Source: Desulfuromonadales bacterium (GTDB lineage: Bacteria; Desulfobacterota; Desulfuromonadia; Desulfuromonadales; SZUA-540). From it: DNA of 64,000 nt. Shown here in pieces: positions 1 through 64,000 of this stretch. The stretch lies in contig JAWSUS010000003.1 in the NCBI GenBank assembly GCA_033549025.1, forward strand, positions 137,207-201,206, read 5' to 3'. Position 1 is the stretch's first letter. Each line of letters starts with the position of its first letter. Both the position numbers and the translations under genes were made by a program. The notes below the pieces were generated by a model. That model was not told the DNA's origin and did no database searches. It saw only the letters and a program-made list of their open reading frames with translations.

Positions 1-984
1 CGCCATGGCCAGACCATCGGCCGGCGTTTCAACCTTGCCGGCAGCACACAGGGCGTAGGCAGCATTGAGCAGAACGATATCCCGTTTGGGCCCTTTTTCG
101 CCGGAGAGAACGGCTCGTACAATTTTGGCATTACCCTGGGCATTGCCGCCGCGGAGATCTTCCATGGTGCAGCGTGTCAGCCCGAATTCCTCCGGCGTGA
201 TGCGCTTCACCTGCACACCGCTCTCGTCCACCGTGGCCACAACGGTCGCATCGGTCAGAGTAATCTCATCCATGCCATCGAGACCATGAACAACAAAACC
301 GCGCCGGCAGCCCAGTTTATGCAGCACCCAGCCCAGGGTCTCGACCATATCCTCGCGGTAAACCCCCATAACCTGACAATCGGCTTTCGCCGGATTGGTC
401 AACGGTCCAAGAATATTGAAGATGGTGCGAATGCCGATCTCTTTCCGGGGACCGATGGCGTGCTTCATGGCCCCATGAAGCGCCGGAGCAAAAAGAAAGC
501 CGACACCGATTTCATTAACACAGCGTTCGACGACATCCGGAGTGACGTCGAGGTTGACACCGAGGGCCTCCAGGACGTCGGCACTGCCGCAGGCCGACGA
601 AACGGAACGATTCCCGTGTTTCGCTACTTTAACACCACAGGCGGAAACGACAAAGGAAACGGTGGTCGAGATATTGAAGGTATTGGTGCAGTCTCCACCC
701 GTACCCACCACATCCAGGATGGTTTCCTGATCGATATTAATATCATCGCGGTCAATATCCAGGACGTTGCGCCCAACCCGGATCGGCGTCGCCCTCTCCC
801 GCATGACTTTAGCCGCACCGGTGATTTCATCAACCGTCTCCCCCTTCATGCGCAGGGCGGTGATAAAAGACCCGATCTGAGCCGGGGTCGCTCCTCCCGA
901 CATAATCTGATCCATCACGTCCACCATCTCTCCCATGGTGAGATCCTGGTGTTCGACTACTTTGGCAATAGCCATTTTGATCAT
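1..984 (-). CDS. trpD: anthranilate phosphoribosyltransferase (3' end runs off the window)
   Basis: Not in the ORF track. Manual translation from ATG at 984 gives [15 protein letters not shown]...[14 protein letters not shown]...[18 protein letters not shown] (TrpD motifs); lies downstream of trpE-trpG. Confidence 0.95.
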
Positions 985-1041
985 GGCAACTCCTTCGGCT
1001 GAAACAGGGGAATCTTTTGTATCCCCCGGCTCGCCCTCTGG

Positions 1042-1608
1042 TCAGGTCATTTTCAGAAAATTGGCAAGCAACGTCTTACCCTCGGCCGTCAGAATGGACT
1101 CGGGATGGAACTGCACTCCCCACAGGGGCCGCTGACGGTGTTCGAGTCCCATGATGGTGCCGTCATCCACCCAGGCGGTCACGTGCAAGCAATCCGGCAG
1201 ACTCTCCCGTTCAACGATCAAGGAGTGATAACGAGTGGCCACAAAAGGATTGGACAGCCCGGCAAAGACGCCACTGTTGTCGTGCCGTATCAGGCTGGTC
1301 TTTCCGTGCATAAGCTCGGCAGCCCTGACCACCTTTCCCCCAAAAGCGTAGCCGATGGACTGATGTCCCAGGCAGACGCCGAGCATGGGGATGGAATCCG
1401 ACAGCGTCTTTATCAGCTCAACCGAGATGCCCGCTTCGGTCGGAGAACAAGGTCCCGGAGAAATAACGATGCGGCGGGGCCTGAGGGCAGCAATTTCACC
1501 AATTGTTATCTGGTCGTTGCGGCGCACCACGACCTCTGCCCCCAACTCCTGCAGATACTGGACGAGGTTGTAGGTAAAAGAATCGTAGTTGTCCAGCATC
1601 AGCAGCAT
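1042..1608 (-). CDS. trpG: anthranilate synthase component II (glutamine amidotransferase)
   Basis: [27 protein letters not shown] class I GATase motifs; between trpE and trpD. Confidence 0.93.
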
Positions 1609-3086
1609 CAGTCCAGACCTCCACAGGCCATGTCAATCGCCTTGCGAACCCCCATGGCTTTATTGATTGTCTCCTGATACTCAGCCTCTGGATCCGAGTC
1701 AGCCACGATGCCGGCGCCAGCCTGCAGATAGATTTTGCCTTCGTGCACCACCAGAGTACGGATGGCGATAGCCATATCCATATTGCCCGAAAAGGAAAAG
1801 TAACCGACCGCACCGCCGTATATCTCGCGTCGACAGGGCTCGAGTTCATCGATTATTTCCATGGCTCTAATCTTGGGTGCCCCGGACAGGGTCCCGGCCG
1901 GAAAAGCCGCCCGAAAAACGTCGAAGGCATCCTGCCCTTCCTCCAATTGCCCACGGACGTTGGAAACAATGTGCATGACATGGGAGTAACGCTCGACCAC
2001 CATCAATTCACTGACTTCAACGGTACCAGGACGGGAAACACGACCCACGTCATTGCGACCGAGATCGACCAGCATGATGTGCTCGGCCCTTTCTTTGGGG
2101 TCTTTGAGCAATTCTTGCTCTAGGCGCCTGTCTTCTTCTGGCGTAGTCCCCCTGGGTCTGGTCCCGGCGATGGGGCGTACTTCGATACGATCCTCTTCCT
2201 TGCGAACAAGGACTTCCGGAGAGGCGCCTATCACCATGGTGGAACCGAAGCGTAAGAAGAACATATACGGGGAAGGATTAATCGTACGAAGAGCGCGGTA
2301 GATGTCGAAGGGATCACAGACCAGATCGCCGGAAAAGCGCTGAGACAGCACCACCTGAAAAATATCTCCAGCCCGAATATACTCTTTGCACTGCTCAACA
2401 GCGGCCTGAAAGGCGCCGGCAGGGAAATTGACGTCCAGCGGACTTCCTGCAACGGCAGTCTTTGCCATCCGCGGAGCCGAGCCGACGCGAAGCTTTTCGA
2501 CAAGAGCATCGACACCGGCCAGTCCCCGTCGGTAGGCGACATCGGCGTCCTCACCCGGCTGTACGTGAACATTGCAGACAACCTTGATCTTCTGACGCAT
2601 GTTGTCAAAAATGAGCAATTGCTCGGTCAACATGAAGCATGAGTCAGGCGCGCCAATACACTTCGGGTTGGTATCCGGAAGACGTTCGATAAAACGAATC
2701 ATATCGTAGCCGAGATAGCCGACAGCGCCACCAAAAAAACGGGGCAATTCAGGTAGGTCTACGGGTCGATAAGGTGCCAGGAATTGGCGGAGTTCATCGA
2801 GAGGATCCGATGTCTCACCAGAACGGAGAATGGAGTCTCCCTCAAGAATCTCGAAATAATGCCCACTGGAACGAAAAACCTTGGCGGGACCACTCCCCAA
2901 AAAGGAGTATCGGGCCCACTTCTCCCCCCCCTCGATACTTTCGAGCAAAAAAGAGGTCTGACCATCATCAATTTTACGAAAGGCGGAAACAGGCGTTTCC
3001 ATATCGGCGAGAATATCGCGGCAGACAGGAATAAGATTGCCTTCTCGGGTCAGGGAACGGAACTGTTCCAAAGAAGGATAATACAT
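1608..3086 (-). CDS. trpE: anthranilate synthase component I
   Basis: [39 protein letters not shown] motifs. Confidence 0.96.
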
Positions 3087-3113
3087 CGGGACTCCAAGGG
3101 AAAAAGGTGGGAC

Positions 3114-3143
3114 AAACTAGCACGAAACCAGAACCACCGTCAA
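3114..3143 (-). promoter_or_regulatory. putative sigma-70 promoter of trpEGD
   Basis: Minus strand TTGACG-N18-TAGTTT with extended -10 TG, about 30 nt upstream of the trpE start. Confidence 0.5.
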
Positions 3144-3195
3144 GACGCGAGGCCCCAGAAGGGAGCCACCCGGTATTTTATAATCCTCCTCAACG

Positions 3196-3229
3196 ACAAA
3201 GGGCAAGGAGTCGACTCCTTGCCCTTTGT
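3196..3229. terminator. hairpin/terminator after rplQ
   Basis: Perfect 34-nt palindrome ACAAAGGGCAAGGAGTC/GACTCCTTGCCCTTTGT, 25 nt past the rplQ stop. Confidence 0.75.
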
Positions 3230-3254
3230 TACCATTCAGCAATATGCGAGGCCC

Positions 3255-3734
3255 TTAGGCCTTTTCCTCTTCTGACTCTCCCTTTTCAGGAGCAGCAGCC
3301 TCTTCCGAAACCACTTCTTCTGCCTTTACCGCGGGGGCAGCAGGAGCAGCGGCGGCTTTACGAGGACGAGGGGTAAACTCTTCTTCTACCAGCTCGACAA
3401 TCGCCATCGGAGCGTTATCACCAAGACGACTGCCGACCTTGAAGATACGGGTATAACCACCGGGGCGATCCTTGTATCGGGGCGCTACCATATCAAAAAG
3501 CTTGGCAACCGCCTTGCGCTCGCGCATAACAGCGAGAGCCTGGCGGCGGGCATGCAGATCTCCGCGTTTCCCGAGGGTGATCATCTTTTCAGCGATCTTG
3601 CGAAGTTCCTTGGCCCTGGCATCGGTAGTAGTGATCTTCTCATGCATAATGAGAGAGGTCACCATATTGCGCATCATGGCCGAACGGTGGCTGGAGTTGC
3701 GGCCAAGCCGTTTTCCAGATTTATTGTGACGCAT
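3255..3734 (-). CDS. rplQ: 50S ribosomal protein L17
   Basis: [12 protein letters not shown]..., GGYTRI; Ala/Glu-rich C-terminal tail; last gene of alpha operon. Confidence 0.98.
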
Positions 3735-3775
3735 TGTTTTCGGGTCCTTTCTTCTTTATTCCTCGGAAGGAGAAA

Positions 3776-4792
3776 CTATTCTTCTTCGCTCCCCTTTTGG
3801 ATCATCTTGAGATATTCGGGATCCGGGAAATTATCCAGTTTCATACCCAGAGTCAGGTCCATTTCAGCCAGGATATCTTTGATTTCATTCAAAGATTTTC
3901 TGCCAAAATTCTGGGTTTTAAGCATTTCGGCTTCACTGCGCTGCACCAGGTCTCCAATAAGATGGATGTTGGCGTTTTTAAGGCAGTTGGCACTACGAAC
4001 GGACAACTCGAGTTCATCAACGCTACGGTAGAGATTTTCGTTGATCTTCCGACCTTCTTCAGGAACTTCCTGCGCAGCGGGCTCAAGATTTTCATCAAAA
4101 TTGATGAAAATCTGCAGTTGTTCTTTCAGAATCTTGGCCGCATAGGCCACCGCGTCATCAGGTCTCACACTGCCATCGGTCGCCACTTCCAGAGTCAGTT
4201 TATCGTAATCGGTAATCTGCCCGACCCTGGCATTGGCAACGGTAAAATTCACCTTTTTGATCGGTGAAAAGATGGAATCAATGGGAATGGTTCCCACTGG
4301 AGCCCGTTCGTCCCGATTGCGATCGGCCGGCACATAGCCCTTGCCAAGCGCGACCACCATGTCCATCTCCACATCGGCTTCCTTGGAGCAGGTGGCGATA
4401 TGATGATCGGGGTTGAGAACTTCGACCTGCGAATCAGTAATGATATCACCAGCGGTGATAACACCGGCACCCTTTTTTACGATGCGGATATTCCGGCTCT
4501 CATTCCCGTGAAGCTTCAGAAGAACTCCCTTGAGATTGAGAATGATGTCGGTCACGTCCTCGGTCACCCCAGGAACAGTTGAGAATTCGTGCAGAACCCC
4601 CTTGATACGAACCGATGTAATAGCTGCCCCCTGCAAAGAGGAAAGCAGAATACGACGCAAGGAGTTCCCAAGAGTGGTGGCAAAACCACGCCCGAAAGGT
4701 TCAGCAAAAAACTTCCCGTAGGTATCGGTCAGACTGTCCGACTCAATCTGGAGGCGCTTAGGCTTGATGAGATCTCTCCAGTTTTTATACAT
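3776..4792 (-). CDS. rpoA: RNA polymerase alpha subunit
   Basis: [32 protein letters not shown]. Confidence 0.99.
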
Positions 4793-4839
4793 TCGTATCC
4801 TCCGTAATGAGGTTACATCAGCGGACTGCCAAGATTAAA

Positions 4840-5469
4840 TTACTTGGAGTACAGTTCGACAATGAGGTGTTCTTGGAATTCAGGTGTGGTCATCTCTTCA
4901 CGCACGGGCAAAGTTTTAACAGTACCCTTGAAAGCATCCCGCTCCAACTCAACCCAAGTGGGAATGCCGCGGCGCATCACACCATCCAACGCCTCATTGA
5001 TTCGAACAATTTTCCGACTTTTCTCTTTGAGTTCAATCACATCGCCGATACGAACAAGGTAGGAAGGGATATTAACCTTGCGTCCATTAACGAGGAAATG
5101 CCCCTGGCGAACCAACAGGCGCCCCTCATTACGGGAAGTGGCGAAACCCATGCGGTAAACCATGCTATCCAGCCGCCTTTCGAGCAGCATCAGGAGGTTT
5201 TCACCCGTAACCCCCTTCATGCGGTCCGCCTTATCGAAGGTGGCCCTAAACTGCTTTTCAACCAGCCCGTAAGTACGTTTGACCTTCTGTTTGGCGCGCA
5301 ACTGGGTACCGTAGTCCGTAACCTTGGTGCGCCCCTGACCATGCTGACCCGGAGCGTAATTGCGGCGCTCCAAAGAGCATTTATCCGTATGGCATCTGTC
5401 CCCCTTAAGGAACAGTTTAGCATTTTCTCTCCTGCACAAGCGGCAGACAGGACCTGTATATCTAGCCAA
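4840..5469 (-). CDS. rpsD: 30S ribosomal protein S4
   Basis: [27 protein letters not shown]. Confidence 0.99.
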
Positions 5470-5490
5470 CGTTCGTCCTCCTTATCTCGT

Positions 5491-5886
5491 TTAGACTCTT
5501 CTGCGTTTGGGCGGCCGGCAGCCGTTGTGGGGAATCGGGGTCACATCTTTAATCATCGTGATGTTGAGCCCGGCAGACTGCAAAGCGCGCAGGGCGGATT
5601 CGCGACCAGACCCAGGCCCTTTTACGTAAGCAATAAGGCTGCGCATACCATGCTCCATGGCTTTTTTGGCCGCATCCTCAGCCGCGACCTGAGCCGCGAA
5701 AGGCGTGCTTTTACGAGAGCCTTTGAAGTTTTTAGCACCACAGGTCGACCAGGAGATGACGTTTCCGGCAGGATCGGTAATGGTGATAATCGTATTGTTA
5801 AAAGTTGCCTGAATGTGAGCAACCCCATTGGCGATGTTCTTTTTTTCTACTTTTTTTCTAACGACTTTCTTTCCTGGCTTAGCCAT
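5491..5886 (-). CDS. rpsK: 30S ribosomal protein S11
   Basis: [26 protein letters not shown]. Confidence 0.99.
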
Positions 5887-5897
5887 GCTTCCTCCAG

Positions 5898-6266
5898 TTA
5901 TTTCTTCTTGCCGGCGACAGTCTTGCGAGGACCTTTCCGGGTGCGAGCATTGGTCTTGGTTTTCTGTCCACGAACAGGAAGCCCGCGTCTGTGCCGAAGA
6001 CCGCGGTAGCAGCCAAGATCCATCAGGCGCTTGATGTTCATGGAGATCTCACGGCGAAGATCCCCTTCAACCCGAAATTCGCGGTCGATGATTTCACGAA
6101 TCTTGGCAACTTCTGCCTCAGTCAGGTCATCAGTCCGAGTATTTCCATCCACCCCAGCTTTGGCAAGAATCTCCTGGGAGGAGGATCGGCCGATACCATA
6201 AATATAGGTGAGGGCAATCTCACTTCTCTTATTTCTCGGTAAGTCGATACCAGCAATACGTGCCAA
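5898..6266 (-). CDS. rpsM: 30S ribosomal protein S13
   Basis: [25 protein letters not shown]. Confidence 0.99.
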
Positions 6267-6286
6267 TGTCTTTTCCTCCTAATACC

Positions 6287-6400
6287 TTAACCTTGTTTCT
6301 GCTTATGCTTGGGATTTTCACAGATGATCCGGACAATGCCTTTACGCTTAATCACTTTGCACTTATCGCAGATCGCCTTAACCGAAGCTCGGACTTTCAT
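6287..6400 (-). CDS. rpmJ: 50S ribosomal protein L36 (zinc-ribbon form)
   Basis: Too short for the ORF track. Manual translation [37 protein letters not shown]. Confidence 0.97.
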
Positions 6401-6481
6401 CGTATGTTCCTTTACTGAAAATGAAGTATCAAAAACGTCAGAGCCAACCCGGATATATTTATTTCCAAGCCGCCCTTCGAC

Positions 6482-7228
6482 CTACAAAGCTGTCAAAATT
6501 TCTGGTCCATTATCGGTCAAGGCAACAGTGTGTTCAAAATGCGCCGACAATTTTCCGTCAACAGTAACCGCCGTCCAGCCGTCGTCCAGTATTTTTACCC
6601 CAGGGAGCCCGGCGTTGATCATGGGCTCGATGGCAAAAGTCATGCCCGCTCTTAATTTTGTCCCTTGCCCAGGCGGCCCAAAATTGGGGATTTGGGGATC
6701 TTCATGCAATTGTCGCCCGATGCCGTGACCGACAAATTCACGAACAACACTAAAACCTTCGTTTTCGGCACAAACCTGAACCGCATGGGAGATATCCGTC
6801 AACCTACCGTGCACCACGGCGGCGGAGATACCTTTTTGCAGTGACTTTTCTGTGACTTCAAGAAGCCGCCCGGCTTCGTCACCAATCCGGCCTACAGGCA
6901 GAGTAATAGCGGCATCCCCATAGAAACCCTTATACAAGACGCCAAAATCAATACTCAGAATGTCGCCTTCCTTCAGGGGCTCCCGATTTGAAAACCCGTG
7001 GACCACCTTTTCATTCGGTGAGGCACAAATCGTATAAGGAAAGCCGCCATACCCCTTGAAGGCGGCTTTTACGTTTCGCCTTTTACACTCTTTCTCAGCA
7101 AGTTGATCCAGCTCAATCGTCGTGATACCTGGCGCGGCGTTTTCTTTTAGAACCGCCAATATTTCTGCGACGATCTGGCCGGCTCCACGCATAAGGACCA
7201 GTTCCTGTTTGGTCTTGATGCTAACCAC
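6482..7228 (-). CDS. map: methionine aminopeptidase type I
   Basis: VVHG, DFG...GD, GHGIG..LHE.P, AIEPM, SAHFEHT; start set to the GTG just after the adk stop. Confidence 0.96.
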   Translation of the reverse strand: MVSIKTKQELVLMRGAGQIVAEILAVLKENAAPGITTIELDQLAEKECKRRNVKAAFKGYGGFPYTICASPNEKVVHGFSNREPLKEGDILSIDFGVLYKGFYGDAAITLPVGRIGDEAGRLLEVTEKSLQKGISAAVVHGRLTDISHAVQVCAENEGFSVVREFVGHGIGRQLHEDPQIPNFGPPGQGTKLRAGMTFAIEPMINAGLPGVKILDDGWTAVTVDGKLSAHFEHTVALTDNGPEILTAL

Positions 7229-7229
7229 G

Positions 7230-7877
7230 TCACTTCGCTGCGAGGACGACAAGGATCTTGTTTTTGACGACCTGAATATCCTGCATGCCATCGATAGCAT
7301 GAAGCAGACCGGCCGACCCGTAATACGCGACAAGTGGTTCAGTCTGAGCGCGATAAACCTCTAAGCGCTTACGGATGGTCTCTTCCTTGTCATCGTCACG
7401 CTGAACGAGTTCACCCTGACAGGCATCACACTTACCGGCAACAGCGGGAGGATCAAACTTGATGTGAAAACCACGACCACAGTCGCGGCAGGTCCGACGA
7501 CCAGTCAAGCGCTCCACAAGGGCCTCAGGATCCACCTCAAGGGAGATAACCGCATCGAGATTCTTATCTAAATCGGCCAAAGAATCCCTAAGAGCATCGG
7601 CCTGAGCGACGGTACGGGGAAAGCCATCAAGAATGAACCCATTTTGACAGTCGGCCTGTTGCAGTCTCTCACGTACAATCCCAACCACGACCTCATCGGG
7701 GACAAGACCACCCGCGTCCATGAAGCTTTTGGCCTTCACCCCCATGGGAGTCCCATCTTTAACAGCTGCCCGCAGAATATCGCCGGTAGAAATCTGAGGG
7801 ATCTGATATTGCCCTGTAAGCATTTTAGCCTGGGTACCCTTACCCGCTCCGGGAGGCCCAAGTAGAATAAGTTTCAT
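7230..7877 (-). CDS. adk: adenylate kinase
   Basis: GPPGAGKGTQA, LDGFPRT, zinc LID CRDC/CDAC. Confidence 0.98.
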   Translation of the reverse strand: MKLILLGPPGAGKGTQAKMLTGQYQIPQISTGDILRAAVKDGTPMGVKAKSFMDAGGLVPDEVVVGIVRERLQQADCQNGFILDGFPRTVAQADALRDSLADLDKNLDAVISLEVDPEALVERLTGRRTCRDCGRGFHIKFDPPAVAGKCDACQGELVQRDDDKEETIRKRLEVYRAQTEPLVAYYGSAGLLHAIDGMQDIQVVKNKILVVLAAK

Positions 7878-7894
7878 CTCGTCAAATCCTTAAA

Positions 7895-9205
7895 TCAACC
7901 ACGACGTCCCTTGATGGTCACACCTTTCATAAAACCCTCGTAGGAGCGGGAGATAAGGTGCGCCTCGATCTGGGAAGCCGTATCGAGACCGACGCCAACA
8001 ACGATCAACAGCGAGGTTCCGCCAAAATAAAATGGCACATTGAACTGCCCGATCAAGATTGTCGGCAAAACACACACAGCGGAAACATACATGGCCCCAG
8101 CAAAGGTGATCCTGCTGAGCACCGTGTCAATGTGCTCGGCGGTCGCCTTTCCAGGCCTCACACCAGGAATGTAGCCACCCTGCTTCTTGATATTATCCGC
8201 GACATCCACTGGGTTGAAAGTCACAGCCGTGTAGAAATAACAAAAGAAAATTATAAATGCAACGAAAAAAACATTGTAGAGCCAGTGATCCGGCGTCATC
8301 ATGGCGGCCACAGTCTGAACCCAGGGCACATCCACCAGGTTGGCGACAGTTGCAGGGAACATGATGATGGAGCTGGCAAAAATTGGCGGTATGACACCGC
8401 TCATATTGACTTTGAGAGGCAGGTGGCTTGTCTGCCCGCCGTAATTGCGCATACCGACCACACGCTTGGCGTAATGGATCGGTACCCGCCGCTGTCCCCT
8501 CTCCATGAAAATGATTGCCGCCACCACCGCAACCATGACGGCAAGAATCAGGAGGATCATGAAGATGGTCAGTTCTCCGGTGTTGAACAGCCGGACGCTG
8601 TTAACAATAGCGGAGGGCATGTTTGCCACAATGCCGGCAAAGATGATCAATGAGATGCCATTGCCGATGCCACGCTCCGTAATCTGTTCACCCAGCCACA
8701 TGATAAAAGCCGTACCCGCCGTCAGGGTGATGATCGTGAGCAAAATAAAGCCCATCCCTTGGTTCGGCACGACAAGTTCACCGGCGGGACCGCGCATGGT
8801 TTGCAAACCAACGGCAATCCCGGCGCCCTGAATGACCGACAGGACGATGGTCCCGTAGCGGGTCCACTTGGTAATGGTTTTTCGACCCTGCTCACCCTCC
8901 TTGGACAGTCGTTCGACCGGCTCAAAGACCACGGTCAACAACTGCAGAATGATAGATGCGCTGATATAGGGCATGATCCCCAGCGCAAAAACCGTCATTC
9001 TTTCGAGAGCACCGCCAGTAAAGGCACTGACCAGGCCAAGAAGGGTCCCCTGGGTTCCCTCGAAAAATTTGGCGAGAACCTGGGCATCCACCCCGGGAGT
9101 AGGCACATGGCAGCCCACACGATAGACAGCCAGCATTCCAAGGGTGAAGAGAATCCGTCTTCTTAATTCAGGAATATTGAAGATATTCTGGATGCTGGAT
9201 ATCAA
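7895..9205 (-). CDS. secY: preprotein translocase subunit SecY
   Basis: [43 protein letters not shown]; start set to TTG at 9205. Confidence 0.98.
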
Positions 9206-9206
9206 T

Positions 9207-9647
9207 TTAAATAACCTCGGCTTTGCCACCTGCGGCTTCAATTTTCTCCGCGGCAGACTTGCTGAATTTGTGGGCTTTTACAGTCAGGGCCTTGGTAAGT
9301 TCACCGTCGCCGAGAATCTTGATGCCGTCACAGACATCAGTCACCAGGCGAGCCTTGCCAAAGGCTTCAAGGTCAACAACCGAACCAGCCTCAAAAACCT
9401 CAAGGTCCTTAAGGTTGACCAAGGCATAGACCTTTTTGTTAAGCGACCGAAAACCTCTTTTAGGCAGGCGGCGCTGCAAGGGCATTTGCCCCCCCTCGAA
9501 GCCAGGCTTCACGCTACCACCCGAACGGGCCTTTTGTCCCTTGTGCCCTTTACCGGCAGTCTTGCCGGTTCCAGACCCGGGTCCCCGTCCAATGCGTTTT
9601 CTATTTTTTGTAGAACCGTAGGCCGGTTGCAGATTACTTAAATCCAT
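9207..9647 (-). CDS. rplO: 50S ribosomal protein L15
   Basis: [32 protein letters not shown]. Confidence 0.99.
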
Positions 9648-9667
9648 GTCAATTCTTCCTTATTGAA

Positions 9668-9850
9668 TCACTCTTCGACGAGGACCATGTGGGAGACCTT
9701 GTTGATCATCCCGCGAATCTCAGGAGTATCCTTAAGAACCACGGTCTGATGCAACTTGGTCAAGCCGAGCCCCTTAAGTACTTGAGTGAAATAAGCCTTA
9801 CGACCAATTCCGCTCTTTTTCAGAGTCACTTTTATCTCTGGAGCCATCAT
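9668..9850 (-). CDS. rpmD: 50S ribosomal protein L30
   Basis: LGL.K...V, DTPEIRGMINKVSH; position in spc operon. Confidence 0.96.
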   Translation of the reverse strand: MMAPEIKVTLKKSGIGRKAYFTQVLKGLGLTKLHQTVVLKDTPEIRGMINKVSHMVLVEE

Positions 9851-9870
9851 CCATTCTCCTTCTTTGGGCC

Positions 9871-10362
9871 TTACTCAGCGGAGGCAACACCACGGCGCTG
9901 AAGAATCTCTTCCGCACTTTTAAGTTGCTCCAACGCATTGAAAGTCGCCTTGACAACATTGTGCGGGTTGTTGGACCCAAGGCACTTGGAAAGGATATCG
10001 CCGACACCCGCCACCTCGAGGACAGCACGGGCTGCGCCGCCTGCGATAACACCAGTACCTTGAGAAGCAGGGCGCAACAAGACCTTGCCAGCTCCAAACT
10101 TGCCAATAATGTCAAAGGGAATGGTACGGTCCTTAAGAGGAACCCGAATCAGCGACTTCTTGGCTTGTTCAACCCCTTTGCGGATTGCTTCAGGCACTTC
10201 CTTGGCTTTACCAAGACCATAACCTACGTAACCTTGCCCGTCTCCAACCACTACAAGAGCGGAGAAACTGAAACGGCGCCCGCCTTTAACGACCTTGGCG
10301 CAACGGTTAATATGAATGACCCTGTCGGTCAGATTTAGCTCATTGGGATCGATGCGATGCAA
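9871..10362 (-). CDS. rpsE: 30S ribosomal protein S5
   Basis: [30 protein letters not shown] start fits RBS spacing (alternative ATG at 10368). Confidence 0.98.
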
Positions 10363-10378
10363 AGACATCCTCCTTTAC

Positions 10379-10747
10379 CTAAAAAGACAGACCGGTTTCC
10401 CGAGCCGCCTCGGCAAGCGCCTTGACGCGACCATGGTACAAAAACCCATTGCGGTCAAACACAACCTGCTTGATGTTTTTCTCAAGGGCCATCTTGGCGA
10501 TAGCCCGGCCCACAGCCTTTGCTGACTCTATATTTCCGCTGCTCGTCCCAGCTTCCACGATGCCGTCATTGACAGTACCAGCGGACGCAAGAGTCGTTCC
10601 GTTAGTGTCCTCAATGATCTGGGCATAGATATGTTTGGCGCTCCTGAAAACACAAAGACGGGGGCGTTCAACCGTTCCACGAACCTTTTGGCGCACCCGA
10701 ATTTTGCGTTTGATACGTGCCAGGGACCTTTCTTTTGCGATGCTCAC
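10379..10747 (-). CDS. rplR: 50S ribosomal protein L18
   Basis: [21 protein letters not shown]. Confidence 0.99.
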
Positions 10748-10773
10748 AGTGTTTCTCCTTGACCTGTAATCAA

Positions 10774-11316
10774 TTATTTTTTACCGGTCTTGCCTGCTTT
10801 ACGCAAAATCCGCTCATCAGCATACTTGATTCCCTTCCCCTTGTAGGGTTCAGGAGCTCGGAAAGAACGAATTTTTGCGGCTGTAGCGCCGACAAGCTGC
10901 TTATCTATCCCCTTCACTGTAACCTTGGTCTGTTTTTCGACCTCGACAGTGATGCCTTCGGGCAGGGGATATTCGACGGGATGCGAGTAACCCAGGGCGA
11001 GACTCAGCATCTTCCCTTTCAATTCGGCCCGGTAACCAACGCCATTGATTTCGAGCACTCTTTCGAAACCCTTGGTGACACCATCGACCATATTGGCGAT
11101 AAGCGTCCGGGTCAGGCCCTGCAAAGCTCCACCCTGCTTGTTTCCCTCTGCAAGGGGAGAAACTTGGATATTACCGGAATCCACCTTGACTTCGACATCC
11201 GTACTGATTGTCCTCTCCAGGTGGCCCTTTGGTCCCTTTACCCGAATAGCAGCCCCCGAGAGGGTCACTTCAACTCCGGCAGGGATGACGATGGGTTTTT
11301 TCCCTATTCTTGACAT
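10774..11316 (-). CDS. rplF: 50S ribosomal protein L6
   Basis: [17 protein letters not shown]. Confidence 0.99.
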
Positions 11317-11342
11317 CCTCTATACTCCTTAAGCCGTAACGG

Positions 11343-11741
11343 TTACCAGACGGTACAAATGATCTCACCGCCAACCTGCGCCTCACGTGCGGCAACGTCG
11401 TGGAGAACACCCCGTGAAGTGGATAGAATAGCGCAACCAAGCCCGTTCTTCACACTGGGGATTTCATCCTTACCCACGTATACGCGACGGCCAGGAGTAG
11501 ACATCCGTTTAATTTCATGGATCACGTGCTTGTTATTATCATCAAATTTCAAATAAATCCGCAGGATGCCCTGTTTGTCGTCTTCTACGGTCTTGAAATT
11601 TTTGATGTAGCCGAGATCCTTCAGCACCTCGGCCAGTGCCACCTTCACCTTGGACATGGGCACGTCCACCTTTTGGTGCTTCGCCATTCCCGCATTACGA
11701 ATACGGGTAAGCATATCAGCTATAGGATCAGTCATTGCCAT
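11343..11741 (-). CDS. rpsH: 30S ribosomal protein S8
   Basis: [27 protein letters not shown]. Confidence 0.99.
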
Positions 11742-11758
11742 GGATGCAACTCCTCTTT

Positions 11759-11944
11759 TTACCAGCTTGATTTAACAACGCCGGGGATTTTACCGTCCAG
11801 CGCCAATTTGCGCAGGCAAATCCTGCACATATCAAATTTCCGATAGTATCCGCGCGAACGCCCGCACAATGGGCAGCGATTATAATTACGAACGCTGAAT
11901 TTTTTAGGCCGCGCGGCCTTTATCATCATCGATTTTTTTGCCAC
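11759..11944 (-). CDS. rpsN: 30S ribosomal protein S14, type Z (zinc-binding)
   Basis: 61 aa, RCPLCGR...MCRIC...PGVVKSSW. Confidence 0.97.
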
Positions 11945-11968
11945 CGTATACCTCCGCTATCTGATTCA

Positions 11969-12508
11969 CTATTTCCTGAAGGGCATCCCAAGTTGCGTCA
12001 GCAGAGCACGACCTTCTTCATCGTTACGCGCTGTCGTTACAATGGTGATATTGAGACCCTTGACCTTGTCGATTTTCTCGAGATCGATCTCAGGAAAAAT
12101 CAGCTGTTCCTTGATCCCGAAGGTATAGTTGCCACGCCCGTCAAACGCCTTAGGAGAAACCCCCTTGAAATCTCTTACGCGAGGCAAGGCGACATTGATG
12201 AGGCGATCCAGAAACTCAAAGGCTTTTTCCCGACGCAGAGTGACCATGCAACCAATGGGCATCCCCTCACGAAGCTTGAAGCCGGCGATGGATTTTTTGG
12301 CCTTGGTAATGACAGCTTTCTGTCCGGTAATGCGGCCAAGTTCCTCGACAGCAGATTCCAACACCTTGATATTCTGAATGGCTTCCCCAAGGCCCATGTT
12401 GATGACGACCTTTTCAACCCTGGGAACTTCCATTACGTTTTTAAGTTGCAGGTCCTTCATGAGCTGGGGAACCAGCTCGGCCTGGTAAATCCCTTTAAGT
12501 CTGGCCAT
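11969..12508 (-). CDS. rplE: 50S ribosomal protein L5
   Basis: [23 protein letters not shown]. Confidence 0.99.
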
Positions 12509-12520
12509 GGAAATTCTCCG

Positions 12521-12850
12521 TTACTTATCAACAGTCTCGTTACATTTTTTACAAAAACGAGTCTTGCTACCGTCCTCAAGTATCCGGATGCCGGTACGAG
12601 TCGGTTTATTGCAAGCCCCGCAAAGCAGAAGAACGTTAGAAGCATCAATCGCAGCTTCCTTTTCGACAATGCCGCCTTCCGCGTTGCTGCGACTGGGCCT
12701 AGTGTGCCGCTTCACAACATTGAGATTCTCAACGGTGATACGACCTTTTTCAGGAAATACACGGGTCACTTTCCCCGATTTACCCTTTTCCTTGCCCGCT
12801 ATGATCATAACCATGTCATTCTTTTTGACATGAAGTTTCTTAGCCGCCAT
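12521..12850 (-). CDS. rplX: 50S ribosomal protein L24
   Basis: KOW motif (D.V.IIAGKEKGK.G), KEAAIDASNV. Confidence 0.98.
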   Translation of the reverse strand: MAAKKLHVKKNDMVMIIAGKEKGKSGKVTRVFPEKGRITVENLNVVKRHTRPSRSNAEGGIVEKEAAIDASNVLLLCGACNKPTRTGIRILEDGSKTRFCKKCNETVDK

Positions 12851-12871
12851 GTTTCAATCTCCTACACAAAT

Positions 12872-13240
12872 TTAAAGGACTTCCGGCGCCAGAGACACGA
12901 TTTTCATGAAACGGCGGGCACGCAGTTCACGGGCCACAGGTCCGAAAATCCGGGTTCCTACCGGCTCACCCGAAGCATTGACAACAACCGCCGAGTTGTT
13001 ATCGAAACGGATATAGGAACCATCAGGCCGAGGAACTTCCTTGGCCGTTCTGACGATCACCGCCCGCACGACATCACCCTTCTTCACCTTGGAATTGGGC
13101 AGTGCCTCTTTGACCGAGCAGATGATGATGTCACCAAGGCCGGCATATTTCCGTTTTGAACCGCCGAGAACCTTGACGCAGCAGAGCTTTCGGGCCCCCG
13201 AATTGTCTGCGACATCAAGCATCGTCTGCATCTGAATCAT
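12872..13240 (-). CDS. rplN: 50S ribosomal protein L14
   Basis: [22 protein letters not shown]. Confidence 0.99.
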
Positions 13241-13252
13241 AACTATGGTCTC

Positions 13253-13519
13253 CTAAACGGTTACGTTCTTTTCAAGAATTTCGCGGACTCTCCACCGCTT
13301 GTCACGAGACAGCGGTCTGGTCTCCACGATGAGAACCTTGTCGCCAACAGCACAGCTGTTCTGTTCATCGTGTGCTTTGTACGTCACCTTGCGCTTGATG
13401 TACTTTTTATAGATGGGATGCTTGACCAGCTGATCGACCTTGACCACCACGGTCTTGTCCATCTTGTCACTGGTGACAACCCCCACACGGGTTTTTCTGT
13501 TTCCACGTTCAGTCGTCAT
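13253..13519 (-). CDS. rpsQ: 30S ribosomal protein S17
   Basis: [20 protein letters not shown]. Confidence 0.98.
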
Positions 13520-13540
13520 ATCCAACCTCGTTGATCCTGA

Positions 13541-13729
13541 TTAAGCCTGCTTTTGCCGCAGAACCGTATTAACCCGTGCGATATCTTTTTTGATTTGAGA
13601 AATACGGGCAGTATTTTCCAGATGCCCGGTATGCATCTGGAATCTCAGGTTAAACAGCTCCTGGCTGAGTTCCTGAGACTGTTTCTTCAAATCATCAACG
13701 CTTTTATCTCTCAACTCATTAGCCTTCAT
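13541..13729 (-). CDS. rpmC: 50S ribosomal protein L29
   Basis: [24 protein letters not shown]; start set to ATG at 13729. Confidence 0.97.
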
Positions 13730-14144
13730 GAGCTTCTTCCTCCCTGATAACAAACTTGGTCTTCATCGGGAGCTTGTGTGCAGCAAGACGAAAAGCTTCG
13801 CGTGCAACATCTTCAGCGACTCCCTGCATTTCATAGAGCACCACTCCGGGCTTTATGACGGCGACCCAGCTGTCCGGGGAGCCTTTCCCCTTACCCATAC
13901 GGGTTTCGGCGGGCTTTCGGGTCAGAGGCTTATGAGGAAAGGCCCTGATCCAGATTTTACCACCGCGCTTGATATAACGCGTCATCGCCCGACGGGCTGC
14001 TTCAATCTGGCGCGAAGAAAGCCATCCGCACTCAATGGCCTGGAGGCCGAAATCACCAAAGTTAAGCTCGGTGCCTCCCTTGGCCGCACCTTTCATGCGA
14101 CCTTTAAATGTCTTTCTATGCTTAACCTTCTTGGGCATTAACAT
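13719..14144 (-). CDS. rplP: 50S ribosomal protein L16
   Basis: [19 protein letters not shown]. Confidence 0.99.
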
Positions 14145-14175
14145 AGCAGTTTACTCCTATACCTGTCCTGGATTT

Positions 14176-14811
14176 TCACTGTTCTCTTGCGAGAACTTCG
14201 CCCTTGAAGATAAGTACCTTGACACCGATAATCCCGTAGGTGGTTTTCGCCTCAGCGAATCCATAATCGATGTCTGCACGAAGAGTGTGTAGAGGCACTC
14301 TCCCTTCGCGGTACCACTCCGTACGAGCGATTTCGGCTCCTCCCAAACGGCCGGCACAGTTGATCTTGATCCCCTGTGCACCGAATTTGAGAGCTTGAGT
14401 AACCCCTTTTTTCATGGCGCGGCGGAAAGCAACACGCCTCTCGAGCTGAAGGGCCACGTTTTCGGCAAGCAACTGAGCGTCGATCTCAGGCTTGCGTACT
14501 TCCTGAATATTGATAAAAACTTCTTTATCGGTGAGTTTGGCCAGCTCTTTCTTGAGAGCCTCAACCTCGGATCCCCTCTTTCCGATGATGATACCGGGAC
14601 GAGCGGCAAAAATATTTATTTTTGCCTTGCTGGCCGCACGCTCGATTTCGATTTTGGAAATGCCTGCGTGATAAAGCCTCTTTTTGAGGTAGTTACGCAG
14701 CTTAATATCTTCATGCAGCAGCTTGGCGTAATCCGCCTCGGCATACCACTTGGAGTCCCAGGTTTTGACGACTCCCAGACGAAATCCTACAGGATGAACT
14801 TTCTGGCCCAA
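14176..14811 (-). CDS. rpsC: 30S ribosomal protein S3
   Basis: [24 protein letters not shown]. Confidence 0.99.
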
Positions 14812-14831
14812 ACTATCACCTCCTAAACACC

Positions 14832-15164
14832 TTATTTTTCGTCAAGAATAACCGTCATGTGACTAGTCGGTTTACGAATACGGGTCGCACGTCCCTGAGC
14901 CCGAGGCAGGAACCGCTTTAGAACAGGACCCTGATCTACGGTAATCGACTTGATAAAAAGACGATCGACATCGTTAACACCCTTTTGCTCGGCGTTAGCC
15001 ACTGCCGAACTGACAAGTTTAGCGACAATGGGCGCGGCCTTCTGGGGAGAAAACTTGAGGACGTTAAGAGCCTCCTGCACCCCTTTTCCACGTACCATAT
15101 CGACAACCAGTCGTGCTTTCTGGGGCGAAAGGCGCGCGTAACTCAACTTTGCTCTGGCTTCCAT
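14832..15164 (-). CDS. rplV: 50S ribosomal protein L22
   Basis: [18 protein letters not shown]. Confidence 0.99.
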
Positions 15165-15191
15165 GAAATGAAACTCCTCTAACGGAACTAT

Positions 15192-15470
15192 TTATTTACG
15201 CTTGCTCTTTTTGTCGGCTCCGTGACCATAGTAGGTCCGGGTAGGAGCAAACTCACCCAGTTTATGCCCGACCATATTTTCGGTAACAAACACCGGGATA
15301 AACTTTTTACCGTTATGCACAGCAAAAGTATGACCTACGAATTCAGGAAGGATGGTTGAACGCCGCGACCAGGTCTTAATGACCTGCTTACTGGTAGTCC
15401 CACCTTCCAGATCGACTTTTCGCAAAAGGCTTTCTTGGACGTACGGCCCTTTTTTGATTGATCTAGCCAC
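15192..15470 (-). CDS. rpsS: 30S ribosomal protein S19
   Basis: [20 protein letters not shown]. Confidence 0.99.
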
Positions 15471-15495
15471 TGCCGTCTCCTCTATTTAAAATGGT

Positions 15496-16320
15496 CTATT
15501 TAGTACGACGCCGGACGATGAATCGATCGGTCCGCTTGTTGACTCGGGTCTTGTACCCTTTGGTCGGAATGCCCCAGGGTGTTACAGGATGCCGGCCACC
15601 GGAGGACTTACCTTCACCACCACCATGCGGGTGATCAACAGGGTTCATGGCAACGCCACGGGACTGGGGACGCTTGCCAAGCCAGCGATTTCGTCCTGCT
15701 TTCCCCACCTTAACGTTTTCGTGATCCTGGTTCCCAACCTGACCGATGGTTGCGCAGCATTCCTGCAGGACGAGGCGAACCTCGCCAGAAGGAAGTCGAA
15801 GCTGGGAATACTTGCCTTCTTTGGCTGCAATCATGGCGTAGGTGCCGGCGCTACGGGCCAACTGGCCACCCTTGCCCACCTTCAGTTCAACATTGTGAAC
15901 CCAAGTGCCTAGGGGAATGGCGCGGATAGGCATGGCGTTACCAGGCTTAATGTCAGCTTTTTCGCTCGCAACCACAACGTCACCAACACTAAGACCGACA
16001 GGAGCCAAGATGTAACGTTTTTCGCCATCGGCATAGTTAAGCAGGGCAATGCGGGCCGTCCGGTTCGGATCATATTCGACAGAAACGATTTTGGCCGGCA
16101 CTTCTTTTTTGTCCCGCTTAAAATCAATGATCCTGTATTTACGCTTGTGCCCACCACCCGTGTGACGCTTGGTGATCCGGCCATTATTGTTACGTCCTCC
16201 GGTGCGCTTCAGCGGTGCCAGAAGTGACTTCTCAGGAGTCGAGGTGGTGATCTCCTCATAAGTCGAAGATGTCATATTGCGACGACCGGGTGAGGTCGGT
16301 TTATACTTTTTGATCGCCAT
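15496..16320 (-). CDS. rplB: 50S ribosomal protein L2
   Basis: [23 protein letters not shown]. Confidence 0.99.
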
Positions 16321-16353
16321 TATGGTTACTCCGTATCGCTAGATTACTTGCCG

Positions 16354-16638
16354 TTAGACCCCGAAGAAATCGATGGTGCCTTCAGCCAGGGTGACGTAAG
16401 CTTTTTTGGTATTGGACCGTTTTCCGAAATTGCGACCGACCCTCTTAACTTTCCCGCGAGTCAGAGCGGTATTCACGTCCTTAACCTTGACGCTGAAAGC
16501 CTTTTCAACGGCTTGCTTGATTTCAATCTTGTTGGCATTCAGTGCTACTTCAAAAGCAACCACCTGGCCCACTTCTTTCTGCAGGCTGGTCTTCTCGGTA
16601 ACCAGCGGTCTCTTAATAATCTGATGCAACGGTTTCAT
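16354..16638 (-). CDS. rplW: 50S ribosomal protein L23
   Basis: P.VTEK, ANKIEIK.AVE, KKAYVTL. Confidence 0.98.
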   Translation of the reverse strand: MKPLHQIIKRPLVTEKTSLQKEVGQVVAFEVALNANKIEIKQAVEKAFSVKVKDVNTALTRGKVKRVGRNFGKRSNTKKAYVTLAEGTIDFFGV

Positions 16639-17258
16639 CAGGCCAACGCTCCTTCCAGTTGAGACACGGCGCCCTCAGTCATCACGAGGTTCGGATACTT
16701 CATGACGTCGTAAACGTTTACACCCTCGGCCTTAAGAACCTTTACAAAAGGAAGGTTTCTGGCAGACAACTCAACTTGGGGGTTTTCACCCTCAATGACA
16801 ACCAGCACCTTTTGAAGATCGAAGCGACCAAGAAATTCAGCAAAGGACTTGGTGCTGATTTTCCCGAGGTCAATCGTGTTGAGAACGGTCAGCTTGCTAT
16901 CCTGAAAGCGCACCGAAAGAGCGCTCTTCAGGGCTGCTTTTTTAACCTTACGATTGAGCTTGAAATTGTAATCGCGAGGATTAGGCCCGAAAGCCGCCCC
17001 ACCACCCACATAGTGAGGTGCGCGGATACACCCTTGACGGGCGTTACCAGTACCCTTCTGCTTATAGGGCTTTTTCCCGCCGCCAGCAACTTCACTACGG
17101 GTCTTGCTGGCAGAGGTTCCCTGCCGACGGGCAGCGAGTTGATAGCGAACCATGTCGTGAATCAGGTAGGATCTGACTTCGGCATTAAACACCGCGTCTG
17201 AAATTTCCTTTTCAGCCACCTGGTTTTTATTTATGTCATATACAGCGATTTTAGCCAT
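16638..17258 (-). CDS. rplD: 50S ribosomal protein L4
   Basis: [20 protein letters not shown]. Confidence 0.99.
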
Positions 17259-17288
17259 GGAGTTTCTCCCAAATCATATATCTAGAGG

Positions 17289-17927
17289 CTACTTTTTAGC
17301 CTTAAGGCCTTTGCGGATCTCCACCACAGCGTTTTTTGGCCCAGGGATGGCACCTTTAACCAAAATAAGGTTCTGATCGGGGCGGACATCAACAATCTGT
17401 AGATTCTGGGTGGTTACCTTTTTATTGCCCATCTGCCCAGCCATCTTTTTACCCTTGAACACCCTGGAGGGCCAAGCGCTGGCGCCGATAGACCCTGGAG
17501 CACGGTGGAACATGGATCCGTGCGTAGCCCTACCGCCGGAAAAGTTCCAGCGCTTTATAACACCCTGGAATCCCTTACCTTTGCTCGTTCCAGTAACATC
17601 GACGATATCACCGGCAGCAAAGATTGCCTGGCAAGTTATCTCATCGCCCACGTTATATTCATCCACGCTGTCAGCGCGAAACTCGCGAAGTGTACCGAAG
17701 GCACCCTTGCCTGCTTTTTTGAAATGTCCAAGCTCGGGCTTACTGACGCGGTGGATCTTCTTAACACCGTAGCCGACCTGCACAGCGTTATACCCGTCCG
17801 TCTCAACGGTCTTCTTCTGAAGAACCACACAGGGACCGGCTTCAACAACCGTAACAGGAATTCTTCTGCCATCGATGGCGAAGACCTGGGTCATCCCCAA
17901 CTTCTTTCCCAAGATTCCATTTATCAT
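17289..17927 (-). CDS. rplC: 50S ribosomal protein L3
   Basis: [27 protein letters not shown]. Confidence 0.99.
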
Positions 17928-17960
17928 CGGACCTACCCTTACCTAATATGAAGATTAATC

Positions 17961-18269
17961 TTAAAGCTTAATTTCGACATCAACCCCGGCAGAGAGATCA
18001 AGCTTCATCAAGGCGTCCACGGTCTGCTGGGTCGGTTCGAGAATATCCAGTAAACGCTTGTGCGTGCGCATCTCGAACTGCTCACGGCTTTTCTTGTCAA
18101 CGTGGGGACCACGAAGAACAGTGTACTTGTTAATTACCGTCGGCAGAGGAATGGGGCCGGCAATCCGGGCTCCTGTACGCTTGGCGGTATCCACGATTTC
18201 GTTCACAGACTGATCAAGAAGCTTATGATCATAAGCCTTCAAACGGATTCTAATTTTCTGGCTCGGCAT
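17961..18269 (-). CDS. rpsJ: 30S ribosomal protein S10
   Basis: [28 protein letters not shown]. Confidence 0.99.
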
Positions 18270-18284
18270 GACTCTATTCCTCTA

Positions 18285-19475
<1,191 letters not shown>

Positions 19476-19495
19476 AACTAAACCCTCCTCGGCAA

Positions 19496-21574
19496 TTAGC
19501 CCTTAACCTTGGCAATTACCTCGTCGGAAATCGCCTTGGGGACCTGCTCATAGTGGTCAAAAACCATGGTGTAAGTAGCGCGACCCTGAGTGGCACTGCG
19601 CAAATCGGTGGCATACCCGAACATATTGGCCAAAGGTACCTGAGAATTGATAACCTGGGCAGCGCCACGCGCCTCCATTCCCATAATCCGGCCACGACGG
19701 CTATTCAGGTCGCCGATGACATCTCCCATATACTCTTCGGGTACGACGACTTCAACCGCCATGATGGGCTCAAGCAGAACAGGACCAGCTTTTGCTGCCC
19801 CCTCTTTAAAGCCCATCGAACCCGCGATCTTAAAGGCCATCTCGGAAGAGTCGACATCATGATAGGAACCGTCGAAGCAGGTGACCTTGACATCAACAAT
19901 GGGGAAGCCAGCGATAACGCCGTTCTGAGCGGCCTCTTCAGCCCCCTTGCCGACAGCAGGGATGTATTCCTTGGGAATAACGCCACCCTTAATAGCATCG
20001 ACATACTCAAAACCAGCACCGGGCTCCTGCGGTTCAATGCGCAACCAACAGTCACCATACTGACCACGGCCACCGGACTGGCGCACAAACTTACCCTGAA
20101 CCTCGACAGTTTTGGTGACCGACTCGCGGTAGGCCACCTGAGGAGCACCCACATTGGCGGCAACCTTGAATTCACGCATCATGCGGTCAATGATAATCTC
20201 AAGGTGGAGTTCACCCATACCGGAAAGTATGGTCTGCCCCGTCTCCTCATCCGTGTGAACACGAAGCGAAGGATCTTCCTGAACCAGCTTGCCAATAGCG
20301 ATGCCCATCTTTTCCTGGTCTGCCTTGGTTTTTGGCTCAACAGCAATACTGATAACCGGCTCAGGGAACTCCATGGCCTCAAGAAGACAAGCGTCTTTCT
20401 CGGAGCACAGGGTATCGCCCGTCGTCGTATACTTCAGACCGACAGCGGCAGCAATGTCACCAGAGTAAATTTCTTTGATTTCCTCACGCTTATTGGCATG
20501 CATCTTCAATATGCGGCCAATACGCTCTTTCTTATCCTTGGTGGAGTTGTAAACACTCGAACCGGACTCAAGGACACCAGAGTAAACCCGGAAGAAGGTC
20601 AACTGCCCGACAAAGGGGTCCGTCATGATTTTAAACGCGAGAGCGGCAAAAGGCCCACTGTCATCCGCAGGTCGGGTGATCTCGGCCTGAGTGTCAGGAT
20701 CGACACCCTTAATAGGAGGCACGTCTGTCGGAGAAGGCATGTAGTCGACGACTGCATCAAGAAGGTTCTGAACACCCTTGTTCTTGAAGGAAGACCCACA
20801 CAGAACGGGATTGATAGCCAAAGCCATTGTCGCCTTGCGAATACCCGCCTTGAGCTCCTTATTGGAGATCTCCTCGCCGCCGAGGTATTTATCCATCAAG
20901 ACATCGTCATGAGAACAAACTTCCTCAACAAGCTTTTCACGGGCCTCCTGAACCTCATCGACCATCTCGGCCGGAATCTCGATGACATCGTATTTCGCCC
21001 CAAGAGACTCATCGTCCCAAACAATGGCACGCATCTCAACGAGATCGACAACGCCCTTGAAGTAATCTTCTTTACCAATGGGAAGCTGAATAGGGATAGG
21101 ATTGGCGCCAAGACGGTCACGCATCATGCTTACGCCGCGCCCGAAATCAGCGCCGATACGGTCCATCTTGTTGACGAAGGCCATCCGAGGAACGCCATAC
21201 TTGTCAGCCTGACGCCAGACAGTCTCAGACTGAGGCTCAACGCCACCAACCGAGCAGAAAACGGCGATAGCGCCATCGAGCACGCGCAAAGAGCGCTCTA
21301 CTTCGATGGTAAAGTCAACATGCCCAGGAGTGTCTATGATATTGATACGGTGTTCGCCCCAAAAACAGGTCGTAGCAGCAGAGGTGATGGTAATACCACG
21401 CTCCTGCTCCTGCTCCATCCAGTCCATGGTGGCAGCGCCGTCATGGACCTCACCAATTTTATGGGAAACACCAGTGTAGAACAGAATACGTTCGGTCGTC
21501 GTAGTCTTGCCGGCATCGATATGTGCCATAATGCCGATATTACGCGTTTTTGCGAGTGATACTTTTCGTGCCAC
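19496..21574 (-). CDS. fusA: elongation factor G
   Basis: [24 protein letters not shown] start fits RBS spacing (alternative 21580). Confidence 0.99.
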
Positions 21575-21610
21575 TGTCATTGATCCTTTCAGGGTCCTGC
21601 GATCGCCAGC

Positions 21611-22081
21611 CTACCAGCGGTAGTGAGCAAAGGCCTTGTTCGCTTCAGCCATACGGTGGGTATCCTCTTTCTTCTTCACAGAAGCACCGCGATTATTGGC
21701 GGCATCAAGAAGCTCCCCAGCCAAACGCTCTTCCATCGTCTTCTCGCCACGAGCGCGGGAATAGGTCATAATCCAGCGCATCGCCAGAGCACTACGACGG
21801 TCCGCACGAACCTCGACAGGAACCTGGTAAGTCGAGCCACCAACACGACGGGACTTAACTTCCACAACCGGACGAACATTCTCCATAGCCTTCTTGAAGA
21901 CATCCAAAGGCTCGTCATCGACCCGGGAGGAGATCAGATCAAAGGCACCATAGACAATACTCTCAGCGGTGCTCTTCTTACCGTCCAGCATAAGAAAGTT
22001 AACAAACTTCGCCACCAGACGATCACCATATTTAGGATCGGGGAGAATAACCCGCTTAGCAACTTCTCTTCTTCTCGGCAT
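21611..22081 (-). CDS. rpsG: 30S ribosomal protein S7
   Basis: [27 protein letters not shown]. Confidence 0.99.
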
Positions 22082-22103
22082 AGCTTCCTCTCAGCCTTCT
22101 ACT

Positions 22104-22475
22104 TTATTTAGGGCGCTTGGCACCGTATTTAGAACGACCCTGCTTACGATTCTTTACACCGGCAAGGTCCAGGGTACCACGGACGATATGATAACGAACG
22201 CCAGGCAAATCCTTGACGCGGCCGCCACGAATCAAAACCACAGAGTGTTCCTGCAGATTATGGCCCACCCCGGGAATGTAAGAGGTCACTACGACACCGT
22301 TGGTGAGACGCACACGTGCCACCTTACGAAGAGCGGAGTTCGGCTTCTTCGGAGTCGTGGTATAGACGCGGGTACACACTCCACGCTTCTGAGGATTACT
22401 CTTAAGCGCAGGCGCGGTAGATTTTCTTTCTTTTTTTTCGCGTCCATTGCGGATCAACTGATTAATAGTCGGCAT
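22104..22475 (-). CDS. rpsL: 30S ribosomal protein S12
   Basis: [27 protein letters not shown]. Confidence 0.99.
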
Positions 22476-22547
22476 CTACATACTCCCGATAAACGTATTC
22501 TCAATGTTGAAAGAACAAAAGATTTACAACAGGGGAAAAACCCGCAA

Positions 22548-22576
22548 ACATTATCAATCGGCCTCAACTTTGTCAA
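22548..22576 (-). promoter_or_regulatory. sigma-70 promoter of the str operon
   Basis: Minus strand TTGACA-N17-TAATGT upstream of rpsL. Confidence 0.7.
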
Positions 22577-22639
22577 GGCATTTTTTAGGCCACTGCTAAA
22601 AAAGACACAGTGGCCTAATTGCAACGTATTTTCAAACAG

Positions 22640-25600
22640 TTATTCGACAGAGATATCTTCACTCTCTTCGACAACATCGTCGTCGATGTCTTCCTCGTAG
22701 ACCTCCGGCACCTCTTCAGGCTCCTCAATATTGAGTTTGGCGCTGCGGTACTTGGAAATCCCGGTGCCAGCAGGGATCAACCGTCCCATGATGACGTTTT
22801 CCTTGAGGCCACGCAGGAAGTCAACCTTGCCCTCGATAGCCGCCTGAGTCAAGACCTTGGTGGTCTCCTGGAAGGAGGCCGCGGAAATAAAGGACTCGGT
22901 CGACAAGGAGGCTTTGGTAATACCCAGCATCAGGGGCTCACCGACGGCCGGCTGACCGTCTTCAGCCATAACCCGCTGGTTTTCCTGTTCAAACTCCCAC
23001 CGCTCTACTTGATCATCGAGCAGGAATCGCGTATCGCCGACCTCTTTGATGCGAACCCGGCGCAGCATCTGGCGCACGATCGTTTCGATATGCTTGTCAT
23101 TGATCTTAACGCCCTGGAGTCGATAGACTTCCTGTACCTCGTCTACGAGATACTTGGCCAGTTCCTTTTCGCCCAGAACACGGAGGATATCGTGAGGGTT
23201 GCTGGAACCATCCATCAAAGCCTCGCCAGCCTTGACAGAATCCCCTTCATGGACGCTGATATGTTTCCCTTTGGGAATCAGATACTCCTTGGGCTCCCCA
23301 ATCTCGGGGGTGACAATGACCTTCCGTTTGCCCTTGGAATCCTTGCCATAGGAAACCACGCCGTCAATTTCGGAAATAACGGCAAACTCCTTGGGTTTAC
23401 GGGCCTCGAAGAGCTCAGCGACACGGGGCAGACCGCCGGTGATGTCTTTGGTTTTGGTGGTTTCCCGCGGAATTTTGGCCAGAATATCGCCGGCGCCGAC
23501 AACTGCGTCTTCGGCCACGACAATGTTGGCACCGACAGGCAGCATGTAGCGGGCAGCCGCCCCATTGGGCAACTTGACCGTCTTGCCATCCTCGTCCTTG
23601 AGGGTGATGCGAGGACGACGGTCTGCCGCCTTCGATTCGATGATAACCTTACGGGACAGACCCGTAACATCATCGAGCTGCTCTTCCATGGTTAGGCCTT
23701 CGACGACATCACCGAAGCGGATTCGACCGGAGCCTTCCGTGAGGATCGGCATGGTGTAGGGGTCCCACTCAGCCACCAGGTCACCTGCCTTGATGGCGCC
23801 ATCAGGACCGACACGCAGCTTGGCACCATAGACAACACCATAGCGTTCCCGCTCGCGCCCGGTTTCATCGATAACCGCAACCTCGCCGTTTCGATTCATG
23901 ACAACATGGAAGCCGGCGCTGTCTACAACCGTGTTCAGGTTGATGTACCGAAGCGTTCCGTCAAAACGGGCCTCAAGAGAGGTCTGCTCAGCCCGACGGG
24001 AGGCGGTACCACCGATGTGGAAAGTACGCATGGTCAGCTGCGTGCCTGGCTCACCAATGGATTGGGCGGCAATAACTCCGACAGCCTCACCCAAGTTGAC
24101 CATATGTCCGCGAGCCAGGTCGCGACCATAACAGGTCGCGCAGATGCCTCGGCGGCTCTGGCAGGTCAACACGGACCTTATTTTAAGTTTCTCTATACCC
24201 GCATTCTCGATTTTGGTCACCAGGGTCTCATCGATTTCCTGATTCGCCTCCACAAGAATGTCACCCGTTACCGGATCCAGGACGTCTTCAAGGGCGGCGC
24301 GGCCGAGAATCCTGTCGCCGAGAGGCTCAATGACCTCGCCCCCCTCGGTGAGGGAAGATACGAGAATGCCATCGAGAGTGCCGCAATCCTGCTCGGTGAT
24401 GATGGCATCCTGCGCGACGTCGACCAAGCGACGCGTGAGGTAACCGGAGTTAGCCGTTTTCAGCGCGGTATCAGCCAGACCTTTACGGGCACCGTGGGTC
24501 GAAATGAAGTACTGAAGAACGGTCAGACCTTCACGGAAGTTGGCGGTAATCGGCGTTTCGATAATTTCGCCGGAAGGCTTGGCCATAAGTCCGCGCATAC
24601 CGGCCAGCTGGCGAATCTGCTGAGCACTGCCTCGGGCCCCCGAATCAGCCATCATATGGATGGCATTGAAGGAAGGAATCTTCACCTGTTCACCAGACTC
24701 CGGGTCCGTCAGCACATCAACGGAGAGGTTGCCCAGCATGATACCGGCGATATCCTCCGTACATTTGGCCCAGATATCGATAACCTTGTTGTAGCGCTCG
24801 CCATCGGTGATCAGACCTTCAGTATACTGGTTCTGGATTTCGGTAACTTCCTGAACCGCCTTGTCGATATGGTCCTGCTTGGCGGCCGGGATAACCATGT
24901 CGTCGAGACAGATGGAAATACCGGCAATGGTTGAAAATCGGTAACCTGTGTCTTTGAGACGGTCAGCAAGAATGACGGTTTCCTTCGGCCCCGCCAGACG
25001 GAAGGCCGTGTCGATCAGCTCGGCTACCTGTTTTTTGGTCATGGTCCGGTTGATGTGCTCGAAGGGAATGGAAGCCGGAACAATCTCGCGGAGCAGCACC
25101 CGCCCTACCGTCGTATCGACCAAAGCGGACTCACGCCCTTCCCCGGTCACCATGCGCACCTTGATCTTCGCCTGCAGATCAGCTTCGCCGGCGTCATAGG
25201 CGATGCGCACCTCTTCAGGAGAGAAGAAGATTTTGCTGTCACCTTTTACAAAAGCCCGCTCACGCGTCATGTAATAGAGACCGAGAATCATGTCCTGCGA
25301 AGGCACAATGATGGGTTTGCCATTGGCCGGGGACAGGATATTGTTGGTCGACATCATCAGTACGCGCGCCTCAATCTGGCTCTCGATGGAAAGAGGCAGA
25401 TGCACGGCCATCTGGTCACCGTCAAAGTCGGCGTTAAAAGCGGTACAGACCAAAGGATGCAGCTGGATGGCCTTACCTTCAATGAGAACCGGTTCAAAGG
25501 CCTGAATACCGAGACGGTGCAGCGTCGGGGCGCGGTTGAGCATGACCGGGTGTTCGCGAATGACTTCGTCGAGAACATCCCAGACCTCGGGCTTTTCCTT

Positions 25601-26806
25601 CTCGACCAGCTTTTTGGCACTCTTGATCGTGGTGCAGTAGCCCCGTTCTTCAAGCTTGTTGTAGATAAAGGGCTTGAACAACTCCAGAGCCATCTTCTTG
25701 GGAAGACCACACTGGTGGAGCTTGAGCTCAGGACCGACGACGATAACGGAACGGCCGGAATAGTCGACACGCTTACCCAGCAGATTCTGGCGGAAGCGGC
25801 CACCCTTTCCTTTGAGCATGTCCGAAAGAGACTTCAGGGGACGCTTGTTGGGGCCAGTGATGGCGCGGCCGCGTCGGCCGTTATCAAAAAGCGCATCCAC
25901 CGACTCTTGCAGCATCCTCTTTTCGTTGCGGATGATGACCTCGGGGGCCCGAAGTTCAATCAGACGCTTAAGGCGATTATTCCGGTTGATTACCCGGCGG
26001 TAGAGATCATTGAGGTCCGACGTCGCAAAGCGTCCTCCGTCAAGAGGAACCAGCGGACGCAGTTCCGGGGGCAGAACCGGGATAGCTTCGAGAATCATCC
26101 ACTCGGGTCGGTTCCCGCTGACCTTGAAGGCTTCTACAACCTTCAGACGCTTGGCGACCTTTTTGCGTTTGGCTTCACTGGCGGCCTCGCGCATCTCGAC
26201 GCGTAGAGATTGGGACAATTCGTCGAGTTCAATCGTGGTCAGCAGTTCCCTGACCGCTTCGGCACCCATGGCGGCCGTAAACTGACCGGCAAACTCGTCC
26301 ATCAGTTCACGATACTTGTCTTCGCTCAGGATCTGGCCGACAGCGAGAGTGGTATCCCCCTTATCCAGAACAACATAGGCCTCAAAATAGAGGATTCGCT
26401 CAACCTCTTTAAGAGTAAGGTCGAGCAAAGTCGCAATACGCGAAGGCAGCGACTTGAGGAACCAGATGTGAGCCACCGGACAAGCCAGATCGATGTGACC
26501 GAGACGTTCCCGGCGCACCTTGCTGGGAATGACCTCTACGCCACATTTTTCGCAGACAATGCCGCGATGTTTCATCCGCTTATACTTACCGCAGTTACAC
26601 TCGTAGTCCTTCGTCGGACCGAAGATTTTGGCGCAGAAGAGGCCATCGCGCTCCGGCTTGAAGGTGCGGTAGTTAATGGTTTCCGGTTTTTTGACCTCAC
26701 CAAAGGACCGCTCACGGATCTTGTCCGGCGACGCCAGTGAAAGACGGATCGAGTTAAAATTGAGGGGATCCTTCGGTCGCTCAAAAAAGCTGAAAATATC
26801 GTCCAA
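22640..26806 (-). CDS. rpoC: RNA polymerase beta-prime subunit
   Basis: NADFDGD catalytic motif, zinc-binding cysteines, 1388 aa. Confidence 0.99.
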
Positions 26807-26833
26807 AGCACATCCTCCTTATAGGATGGTGGT

Positions 26834-29800
26834 TTATTCTTCTTCCTCTTCGAGGAGTTCCACATCGAGGCACAGAGACTGCAGTTCCTTGATGAGCACG
26901 TTGAAGGATTCGGGCAGTCCGGCCTCCAGTGTGTGCTTCCCTTTGACTATGGCTTCGTACATCCGGGTCCTTCCCGCCACATCGTCCGATTTGACGGTGA
27001 GGAATTCCTGCAGGGCATGAGCGGCCCCGTAAGCCTCAAGAGCCCACACCTCCATCTCACCGAGTCGCTGGCCACCGAACTGGGCTTTTCCGCCCAGCGG
27101 CTGCTGCGTAACCAGGCTGTAGGGACCGATGGAACGAGCGTGAATCTTGTCATCGACCAGGTGATGAAGCTTGAGCATGTACATGATGCCCACGGTAACC
27201 TTCTCGAGGAACGGTTCGCCGGTCTTGCCATTGTACAAGGTCATCTGACCGGAACTGGAGAAGCCAGCCCGCTCGATTTCCCCTTTGATCTGCTCTTCGT
27301 TCACCCCTTCAAAGACGGGCGACGCCATGGGAACCCCCTTGGAAAGGCGGCGAGCCAGGGCCATCAGATCGTCTTCATCAAGACCGTCGATAAACGAATC
27401 AAGCTCCTTGTTGCCATAGATGGACTTGATCTTCTCGCGGATCTTTTCCGGGCTGAACTGGTTGTCAATAACCTCCTGGATACGCATCCCCAGGCCACGT
27501 GCGCCCAAACCGAGATGGATCTCCAGAATCTGCCCGATGTTCATACGGGAAGGAACACCCAGAGGATTGAGAACGATCTCAACCGGGGTGCCGTCTTCCA
27601 TGTAGGGCATATCCTCCTCAGGGAGTATCCGAGACAGTACCCCCTTGTTGCCGTGACGGCCGGCCATCTTGTCACCGACGGAAAGCTTGCGTTTGATGGC
27701 GATATACACTTTGACCATCTTGATGACGCCGGGGGGCAGATCATCGCCACGCTTGAGCTTTTCGATCTTGTCGGAAAAAACGCCGCGGATCAATTCCTCG
27801 CGTTCATGGAGGTGAGCCAGCACAGTAGCCACTTTATCCTCAACTTCCGGGGCGTTGGCGAGAGAGATCTCCTGCCAGCGCTTGAGGGGCACAGCGGAAA
27901 GCAGTTCTTCCGTCAGCTTCTGTCCCTTGGGCAGCAAAGTCTTGCCCGTTTCGTCGACAATGGCGACGGCCGAAGTCTGTTGCGCCAGCAGGGAAAGCAT
28001 TTTCCCGCGGGCTGACTCCCGGATAATGCGGATTTCGTCGTTCTGATCTTTGAGCAGCTTGTCGATTTCAGTCTTTTCGATGTGCTCGGTGCGGGTATCT
28101 TTATCGATCCCTTTGCGGGAAAAGACACGAGCCCCGATAACCACCCCTTCGACACCGGGCGGTACACGCAGGGAGGTGTCGCGAACATCCCCGGCCTTTT
28201 CGCCAAAAATCGCCCTGAGCAGTTTTTCTTCCGGCGAAAGCTGGGTTTCTCCTTTCGGCGTGATTTTACCTACGAGGATATCTCCAGGTTTGACCTCAGC
28301 GCCAATACGGATGATGCCGCTCTCGTCGAGATCCGCGAGGGCATCTTCGCCCAAGTTGGGAATATCGTCAGTGATCTCTTCTTTGCCGAGCTTGGTGTCG
28401 CGGGCGACGCATTCGAACTCCTCAATATGGATGGAGGTATAGCGATCCTCCTTGACCAGCTTTTCGGAGATAAGGATGGAGTCCTCGAAGTTGTAGCCTT
28501 CCCATGGCATGAAGGCGACCAGGACGTTCTGCCCCAGGGCCAGCTCGCCCCATTCGGTGGAGGGTCCATCGGCGATGATCTCGCCGCGCCGCACCCTGTC
28601 CCCTACTTTGACGATAGGTTTCTGGTTAAGACAGGTGTTCTGGTTGGAGCGCAGGAACTTGATGAGCGTGTAAATATCCACGCCGGTTCCTGACTCATCC
28701 AACTCGCCTTCGTCAATCTTGACGACGATGCGCGCCGCGTCGACACTCTCGACCACACCGTTGTGCCGCGCCACGACTGCTGCACCCGAGTCATGGGCGA
28801 CAATGCGCTCCATCCCCGTCCCGACCAGTGGCGCGTCGGCACGAAGCAGGGGCACAGCCTGTCGCTGCATGTTGGAGCCCATCAGGGCGCGGTTGGCGTC
28901 GTCGTTTTCAAGGAAGGGGATAAGCGCCGCGGCCACGGAGACCAGCTGCTTGGGCGAAACGTCCATCAGCTCGATCTCTTCGCGGTTCATTAGCATAAAC
29001 TCGCCGTTTTTCCGGGCGTTGACCAACTCGTTGACAAAGGTGTTGTCCTCGTTCAACGGCGCATTGGCCTGCGCAATGGCGTGGCCTTCCTCTTCCAAGG
29101 CCGAAAAGTATTTGATTTCAGTTGTTACTTTACCCGCAGACACCAGGCGATAGGGTGTCTCGACGAACCCGTGCTCGTTGATGCGCGCATAGGTCGAAAG
29201 CGAGGCGATCAGACCGATATTCGGTCCTTCCGGGGTTTCAATAGGACAAACCCGGCCGTAATGGGTCGGATGAACGTCACGGACTTCGAAGCCGGCCCTC
29301 TCTCGAGTCAAACCACCGGGTCCAAGCGCGGAAAGGCGTCGCTTGTGGGTAATTTCGGAGAGCGGATTGGTCTGGTCCATGAACTGAGACAGCTGTGATG
29401 AGCCGAAAAACTCCTTCACAACGGCCGAAACCGGTTTGGAGTTGATCAGATCATGAGGCATGAGGCTGTCGATCTCTTGCAGACTCATGCGCTCCTTGAT
29501 GGCCCTTTCCATACGGACGAGACCAACGCGGTACTGGTTCTCAAGGAGTTCGCCAACGGCGCGGACGCGTCGGTTACCGAGATGATCGATGTCGTCGATC
29601 GCCCCTTTACCGTTTCGCAGATCGATCAGGTAGCGCACCACCTCCAAAATATCTTCTTTGGTCAGGGTGGTCAGGTCCAGAGGGGACTTCAGCCCCAGCT
29701 TATAGTTGAGCTTGAGACGACCAACTACCGAAAGATCATAGCGCTCTGAATTGAAGAAGAGGCTGTCGAACAGGGCAGTGGCACTACGGATCGTCGGCGG

Positions 29801-30943
29801 ATCCCCGGGACGGAGACGCCGGTATATCTCGATTTTGGCGTCATCGGGCGTAGCCACTTTGTCAAGCTGCAGGGTTTCACGCAGATAGGGTCCGACAAAG
29901 AGGTTATCTATAAAGAGCACCTTGAACTCGGTGATCCCTCTGGACAACAGCTCTTCGAGCTTGCCTTCGGTGATCTCCTCGTTGCATTCGACGACAATCT
30001 CACCCGTGGCCGTATCGACAATATCCGAAGAGGCGACCTTACCAACCACATCCTCCTTGAGGATGGAAATCGCTTCGATGCCCTTATCCGCCAGTTTGCG
30101 AATGGCCGCTTTGGTAAATTTGCGGTTGGCCTTAACCAGAACCTCGCCATCGGGCGCCACGATATCGCAGCTGGCCCTCTGGCCGGACAGCAGGTCAAGA
30201 TTGACCTTTTTCTGATAGTTATCGCCATCGACCACGATGGTATCGACATCGTAGTAGTAATTGAGCAACTCTTCAGCCGTGTAGCCCAGGGCCTTCAGCA
30301 GAACGGTTGCAGGCAGTTTACGGCGACGGTCAATACGAACATAGAGAATATCTTTATGATCAAAGTCAAAGTCAAGCCAGGATCCACGATAGGGGATGAC
30401 ACGCGCACTATAGAGGATTTTACCACTGGAGTGCGTCTTGCCCTTATCATGGTCGAAAAAGACACCGGGCGACCGGTGCAACTGGCTGACAATAACCCTT
30501 TCAGTCCCATTAATAATAAAGGTACCGTTTTCGGTCATCAGCGGGATTTCACCGAAATAGACCTCTTGCTCCTTGATGTCGCGGATGGACTGGACACCCG
30601 AGTCCTTATCGACATCCCAGGAAACAAGACGAACGCGTACCTTTACCGGGGCGGCAAAAGTCATACCCCGTTGGTGGCACTCATCAACGTCGTACTTGGG
30701 AGTTCCCAGTGAATAGGCTACGTATTCAAGTGAGCTGGTTTCATTAAAGTCCCGAATAGGAAATACGGAACGGAAGACGGCTTCCAGGCCGACGTTCTGC
30801 CGGGCCGAAGGAGGTAGCTCCGCCTGAAGAAAACGCTTGTAGGAAGTCTTCTGGATATCAATGAGGTTGGGTATGTCGATGATCCTCTTGATCTCGGCAA
30901 AATGTTTCCTCAGAAGCTGGTTATTCGCGATCGAATAAGCCAT
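26834..30943 (-). CDS. rpoB: RNA polymerase beta subunit
   Basis: [30 protein letters not shown]; start set to MAYSIANN (ATG at 30943). Confidence 0.99.
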
Positions 30944-31026
30944 GATTTCTCCTTTAGGTAACGAAAGTAGAATAGCCAAGGCCGCACAAGGCGACCTTGG
31001 CTAATGGCGAAACTATGGGAAGGGAA

Positions 31027-31410
31027 CTACTTGAGTTCCACAGTGGCGCCAGCTTCGACGAGCTGCTTTTTGAGCTCTTCGGCTTCGGCTTTAGGCATGG
31101 CTTCCTTGACGGTCTGAGGAGCACCATCAACGAGATCCTTGGCTTCTTTGAGGCCCAGGCCTGTGGCAGCACGAACAACCTTGATGACGTTGATCTTTTT
31201 ATCGCCAGCGGCGGCGAGAACAACATCGAACTCATCTTTTTCTTCTACAGCAGCAGCACCACCAGCGGCAGGAGCGGCAGCGGCCACCGCAACAGGAGCG
31301 GCAGCGGAGACACCGAACTTCTCTTCGAGTTCCTTGACGAGCTCAGCCAGCTCAAGGACGTTCATTTTTTCGATAAATTCAACAACCTGTTCTTTAGTGA
31401 TATCAGCCAT
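31027..31410 (-). CDS. rplL: 50S ribosomal protein L7/L12
   Basis: [25 protein letters not shown]. Confidence 0.99.
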
Positions 31411-31464
31411 GATAAATATTCCTCCGTAACGTGTTATGCGTAAAATGGGGTAAAAAGGGCCAAA

Positions 31465-31983
31465 TTAAGCCGCTTTTTTGTCTTGAATAGCTGCCAATAC
31501 CTGCACCAGGGAGCGCGGAATAGCTGCCAGCACACCAACAAAATTGGTCGCGGGAGCATTAAGCGAACCAAGGACTTTGGCCAGCAGAACCTCGCGGCTC
31601 GGCAATTCAGCCAGGGCCTCGATCTGTGCGAGGTCAAGCAGGTTGCCATTGAGCGCACCAACCTTCAGAGCAAAGGTCTTATTGGTTTTGGCGAATTCGG
31701 ACAGAATTTTGGCGGGGGCCACAGGGTCCGATCCAGCAATAGCGATCGCTGTGGGTCCGGCAAGGTGGTCGGAAAGGCACTCACTTGAAGTTCCTTTGGC
31801 GGCCAGCTTCAACAGGGTGTTTTTGACAACGCGGTATTCGACTCCTGCTCCGCGCAGTTCACCGCGCAGCTTATCCACCTGCTCCACGTTGAGACCGCGA
31901 TAGTCCGCAAGAAAGGCCGCTTTGGCCGACCCGAGCTTTTCACTCAACTCGGCGACAATCTGTTCTTTGCTGCTTTTGTTCAA
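31465..31983 (-). CDS. rplJ: 50S ribosomal protein L10
   Basis: [23 protein letters not shown] start at 31983 after AGGAGG. Confidence 0.98.
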
Positions 31984-31989
31984 CGTCTC

Positions 31990-32145
31990 TCCTCCTTTCA
32001 TTGAGATTTGGGGATCCATTTGATCCCTTGCCCCAGTCTGAGGTCATGGAGTGAGACGAAATCGTCGATCCATTGTTCCAGCCTCGGCAGGCAGTCCATC
32101 TTTTAAGCGCGATCGGCTAGCGCACCTGCTGTCTTTGACCGGGAG
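31990..32145 (-). promoter_or_regulatory. L10 leader (autogenous control RNA), boundaries approximate
   Basis: Minus strand AAAGACAGCAGG...TTAA...CCTGCCGAGG upstream of rplJ resembles the known L10-leader core. Confidence 0.75.
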
Positions 32146-32213
32146 CGTTATGTAAACCACCAGTCGCCCACTCGAAGAGAGGGCGACTGTCGTGCGAACA
32201 AACCTTGCTTAAC

Positions 32214-32915
32214 TTATTTGACCATCGCCTGCAAAGCAGCGACATCGATATTGAGGCCAGGTCCCATCGTGCTGGAAATGCACACCTTTTTAAGGTAAGT
32301 CCCCTTGGAGGTAGCGGGTTTGGCCTTAACAAGAGCATCAACCAGGCTGACCACGTTTTCCTTGAGTTTTTCAACGTCAAAGGAAACCTTGCCCACCGGG
32401 GCATGAACGATACCCGCTTTTTCAACGCGGTATTCGATTTTACCCGATTTGGCCTCGGTCACTGCCCGCTCGATGTCAAAGGTGACGGTACCAACCTTGG
32501 GGTTAGGCATAAGGCCGCGGGGGCCGAGAAGCTTGCCGATTTTGCCGACCGTACCCATCATATCCGGGGTAGCGATAGCAGTATCAAAATCGAACCAGCC
32601 GGCCTGAATCTTGGCCACGAGATCGTCCGCCCCGACGTAGTCGGCACCAGCCGTGGTGGCTTCCTGAGCCTTCTCGCCCTTGGCAAAGACGAGAACACGG
32701 ACAGTTTTACCCAGACCGTTAGGAAGGACAACGGCACCACGAACCATCTGATCCGCCTTACGCGGATCAACGCCCAGGCGAATGGAGACGTCGACCGTTT
32801 CGTCAAATTTGGCGAAGGAAGTCTCTTTGACAAGAGCAAGAGCCTCCTCAATAGGATAGGCATTTGTTCTGTCTATCTTGGCCTTAGCTTGAGTATGTTT
32901 TTTTCCTGCACTCAT
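32214..32915 (-). CDS. rplA: 50S ribosomal protein L1
   Basis: [30 protein letters not shown]. Confidence 0.99.
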
Positions 32916-32927
32916 TTGCAACTCCAG

Positions 32928-33350
32928 TTAAACGACTTCGAGGCCCATGCTGCGGGCGGTGCCTTCAATAGTAAGGATTGCCTTTTCGATATCAAAGGCA
33001 TTGAGATCCGGCATTTTCAGCTCGGCAATCTCCCTGACCTGATCCTTGGTGACCTTGCCCACTTTGTTTTTATTGGGCACGCCGGATCCCTTCTGAATCT
33101 TGGCGGCCTTCAGGAGAAGAACGGCTGCGGGCGGCGTCTTGGTGATGAAGGAAAAGGACCGGTCGGCGTAGACAGTAATGACGACAGGTGTAATCATTCC
33201 GTCCTGTGCCTGGGTCTTTGCGTTAAACGCCTTGCAGAACTCCATAATGTTGACCCCATGCTGGCCGAGCGCGGGACCGACCGGAGGCGAAGGATTCGCC
33301 TTGCCGGCAGGAATCTGCAGTTTAATCAAACCAACAACCTTCTTGGCCAT
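32928..33350 (-). CDS. rplK: 50S ribosomal protein L11
   Basis: [20 protein letters not shown]. Confidence 0.99.
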
Positions 33351-33386
33351 GAGTGACTCCTTGAGTTTATCTTGTTAGAACCAGCT

Positions 33387-33920
33387 CTAGCTGGTTTTTT
33401 CTACTTGAATGAATTCCAGTTCGACCGGCGTAACCCGCCCGAAAATACTGACCATGACCTTGAGTTTGCCCTTGTCGGGCTTCACATCTTCGACCACACC
33501 GGTAAAGTTGAGGAACGGACCGTCAACCACGCGTACCGTTTCACCAACTTCAAACTCGACCTTCGGCTTGGGTCGCTCCACACCTTCTTCGATGCGCGAG
33601 GTAATCTTAGCAACCTCTTCGTCGGGGATGGACGGTGGAGCAGTCCCCCCTCCAACAAATCCAGTAACCTTCGGTATATCTTTAACTATGTGCCAGGTTT
33701 CGTTGTTCAACTCCATCTGGACAAGTATATAGCCAGGAAAAAATTTACGGGAAGAGGTCTTGCGCTCTCCCTTTTTCAACTCGACCACCGTTTCGGAAGG
33801 GATCAATATTTCCCCAAAGAACTCTTCCGCTTCGAGCGATCGAATTCGCTCCTCCAGATTGAGCTTTACCTTATTTTCGAATCCAGAGTACGTGTGTACG
33901 CCATACCACTTTTTCGCCAT
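33387..33920 (-). CDS. nusG: transcription termination/antitermination factor NusG
   Basis: WY..HTYSG.E, FPGY, GPF.NF.G, IFGR.TPVEL. Confidence 0.99.
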
Positions 33921-33935
33921 ATCAGCTTCTCCCTA

Positions 33936-34121
33936 TCAACTCAGGAGCGCGCGTATCACCGCGGAGAGAGCTGAGTCCACAACCCACAAAAACACGGCAA
34001 CGACGAAGACCAGAACGATAACAACCGTTGTTGACGCGATTGTGTCCTTGCGCGTCGGCCAGGTAACCTTTTTAAGCTCACCCTTTACGTTCGTCAAAAA
34101 CTCTGTCGTTTTGGCAAGCAC
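33936..34121 (-). CDS. secE: preprotein translocase subunit SecE
   Basis: ELKKVTWP plus one TM helix; GTG start at 34121. Confidence 0.95.
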   Translation of the reverse strand: MLAKTTEFLTNVKGELKKVTWPTRKDTIASTTVVIVLVFVVAVFLWVVDSALSAVIRALLS

Positions 34122-34153
34122 TATAAAACCCCTTTGGAGGATGACCATCAAAA

Positions 34154-34230
34154 TGGCAGGCCAGGAGGGACTCGAACCCCCAACACCCGGTTTTGGAGAC
34201 CGGTGCTCTAGCCATTAGAGCTACTGGCCT
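34154..34230 (-). tRNA. tRNA-Trp (CCA)
   Basis: AGGCCAGTAGCTC...CCGGT-CTCCAAA-ACCGG...GGTTCGAGTCC...TGGCCTGCCA; canonical position before secE. Confidence 0.97.
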
Positions 34231-34272
34231 GCATGCAGAAAACTGCGTAATTCCTCTTCCTGCCGCTAGCCC

Positions 34273-34422
34273 CTACTTCGTTTCCTTGTGGGGGGTGTGC
34301 TTCTGACAGAAACGGCAATATTTACTAAACTCCAGTTTATCGGGAGTATTTTTTTTGTTTTTCGTGGTGGTGTAATTGCGCTGCTTGCATTCAGTGCAAG
34401 CTAAGGTAACGATATCCCGCAT
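34273..34422 (-). CDS. rpmG: 50S ribosomal protein L33 (zinc-ribbon form)
   Basis: Not in the ORF track. Manual translation [49 protein letters not shown]. Confidence 0.97.
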
Positions 34423-34476
34423 GGTGTCGTCCTTCAACCCCCCCCCTCTAACGAGGGGAGGAGGTTTTGAATGTTT

Positions 34477-35667
<1,191 letters not shown>

Positions 35668-35777
35668 TGTGTCATCCTCCCTTTTTACTGATTTTGCTTA
35701 TTTCGCCTAATGTTGGGCCAGCTGCGTTTGCGAGGCCAAGATCCAATACAAACAGACAAACCCCCAGACACAGTGCA

Positions 35778-35853
<76 letters not shown>

Positions 35854-35891
35854 CTATTCACTGACTTTCTGCGGAATCACCAGGGTTAGTT

Positions 35892-35968
35892 TGGAGCGGG
35901 AAACGGGATTCGAACCCGCGACCCTCAGCTTGGAAGGCTGATGCTCTAGCCAACTGAGCTACTCCCGC
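35892..35968 (-). tRNA. tRNA-Gly (TCC)
   Basis: GCGGGAGTAGCTCAG...CCTTCCAAG...GGTTCGAATCC...CCCGCTCCA. Confidence 0.97.
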
Positions 35969-36091
35969 CCAAAAACAACCAACCTTAAATTTATCTGCTA
36001 CACGGTGGACTCCAGAAGGATCGACTTCCCAGTACATTCAGCCCATGGCCTCCTGGAAACGCCTACCCGACCTCATCCGGCGAGTTTCATA

Positions 36092-36176
<85 letters not shown>

Positions 36177-36221
36177 AGGGGAATTTAAAACAAAAGGTTT
36201 TTCAGCCCCTTTGTAGCTCAT

Positions 36222-36297
36222 TGGAGCTGGCGACAGGAATTGAACCCGCAACCTGCTGATTACAAGTCAGCTGCTCTACCTATTGAGCTACGCCAGC
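36222..36297 (-). tRNA. tRNA-Thr (TGT)
   Basis: GCTGGCGTAGCTCA...CTGA-CTTGTAA-TCAG...GCCAGCTCCA. Confidence 0.97.
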
Positions 36298-36308
36298 ACA
36301 GGGGGGGA

Positions 36309-36337
36309 TTTATACAACAGTGACTTTCGAATTGCAA
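36309..36337 (-). promoter_or_regulatory. sigma-70 promoter of the tRNA-tuf operon
   Basis: Minus strand TTGCAA-N17-TATAAA followed by a C-rich discriminator just before tRNA-Thr. Confidence 0.7.
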
Positions 36338-36428
36338 GCCTTTTTTTCTACTGCGATCATTCCCGCCCAGAACGGGTGAACGTATAATTCATTTGCTCGG
36401 TGATGTCAATAATTTTATAGGCAAAAAA

Positions 36429-37181
36429 TCAGCAACCACTCAAGACCCGACGCTGGCGAACAACCTCATACATGGCCAAGGCGCCGGCGACGGAGGCATT
36501 GAGGGAAGAGACCGCGCCCGCCATGGGGATACGCAGCAGGCCGTCGCAATGGGTTTTTACGTTGGGACGGAGCCCGCTCCCTTCGCTGCCGACGACCAAG
36601 GCAATGTTCCCCGCCAGATCGCATGAATAGATATCCTGGCTGTCAGCCTCGCCGGCAAGGCCATAGACCCACACCCCAGCCCGCCGCAGTTCATCCATGG
36701 TGCGAGCCAGATTAGTGACCTGGCAGAGCGGGATATGCTCGAGGGCGCCCGCCGAGGACTTGTCCACGACCCCGGTGACACCACAGGCCCGGTCTTTGGG
36801 AATGATCACGCCATGGCAGCCGGCGCCCTCCGCACTGCGGATCAAAGCACCCAGGTTGTGAGGATCGGTGATGCCGTCAAGAAGGAGAAAGAAAGCAGGC
36901 CGGCCGGAGGCACGCCAGCTTTCGACCAGATCGTCGACAGAGGCAAAAGAAAAATCTTCCACTTTCAGCAACACGCCCTGGTGGCGGTTGTTCCCGGCCA
37001 GCCGATCCATGTCCCGACGCTCGACCTGGCGAACGGCCACACCCTCGCGCTCCGCCTCCTCGATCACCTCCTGAACCCGAGGGCTGAGAGGCTGGCGCGT
37101 TACGACCAGCTCAAGGGGGCGGCGGAGCCGGCTGCGCAGCCCCTCACGGGCCGGATTTACACCATAGATCCAATCCGCCAT
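36429..37181 (-). CDS. rlmB: 23S rRNA (guanosine-2251-2'-O)-methyltransferase
   Basis: HQGV, DPHNLGALIRSA, GSEG.G, SLNASVA SPOUT motifs. Confidence 0.93.
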   Translation of the reverse strand: MADWIYGVNPAREGLRSRLRRPLELVVTRQPLSPRVQEVIEEAEREGVAVRQVERRDMDRLAGNNRHQGVLLKVEDFSFASVDDLVESWRASGRPAFFLLLDGITDPHNLGALIRSAEGAGCHGVIIPKDRACGVTGVVDKSSAGALEHIPLCQVTNLARTMDELRRAGVWVYGLAGEADSQDIYSCDLAGNIALVVGSEGSGLRPNVKTHCDGLLRIPMAGAVSSLNASVAGALAMYEVVRQRRVLSGC

Positions 37182-37918
37182 TAACGATTCTCGCCGAGAG
37201 CAGCAGCCATTTCATCCAGAATCTTTTCAGCCGCCCCGACAGGATCGGCCGCCGCCGAAATAGGCCGCCCGATGACCAGATAGTCGGCACCAGCGCTGAT
37301 GGCCTCGGCAGGGGTAGTGACCCGTTTCTGGTCATCCAGAGAAGCAAATGTGGGGCGCACGCCAGGCGTCACAATAAGGAAATCATCCCCGCAAACTTCC
37401 CGGATGAGGGCGACTTCCTTAGGCGAGGCGACCACGCCGTCCATGCCGGCATCCTTGGCCAGCTTGGCCAGACGGGGCACCATTTCCTGAACGGGACGAT
37501 CGATGCCGACCTGCTTCAGGGTTTCCTCGGTGGATGAGGTCAGGATGGTCACCGCCAGCAGCACGGGACGCTCGGCGCTACCCTTCGGACAGACGCTATC
37601 AACAGCCGCCACAGTTTTCTCCATCATCTCCCGCCCGCCCAGGGCATGCACATTGAACATGCGGACACCGAGTCGAGCCGCCTCCACGCCAGCGCTGGCT
37701 ACAGTGTTGGGGATATCGTGATACTTGAGGTCAAGAAAGACATCCCCCCCTTCCCCGCGGACCATGTGAACCACCTCGGGACCACAACGGGTAAAGAGCT
37801 GCTTGCCCACCTTAAAAACCCCGACCTTTTCGTGCAGCAACTTGACCCAGCGCTCAGCCTCTTCAAAATTGTCGACGTCCAGGGCGAAAACCAGGCGATC
37901 ACGTACAGAATTCTTCAT
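37181..37918 (-). CDS. pyrF: orotidine-5'-phosphate decarboxylase
   Basis: ALD, FLDLKYHDIPNTV, VTPGVR, DDQKR..TP, IGRPI; start set to MKNSVRD. Confidence 0.97.
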   Translation of the reverse strand: MKNSVRDRLVFALDVDNFEEAERWVKLLHEKVGVFKVGKQLFTRCGPEVVHMVRGEGGDVFLDLKYHDIPNTVASAGVEAARLGVRMFNVHALGGREMMEKTVAAVDSVCPKGSAERPVLLAVTILTSSTEETLKQVGIDRPVQEMVPRLAKLAKDAGMDGVVASPKEVALIREVCGDDFLIVTPGVRPTFASLDDQKRVTTPAEAISAGADYLVIGRPISAAADPVGAAEKILDEMAAALGENR

Positions 37919-39129
37919 CACTTGCTCCCAATGATATGTTTCACCCGGCGGGAGATCTCCTGCACCCGCTGAATGAGTTCCGTCGATTCCTCGGCGCCCA
38001 ATTGGCGACGGGCGGCCATGCATTCCATGTAAACCAGCTCGCTCAAAGCATCGGCCAGCAGCTTCATCTTGTCCGACTCATCAAGTCCGCCCAGATTGAC
38101 CAGGATACGCCCCGCCTCTATAGAGCCGTCTTCGGCCAGGGTCACATCCCGAAAGACATACGAAAAAGGTTGAGGCAACGTGTGCAGAAAAGCATCCACC
38201 TCCTGGCCAAAGGCGGGATTCTTCTCACTCAGCCGTCGGAAGAGTGCCGAGAGGGCGCCGTTGAAAATGGAGAGGATTTTACCCAGGTCCCCGGATGCCT
38301 CCACCGAGGGGGCGTCCTCCATTCTCACCGCCTTTTTCTCGATCAACTGATAGAGCAGGCGCAGCGTCTCGAACTCTCCCATGCCGCTCCGGCGCAGAAT
38401 TTCACGCACCGCGAGGCGCCTCTCGCCAATAAGCAGCGCCAGACGTTTTTCCGATGGAGGCAGATCCTCGACGCGCCCCGGCTCCAGCACCGGCAAGCCA
38501 TCGAGAGAACCAATGCGGCGCATGAAGAGTTCTTTCTCGTCAACGCGGCGCAGTCCTTCCATGATAAGGTTCTGGGTGCTCAGCGAGAGCCGGACGACTT
38601 CGCTCTTGCCCGGACGCTGATTCAGGAAGACATAGCTGCCGGCCTGAAAAGCAAAGAGGCCGTAGATAATGGACTCCACCTGCTGGCGCGTCGCCTGCCA
38701 GAGATCTTTGGCCGTGACCAGCCCCTTTTCGACCAGAGACTTGCCGCCGCGGGTCAGATCGACAGATGATTGTCGGATCTTCTGAAGCCCTTCCGCGCTG
38801 AGCTTCCCCATGTCAAAGAGGGCGTCTCCCAGGTCTTCGCCCGGGAAGGTACTCTTTGCCGAGACAATCTCACCCTGCTGGAAGCACAGATCCTTACAGC
38901 CTCCCTTGAGTTCAAAGTGCAGGACGCCGGTTTTCCGGAACATATTAAAGAAGGAGAGGAGATCCGTCACCGAGACCTCCCCCAGCACTCCCGCCATCAA
39001 CACCTCGCCCGCCTCCGGCGAGGTAAAGAGGAGATGACAGGAGGAAGATGCGGTCAGCTCCAAAGATGAAACCGCGACCTTGTCGGCCACCTGGGGAGGA
39101 ATCGTCAAAAGCGTGCTGTCAGCTGCCAT
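37918..39129 (-). CDS. DUF4388/PATAN-like domain protein
   Basis: G.L.EVSV.DLL......KTG.L, F..GEIV.A.S, LG..L, QNLIMEGLRRVDE pattern; in an operon between proS and pyrF. Confidence 0.7.
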   Translation of the reverse strand: MAADSTLLTIPPQVADKVAVSSLELTASSSCHLLFTSPEAGEVLMAGVLGEVSVTDLLSFFNMFRKTGVLHFELKGGCKDLCFQQGEIVSAKSTFPGEDLGDALFDMGKLSAEGLQKIRQSSVDLTRGGKSLVEKGLVTAKDLWQATRQQVESIIYGLFAFQAGSYVFLNQRPGKSEVVRLSLSTQNLIMEGLRRVDEKELFMRRIGSLDGLPVLEPGRVEDLPPSEKRLALLIGERRLAVREILRRSGMGEFETLRLLYQLIEKKAVRMEDAPSVEASGDLGKILSIFNGALSALFRRLSEKNPAFGQEVDAFLHTLPQPFSYVFRDVTLAEDGSIEAGRILVNLGGLDESDKMKLLADALSELVYMECMAARRQLGAEESTELIQRVQEISRRVKHIIGSK

Positions 39130-39167
39130 AAGTCTCTACTCTCCGTGGCGGCTCTTCAATCCCGCCG

Positions 39168-40886
39168 TCAATCAGACGCCAGGGCCGCCCGGATCTTGGC
39201 TGCGACCACGGCGGCCGCCTCCGCCACCGGCAGCAGACTCCGCTGCCCGTTCAAACGCTCCTGCAGCTCCAGCGCACCCTCCTTGAGGCCCCGGGCACCG
39301 ACGGTCACCCGCAAGGGGATGCCGATAAGGTCCGCATCCTTGAACTTGCTGCCCGGGCGCTCGTCACGATCGTCGAGCAGCACGTCGACGCCGGCCTGCC
39401 GCAGATCGTTATAAAGAGCCTCCGCCGCCGCCCGGACTTCGTCATCGTTGGGGTTGACCATAGTGACGACGACCTGGAAGGGGGCGATCGGCAAGGGGAA
39501 GATGATGCCGTTCTCGTCATGGTTCTGCTCGATGGCCGAAGCGACGGTGCGGCCGATGCCGATACCGTAGCAGCCCATGACCAGCACGCGGTCCTTGCCC
39601 TGATCATCCAGCACGGTCGCGCCCATGGCCTCGGAATACTTGGTACCCAGCTTGAAGACGTGTCCCACCTCGATGCCGCGCCAGATCTCGAGCTTGCCTT
39701 CGCAGCGGGGGCAGGGATCGCCGCCGATGGCCTGACGCAGATCAGCGAAGGTATCAACAGTGAAGTCGCGATTCAGGTTGACGCCGGTGAAATGGGCATC
39801 CTTCTCGTTGGCGCCGGTGATAAAGTCGGCCATGCCCTGCACCTCCAGATCGGCTACGAGGCGGATCTTCAGACCGACGGGACCGGCAAAACCGCTCGGC
39901 GCTCCGGTGACCTTCTGTACCACCTCTTCCGGCGCCAGGGTGACCCAGGTGCAGCCGAGGAGATGCGCCAGCTTGATATCGTTGAGTTCGCGGTCCCCGC
40001 GCAGCAGCACCCCCAGGGTCTCGCCGGCATCCGTTTCGACGATCAGGGTCTTGAGCAGCCGCGACGGGCTGGTTTCCAGAAAGAGGGCCACGTCCTCGAT
40101 GGTCTTGCGAGCCGGCGTGGCCACCTTACTCAATTCTTTTGTCGCCGGCGGCGTCGGCAGTGTCCCCAGGCGGATCTCGGCCTTCTCGACATTGGCGGCA
40201 TATTCACAGCTGTCACAGGAAACGATGGCATCCTCACCGGACTCGGCCAGCACCATGAACTCGTGGGAAAAAGAGCCACCGATAGAGCCGGTATCCGCCT
40301 CCACGGCACGGAACTTAAGACCGCAGCGGGTGAAGATGCGGCGATAGGCCTGGTACATCTTCTCATAGGAGGCATCAGCCCCGGCATCGTCGAGATCGAA
40401 GGAGTAGGCGTCCTTCATGATGAACTCGCGGCCACGCATGAGGCCGAAACGGGGGCGAATCTCGTCACGGAACTTGGTCTGGATCTGATAAAGATTCAGG
40501 GGGAGCTGACGGTAGGAGCGCACTGTGTTGCGCACGATGTCGGTGACCACTTCTTCATGGGTCGGCCCCATGCAGAAATCGGCATCCTTGCGGTCCTTGA
40601 AGCGCAGCAGCTCCTTACCGTACTTTTCCCAGCGTCCCGACTCCTGCCAGAGCTCGGCGGGGTTGGCCATGGGCATGAGCACCTCGATAGCCCCGGCCCG
40701 GTCCAGCTCTTCGCGGACAATGGCCTCGACCTTGCGGATGGAACGCAGTCCTAATGGCATATAGTTATAGATACCGGCGGCCACTTTGCGGATCATGCCA
40801 GCCCGCATCATCAGCTGGTGGCTGACCACTTCGGCGTCGGCGGGGGTCTCTTTCAATGTCGGCAACAAATACTGGGACCAGCGCAT
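39168..40886 (-). CDS. proS: proline--tRNA ligase with editing domain
   Basis: [41 protein letters not shown]. Confidence 0.99.
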
Positions 40887-41029
40887 GGGAAAACCTCAAC
40901 TCTTGATTAAATTGGATAACACGGAAATCGGACGAAGGCGCCAGAGGGCGCCGGCAGGTAGGAAAAGCTAGCGTATCTGCGGGCAAAAGGCAAGAAAACA
41001 GTGCGCAGGAAGCCTCTTGCCGCGGCGAT

Positions 41030-42097
41030 TCAGCTCTTTTCTTTCCGGTGCACCAGCTCCCAGGCTTCTTCCACCAGCGCATCGGCCAGTTCGGCTTGCG
41101 GCACCTTGCGCACCACCTGCCCATGGCGGAAGAGCAGCCCCTGTCCCTTGCCGCCCGCGATACCGATATCGGCCTCACGGGCCTCGCCCGGCCCGTTGAC
41201 CACACAGCCCATCACGGCCACGGTGATCTTCTCCGGCAGGTCGTGCAGACGACGCTCCACCTCTTCGGCCACGGCAATAAGGTCGATCTGGCAGCGGCCA
41301 CAGGTCGGGCAACTCACGAACACCGGCCCGCGCTCGCGCAATTCCAGGGCTTTGAGAATCTCCCAGCCGACCCGCACCTCTTCTACCGGATCACCGGTCA
41401 GGGAGACGCGCAGGGTGTCGCCGATGCCGTCATAGAGCAATGCCCCCAGGCCGATGGCGCTCTTGATGGTACCGCTCCAGGTGGTACCCGCTTCGGTGAT
41501 GCCGATGTGCAGAGGATAATCCACGCGGTCGGCCAACTGGCGATAGGCCTCCACCGTACGGCGGATATCGGAGGCCTTGAGGCTGACCTTGATCTGGTCA
41601 AAGGAGAGATCTTCCAGCAGGCGAATGTGTCCCAGGGCGCTCTCCACCATGGCTTCCGGCGTCGGATGCCCGTAGCGTTCGAGCAGCTCCTTTTCCAGGG
41701 AACCGCCGTTGACGCCGATGCGGATGGGCACGGAACGCTCGGCGCAGGCCCGTACCACTTCCTGTACTTTCCAGCGTTCGCCAATGTTGCCGGGGTTGAT
41801 GCGCAAGCCCTGCACCCCGCTCTCCAGGGAAGCCAGGGCCAGCCGGTAATCGAAATGGATATCGGCAATCACCGGCAGAGGGCTGTCGGCACAGATCCCC
41901 CGCAACGCCAGGGCGGCCTCTTCGTCGGGGACGGCGCAGCGCACGATCTCGCAGCCGGCCGCGAAGAGGCGGCGGATCTGCGCCGTGGTGGCCTGGACGT
42001 CACGGGTATCGGTATTGCACATGGACTGCACGGAAATGGGTGCCCCATCGCCGACAGCGACGTCTCCAACGGTAATCCGGCGTGTTTTTCGACGCAT
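41030..42097 (-). CDS. ispG: 4-hydroxy-3-methylbut-2-en-1-yl diphosphate synthase
   Basis: VQSM, ADIHF, RINPGN, HIGITEAG, SCPTCGR, VMGCVVNGPGE. Confidence 0.98.
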   Translation of the reverse strand: MRRKTRRITVGDVAVGDGAPISVQSMCNTDTRDVQATTAQIRRLFAAGCEIVRCAVPDEEAALALRGICADSPLPVIADIHFDYRLALASLESGVQGLRINPGNIGERWKVQEVVRACAERSVPIRIGVNGGSLEKELLERYGHPTPEAMVESALGHIRLLEDLSFDQIKVSLKASDIRRTVEAYRQLADRVDYPLHIGITEAGTTWSGTIKSAIGLGALLYDGIGDTLRVSLTGDPVEEVRVGWEILKALELRERGPVFVSCPTCGRCQIDLIAVAEEVERRLHDLPEKITVAVMGCVVNGPGEAREADIGIAGGKGQGLLFRHGQVVRKVPQAELADALVEEAWELVHRKEKS

Positions 42098-42181
42098 GGG
42101 TCGTTCCTTTCAGGCAAACAGCGGCCTCGGTCTTCCTCCAGGCGCCTGGCGGCGAGAGGCGGGGCGGCAAAAGTGGGCATG

Positions 42182-42257
42182 AGTTTACGGCCGGCAGAGC
42201 CCCAAGTCAAGGGGCGAGGACTGAGCCGTTGACAGGAAAAAGACGACAGGGTAATGT
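42182..42257. promoter_or_regulatory. back-to-back sigma-70 promoters for ispG (-) and rlmD (+)
   Basis: Minus strand TTGACT-N17-TAAACT (42210-42182); plus strand TTGACA-N17-TAATGT (42229-42257). Confidence 0.7.
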
Positions 42258-42292
42258 GCCTCCAACTTATTAGCAAAGACAGGTCAAATACC

Positions 42293-43726
42293 ATGGAAAA
42301 GAAGAAGAATTTTCGCCGCAGTGCCCCCCGCAAGCTCCAGCGCCCCCCCATCGAACTGACCATCGAGCGACTCAACGACGAAGGGGTCGGCCTTGGGCAC
42401 TATGGCGGCAAAGAGGTTCAGGTGGCCGCTACCCTGCCCGGCGAAAAGATCGCACTGAGCATTGAACATGAAGGGCAGTATCGCATTATCGGCAATCTGG
42501 AGCGGGTCATCACCCCCCACTCCGAACGCCGCCGCCCGCCTTGCTCGCATTTCGGCCGCTGCCTTGGCTGTTCCCTGATTCACCTTAAGGATCAGGCCCA
42601 ACTCCACTTCAAGACCGACCGGGTCAAACAGGCGCTGCAGGCCCACGCCTCCCTCAACGCGGTTCGCGTACATGAAGTCTGGCCGGCGGCCACCACTCTC
42701 GGCTACCGCACCACGGCCAAACTCGCCATGGCCAAGGATCGCGGCAAAGTCAAGATCGGCCTCTACCGGCGCGGTTCCCATACCGTGGTTGATATCGACG
42801 ACTGCCCGCTGCACCATCCGCTCATCAACCGCATCGTGCAGGTGGTCAAACAGGAAGTCGAGCGCCAGGGGATCTACGTCTACAACCCCGCTCGCCAGCG
42901 AGGCCTGCTGCGTTACCTGACCATCCGGGTCAGCCCGACCTTCGACAAAGCCATGGTCACCTTCGTCACTTCCGAAAAGAATTTCCGGGAAATCACCCAT
43001 TTGGCCAAGGGGCTGCAGAAGAAGGTGCCCGAAGTGGTCTCCATTCATCAGAATATCAACAGCTCGGCCGGCAACGTGATTTTCGGCCGCGACACCCTGA
43101 AGATGCTTGGAGCCGTCGATCTCATCGACCAGGTGGGGGATATCCGCCTGCGCATCGCGCCGACCTCCTTCTTCCAGGTGAACAACCCGCAGGCGGCCCG
43201 CATCTATGAACTGGTGCGCCAGTGGGCGGCCCTGCAGCCGGAGGATACGGCCATCGACCTCTACTGCGGCATTGGCGGTATCGCCATGAATCTGGCCCGG
43301 GACGCCGGCCGCGTCATCGGCATCGAAGTCGTCGAGGAAGCGGTGCGTAACGCCCGGGAAAATGCGCAGATGAATGGCATCCAGGGGTGCAGTTTCCGCG
43401 CTGGCGACGCCGCCGAACTGGTGCATGATCTCAGCCACGAGGTTCCGCCCGGCAGCGTCGCCGTGGTCAACCCCCCTCGCGGCGGCTGTGCCCCGGAGGT
43501 GCTTGAAGCGCTGGTGCAGCTGAAACCCCGCACCCTCATCTATGTCTCCTGCAATCCCGACACCCTGGCCCGCGACCTCGACCTGCTAGCCGGCATGGGC
43601 TACCGCACGGAAGAGATCCAGCCCGTCGACATGTTTCCACAGACCTCCCACGTCGAATCCGTCGCCCGCCTGGTGCCCGACCGGGACCGCCTGCCGCGCA
43701 AAAAGAGCCAGCTGTCACCTCTCTAG
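42293..43726 (+). CDS. rlmD: 23S rRNA (uracil-1939-C5)-methyltransferase
   Basis: TRAM-like N-terminus, C..F..C.GC Fe-S motif, FFQVN, DLYCG.G, YVSCNP.TLARD, DMFPQT.HVE; start moved to 42293 because 42254 lies within the -10 box. Confidence 0.92.
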   Translation: MEKKKNFRRSAPRKLQRPPIELTIERLNDEGVGLGHYGGKEVQVAATLPGEKIALSIEHEGQYRIIGNLERVITPHSERRRPPCSHFGRCLGCSLIHLKDQAQLHFKTDRVKQALQAHASLNAVRVHEVWPAATTLGYRTTAKLAMAKDRGKVKIGLYRRGSHTVVDIDDCPLHHPLINRIVQVVKQEVERQGIYVYNPARQRGLLRYLTIRVSPTFDKAMVTFVTSEKNFREITHLAKGLQKKVPEVVSIHQNINSSAGNVIFGRDTLKMLGAVDLIDQVGDIRLRIAPTSFFQVNNPQAARIYELVRQWAALQPEDTAIDLYCGIGGIAMNLARDAGRVIGIEVVEEAVRNARENAQMNGIQGCSFRAGDAAELVHDLSHEVPPGSVAVVNPPRGGCAPEVLEALVQLKPRTLIYVSCNPDTLARDLDLLAGMGYRTEEIQPVDMFPQTSHVESVARLVPDRDRLPRKKSQLSPL

Positions 43727-43738
43727 GGTTCAAATGAC

Positions 43739-43774
43739 AAGAGGCCCTGCCGATTCATGACGGCAGGGCCTCTT
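43739..43774. terminator. hairpin terminator between convergent genes
   Basis: 14-bp stem AAGAGGCCCTGCCG / CGGCAGGGCCTCTT. Confidence 0.8.
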
Positions 43775-43799
43775 CTTCTGGAACGAAACAGCGGACGGA

Positions 43800-44024
43800 T
43801 CAGGGCTGCTTGTCCTCAGCGGCCAGTTCCTTCAGTCTTTCCTGGGCCCGCGCGGCATAAGAGGACGCCGGATATTTTTCCATCAATTCCGTGTACAGCC
43901 GCACGGCCTGGGTCTGATTGAACTGTTTCTCCTCCAGCACGGCGGTCTCATAGAGATCCTTGGCTCGGTCCCCGCAGCCAGCCAGCGCCAAGGCCAGCAC
44001 GATCACTCCCAACAATTTTCGCAT
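43800..44024 (-). CDS. small lipoprotein with one TPR-like helical hairpin
   Basis: Lipobox LAGC; A..LY..L..KYP.S.YA..A..RL pattern. Confidence 0.75.
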   Translation of the reverse strand: MRKLLGVIVLALALAGCGDRAKDLYETAVLEEKQFNQTQAVRLYTELMEKYPASSYAARAQERLKELAAEDKQP

Positions 44025-44026
44025 GG

Positions 44027-44602
44027 TCACTCCCCCCTACCGTTCAATGGTCTTGTTACCGTAAAGGCGCCCCGGATATCGCCCGGCGAAAACCCTGTCG
44101 CCTGATCCTGCGGGTAAAGCCGCTTCAACGCTTCCTGCACATCGGCATCGATGTCCTGACCATGGCAGAGCAGGCAGATCGAACCCATAGGGATGGCCTT
44201 CATGTAACGCAGCTCCCTTCGCCCCTCAGTCGACACCACCTCACTATACTCCAGAGAGGTCGGATCCTTCCCCTGCTTCCGCAGCTGTTCGAAGCGCTCC
44301 AGCACCTGTCGCTCCCAGGCATCCGGGGCATTGGCCGGATTACGCAGCCGCAGGCTGGTACGGGCGACCTTCCCGCCAGATTCCCGGGATAGCCGCGCGG
44401 CAATGGCCGGGGCCTTTTGCTGGCAGACACTTACCGCCTCAACCGGTCCCTGGGTGCGGATCGCCGATTCCAACTCGCCCTTCAACTCCGCCATGAAGGC
44501 GCCAACAAGGGCGCGGCTTTCCGTCACTGCCGTCTCCTGTGCCCGGACCGGCAACGCCATCATCACCATGAGCAGCACCAGAACACCTGTCCAACGAGCC
44601 AT
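44027..44602 (-). CDS. exported mono-heme c protein, DUF3365/Tll0287-like
   Basis: Signal peptide from MARWTGVL; RTSL.LRNP.NAPD.WE, RYMKAI, CLLCHG, YP.DQA.GF..GD.RGAF. True start is 44602; the ORF-track extension is the antisense of yedF. Confidence 0.85.
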   Translation of the reverse strand: MARWTGVLVLLMVMMALPVRAQETAVTESRALVGAFMAELKGELESAIRTQGPVEAVSVCQQKAPAIAARLSRESGGKVARTSLRLRNPANAPDAWERQVLERFEQLRKQGKDPTSLEYSEVVSTEGRRELRYMKAIPMGSICLLCHGQDIDADVQEALKRLYPQDQATGFSPGDIRGAFTVTRPLNGRGE

Positions 44603-44698
44603 CTTGATCACTCCTTTACAGAGGGCAAAACCTGCTTGCAAATCACGCAACGAGAGACTAGTATAGCAGCGTTTTGAACGGATTCGAGAGGAACGGCC

Positions 44699-45283
44699 AT
44701 GGACACCCTGGATTGCCGCGGCAAAAAATGCCCCCAGCCGGTGATAGAAACGCGCAAGGTTCTGCTGACCAACCCCGCCGCCAGCCAGCGCGTTCTGGTC
44801 AGTGACGAGACGGCCCGTCAAAACGTCAGCCGTCTGGCCGAAAGCCTGGGGCGCTCCGTCATCGCTACCGCGACCGAAGGGGGCTTCGCCCTGGAAATCT
44901 CCGCCGGGGCAACACAGGAAGCGGCCGCCGCCGAACCGGCTGTCCACGGCAAAACCGTGGTCTTCGTCAGCTCGGACAAAATGGGCAGCGGCGACGATGA
45001 ACTCGGGCATATTTTGATGAAAAACTTCATCTTTACCCTGCTCGAGATCAATCCCGTTCCCGATGCCCTCTATTTCGTCAATGCCGGCGTCAAACTGACC
45101 ACAAAGGGTTCGGACGTTCTCGAAGCGCTGGCGCGCCTCGCCGACCAGGGAGCCGATATCGCCTCCTGCGGGCTCTGTCTCGAATTCTTCGACCTGAAAG
45201 AAAGTCTCGCCGTCGGGCGGGCGACCAACATGCTCGACACGGTGGAAACGCTTAGCAAAGCGGGGCGCATCATCCGCCCCTGA
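44699..45283 (+). CDS. yedF: sulfurtransferase-like selenium metabolism protein (SirA/TusA + DsrE domains)
   Basis: LDCRG..CPQPV (TusA motif) fused to MG.GD.ELG.IL...F.N.GV.L...SCG.CL (DsrE-like); ends 22 nt before tRNA-Sec. Confidence 0.85.
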   Translation: MDTLDCRGKKCPQPVIETRKVLLTNPAASQRVLVSDETARQNVSRLAESLGRSVIATATEGGFALEISAGATQEAAAAEPAVHGKTVVFVSSDKMGSGDDELGHILMKNFIFTLLEINPVPDALYFVNAGVKLTTKGSDVLEALARLADQGADIASCGLCLEFFDLKESLAVGRATNMLDTVETLSKAGRIIRP

Positions 45284-45305
45284 GAATAAAATTCCGTCAC
45301 CTTAA

Positions 45306-45401
45306 GGGAGTAGGTAGTAGTCTGGTGACGCTCCCGGTCTTCAAAACCGGTGGGGGGCGTATCCCGTCCCCGGTGGGTTCGATTCCCATCTGCTCCCGCC
45401 A
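45306..45401 (+). tRNA. selC: tRNA-Sec (TCA)
   Basis: 96 nt; 8-bp acceptor stem GGGAGTAG/CTGCTCCC, anticodon arm CCGGT-CTTCAAA-ACCGG, long variable arm, GGTTCGATTCC T-arm, G discriminator + CCA. Confidence 0.96.
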
Positions 45402-45402
45402 A
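45339..45402 (+). repeat. attL core (3' part of tRNA-Sec)
   Basis: CTTCAAAACCGGTGGGGGGCG...CTCCCGCCAA, identical to 48876-48939. Confidence 0.95.
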
Positions 45403-45407
45403 TTAAT

Positions 45408-45450
45408 AAAAACAAGGGGTTACGGTTCTTCCGTAGCCCTTTTGTTTTTT
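45408..45450 (+). terminator. element-derived terminator after the restored tRNA-Sec
   Basis: AAGGGGTTACGG-TTCTT-CCGTAGCCCTTT followed by TGTTTTTT. Confidence 0.7.
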
Positions 45451-45474
45451 AATTTTCGCTAATCTTCTTGCCTT

Positions 45475-45503
45475 TTGTGACAAATTTGTGACAATTGTGA
45501 CAA
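45475..45503 (+). repeat. three tandem TTGTGACAA (putative integrase arm-type sites, left end)
   Basis: Copies at 45475, 45486 and 45495; same motif occurs at the right end. Confidence 0.8.
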
Positions 45504-45538
45504 ATTCAACAACCACCACCAAGGCACGAGGGGAGAAA

Positions 45539-46516
45539 ATGGCGACAATCGTTAAACGCGGGAAAAGCGCCTGGCTTGCTCGGATCAGGAGAAAAGGGTA
45601 CCCACCCCAGACCAAGACCTTTGACAGCAAGGCAGAGGCCGCAGCATGGGCCAGGGGCGTTGAAGCGTCTATGGACCGGGGGCTTTTTGTTGACTACTCG
45701 GAGGCAGAGGGAACAACGCTGGCCGCCGCCCTGGGCCGATACGAAAGGGAAGTTACCAGCAAGAAAAAAGGCAAGGGACAGGAAAAAGACCGCCTGAACG
45801 TGTGGCGGGGGTCTGCTCTAGCCGCCCGCTCTCTGGTCAGCATCAGGAGCGCGGATATTGCAGCATGGCGCGACGGGCGACTTGAGGCGGGGATCTCGCC
45901 GCACACCGTCTGCAACGACCTCTCCCTCCTTTCTCACGTCTACCGGGTAGCGGCCACGGACTGGGGCATTGCGGGCCTGACGAACCCCTGTGAGCACGTG
46001 CGCCGACCAAAGAGGCCGGAGGGAAGAGACAGGAGACTGGAGGCCGGAGAAGAAGAACGGTTACTGGCCGCCCTGCCCGCCTCTGTCGGGGCGGTGGTTC
46101 GGCTGGCGCTGGAAACAGGAGCAAGGCGGGGGGAGATATTGGCGCTGAGGTGGGAAAATATCGACCTGGGGAAAAGAACGGCCCGCCTCCCAGACACAAA
46201 AAACGGGACGGCGCGGGACCTCCCCCTTTCAACCAGGGCTGCGGAGGTGTTGCGGCAGCAACCACGGCGCCTGCATGATTCCAGAGTCTTCCAGATCACG
46301 CCGGCGCACGTGTCAAAAAGCTTCCGGGAGGCGTGCGAGCGGGCAGGGATTGAGGATTTGAGATTTCACGACCTCCGCCATGAGGCCACCAGCCGCCTGT
46401 TTGAAAAGGGGCTGAACCCCATGCAGGTGGCAGCGATCACAGGCCACAAGACCCTGGTGATGCTGCGAAGATACACCCACCTGCGGGCGGAGGATTTGGC
46501 CGCGCTGCTGGGATGA
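45539..46516 (+). CDS. int: tyrosine recombinase/integrase, Rci/HP1-like
   Basis: TGARRGEI (R), TKNG (K), HDLRH (HxxR), GHK...RYTH (H, Y); N-terminal arm-binding domain MATIVKRG..W.ARIRRKG; ATG at 45539 after GGGAG. Confidence 0.95.
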   Translation: MATIVKRGKSAWLARIRRKGYPPQTKTFDSKAEAAAWARGVEASMDRGLFVDYSEAEGTTLAAALGRYEREVTSKKKGKGQEKDRLNVWRGSALAARSLVSIRSADIAAWRDGRLEAGISPHTVCNDLSLLSHVYRVAATDWGIAGLTNPCEHVRRPKRPEGRDRRLEAGEEERLLAALPASVGAVVRLALETGARRGEILALRWENIDLGKRTARLPDTKNGTARDLPLSTRAAEVLRQQPRRLHDSRVFQITPAHVSKSFREACERAGIEDLRFHDLRHEATSRLFEKGLNPMQVAAITGHKTLVMLRRYTHLRAEDLAALLG

Positions 46517-46589
46517 CGGAAAATGGCCTAGAATCGATTTAAAGCGATTGGGTCTAGGGTGGTGGTGGTTGAGTGAATCTTTTTCAATC

Positions 46590-47093
46590 CTAGCCCCCTT
46601 TTTGTTCGTTCTGGGACGTTTTCACAAGGCGGAGGTGACGGCGTTTTTCCGTGGCGCCTTGCTGGAGGGTCCCTTTCCAGCCGATACAGGGGTTGAGGGT
46701 ATAACTCTTGTGGGGTCCGTGCTGCGTCTCTCCCGGGAGGATGACGCCGGCTTCCAGCAGCTTCTTGATGCTGCGGGAGAGATTAGGCTGAGAAAGGTTC
46801 ATTTCCTTAGCTAGCCCGACCTGGTTGACTAAGACCTCGTTCCCATGGCGCAGAGCCTTCAGCAACTTGAAGAAAACCTTGAAGTCAGCACCGGTCAAAC
46901 TGTCACACGTCGATAAATAATCCAGTCCCATCTCTCCGTCTCCCTGCCACAAAATCAACCACTGCTCGTCGGTCTTCGTCTTCTTTTCTACCAGCATCAG
47001 ATTGACCGGGGTAGTGGTTTTTTCCACCACCCCTTTCTCGATGTGGTACGTGGTTTGCTCTAAACTGTGCGCTATCTCTTTGTTTTTACTCAT
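46590..47093 (-). CDS. RepL-like replication/maintenance protein (winged HTH)
   Basis: 167 aa; W...WQ, LTG.DFKVF..LL, N.V.VNQ..LAKEM..SQPNLSRSIKKL.E.G.I, Y.LNP.IGWKG, resembling small-plasmid RepL proteins; GGAGG RBS. Confidence 0.75.
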   Translation of the reverse strand: MSKNKEIAHSLEQTTYHIEKGVVEKTTTPVNLMLVEKKTKTDEQWLILWQGDGEMGLDYLSTCDSLTGADFKVFFKLLKALRHGNEVLVNQVGLAKEMNLSQPNLSRSIKKLLEAGVILPGETQHGPHKSYTLNPCIGWKGTLQQGATEKRRHLRLVKTSQNEQKGG

Positions 47094-47120
47094 GCTTTTA
47101 CCTCCCCACCTCCGTTGAAA

Positions 47121-47179
47121 TGATATGAACTATATCACCTGTGATATGGGTTATATCATCCGTGATATACCAAAGTCAA
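47121..47179 (-). promoter_or_regulatory. repL promoter overlapped by palindromic boxes with a 21-bp period
   Basis: Minus strand TTGACT-N18-TATAAC (47179-47150); ATATCA-N4-TGATAT at 47132-47147 and 47153-47168; extra TGATAT at 47121. Confidence 0.7.
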
Positions 47180-47284
47180 GTGTTTTCAACTGTTTGAGTG
47201 CGAAGCACGAGTGTATTAGAATCAAAATCTTTAACCTTTTTTTGTTTCTTTTTTTACGCACTACTTTACTCAACAATCATTTCT

Positions 47285-47491
47285 CTATTCTTCTATCACC
47301 CTTCGAACAATCTTCCTTGCCTGCTTCAATGCACTCTCCCTAACGAATACTGACGGCTCCCTGTCTTCCAGCCGCGCGGCCTGTTCTATCTCATCCCATT
47401 GACCCTGAGTGAACGCCACGCTCTTAACTACCCTGAAAGCATCTTCCTTGCGCGGTCTGCCTGGAATTCCTTTCCTATTGCCCATTTTCAA
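47285..47491 (-). CDS. small ribbon-helix-helix-like DNA-binding protein
   Basis: GRPRK, beta-strand KSVAFT, then two helices (QWDEIEQAA, PSVFVRESALKQA); start overlaps the upstream stop (ATGA). Confidence 0.65.
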   Translation of the reverse strand: MKMGNRKGIPGRPRKEDAFRVVKSVAFTQGQWDEIEQAARLEDREPSVFVRESALKQARKIVRRVIEE

Positions 47492-47973
47492 CCCCTCCCA
47501 AACATGTTCTTAGCACTGCCTACCAGACCTCCGGCCCTGCGGGTTTTTTCTTCCTTGACGTAGTTTTCAACCAGGTCCAAAGAGTCCTTCAGAGCCTTGG
47601 TCCTAGGGAAGGCCAGGCGGAACGCCTTCACCGCCTCGTCAACGGCTTCCTTGTTGGTGTTTTTTTCCTCCCGCATGGCGTCGGCAATAGATTTGATCTG
47701 GCTCTGTGTGTGGGCGTTGATCTTGTCTATCAGCTTTGCCATCTCCGTTATTACCCTGGTTCTCTCGGCGGTTGCCTGCTCTCTCGCCGCTTCCATAGTC
47801 TCAGCCAGCTTGATATCAATCCTCGCTATCAGCCTTTCTTCAAGCGCCGTCGCCTCGGACTCAGCGGAGATAAGCGCCCGCGCCGCCTCTGTCGGCGTGC
47901 AGCCCCTTTCCTCCGCCAGCTTCATCAAAAATCGAAACTCCCCTTCCCCCATCCTGATGTTGATCTGTTTCAT
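47488..47973 (-). CDS. RHH-like N-terminus fused to a long coiled coil
   Basis: MKQINIRM...FL..LAEERGCT.TEAARALI, then about 120 helical Ala/Glu/Lys-rich residues; AGGAGGTG RBS. Confidence 0.7.
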   Translation of the reverse strand: MKQINIRMGEGEFRFLMKLAEERGCTPTEAARALISAESEATALEERLIARIDIKLAETMEAAREQATAERTRVITEMAKLIDKINAHTQSQIKSIADAMREEKNTNKEAVDEAVKAFRLAFPRTKALKDSLDLVENYVKEEKTRRAGGLVGSAKNMFGRG

Positions 47974-48238
47974 TTTTTCACCTCCTTTTTGATATTATCA
48001 TAATATCGAAATTGCCCCGAAAGGTAAAGGCAATTTTCATATTATCGTATTATGAAAAGGATTTCCGATGGCGTCAGACAAATGGCTGACAGTGATATCA
48101 GAACAGGCGTGGTTGGTTGATATCGCGGGCACACGCCGCAAAATGGGCGCTGTCGCCGTTATTGCAAGGGCTGGTGATATCGCTCCCGATATCGCGTGCA
48201 CACAGCATAGATGTTGGGCTGGCGGCCCGCTGGCGACA

Positions 48239-48272
48239 GCACACCCTACCACCAAGGGTGAGTAGGGTGTGC
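48239..48272 (+). other. long hairpin, candidate oriT/nick site
   Basis: GCACACCCTAC-CACC-AAG-GGTG-A-GTAGGGTGTGC. The hairpin is certain; the function is inferred. Confidence 0.45.
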
Positions 48273-48711
48273 AAGCTAACCACATGTCGCCTTTCTGGGC
48301 CAACGTGCTTCTGTCTGGGCTTTTTCTCCCGGCGCGTGGCGGCGGGCGGTGTGTTCATGATCGGGCAATAGGAAAGGAAAATTTGTCGTTTCTCTGCGCC
48401 CCGTGCGCCGGGTCCGGGTTCCGCCTTGCCCCACTATCCCCTTGAGGGATAGCGGGCCTCTCGGCGCTCGCCCTCGCTCGCCCTCCCCCGGAACTCCCCT
48501 TGCTGCCTGACTGGTGTTTTTAGACCTTGGTAGGGAAGGCTGGCCTAGCTGAAAGGTCCCTGCCAGAGAACGGCCAGCAGAGAATAATCACTGATCCCTT
48601 CCCCACGCCTTTAAGCCTTTGACCTGACGAAGCGACGGCGAAGTCACCTCCGCGCCTCGTGGGTCAGAATGCGCCTCGCGACTGTCCGCCCGCGAGTTGA
48701 CACGGAAGGGA

Positions 48712-48802
48712 TGTGACAATTTGTGACAAGGGAATTTTTGTTCTTTGTGGGCTGGTGTCACGGGATGGTTAAATCTGATGATTTGTGACAAATTTGTGAC
48801 AA
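48712..48802 (+). repeat. four (T)TGTGACAA in two pairs (putative arm-type sites, right end)
   Basis: Copies at 48712, 48721, 48783 and 48794, in the same orientation as the left-end copies. Confidence 0.8.
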
Positions 48803-48875
48803 TTCTTTTCAAAAAGCCAAAAAATAACGCTCGTAAGTTCCTGTTTTTACTGTATTTTTATTGGCTAAAAACGGA

Positions 48876-48939
48876 CTTCAAAACCGGTGGGGGGCGTATC
48901 CCGTCCCCGGTGGGTTCGATTCCCATCTGCTCCCGCCAA
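48876..48939 (+). repeat. attR core (duplicated 3' part of tRNA-Sec)
   Basis: 64-bp identity with 45339-45402; lacks the 5' part of the tRNA. Confidence 0.95.
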
Positions 48940-48945
48940 ACAGAG

Positions 48946-48984
48946 AAAGAGGGCTGTACCCCAACGGGTGCAGCCCTCTTTTTT
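48946..48984 (+). terminator. original selC terminator, probably bidirectional
   Basis: AAAGAGGGCTGTACCC-CAAC-GGGTGCAGCCCTCTTT-TTT immediately after attR. Confidence 0.85.
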
Positions 48985-49031
48985 GTGTAAAGGGACAACC
49001 GGCATTGTCTGCCTCGGCAGGTTGATGAGGC

Positions 49032-50426
49032 TCAGGAGGATGGTGATGCGACCATCGCCGTCTGATGGGTCTGCTCGGCCAGCTGCCTGGGCGACTCCGA
49101 TGCCACCACCGGCTGGGCAATGCGCTGGGAGGGAACCTCCATCAGAGCCACTACCTCATTGACCCGTTCGGTGAACTGGGCCAGCTTGCCTTTGGGCACG
49201 GCCGAGGCCATGGGGATGCTGGCCGTAAGGGGATTGACCGGACGGCCCTTGGTGTGCAGCTCGAAATGCAGGTGAGGCCCGGTGGAGCGACCGGTGTTGC
49301 CCGAAAGAGCGATGCGTTGACCCCGCTGCACTGTCTGCCCCCGCCTAACGAGAGACCGACTCAGGTGCAGGTAGCGGGTGGTGTAATGGCTGCCGTGCTG
49401 GATTTCGACGTATTTGCCGGCAAAGGGGTGATTCTGCACACGGGTGACCACACCATCGCCCGTGGCCAGCACCGGTGTGCCGGTGGGCATGGCGAAATCG
49501 ACACCGTTATGGGGGGACACTCGTCCAGTGACCGGATGACGGCGGGTCCGACTGAAGGCAGAGCTGACACGATACTGGCCCTGTGTGGGATAACGCCTGA
49601 AGGCGCGGGCCAGGCTTTCCCCCTTGTGATCGTAATAGTTGCCGTCCTCGAAGAGAAACGCGCTGTAAAGCCGCTTGCCCCGAAAGATGCGCACCCCTTC
49701 GATACGGCTCTGACCCGTCCATTCCCCGTTGACGAACTGCTGGCTGCGCACGACCTGAAAGGTGTCGCCGGCGCGGATATCCCGGGCAAAGTTGAGTTGG
49801 TCACGAAAGAGATCGGCAATATTCACCGTTTCGTTTTCGCTCAGGCCGACATTCTTGGCCGACAGATAAAAACTGCCGTTGATGGTGCCGTCCAGAAACT
49901 CCGGCATCCATTCACCCGGCAGGACGATCTCCTCGTAATCAAAGGTCGCTCCATCCACGCGGTGATACATCACCCTCTTACCCGGGTGGATATAAAGCTC
50001 CATGTTGGCCAGCTCGCCGGATTCCTCGTCGAGGGTAAAAGTCAGCCGATTGCCGGGGCGCAGGGTATCGAGAGCCAGCAGCTGTTCATCGGCGGCCAGA
50101 ATCTGATACATGGTGCTCTGACCTATCCCCAGCAGGTCGAAGATCGAACTCAGGGTGTCGCCGGGCGCGATATCACGGCTGCGGATATGATCCGGCACCG
50201 GCGGCTGTGCCGGGGCCTCGACAATCGAAGTTGGCGACAGGACAGGGGAGCTGACGTCAAACCCAGGGCCGGGAAGAGCAGAGGATGAAGAACGGGGCAG
50301 CGCCGTCAGCAGGAGACCTGGCACAGCCAGAAAAAAAAGGACGGCGGCAAGCTGCAGTCGGCGCTTGCGGCGCCTGCGGCGGCGCTGCTCTTGAGTTGTC
50401 AACCAGATAGCGTTCATAAACGACAT
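49032..50426 (-). CDS. M23 family murein DD-endopeptidase (MepM-like)
   Basis: HNGVD, HLHFE, GNTGRSTGPH; LysM-like GDTLSSIF; N-terminal TM after an Arg-rich stretch; start uncertain (50417 or 50426). Confidence 0.9.
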   Translation of the reverse strand: MSFMNAIWLTTQEQRRRRRRKRRLQLAAVLFFLAVPGLLLTALPRSSSSALPGPGFDVSSPVLSPTSIVEAPAQPPVPDHIRSRDIAPGDTLSSIFDLLGIGQSTMYQILAADEQLLALDTLRPGNRLTFTLDEESGELANMELYIHPGKRVMYHRVDGATFDYEEIVLPGEWMPEFLDGTINGSFYLSAKNVGLSENETVNIADLFRDQLNFARDIRAGDTFQVVRSQQFVNGEWTGQSRIEGVRIFRGKRLYSAFLFEDGNYYDHKGESLARAFRRYPTQGQYRVSSAFSRTRRHPVTGRVSPHNGVDFAMPTGTPVLATGDGVVTRVQNHPFAGKYVEIQHGSHYTTRYLHLSRSLVRRGQTVQRGQRIALSGNTGRSTGPHLHFELHTKGRPVNPLTASIPMASAVPKGKLAQFTERVNEVVALMEVPSQRIAQPVVASESPRQLAEQTHQTAMVASPSS

Positions 50427-50706
50427 AACACCGTTGGGGTATGGTGAGCCCGGGTTTGCATATTGGGAAACCCGGGCAAGAAAACTTGTTCGTTTTTGCC
50501 CTATCTGGACACCAAATGTCAACCCCGAGACGCAGCGTACCGGAATTTTTCCTCTAAAAATCGCGGATGTCGCTGGCCGTTCGGCAGACTAAAAGCGATG
50601 TGATATGCTATGAAGCATTGTTGTTTGACCCCGTTTTTTTACATGAGATACGGATATCTTTTCTTTAAGGGCAAACAGACTCTTCAACCCTTTCCAGGAG
50701 ATCCTC

Positions 50707-51444
50707 ATGCGCCGATCCTTTTTACTCAGCCTGTGTTCCCTTATCCTGCTTGCGCTTCTGGCCGGCTGCGCGGAAATGACGGGCGGCGAGTTGGCCGGCA
50801 ACGTACTGCGGGCTCTGTCGACCAACGGCGCCGGCAGCGATATGGACGAAGCCACCATCGCCGCCGGGCTCAAGGAAGCCCTCACGGTCGGTTCCGAACG
50901 AGCCGTCGCCGCCACTTCCCAGCCCGACGGTTTCTGGGGCAACCAGCTCATTCGCATCGCCATGCCGCCCGAACTGACCACCATGGCCACCACCCTGCGG
51001 ACTATCGGTTTCGCCAACCAGGTCGACGCCATGGAGCTGGCCATGAACCGCGCCGCCGAGAACGCCGCCGCCGAAGCCAAACCCGTTTTGCTCAATGCCG
51101 TCTCCCGTATGACCCTCAGCGACGCCCTCGGCATTCTGCGTGGTGGCGACACCGCCGCGACCGACTACTTTCGGGCGCAAACCTCCGACGAACTGCACGG
51201 GCGTTTTTTGCCCATCATTCAGGCTAAGATGGGCGAAGTGGGCCTTTACCAGCAGTACAACCAGCTCATGACGACCTACAACGCTCTTCCCCTGACGCCC
51301 AAATCCAATTTCAATCTCGACGATTATGTTGCCGAGCAGGGGCTGAACGGCCTTTTCACCATGCTGGCCGCCGAGGAAAAGGAGATCCGCGCCAACCCCG
51401 CCGCCCGCACCACCGACCTGCTGAAAAGGGTCTTTGCCCGTTAA
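50707..51444 (+). CDS. DUF4197-family lipoprotein
   Basis: Lipobox LAGC; GLKEAL.VG, MNRAAE.A, DA.GIL.GGD.AAT.YF, EEK.IR.NP.ARTT.LL..VF. Confidence 0.85.
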   Translation: MRRSFLLSLCSLILLALLAGCAEMTGGELAGNVLRALSTNGAGSDMDEATIAAGLKEALTVGSERAVAATSQPDGFWGNQLIRIAMPPELTTMATTLRTIGFANQVDAMELAMNRAAENAAAEAKPVLLNAVSRMTLSDALGILRGGDTAATDYFRAQTSDELHGRFLPIIQAKMGEVGLYQQYNQLMTTYNALPLTPKSNFNLDDYVAEQGLNGLFTMLAAEEKEIRANPAARTTDLLKRVFAR

Positions 51445-51480
51445 GGGTGCCGACACCAGCAGCTCTTCCCACCTTTACAT

Positions 51481-51525
51481 AAATTTGGCCCCCTGCATGC
51501 GCCAAGGCATGAGGGGGCCAAATTT
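51481..51525. terminator. bidirectional terminator between the DUF4197 gene and the reductase operon
   Basis: AAATTTGGCCCCCT...AGGGGGCCAAATTT inverted repeat. Confidence 0.8.
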
Positions 51526-51557
51526 TTACGCAGACATAGCAGACGGTGCTAACGACC

Positions 51558-54500
51558 TCAGGCCGACAGCTTGCGAATGCGCACCGGAATCACCTGACGT
51601 GAGTTGGAGCCGACGGCAAAGTCGGACAGGGCAATCCGTCCAGGCCGATCGGGATCGGCAAAGCCCAGCAGGTTGATACAGGCGCCGCTCTTGCGGAAGC
51701 GCAGCCCCTCCAGGGTCTCCTGGCCGATCTGCACGGTTATCGCCCCTTCGCCGCTGCGCCCGAAGCCGTGTTCGACACCGATGGCCTCCGGATGCATCCC
51801 TTCCCTCACCCGCAAAAGCCCCTCAATACGCCCGCCGGGAGAGGTCAACTCGACAACATCGCCATGAGCAAGGTCCAGGCTTTCGGCCGTGCGGGCGGCG
51901 ATGTCGATGGTACTGGTGTAGCGCAGATCCCGCAGACGAGACGAAGCCGTATTGGGGGTGGATACCACGTTGGACTTGAAGCTGAAGGCCGTCAACGGGT
52001 ACTCGATACGGGGATAGCGTTTGGCCAGAGGCTCGCCTTTGACCAGGCGCGCCGCATAAAAAGTGGGCACGCCACTGTATTTTTCCGCCGTCAGGGCGCT
52101 GCGGCTGGTGCCGACGATCTCGTTGTAGACGCTGACCATCCCCCCATACTTCTTGGCCAGATGAGCCCCCTTGTAGGCTCCTTCCTTTCCTTCGAAGCGG
52201 CCGCCACGGGCCATAACGTAGGCGACCTTGCGCCAGTTTTGCGGGCTGACCCGGCGCAGGCGCGGCACATAGTCCTGCAGGCCGGCCAGGCGGATCTCCT
52301 CATCATCGGCATCGGGCACCGGTTTGCCGTCCAGGGCAACATTCTCGAAGAGGCGCAGATAGAAGTCTTCGGGACGCTCCAGCGGGTGCAGGCTGCCGTC
52401 GGCGGCCTTGATGGCCTTGGGGCCGAACCCGGGGAGACCGAGCTTCTTGCCGACTTCGATAACGAAACTGTCCATGCACACCGGCTCGCCGTTGGCGAAG
52501 GCCACCTGACGCGGCGCTACCACGGGGTAACGCACGGCGTTGGTCTTAGTCAGCCAGGCCCCCCAGGGATTGAGCTCGCCCCAGGTTTCGTAGAGCACGC
52601 TGTCGGGGACGATGTAATCGGCCAGTCGGGAAGATTCGTTGATAAAGGGGTCTATTGCAATAATCAGGGGGATGGAGGCCTTGGGGTCCTTGAGGGCTTC
52701 AGTCAAGGTGTTCTCCCCGCCCGATTCACCATAGACGAAGTTGGCGTTCCAGCTGATGAGCGCCTTGAGCGGATAGGGATAACGATTGATGGAGCCGGTG
52801 ATCAGCCCCGTCTCGATGGCGTTGGTAAACGGATACCACTGATCCTTGGCTGGATAGGGCTGGCCGGCCGCCTGATTCCGTTTGAACTCGCTGGTCTTTT
52901 CATAGGCGATGCGGGTTCGATCGATGCGGATGCCGGGTTGCTTGGGCTTACCGGGATAAGCCGTGAGATCGTAGGCGGCACCCTTCATATCCTTGAACTT
53001 GCCGCCGCCGGCACTCATCCCCCCCTGGTAGTTGAGACTCCCCACCAGAGCGGACAAGGACAGTATGGCCCAGGTGGTGTAGAAGCCGGTGGTGTGCATG
53101 GTGTTGCCATGGCAGTCCACCGCCACTTTGCGACCGTGGCTGGTAAACTCCTGGGCCAGCTCGGCAATCTCCTCGGCCGGAATGCCCGACTCCTTGGCGT
53201 ACTCATCCAGCGTGAAGCGGAAGGCCGATTCCTTGAGCAGGGTAAAGGACGACTTCACCGCCAACGGCTCACCCCGATAGACAATCGTCTCATCCACCTC
53301 GAGGCGGGCTGCATCGACCGAATCCGCCGTCTTAAGTTGCCCATCGGCACCGTCGATGACCAGAAAGTCCTCCTTCTCAGCTTCATCGGAGGCCTTGAGC
53401 ATACGTCCTTCGAGGGGATGTCCCGGGGCGACCACCACCAGATGACTCGCATTGGTGAAGCTCGGCTCGCCCACCCGCTCCATCGCCGCCTTGCTTGGCA
53501 CACTGAGATAGGCGCTGTTGTGCCGGTTGTTGTCGATAATCCAGCGGATCATCCCCATGGCCAGGGCAAGGTCGCCGCCCGGACGGATGGGCAACCAGCG
53601 GGAGCGCTCACCGGCGGCGATGCTGTCGCTGTTGGTGAGCATGGGGGTCACGGTAACGTAATGCAGGTTGCCTTCGCTGCGGGCCCGGGCCAGCAGTTTA
53701 CCCTGGCGCTTGAAGGGATTGCCCGCCTGCCCGGGGGAGGTGCCGAAGTTGATGAGATACTCGCAGTGCTCAAAATCCGGCTTGAGATGAGGATATTTAT
53801 TGAAGTCGCTCAAAAAGGCGGCGTTGCCGGCCCGCATGGAGAGGCCGCAAATGGAGGAATGTCCCGAGAAATTTTTGCTGCCAAAGGCCTGCAGAAAGCG
53901 GAAGACCATGAAATCCTTGCGGCCTTCGTCGGTAGTCCCCAGAATGCCCAACTGGTTGGCAACGGTGCCGTATTCGGGATTGGCCGGGTCGATGGGCGTC
54001 TCCAGATCACGGATGGCCGCCAGTCCATCCACATGCCCTTCGCCAAAGAGATTGCCGCCGCCGACCACCTCTTCGATGAGCTGCTCGGGCGAGATGGGGA
54101 TCCATTTATCCTCGCCGCGTTTGCCCGCCCGCTTCAGCGGGGTGAGGACCCGGAATTTGTCGTGAATCTTATCGAAGACGACGTTGCCGCGGGCGCAGGC
54201 CGTCGAACGATTCTCCAGGCCGCTTTCGCCGTAGTTCGAGGTCCAGCGCAGACTCTCGCGCAGAGGAGTCTCATAGGGGAGCCAGGGATCGCTGGACAGA
54301 GGATGATAGGGGTTGCCGGCCGCCCGCACGACCGTGCCGCTCTTGTTGTCCAACTTGACCCGCACGCCGCACTGGGTTGTGCAGCCGATACACACGGTGC
54401 TCGCCACCGTGAAATCGGCATTGGGCTTCACCTGGCCGTCAGCGTCAATGCGCGCCTCGGGCGCGGGGGCATTGCCGTAGATGGCGTCGGGCGCCGGGTT

Positions 54501-54614
54501 GCCCCGCCGGCTCAGGCGCGCTGCCGCCGTCAGGGTGTCACTATAACCTACAGCGGCGCCGGCCGCCGTGGCCAGCCCCGTGATCTTGAGAAACTTCCGT
54601 CGGCTCTGTTTCAT
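51558..54614 (-). CDS. ttrA: molybdopterin oxidoreductase catalytic subunit, tetrathionate/selenate reductase (TtrA/SrdA-like)
   Basis: 1018 aa; Tat signal SRRKFLK; CIGCTTQCG...ACARG [4Fe-4S]; GNPYHPLS; SICGL..RAG Cys ligand; KPD, PGQAGNPFKRQ; EHGFG. Substrate not determined. Confidence 0.8.
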   Translation of the reverse strand: MKQSRRKFLKITGLATAAGAAVGYSDTLTAAARLSRRGNPAPDAIYGNAPAPEARIDADGQVKPNADFTVASTVCIGCTTQCGVRVKLDNKSGTVVRAAGNPYHPLSSDPWLPYETPLRESLRWTSNYGESGLENRSTACARGNVVFDKIHDKFRVLTPLKRAGKRGEDKWIPISPEQLIEEVVGGGNLFGEGHVDGLAAIRDLETPIDPANPEYGTVANQLGILGTTDEGRKDFMVFRFLQAFGSKNFSGHSSICGLSMRAGNAAFLSDFNKYPHLKPDFEHCEYLINFGTSPGQAGNPFKRQGKLLARARSEGNLHYVTVTPMLTNSDSIAAGERSRWLPIRPGGDLALAMGMIRWIIDNNRHNSAYLSVPSKAAMERVGEPSFTNASHLVVVAPGHPLEGRMLKASDEAEKEDFLVIDGADGQLKTADSVDAARLEVDETIVYRGEPLAVKSSFTLLKESAFRFTLDEYAKESGIPAEEIAELAQEFTSHGRKVAVDCHGNTMHTTGFYTTWAILSLSALVGSLNYQGGMSAGGGKFKDMKGAAYDLTAYPGKPKQPGIRIDRTRIAYEKTSEFKRNQAAGQPYPAKDQWYPFTNAIETGLITGSINRYPYPLKALISWNANFVYGESGGENTLTEALKDPKASIPLIIAIDPFINESSRLADYIVPDSVLYETWGELNPWGAWLTKTNAVRYPVVAPRQVAFANGEPVCMDSFVIEVGKKLGLPGFGPKAIKAADGSLHPLERPEDFYLRLFENVALDGKPVPDADDEEIRLAGLQDYVPRLRRVSPQNWRKVAYVMARGGRFEGKEGAYKGAHLAKKYGGMVSVYNEIVGTSRSALTAEKYSGVPTFYAARLVKGEPLAKRYPRIEYPLTAFSFKSNVVSTPNTASSRLRDLRYTSTIDIAARTAESLDLAHGDVVELTSPGGRIEGLLRVREGMHPEAIGVEHGFGRSGEGAITVQIGQETLEGLRFRKSGACINLLGFADPDRPGRIALSDFAVGSNSRQVIPVRIRKLSA

Positions 54615-55792
54615 GACTCCAGTTCCTTTCCGTAATGACGATCCATCTCTTCATCCCAGGGGAAGACCAGCAGGACAGCGCACAGCAGGGCCACAAAGAG
54701 CAGCCAGTTGGCCACCACCGCGCTGACGCTGCCGGCGCCGAAGAGATGGGGATGATAGCTGAGCAGCCCCGCCGTCGTCTTGCCGATGGTCTGGCCGCCG
54801 ATGACCGTGTTCCAGCGGAACAGCCAGACGCCCACCGCCGCCACCAGGCCGATGGCGACCTGCCAGGGCAGCCGCCGCCCCAGACTGGAGAAGGCGATGA
54901 CCATGGGGATCAGCAGACAGAGGACATACTCGACCCAGACGATTTCGTGGAAATGGTAGCCGAAAAAGTCCATCAGCCGATAACGTTCGTCGCTGTTGAA
55001 GGCGACGGCGAAGGTCAGCCAGAAAAAACGCACCACCAGGTCGATGATGATGGACCAGCCGAGCAGGCGGGCCAGGGCGGTCATGACCTCCCGGTCGACG
55101 CGCCCCGCCGCGGTGAAGAAACGCTGCGCCACCGGCAGCAGTACCAGCAGCAGCCCGGTACCCGAAACCATGGCCGAGGCGAGGAACAGGATGGGCATCA
55201 GCGGCGTGTGCCACAGAGGACTGGAGTGGACGACGCCGAGGATATAGCCGGTGTAGCCGTGCACGCATAGGGCCAGCGGAATGCCGACAGCGCCAAGAAT
55301 GAAGCCCAGGCGTTCATCCTTGTGTAGAGCCTCCTCCGACAGGTCGGTGCGTCCTAGGGTCATGGCTTTGAACAGGGCGCGGCTCAGGCCGCTGTTCGCC
55401 TCCTGCAGGCGCCGCACCAGAAAGGGACGGTAGAGTACCAGGGCCTCGGCCAGGATGAGGATGGGATAGGCCGCCAACAGCAGCACCCCCCATTTCATGG
55501 GCGATGTCCCGAAATTCTCCCAACCGTACAAAAAGAAGTTGATCATGCGGCCGGGCTGGCGCAGATCATCGATGAGATTCAGCGGCGCCGCCACCAGCAG
55601 CACGAAGGCGACCAGCAGGGAAAAACCGGCAATAGGCTTGAACTTCTTCATGCCGAAAACGTGAGCAAAACTCGACACGATGAAGGCGGCGGCGCTGCTG
55701 CCGGTAAACCAGAAATAGTTGGGAATATCGAGCCCCCAGGGCCGGGCCGGGGTGATCGACGCGAGGGTATTGACGGTCTGCATCATATCCAT
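54611..55792 (-). CDS. ttrC: NrfD/PsrC-family membrane anchor (TtrC/SrdC-like)
   Basis: WG..I.NYFW..G, DL.QP.R, SPM.WG, YTG, P.LFLASA..SG; multiple TM helices. Confidence 0.8.
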   Translation of the reverse strand: MDMMQTVNTLASITPARPWGLDIPNYFWFTGSSAAAFIVSSFAHVFGMKKFKPIAGFSLLVAFVLLVAAPLNLIDDLRQPGRMINFFLYGWENFGTSPMKWGVLLLAAYPILILAEALVLYRPFLVRRLQEANSGLSRALFKAMTLGRTDLSEEALHKDERLGFILGAVGIPLALCVHGYTGYILGVVHSSPLWHTPLMPILFLASAMVSGTGLLLVLLPVAQRFFTAAGRVDREVMTALARLLGWSIIIDLVVRFFWLTFAVAFNSDERYRLMDFFGYHFHEIVWVEYVLCLLIPMVIAFSSLGRRLPWQVAIGLVAAVGVWLFRWNTVIGGQTIGKTTAGLLSYHPHLFGAGSVSAVVANWLLFVALLCAVLLVFPWDEEMDRHYGKELES

Positions 55793-55804
55793 GAGAGTGT
55801 CTCC

Positions 55805-56596
55805 TTAAGCCTTGGTCGTCCACTCGGCGGCGGGCAGGCCGTCGCGCTTGCGGGCCAGATCATCCAGAATTGGCGGTCCCGGCGGTTGCGCCTGCAGCTC
55901 GCCGGCCAGCCCCCGGTAATAGGTCTGGGGACGGGTACCGGAAGCGGGGTTGAGCACCGTGCTCGGCGCGCCAGAAACCAGGCGGGACACCTCGCTTTTA
56001 GGATCGTTGAGATCACCGAAGATGCGGGCGCCGCCGACACAGGACTCGACGCAGGCCGGGAGCAATCCTTCGTCGATGCGGTGGGCGCAGTAGGTGCACT
56101 TGTCGGCGACCTGGGTCAGGGGATTGAAATAGCGCTTGTCGTAAGGGCAGGCGTTGAGGCAATAGCCGCACCCCCAGCAGATTTTGCTATCAACCACGAC
56201 GACGCCGTCCTTACGGGCGAAGGTGGCGCCGGTGGGGCAAACCGAAACGCAGGAGGGCTTTTCGCAGTGGTTGCAGAGCTGGGGCAGAAAAGCCTTGCGC
56301 ACCCGTGGGTAGCGTCCCAGCTCGTATTCCGGCACCCAGGTGCGGAAGACCCGATCGGGGATGGTGTTTTCCGCTTTGCAGGCCGCCGTGCAGGCCTGAC
56401 AACCGATGCACTTGGATAGGTCGATGACCATCCCCCAGCGTTTGCCTTCCTGCCCCACATAACGGGGATCCTTGGCGTCACGTCCGGGATTGCGGGTGGA
56501 AAAGGCCTTGGCCGGACTGGCGGTAGCCACGGTCGCGGCCGCCGCGGCCACCACCGCCCCCAGACGTTTCACGAAAATTCTTCTGACATTGGACAC
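55805..56596 (-). CDS. ttrB: four-cluster [4Fe-4S] electron-transfer subunit (TtrB/SrdB-like)
   Basis: Tat-like RRIFVK; CIGCQAC..AC, CNHC..P.C..VCP, CWGC.YC..ACPY, KCTYC...PACVE.C.GGAR. Confidence 0.85.
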   Translation of the reverse strand: MSNVRRIFVKRLGAVVAAAAATVATASPAKAFSTRNPGRDAKDPRYVGQEGKRWGMVIDLSKCIGCQACTAACKAENTIPDRVFRTWVPEYELGRYPRVRKAFLPQLCNHCEKPSCVSVCPTGATFARKDGVVVVDSKICWGCGYCLNACPYDKRYFNPLTQVADKCTYCAHRIDEGLLPACVESCVGGARIFGDLNDPKSEVSRLVSGAPSTVLNPASGTRPQTYYRGLAGELQAQPPGPPILDDLARKRDGLPAAEWTTKA

Positions 56597-56707
56597 GGGA
56601 GCCTCCTTTTCTGATCGTACGGCTAAGCAATAAGATGATGCTAATGATTATAGCGCTGTTTTTCCGGCTTGGCAGGATCTCCGGGTGTTTTCCTTACCCC
56701 CCCATTC

Positions 56708-56845
56708 ATTCAGGAGATGTGCCAGTCGGCCACCTGTTTTCAAGTTGCTGTTTTTGCGTATATTTTCTTCGAAATTTTGGTACAGCTGATTTAAACATTG
56801 CATTTTGCACTGCAATTAGGGCAGCATGACATTGCAATTTGCAAT
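56708..56845 (-). promoter_or_regulatory. putative sigma-54 promoter with IHF-like site and two enhancer boxes for the reductase operon
   Basis: TGGCAC-N5-CTGAA (56724-56709); CAAGTTGCTGTTT (56741-56753); ACATTGCAwTTTGCA at 56795 and 56829. Confidence 0.55.
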
Positions 56846-56884
56846 CCCACACCCCTTTCAGCCCGACCCCTGCGAGGCGCCTGC

Positions 56885-58813
56885 ATGAAAAGACTGACCA
56901 TCAGCCGCAAGACCCTGCTGGCCATGCTAGGCCTGGCCATCCCTTCGCTGCTCTTGTTCACGGTGCTCACCCTCACCGCCACCGCCGATATTCTGCGCGG
57001 CAACAGCACCCGGCAGATCGGCGAACTGGCCGATCATTCCGTCCACAGCCTGCAGCAGCTGGTGGGGCGCTCCAAAACCACCCTCATGACGATCGCCGCC
57101 ACCCCGGGCGTCCACAACTATCTGCGCTGGCGCGCCGGCACGGAAGCGGCGGCCTGGCCCGAGGTTCTCGGCCGGTTGGAGGAGAGTTTTCTCGACTTTC
57201 AGCAGCTCGATCCCAGCATCCAGGCCATCCGTCTGCTCGACGAGGAGGGCAACGTCCTCGTCAAGGTGCGCGAGGGCGTCGTCATCCCCCCGCAGAAGAA
57301 CAAAAGCTCAGCCCAAGGACCGCCGTTGGTGGAATCACTCAAGAACCGGAATTTTTTCCAGGGGACCATGGTGCTGCAGCAGGGGGAGGTCTGGACGTCC
57401 AACATGGAGCGTGGCAAGGTCGAGGGGGAAGAATACTGGTGCCCGGCCATGGTGCGCTTTTCGACGCCGCTGTTTTTGCCGGATGGCCGCCGCGCCGGGG
57501 CGCTCATCATCAACGTCTGGGGGGATACGGCCGGCAGCCTCATCAACCAGCTGATCTCACCGCAAGAAGGCGCCGCTTTTCTGGTTGAGCGCAACCTCGA
57601 CCGGCCGGAACGCAACGGCATCTACCTCTTTCATCAGGACAGCACCTGCCAGTTCGGCAATCAGACCGGCAGCGAGATCACCGCTTTTCAGCAATTTCCA
57701 GCCGAGATCACCGCCGCCTGGATGTCCAAACCGCAGGGGGTGACCTTTCACCCTGAGACGGGGGACATCCTCGCCCACCGTTTCTACTCCCCCTACGACG
57801 ATCCCCGCCACGGCTGGGTGGTAGTGGTCAACGCCAGCCGCAACTTCTTTCTCGCCCCGCTGGCGACCCTGAAGCAGCGCATCTTCCTCTCCACCGCCGT
57901 GGTGCTGCTTTTCACTGTCGTGGCCGCCGGCTTCTACGCCCGTTCGCTCAGCCGTCCCCTCAAGGCGGTCATCGACGGCACCCACCGCCTGAGCCAGGAT
58001 CTGGATCATCGCATCCGTATCGACAGCCGTGACGAAGTCGGTTTTCTCGCCGATGAAATCAACCGCATGGCCGACACCCTGCAGAGCAACCTGGAAGAAC
58101 AGGCCCGCATAGAGCAGCAGATCTGTCACACGGAGAAACTCGCCTCGGTGGGCGAGATGGCTGCCGGCCTTGCCCATGAACTCAACACCCCCCTCGGCAA
58201 TATCCAGGCCCTGGCCAGCTTGGCGAAAAAGGAGCTGGACGGCGGCAACCTGGACAGCGCCGCCCTGCGCCAGGACCTGGCTGACATCACCGACCAGACG
58301 GGCAAGTGCAGCCGCATCATTGGCGGTCTGCTGAGTTTCGCCCGCAAACAACACCCCAACCTGGCCCTTCAGGACATCAACGCGCTGCTCGAAGAGGCCC
58401 TGGGCCTAGTGCGCATCCGTCGAGAGAAGGGGAATATCCGCATCGATTACACCCCCGACCCCAACCTCCCCTACGTGCGGGTGGACGGTCACCAGATTCA
58501 GCAGGTTTTCGTCAATCTGCTGCTTAACGCCTTCGACGCCATGCCTGACGGCGGCACGGTGCACATCAGCTGCGCCGACGAAGGACAGCGGCTGGCGGTG
58601 CGCATTCGCGACGAGGGAAGCGGCATCCCCGCCGAAAACCTGCGCAAGATTTTCGACCCCTTCTTCACCACCAAAGAAGTGGGCAAAGGCACGGGACTTG
58701 GCCTGTCGGTGAGCTACGGGATCGTACGGAGTCAGGGAGGGACCATCGAGGTGGAATCGACGCCGGGCCACGGGGCGACTTTCACCCTGCGACTGCCCAA
58801 GGGAGTGTATTGA
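56885..58813 (+). CDS. sensor histidine kinase (periplasmic Cache-like, HAMP, HisKA, HATPase)
   Basis: Two TM helices, DEVG.LA..IN.M HAMP, AHELNTP H-box, NLLLNA, D.G.GI, DPFFTTK, GTGLGL; start set to MKRLTIS. Confidence 0.95.
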
Positions 58814-58815
58814 CG

Positions 58816-60159
58816 ATGAGTGACAAAATCCGCATTCTGGTCGTCGATGACGACCCGCTGACCTGTCGCATTCTGGAACGCATGCTGAGCGGACATTACC
58901 GGGTCAGCACCTACACCAGCAGCGAAGACGGCCTGCGCCATCTCCGCAGCCAGGGAACCGACCTGCTCCTCACCGACCTCAAGATGCCCGGTCTCAACGG
59001 CTTCGAGCTGATGGCCAAGGCCCATGAAATCGACCCGGCCATCATTGTCTTTATCATCACCGGCTTTTCCTCCCTCGACAACGCCGTGGCCGCCGTCAAA
59101 AAAGGAGCCTACGACTATATCGCCAAACCCTTTGAGCCCGATGACGTTCAGATGCGCATTGCGCGCGCCCTCAAGGAGCGGGCGTTGGAAAACCAGGTCG
59201 ATCGCCTGCGCCAGGAACGGCAGCGCGGACAGGAGCAGGAGGCGCCGCTCACCCGCAACGCCCGCATGGAAGAGCTGCTGGAGCTGGCGCGCCGGGTGGC
59301 GATGACGGACAGCAACGTCCTCATTCAGGGAGAGACGGGGGTTGGCAAAGAGGTGCTGGCTCGCTTTATTCACCGGCACAGCCCGCGGGCCGAAGAGACC
59401 TTCGTCGCCGTGAATTGCGGCGCCCTGGCCGAAGGGGTGCTCGAAAGCGAACTCTTCGGCCACGAAAAAGGGGCCTTTACCGGTGCCACGGCCCGGCGCA
59501 GCGGCTATTTCGAGCTGGCCGACAAGGGCACTCTGCTGCTGGACGAGATCGGCACCACCAACGCCAACTTTCAGGTCAAGCTGCTGCGCGTTCTTCAGGA
59601 GCGCCTCGTTCATCCCGTCGGCAGCAGTCGCCCCGTCCCCGTCGATGTGCGCCTCATCGCCGCCACCAACATCGACCTGGCCGAAGCCGCCCGTAGCGAC
59701 CTTTTCCGCAGCGACCTCTACTACCGCCTCAGCGTCGTCACCCTGCATATCCCTCCCCTGCGGGAGCGGCCAGAGGACATTCCTGTTCTGGCCCACCATT
59801 TTCTCGAAAAGTATCGCCACATCAATCCCCACGTGAGGGATATCAGCCCCGACGGACTGGCTCGTCTGCGAGGATACGCCTTTCCCGGCAATGTGCGCGA
59901 ACTGGAGAATATCATCGAGCGGGCCCTGATCCTGACCCGGGACGACACCCTCGGTCCAGACACCCTCCTTTTGGGCGGCATGGCACCTGTCCCGCCTCAG
60001 GCCGGCGATGGCAAACCTCTGGCCATGGAAGAAGCCGAGAGGAACCACATCCTGCAGGTGCTGGCCCAGTGCGGTGGCCGCAAAGGGGAAGCCGCCGAAG
60101 TGCTCGGTATCAACAAGAGCACCCTGTGGCGCAAAATGAAACGATTCGGCCTCGAATGA
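58816..60159 (+). CDS. sigma-54-dependent response regulator (NtrC family)
   Basis: Receiver VDDD/TDLKMP/KPF; GETGVGKE, GAFTGA, LDEI, DLYYRL, PGNVREL; C-terminal Fis-type HTH. Confidence 0.96.
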   Translation: MSDKIRILVVDDDPLTCRILERMLSGHYRVSTYTSSEDGLRHLRSQGTDLLLTDLKMPGLNGFELMAKAHEIDPAIIVFIITGFSSLDNAVAAVKKGAYDYIAKPFEPDDVQMRIARALKERALENQVDRLRQERQRGQEQEAPLTRNARMEELLELARRVAMTDSNVLIQGETGVGKEVLARFIHRHSPRAEETFVAVNCGALAEGVLESELFGHEKGAFTGATARRSGYFELADKGTLLLDEIGTTNANFQVKLLRVLQERLVHPVGSSRPVPVDVRLIAATNIDLAEAARSDLFRSDLYYRLSVVTLHIPPLRERPEDIPVLAHHFLEKYRHINPHVRDISPDGLARLRGYAFPGNVRELENIIERALILTRDDTLGPDTLLLGGMAPVPPQAGDGKPLAMEEAERNHILQVLAQCGGRKGEAAEVLGINKSTLWRKMKRFGLE

Positions 60160-60219
60160 CCTTTTGGAATCCTCAGGGGGCAGGCCTCTCCCCCGCTCAA
60201 AGGAGAAGACACCGCCATC

Positions 60220-61020
60220 ATGATATCCCTTGAAACCCTGTACCCGCTGCAAGGCGCCCTCGGGCTCTATCTGACCGCCGCACTCGTACAACTTGGGTTG
60301 CTCGGCGGCGAGCGCCGAACCTGGCGCCTGTTTGCCCTCGCCCTGACGATTGCGGCCTTTGTTCTGCAGACCCTCTACCTGGCCGCCGCCTGGCTGCAAA
60401 TGGGCTACCTGCCGGTGACCAACCTCTTTTCGACTCTGGTCTTCTTCAGCTGGGCCATGGGGGGCACCTTTCTTTACTTCGAGCTGCGCTACCGCATCGG
60501 CGCCGCCGGCCTGTTCGTACTGGCGGTGACCTTAGCGCTGCTCGGCACCGCCATAAAACGCGGGGTGACGATTTCACCCCTCATCCCGGCTCTCGACACG
60601 CCCCTCTTCACCCTGCATGTGGCTTTTTCCTTCATGGGATACGCCTTCTTCGCCATGGCCTTCTCCGTGGCCATGGCCTACCTGACCCCCGCCGCCCTGC
60701 GTCCACGCAGCATGCCGCCGCGGGAGTTGCTGCGCCGCCACAATGAGGAGGCCGTCCTGCTCGGCTTTGTCTTTTTCACCCTGTGTATGGTCAGCGGCAG
60801 CATCTGGGCCCATGTCGCCTGGGGCCACTGGTTTTCCTGGAATATCAAGGGGGTCTGGTCCTTTATTGTCTGGCTCTTTTACGCCGGCATGTGCCACGCC
60901 AAGTTCGTGCGGCGCTGGCAGGGCGAAGGCTACGCCCTACTCTCGGTCGCCGGCTTCGCCATTGTCCTCTTCACCTACCTGGGCATCGGCCTGCTGCTGC
61001 AAAGCAATCATCCTCTGTAA
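60220..61020 (+). CDS. ccsA: cytochrome c biogenesis protein CcsA/ResC-like with divergent WWD motif
   Basis: L.PAL....TLHV, G.IWA..AWG.WFSWNIKG.WS, Y...CH, C-terminal H; multiple TM helices. Confidence 0.8.
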   Translation: MISLETLYPLQGALGLYLTAALVQLGLLGGERRTWRLFALALTIAAFVLQTLYLAAAWLQMGYLPVTNLFSTLVFFSWAMGGTFLYFELRYRIGAAGLFVLAVTLALLGTAIKRGVTISPLIPALDTPLFTLHVAFSFMGYAFFAMAFSVAMAYLTPAALRPRSMPPRELLRRHNEEAVLLGFVFFTLCMVSGSIWAHVAWGHWFSWNIKGVWSFIVWLFYAGMCHAKFVRRWQGEGYALLSVAGFAIVLFTYLGIGLLLQSNHPL

Positions 61021-61052
61021 AAAAAACAAAGACCTCGCCTGAAAGCAAAGAT

Positions 61053-62114
61053 ATGACGACACATCGAAGCAAAATATGGGAGTGGCTCACCTCCCTCAAG
61101 CTCGCCATCGTGCTGGCTTCCCTGGCTACCCCGGTGATCATGGTCGGCTCGCTTATCATGCACTACCATCCGCGCCTCTTCGGTGATCTCGATGCCGTCA
61201 CCCTGGGGGCCTTCTATCCGGCGGCCGCCCGGCAGGGGCCGCTGCTCACCCTGTGGATGCCCGTCGCCGCCCTGCTGATCATAGCCTTTGCCGTCAACAC
61301 CCTCTGCTGCTTCTTCGACTGGCTGCCGCGTCTGCGCAGCCGCTGGCGCAAGACGGGCGAATACCTCATCCACCTCGGCTTCTGCCTGCTGGTGGTCGCC
61401 TTCTTCTGGGGCCAGTTCAGCGGCTATCGCACCGCCGGCAACCTGCTGGCCGTGGGGGAAACCCTGAACCTGCCCCAGCATCCCGCCCTCAGTCTGCGCC
61501 TCAACGATTTCCGGCCCGTTTTCGACGAAAGCGGCCGCCGCCCCCTCGATATGGTCAACGAGTTGACCCTGCTGCGAAACGGAGACGAGATCGTCCGCCA
61601 GCAGGTACGCACCAACCATCCCCTCAGCCACCAGGGGCTGATCGTCCTGGCCTCCAGCCTTCAGCAGGAAGTCAGCGGTTTTTCCTTTCACGCCCCGGGC
61701 TTTGGCCGCATGGATCTCGAAGACGGCACACGCCTCACCCTCCCCGGCGGCGACACCCTCGCCGTTCTGGAGTTTTTGCCCACGGCCCGCCGTCTGGGCG
61801 AGCGCGTGGTGGCCATGGGAAACACCCTGAACGATCCGGCCCTGCATCTGCAGCTGATGGGCAACGCCGGCCAGATCCGCTGGCAGGGCTGGTACTTCCT
61901 GCGTCAGGGCCCGCCCGCGCCCCTCGTTGAACAAGGCCTCAACCTGCGTCCTCTGCAACCCATCGTGCGCACCTCTTCCGTACTCACCATCAACTACGAC
62001 CCCGGCGCCAATCTGGCCCTGACCGGCGGCGTCCTCATGGGCACCGGCGTCCTTGTCGCCATCTTTTCCTACTACGCCAAACGACGCCGGCAGGACCGGC
62101 CGCAGGTGGTCTGA
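61053..62114 (+). CDS. ccsB: cytochrome c biogenesis protein CcsB/ResB-like
   Basis: L.SLKLAI.L, N.LCC, G.YLIHLG, NHPL...G, S.L.I.YDPG followed by a TM helix; start set to MTTHRSK. Confidence 0.8.
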   Translation: MTTHRSKIWEWLTSLKLAIVLASLATPVIMVGSLIMHYHPRLFGDLDAVTLGAFYPAAARQGPLLTLWMPVAALLIIAFAVNTLCCFFDWLPRLRSRWRKTGEYLIHLGFCLLVVAFFWGQFSGYRTAGNLLAVGETLNLPQHPALSLRLNDFRPVFDESGRRPLDMVNELTLLRNGDEIVRQQVRTNHPLSHQGLIVLASSLQQEVSGFSFHAPGFGRMDLEDGTRLTLPGGDTLAVLEFLPTARRLGERVVAMGNTLNDPALHLQLMGNAGQIRWQGWYFLRQGPPAPLVEQGLNLRPLQPIVRTSSVLTINYDPGANLALTGGVLMGTGVLVAIFSYYAKRRRQDRPQVV

Positions 62115-62307
62115 AGCCGTTTTTTAGACTTGAAACGGTGATTCAATAAAGGGATTTGATGCAGGAGGGATGTGGTTCCGGCCAGTATCAGGGCCGACGG
62201 GCGACAAAAAACTGGTAGCTGTAATAGTCAGCTGAGGTGCGGTGCCTTTCCGGCTGCCCGTCAAAAAGTTCTAGAAATCGTGGGCTGGTTTAACTCATGA
62301 CGTCTTC

Positions 62308-62919
62308 CTACTGCCCCCACTCATCAAATCCCCAGGACTTAAAACGCGGGACCCAGGGGGAAGGCTCTTCAATCGGGGTGGCTGAATCAGGCGCCTCGGT
62401 GGTCGGCTCCGGGGTCGGCGGAGGAGGATCGGATTCGGACGGTGCCCCTGCCGGGGTTGAGGTTTTCTCCGGTGACGCACTCGGGGGGCGCTGCGACTGT
62501 TTTTTGCGAATGCCGTCAAAAAGCGCTTTCACCCCCTGGCTCGGGTCTTCTGAAGGGAGCAGGAAATAACTGTTTTCCGCGACAAGAGACCAATCACTCG
62601 TGTCGTAAAAACGGACATGCAGACTCTTCGGCCGCATGAAGCGGTGCCCCGTCTCATCGACATCAAGACCTTCCCCCACGGTAAAATGAACCCGGATCTG
62701 CGCTATGGGCACATCCCCAGATAGCACTTCGTAACCCATTCCCACCAGCTCGTCCTCTGCAGCCGCCAGCAGGTCGCCATACGTGTTATTTTCCGGCCCC
62801 TGCAAGGTGACAGTCGAGACCTGGCTCCAGTCAAACCCGGGCTGCACTTTCGCATACCAGGAAGCGCAGCCGGTCAGTAAAACGATCAGAGCTATCATCA
62901 AAAGACGTACCGTATGCAT
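62308..62919 (-). CDS. lipoprotein with Pro/Ser/Thr-rich low-complexity C-terminus
   Basis: Lipobox LTGC; globular N-terminal part; PPPPTPEPTTEAP tail. Confidence 0.75.
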   Translation of the reverse strand: MHTVRLLMIALIVLLTGCASWYAKVQPGFDWSQVSTVTLQGPENNTYGDLLAAAEDELVGMGYEVLSGDVPIAQIRVHFTVGEGLDVDETGHRFMRPKSLHVRFYDTSDWSLVAENSYFLLPSEDPSQGVKALFDGIRKKQSQRPPSASPEKTSTPAGAPSESDPPPPTPEPTTEAPDSATPIEEPSPWVPRFKSWGFDEWGQ

Positions 62920-62992
62920 GGCATTATTCTCTCTTGGCAGGTTAAAGACAAAATCCCTGTGGTTAAAAATTGACCGCGACGAACACCTCCTG

Positions 62993-63026
62993 AAAAAAAA
63001 TCCGCGCCCAAGTCGGGCGCGGAAAA
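62993..63026 (-). terminator. rho-independent terminator of the outer-membrane protein gene
   Basis: Minus strand TCCGCGCCC-GACTT-GGGCGCGGA-TTTTTTTT. Confidence 0.85.
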
Positions 63027-63049
63027 TTCAGGTAGTGGGTCGTGGCGAT

Positions 63050-63655
63050 TTAGAAGTTGAAGCGCAGACCTACCAGGACGTTATGAGACTGATATTCTGA
63101 CTCCAGTCCCTCAAAGTCCGGATCATCCGTGGCAAAGTAGCGGTATTGTACGTCAAGCGATACCTGTTTATTGGCTGCATAAGTGCCACCAATAGCCACC
63201 TGATAGGCAAAAACGTCATCGTCTTCGCTTCCAGCGCCGTCAAAATCAAGTTCGACATTGGCGAAACCAAGACCGAAACCTACAAAAGGGGAAAAGAATT
63301 CATGGGGCATGAAATCAACATACATGTTCCCCATCAACGAAAGGGCTGTGATGTCGCCATTAATTTTGGCAGTTCCTAAACCATCAATCGTACCTTTATC
63401 GAGATCATTGGCTCGATAGCCAATTTCACCTTCAAATCTTAAATTATCAGAGACTCTGCCACCGACAGCTGCCAGAAGGCCAACACCGGCGTCATAGGAT
63501 ATCTCCCCAGTGTCAGCACCGGCGTTAAAGTCGGAATCCATCAGGGAAACAATTCCTATGCTTCCACTGAAGTAGGGTTGTGCCATGGCGGATACGGCCA
63601 GAAAATGCAGAACAAACACCGAAAGAACGATTGTCAGAAAATTTTTCATGTTCAT
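63050..63655 (-). CDS. small outer-membrane beta-barrel protein
   Basis: Signal peptide ending AMA-Q; R.EGE..Y, N.Y.DF, PFVG.G.G, FAYQ...G, D..YRYF, terminal GLRFNF; ATG after AGGAG. Confidence 0.88.
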   Translation of the reverse strand: MNMKNFLTIVLSVFVLHFLAVSAMAQPYFSGSIGIVSLMDSDFNAGADTGEISYDAGVGLLAAVGGRVSDNLRFEGEIGYRANDLDKGTIDGLGTAKINGDITALSLMGNMYVDFMPHEFFSPFVGFGLGFANVELDFDGAGSEDDDVFAYQVAIGGTYAANKQVSLDVQYRYFATDDPDFEGLESEYQSHNVLVGLRFNF

Positions 63656-64000
63656 TTCTCCTTTTACCTTAGCGACAGAAGGATTTTCATCATGACTCCC
63701 ACACCCGTTCATAAGAAGCTCACCAGCACTGCTTTGAACTTCAATTCACCTTATCTTTTTAATGAGCGGCCACACTCGGGTTCAATTAATCGTATTCAAT
63801 AGCGTTATCACCCTACCCCCATTCCAAGGATTCGTCTATCAGGAATTTCCTGATGTCAGCCGTCGAAAAACTCTTTTTAAGGCCCCCTTTTCGCACTTCA
63901 ATAAATCTATCAAAGCATTTTATAGAGGTGGCCCCGGTTGTTTGAACAGATGTGACCGGTTCTCTAAGTGGATTTCACCTTCATTGGTTATGCCGCCACT

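Follow-up and report, generated by a model that had tools for sequence, protein, structure and literature searches.

A four-gene, relaxase-less integrative element in tRNA-Sec of a Desulfuromonadales bacterium as a probable hitcher on a MOBF relaxase island

How might a genomic island of four genes move between cells when none of these encodes a relaxase or a mating channel? We address this question for a unit at tRNA-Sec (selC) of a Desulfuromonadales bacterium (GCA_033549025.1, here G000), contained in a window of 64,000 nucleotides of contig JAWSUS010000003.1, to whose first letter all positions refer. With a probability of roughly 80%, we consider it an integrative mobilizable element with neither cargo nor relaxase (an iOriT), hitching on an island with a MOBF relaxase that is itself a hitcher.

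Results

Boundaries and conservation of the element

Two exact copies of a 64-bp direct repeat, spaced by 3,537 bp, delimit a unit of that length with four intact open reading frames (ORFs) inside (Table 1), as a sequence-only reading of the window had described, and the repeat corresponds to the 3′ part of the tRNA gene. Six of the 11 exact copies of TTGTGACAA in the 3.39-Mb genome sit at the two ends of the unit, in agreement with their earlier description as arm-type repeats. The integrase has R196, K221, H277, R280, H303 and Y312 all present. A whole-unit scan for further ORFs of at least 100 aa returned only three, all antisense to the four genes; no cargo genes are present and no RDF or excisionase gene was recognised in the element, which is integrated, att-delimited and equipped with its own recombinase.

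Table 1 Features of the element and its target site (window positions).
Feature	Position	Strand	Evidence or remark
tRNA-Sec (selC), intact; integration target	45306..45401	+	ARAGORN; Rfam RF01852, 77.3 bits
attL core, 64-bp direct repeat	45339..45402	+	Exact match to 48876-48939; single copy at the G001 empty site
Three arm-type repeats TTGTGACAA, attL side	45474..45507	+	Putative integrase arm sites
Tyrosine integrase (int), 325 aa from ATG	45539..46516	+	PF00589, E 5e-29
73-bp gap between convergent int and repL	46517..46589	.	Variable cargo here in related islands (G011, metagenome contig L052)
RepL-like winged-helix protein, 167 aa	46590..47093	-	Pfam; searches among relatives and plasmids
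Candidate repL promoter region, including the two inverted repeats below	47131..47179	-	Sequence; -35 TTGACT at 47179-47174
Two short inverted repeats 3′ of repL promoter	47153-47169, 47131-47147	-	
A-rich conserved block upstream of repL promoter	47179..47255	-	85% identical over 79 nt to G011 island
66-aa RHH-like protein (68 aa from TTG 47491; ATG 47485), NikA/MobC/TacA-like	47285..47485	-	Weak Pfam matches
17-bp inverted site, first copy	47467..47483	-	
161-aa RHH + coiled-coil protein, TrwA position	47488..47973	-	Helper-RHH profile match
AT-rich inverted repeat, candidate promoters of 161/66-aa operon	47987..48058	-	
Four GATATC palindromes 5′ of nic; candidate RHH binding sites	48094..48193	.	
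MOBF-type oriT core (predicted): short inverted repeat, nic, conserved ATGT box	48239..48295	+	
Predicted nic	between 48270 and 48271		Position by analogy with F
Predicted leading region	48271..48875	+	Hairpins 48420-48475, 48590-48720
17-bp inverted site, second copy	48363-48379		Within predicted leading region
Arm-type repeats, attR side	48711..48804	+	
attR core	48876..48939	+	Exact match to attL core
Original tRNA terminator hairpin, 3′ of attR core	48946-48981		

The same element occurs in a congener, G002, and its length (3,533–3,546 bp) and gene set are shared by G000, G002 and one metagenome unitig. An empty selC site, which the sequence-only reading had advised looking for in related strains, is found in two congeners, G001 and G003; in G001, the closer relative, it is precisely empty, with a single 64-bp copy. 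Between G000 and G002, int and repL have dN/dS ratios of 0.068 and 0.043, that is, they are under strong purifying selection, and their dS of 0.43–0.48 lies inside that of the host (0.40–0.60), so that vertical descent with loss in G001 is a possible history too. Constant length and gene set, purifying selection and the precisely empty site support the earlier view of a complete element and not a remnant.

Related islands with int and RepL are present in G011, with the oriT motif described below, and at metagenome locus L052, where the contig is cut before it. For pattern scanning, the broad RepL alignment proved too divergent and a narrower one was used, which found one locus in genome contigs (L027, with neither integrase nor tRNA). 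The metagenome scan for RepL returned L052 only and that of viral contigs nothing, and a RepL profile search matched 3 of 401 genomes of the class and 1 of 401 of the phylum (its own genome; the two samples overlap). The family appears rare among the data searched, by searches that were either insensitive or sampled.

A probable MOBF-type origin of transfer

The non-coding tract had been read as structured and, indeed, 48060–48500 folds better than its shuffles (DNA z −3.1 and −2.8). Positions 48083–48282 are identical to the G002 copy at 197 of 200 sites, compared with a dS of 0.43–0.48 in int and repL, and 48239–48273 at all 35. The most likely reading of this sequence is an origin of transfer of MOBF type. 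The core matches the F site, TGCGTGGGGTGT^G, at 10 of the 12 bases 5′ of nic (F site as given in PMC2504302) and differs from the site of a second mobile island, at tRNA-Leu of the same genome, at 2 of 17 positions; the best other genome match of the 61-nt core is this site, C3:11053-11090 (82% over 39 nt, E 0.003). In that second island, the putative helper, the site precedes an RHH gene by 293 bp, and genes for a TrwB-type coupling protein and TrwC come next; the element has its own core 284 bp upstream of the 161-aa gene in the same strand geometry. The leading-region hairpins may have a priming role.

The motif lies in this position in all five elements examined that have a relaxase sharing 50% identity or more with that of the helper (those of G000 and G002, and three, in G275, G285 and G034, independent of pattern building). 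Allowing one mismatch, the pattern gave 20 matches compared with 10 in a reversed control, so that single loose matches mean little; one of seven exact matches (G204) falls in no recognisable element, and 15 of another 20 TrwC loci showed nothing similar, several being truncated at contig ends. A search of 72,556 plasmids gave no meaningful match to the tract. Two other candidates for it were rejected: a structured RNA gene, as Rfam returned tRNA-Sec alone with weak sub-threshold matches at the downstream terminator, and hidden genes, as eight alternative ORFs lack a consistent coding signal and the six scanned match no family.

Two RHH-like proteins beside the predicted nic

Both small proteins had been called RHH-like, and each receives support. 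The shorter, whose frame is open over 47285–47491 (minus strand), adds to its Pfam matches an Atlas score of 0.94 to NikA-like clusters and a BLASTP match (2e-5) to a helper RHH protein. The longer reaches 19.4 bits with a profile built on four RHH proteins of helpers, a value that none of 1,000 shuffles attains; its model is helical (pTM 0.37), its Atlas matches stay at or below 0.90, and no relative outside its own cluster was found among 369 candidates. Their dN/dS ratios are 0.28 (66 aa) and 0.36 (161 aa). Relaxosome factors are typically N-terminal RHH proteins that bind 5′ of nic, as described in part of PMC8136818, and from its sequence the 161-aa protein is a candidate accessory factor of this kind. 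The 12-nt core of the 17-bp site has just two copies in the genome, both in the element, and occurs twice, likewise inverted, in the G011 island.

The helper island and the route of transfer

The tRNA-Leu island carries an RHH–TrwB–TrwC operon, in which coupling protein and relaxase match PF10412 (3e-70) and PF08751 (6e-81), values obtained with the G002 copies, which are 85–86% identical to those of G000; in G000, the TrwC domain is located at C3:7364-8155. TrwC was found in G000 and G002, both carriers of the element, and not in G001 or G003, whose sites are empty; in G011, the oriT motif is present and TrwC was not found. The claim that there is no relaxase stands for the element, where Pfam and PHROGs (four proteins and six short ORFs) and NCBIfam (the four only) gave no relaxase or mating-pair gene and no relaxase fragment was seen, but the genome encodes a matching relaxase elsewhere. 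Between G000 and G002, the helper relaxase is 85% identical, its RHH protein only 53%, and the repeats have changed; the hitcher retains a single type of repeat and an RHH protein of its own.

In searches with three Pfam models, VirB4-type ATPases were found in none of five genomes with PF03135 and PF19044, nor above the cut-off in any of three with PF12846, which suggests that resident genes alone cannot effect transfer. That a helper is needed was rightly foreseen. It had been named as either a conjugative element or a phage, and we retain the former, as the predicted oriT matches a relaxase island in the same genome and no relative of RepL was found in the phage and viral collections searched. 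The helper island carries DotA/TraY, and the mating channel is therefore probably of IncI/Dot-Icm type.

Replication and alternative explanations

The label RepL-like holds for the 167-aa protein with a reserve: it scores 16.2 bits against Pfam RepL (PF05732), under the cut-off of 20.3. Of 34 relatives scanned, with the best five families per protein considered, at least 10 exceed this cut-off. Three plasmid Rep proteins match a profile of its relatives at E values of 1e-51 to 1e-56. Upstream, 47150–47284 is identical to G002 at 130 of 135 positions, and the layout of a promoter and two inverted repeats, likely an autoregulatory operator, is also seen before rep in G011 and three free plasmids; the A-rich block is a candidate replication origin. 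A 72-aa alternative ORF over the promoter has a dN/dS of 0.10, on just 10 changes. Read depth over the element is 42 against 36–43 in the flanks (assembled run X5), a figure that comes from contigs and is not a copy number.

We put it at slightly better than even that RepL lets the circle replicate transiently after excision or on arrival in a new cell. The closest contender, a little short of even odds, keeps the iOriT and drops the replicon: the protein would be an autoregulated DNA-binding regulator or an excision factor, and the circle would never copy itself. For ROD21, part of PMC10655114 reports that deletion of the RepL-annotated SEN1990 left copy number and the excised form unchanged. 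A Foldseek search of the PDB returned winged-helix regulators alone, none at E < 0.001; no four-iteron array was seen in the element; its upstream block has no similarity to the origins of three RepL plasmids; and, with no excisionase recognised, some other gene may fill that role. On the other side, the protein has matches in 211 plasmid records, and small plasmids (1.4–5.5 kb) predominate among the 40 listed, with the gene annotated as RepL or as the sole annotated gene; relatives pass the Pfam cut-off; and it keeps an Asn-Pro pair (N134, P135) that SEN1990 lacks at what we take to be the equivalent position. Selection on repL is strong, and in a third allele the N-terminal block is replaced and the operator has been swapped along with the DNA-binding half, which a module for replicon specificity would be expected to show.

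Less probable by far is an immobile deletion remnant of a larger MOBF island that lost its relaxase and coupling protein. With an integrase 56% identical to that of the helper, the same RHH–oriT geometry and a dS similar to that of the host, descent from a relaxase-bearing island is plausible, and such reduction would be compatible with an iOriT; inactivity is disfavoured by the common length and gene set in two strains and a metagenome, by purifying selection, by the lack of a relaxase fragment and by the precisely empty site in the closer relative. A minimalist satellite packaged by a helper phage, to which small size, a tRNA site and 49% identity to Pseudomonas phage integrases would point, is more improbable still. 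Phage satellites (PICI, PICMI, P4-like) carry AlpA/primase or packaging-interference genes, yet, apart from weak matches of the 161-aa coiled coil (E ≥ 0.009), neither Pfam nor PHROGs gave a match to AlpA, primase, terminase or capsid, RepL is unmatched in 50,697 phage records and in viral contigs, and the conserved tract is explained as an oriT.

Discussion

An iOriT reading leads to the following proposal. Int would recombine the att cores, whose sites and empty allele are observed, excising a 3.5-kb circle and inserting it into tRNA-Sec. The 161-aa and perhaps also the 66-aa RHH protein would bind the element's own repeats beside nic, and the TrwC-family relaxase of the tRNA-Leu island, to which site match and geometry point, would nick after 48270. 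The TrwB-family coupling protein of that island would deliver the nicked strand to a mating channel brought by a visiting conjugative element, and RepL may drive transient replication of the excised or incoming circle.

The sequence-only reading recognised no named family here, which we revise: the element has a predicted oriT similar to that of a relaxase-encoding element and is best placed with the iOriTs, or relaxase-less mobilizable genomic islands. It has no relaxase of its own, unlike an iMOB (an IME with relaxase), and no ORF for an FtsK/SpoIIIE translocase, unlike an AICE, which combines int, rep and an FtsK-type Tra. The iOriT class is described by Ares-Arroyo et al. (bioRxiv 10.64898/2026.01.13.699239; the term is also in PMC11389934), in the available part of whose survey its members are likewise att-delimited islands with tyrosine integrase and oriT and without relaxase or mating genes; 205 of them carry the oriT of a relaxase-only island and need two helpers, as we infer for the present element. 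All surveyed integrative elements but one, of 2 kb, exceed 4 kb, and IMEs with fewer than five genes number just 12 (0.5%), whereas this one has 3.5 kb, four genes and no cargo. The survey covers six clinical species, and its main text, in which 'ribbon' occurs 0 times, does not discuss a rep gene or own RHH factor in the part available (10.64898/2026.01.13.699239).

Elsewhere, according to parts of PMC5704250, MGIVflInd1 and MGIVchHai6/MGIVmi1 likewise pair an integrase with an oriT mimic without a relaxase, and islands of the MGIVchHai6 type recruit the helper relaxase through MobI, a relaxosome factor that they encode themselves; these islands are MOBH-based, have an RDF and respond to helper activators, and the MGIVflInd1 family spans 18–33 kb, in contrast to the MOBF-type oriT and non-conjugative helper proposed here, where no RDF was recognised. 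For the pWBG749 family, PMC8136818, as far as available, describes oriT/SmpO systems in which RHH factor and sites vary and the relaxase is conserved, those that bring their own RHH protein can work with a relaxase not cognate to them, and a non-cognate helper mobilized a plasmid that carried an smpO of its own. pWBG749 and pCERC7 are plasmids with other relaxase systems; here the element is integrated and has a TrwC-type nic. pCERC7 is said to have a NikA and oriT system.

Like pSN2 (RepL) and pHW126/pIGMS31, the element encodes an ~18-kDa winged-helix, Rep-like protein without classical rolling-circle motifs, preceded by two short inverted repeats (PMC5703833; bioRxiv 10.1101/2022.12.05.519187), although those are free plasmids with a conserved region and, in pIGMS31, which we compared by description only, four iterons. 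SGI1 is a mobilizable island with transient replication from its own rep, but measures 42 kb and has a RepA_C-type initiator (PMC7433901, in part), and ROD21/EARL, likewise a mobilizable island, has a RepL-annotated gene but its own MobQ relaxase (PMC10655114, in part).

The lifestyle is therefore known; unusual here are the very small size, the lack of cargo, the RepL-type gene of small plasmids and the element's own RHH factors and repeats. More tentatively, and with the odds against it, these features might define a minimal family of island/small-plasmid hybrids, iOriTs that replicate themselves through RepL after excision and bring their own RHH adaptor and binding repeats.

Our analysis offers a mechanism and a named helper for an element that looks immobile by its genes, in a bacterial class that the six species surveyed for iOriTs do not represent, and supplies a candidate MOBF oriT family for this class. 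If RepL works, int, att, rep and oriT within 3.5 kb would be a ready integrative vector backbone for these anaerobes. Such a hybrid, if it exists, would be a parasite of the third tier; at ~3.5 kb and with its cargo slot empty, it would rank with the smallest IMEs that use a tyrosine integrase. It could use any member of a MOBF relaxase clade even as helpers switch accessory-factor specificity, as between G000 and G002. The element in these two strains is also a natural case in which to examine how hitchers evade the specificity of their helpers.

An intact, maintained element in tRNA-Sec

The element in tRNA-Sec (selC) of the host genome (G000) is real, intact and maintained. The boundaries given by the sequence-only reading proved correct, with the 64-bp exact repeat and the 3,537-bp unit found as it had stated, and the unit has a G+C content of 54% compared to 58% for the genome. 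An integrase gene (int, plus strand) faces three minus-strand genes, repL (167 aa) and two RHH-like genes (66 and 161 aa), followed by roughly 0.9 kb in which no credible gene was recognised, and 6 of the 11 exact genomic copies of TTGTGACAA sit at the element's two ends. That this is a complete element and not a remnant, as had been proposed, is supported by the complete catalytic set of the integrase, a full-length copy at the same site in the congener G002 (41 genomes searched) and purifying selection on int and repL between the two copies (dN/dS 0.068 and 0.043; the 66-aa gene has 0.28 and the 161-aa gene 0.36).

The same reading had suggested looking for an empty selC site in related strains, and in the congener G001 the site is precisely empty. 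G001 is the closer relative, with a flanking-gene dS from G000 of 0.21-0.27 compared to 0.40-0.60 for G002; behind tRNA-Sec of a third congener (G003, 78% complete) no island was found. Between G000 and G002 the dS of the element is about that of the host, and therefore gives no date for the last transfer. A third allele, a 3,533-bp unitig in sequencing run X1, carries a diverged block of equal length across the repL operator and start, and a protein (P0002) that equals the element's RepL in its last 37 residues only would fit an exchange of this kind.

Features of the element, its helpers and related islands (plain numbers are window positions)
Feature	Position	Remark
Direct repeat, 64 bp, exact	45339-45402 and 48876-48939	duplicates 3' part of tRNA-Sec, bounds 3,537-bp unit
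TusA-domain (YedF-like) gene	44699-45283	directly precedes tRNA-Sec; conserved throughout the order
Block swapped in X1 allele	46703-47191	repL operator and N-terminal 130 codons
Inverted site pair	47467-47483 and 48363-48379; L026:13881 and 15235 (G011)	opposite strands, flanking oriT module
Short frame with QINIR, G011	L026:14000-14100	resembles start of 161-aa protein
12-nt stretch, G011	L026:14610-14625, 13715-13730	next to nic; identical to part of one repL operator repeat
RHH-nic repeat GATATC		element in G000 and G002 copy
RHH-nic repeat GCTGCC		G000 helper
RHH-nic repeat TGCACA		G002 helper
RHH-nic repeat GCCAGC		G011
RHH-nic repeat GTAAAC		G275
Helper island, G000	C44:4153-6968 (L016) and C3:1-15033 (L048)	G002 copy in L017
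Helper RHH gene and repeat type	L048:10405-11090 versus L017:16089-16803	exchanged; relaxase and nic core kept
Solitary second tyrosine integrase, 420 aa	L016:2255-3517	C44, upstream of tRNA-Leu
Further G002 island (L018)	G002:C1:880000-893000	39%-identical integrase; Gabija-like pair of OLD-family ATPase and UvrD helicase
Similar arm sequence (L020)	G000:C23:47553-47668	after tRNA-Arg(CCG), without the L018 integrase
MOBF modules	L049:10549-17003 (G275), L050:10098-16451 (G285)	helix-turn-helix replication-like gene divergent from oriT

A probable MOBF-type oriT in the non-coding tract

A weak DNA match in the genome comparison led to a second island, at tRNA-Leu(CAA), the proposed helper, where GGTGAGTCGGGTGTGTA lies roughly 290-320 bp upstream of an RHH gene, on the opposite strand. 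In the element, GGTGAGTAGGGTGTGCA has the same geometry and precedes the 161-aa gene by 284 bp. These are the genome's two best 17-mer matches (17/17 and 15/17; 13 sites reach 14), and their similarity extends to 82% over 39 nt. The alignment of candidate oriTs has a short inverted repeat, an invariant G-TG-GT--GGTGTG core and, in most rows, a downstream ATGT box. MOBF relaxases are described as binding an inverted repeat 5' of nic. F TraI cuts at TTTGCGTGGGGTGT^GGT (PMC2504302); the element's core matches 10 of the 12 F bases 5' of the cut, and nic is therefore predicted after 48270. Judged by sequence, the tract is most likely a MOBF-type oriT, and we place at roughly 80% the probability that this real and intact element is an iOriT (a relaxase-less integrative mobilizable element with an oriT) on a MOBF helper.

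The pattern derived from G000, G002 and G011, a genome of another family, was matched 20 times in 401 genomes of the class when one mismatch was allowed, compared to 10 for the reversed control. Five of the seven exact matches are the source sequences; another lies upstream of an RHH-coupling protein-TrwC operon in G275, and the last, in G204, has no recognisable element around it. Among the 13 one-mismatch matches, one (G285) precedes such an operon and the remaining 12 look like chance. The G275 relaxase matches the helper's across 771 residues with an ORF of just 646 aa, and appears interrupted. TrwC was above the cut-off in 37 of the 401 genomes, and a related 12-mer was found at 5 of 20 further TrwC loci (not at the other 15). 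Three of the five, in G034 (whose relaxase shares 50% identity with the helper's), in G277 and at one locus of G282, have the expected geometry; the one in G094 has it too, at a distance of 4.3 kb, and the one in G131 is on the other strand. All five relaxases examined that share 50% identity or more with the helper's come with the motif.

Possible replication and related islands

The RepL likeness claimed for the 167-aa protein is supported. Pfam assigns the protein itself a winged helix and a RepL match under the cut-off. A full search gave 561 relatives; of the 34 scanned (33 of the top hits, and P0002) at least 10 pass the RepL cut-off. With tblastn, 211 plasmid records were matched, most of the 40 listed being 1.4-5.5 kb, and several matched genes carry the NCBI name 'replication/maintenance protein RepL'. 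In the predicted model the protein folds with confidence as a winged helix (pLDDT 89.6), for which a PDB search gave no significant match. A -35 hexamer and then two short inverted repeats precede the rep gene in the element, G011 and three free plasmids, a layout like that described upstream of pIGMS31 repM (PMC5703833; bioRxiv 10.1101/2022.12.05.519187). The element showed no iteron array, which counts against replication, as does the case of ROD21, where deletion of the RepL-annotated SEN1990 left copy number and excised form unchanged; SEN1990, though, lacks the Asn-Pro pair that RepL proteins conserve (PMC10655114), unlike the element's protein, which has N134-P135. On balance, replication through the RepL-like protein is slightly more likely than not.

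The element is the cargo-free form of a type of int + repL island. That of G011 (8.3 kb, at tRNA-Leu(TAA)) has an integrase 42-44% identical and a facing RepL 37% identical to the element's, shares the oriT motif, the upstream conserved block and both inverted sites, and carries a TIR-domain gene and DUF4019 between int and repL; locus L052 has the same frame with other cargo. TrwC was not found in G011, nor an intact RHH gene in the tract, where the QINIR frame may be a decayed one. The inverted pair, absent from helpers, may serve in priming, in RepL binding or in recombination. The 12-nt stretch hints at possible RepL binding at oriT as well in G011; the element has no such identity between operator and nic side, though GATAT occurs in both places.

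The lifestyle of the element is known. The sequence-only reading recognised no named family, a view that was not borne out, as the element most likely falls in the iOriT class, a term also used in PMC11389934. The preprint that defines the class counts 1,750 oriTs of this kind across six species and notes that a third of oriT-only hitchers depend on two helpers (bioRxiv 10.64898/2026.01.13.699239). One review covers both IMEs that have rep genes and relaxase-less islands that encode an accessory factor of their own (PMC5704250), and replication is established for SGI1 (PMC7433901). In a literature search covering few subscription journals, we found no report of an int + RepL + oriT element or of such islands in this group, nor, in the text accessible, a description of the combination of 3.5 kb, four genes, a RepL module, own RHH factors and the MOBF oriT of a relaxase-only helper.

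The probable helper island and the proposed adaptors

In G002 the tRNA-Leu(CAA) island has genes for an RHH protein, a coupling protein of the TrwB type and a relaxase of the TrwC/MobF family, along with DotA/TraY (TIGR04346, 1e-108), restriction-modification cargo and an integrase 55% identical to the element's. The island is also present in G000, over two contigs that are probably joined, as synteny suggests. The cargo comprises a BglII-like nuclease and an MT-A70 methylase in G000, and a cytosine methylase and a nuclease-like gene in G002. Together with a weak TraX-like match (E 0.005), DotA/TraY points to a channel of the IncI/Dot-Icm type. SGI1 replaces its helper's exclusion target with TraG; by analogy, DotA/TraY may replace that of the island's own helper.

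Both small proteins of the element had been read as RHH-like. A profile built from four RHH proteins of helpers (one a Pfam RHH_1 member) gives them 19.4 (161 aa) and 10.3 bits (66 aa), scores attained by none of 1,000 shuffles, which with so small a profile makes a lead of moderate strength. The repeat that lies between RHH gene and nic differs from element to element. The G000 and G002 helpers are 85% identical in relaxase and 53% in RHH, with an RHH dS of 1.47 compared to 0.40-0.59 for four other genes. The exchange of helper RHH gene and repeat is a Gram-negative parallel to the oriT/SmpO specificity switching described for pWBG749 plasmids, where a carried cognate smpO allows mobilization by a non-cognate helper (PMC8136818). 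We infer that the element supplies its own adaptor. A VirB4-type ATPase was not found in G000, G001, G002, G003 or G011 with PF03135 and PF19044, nor above the cut-off with PF12846 in three of them; the element and the helper island would each depend on the arrival of a conjugative element.
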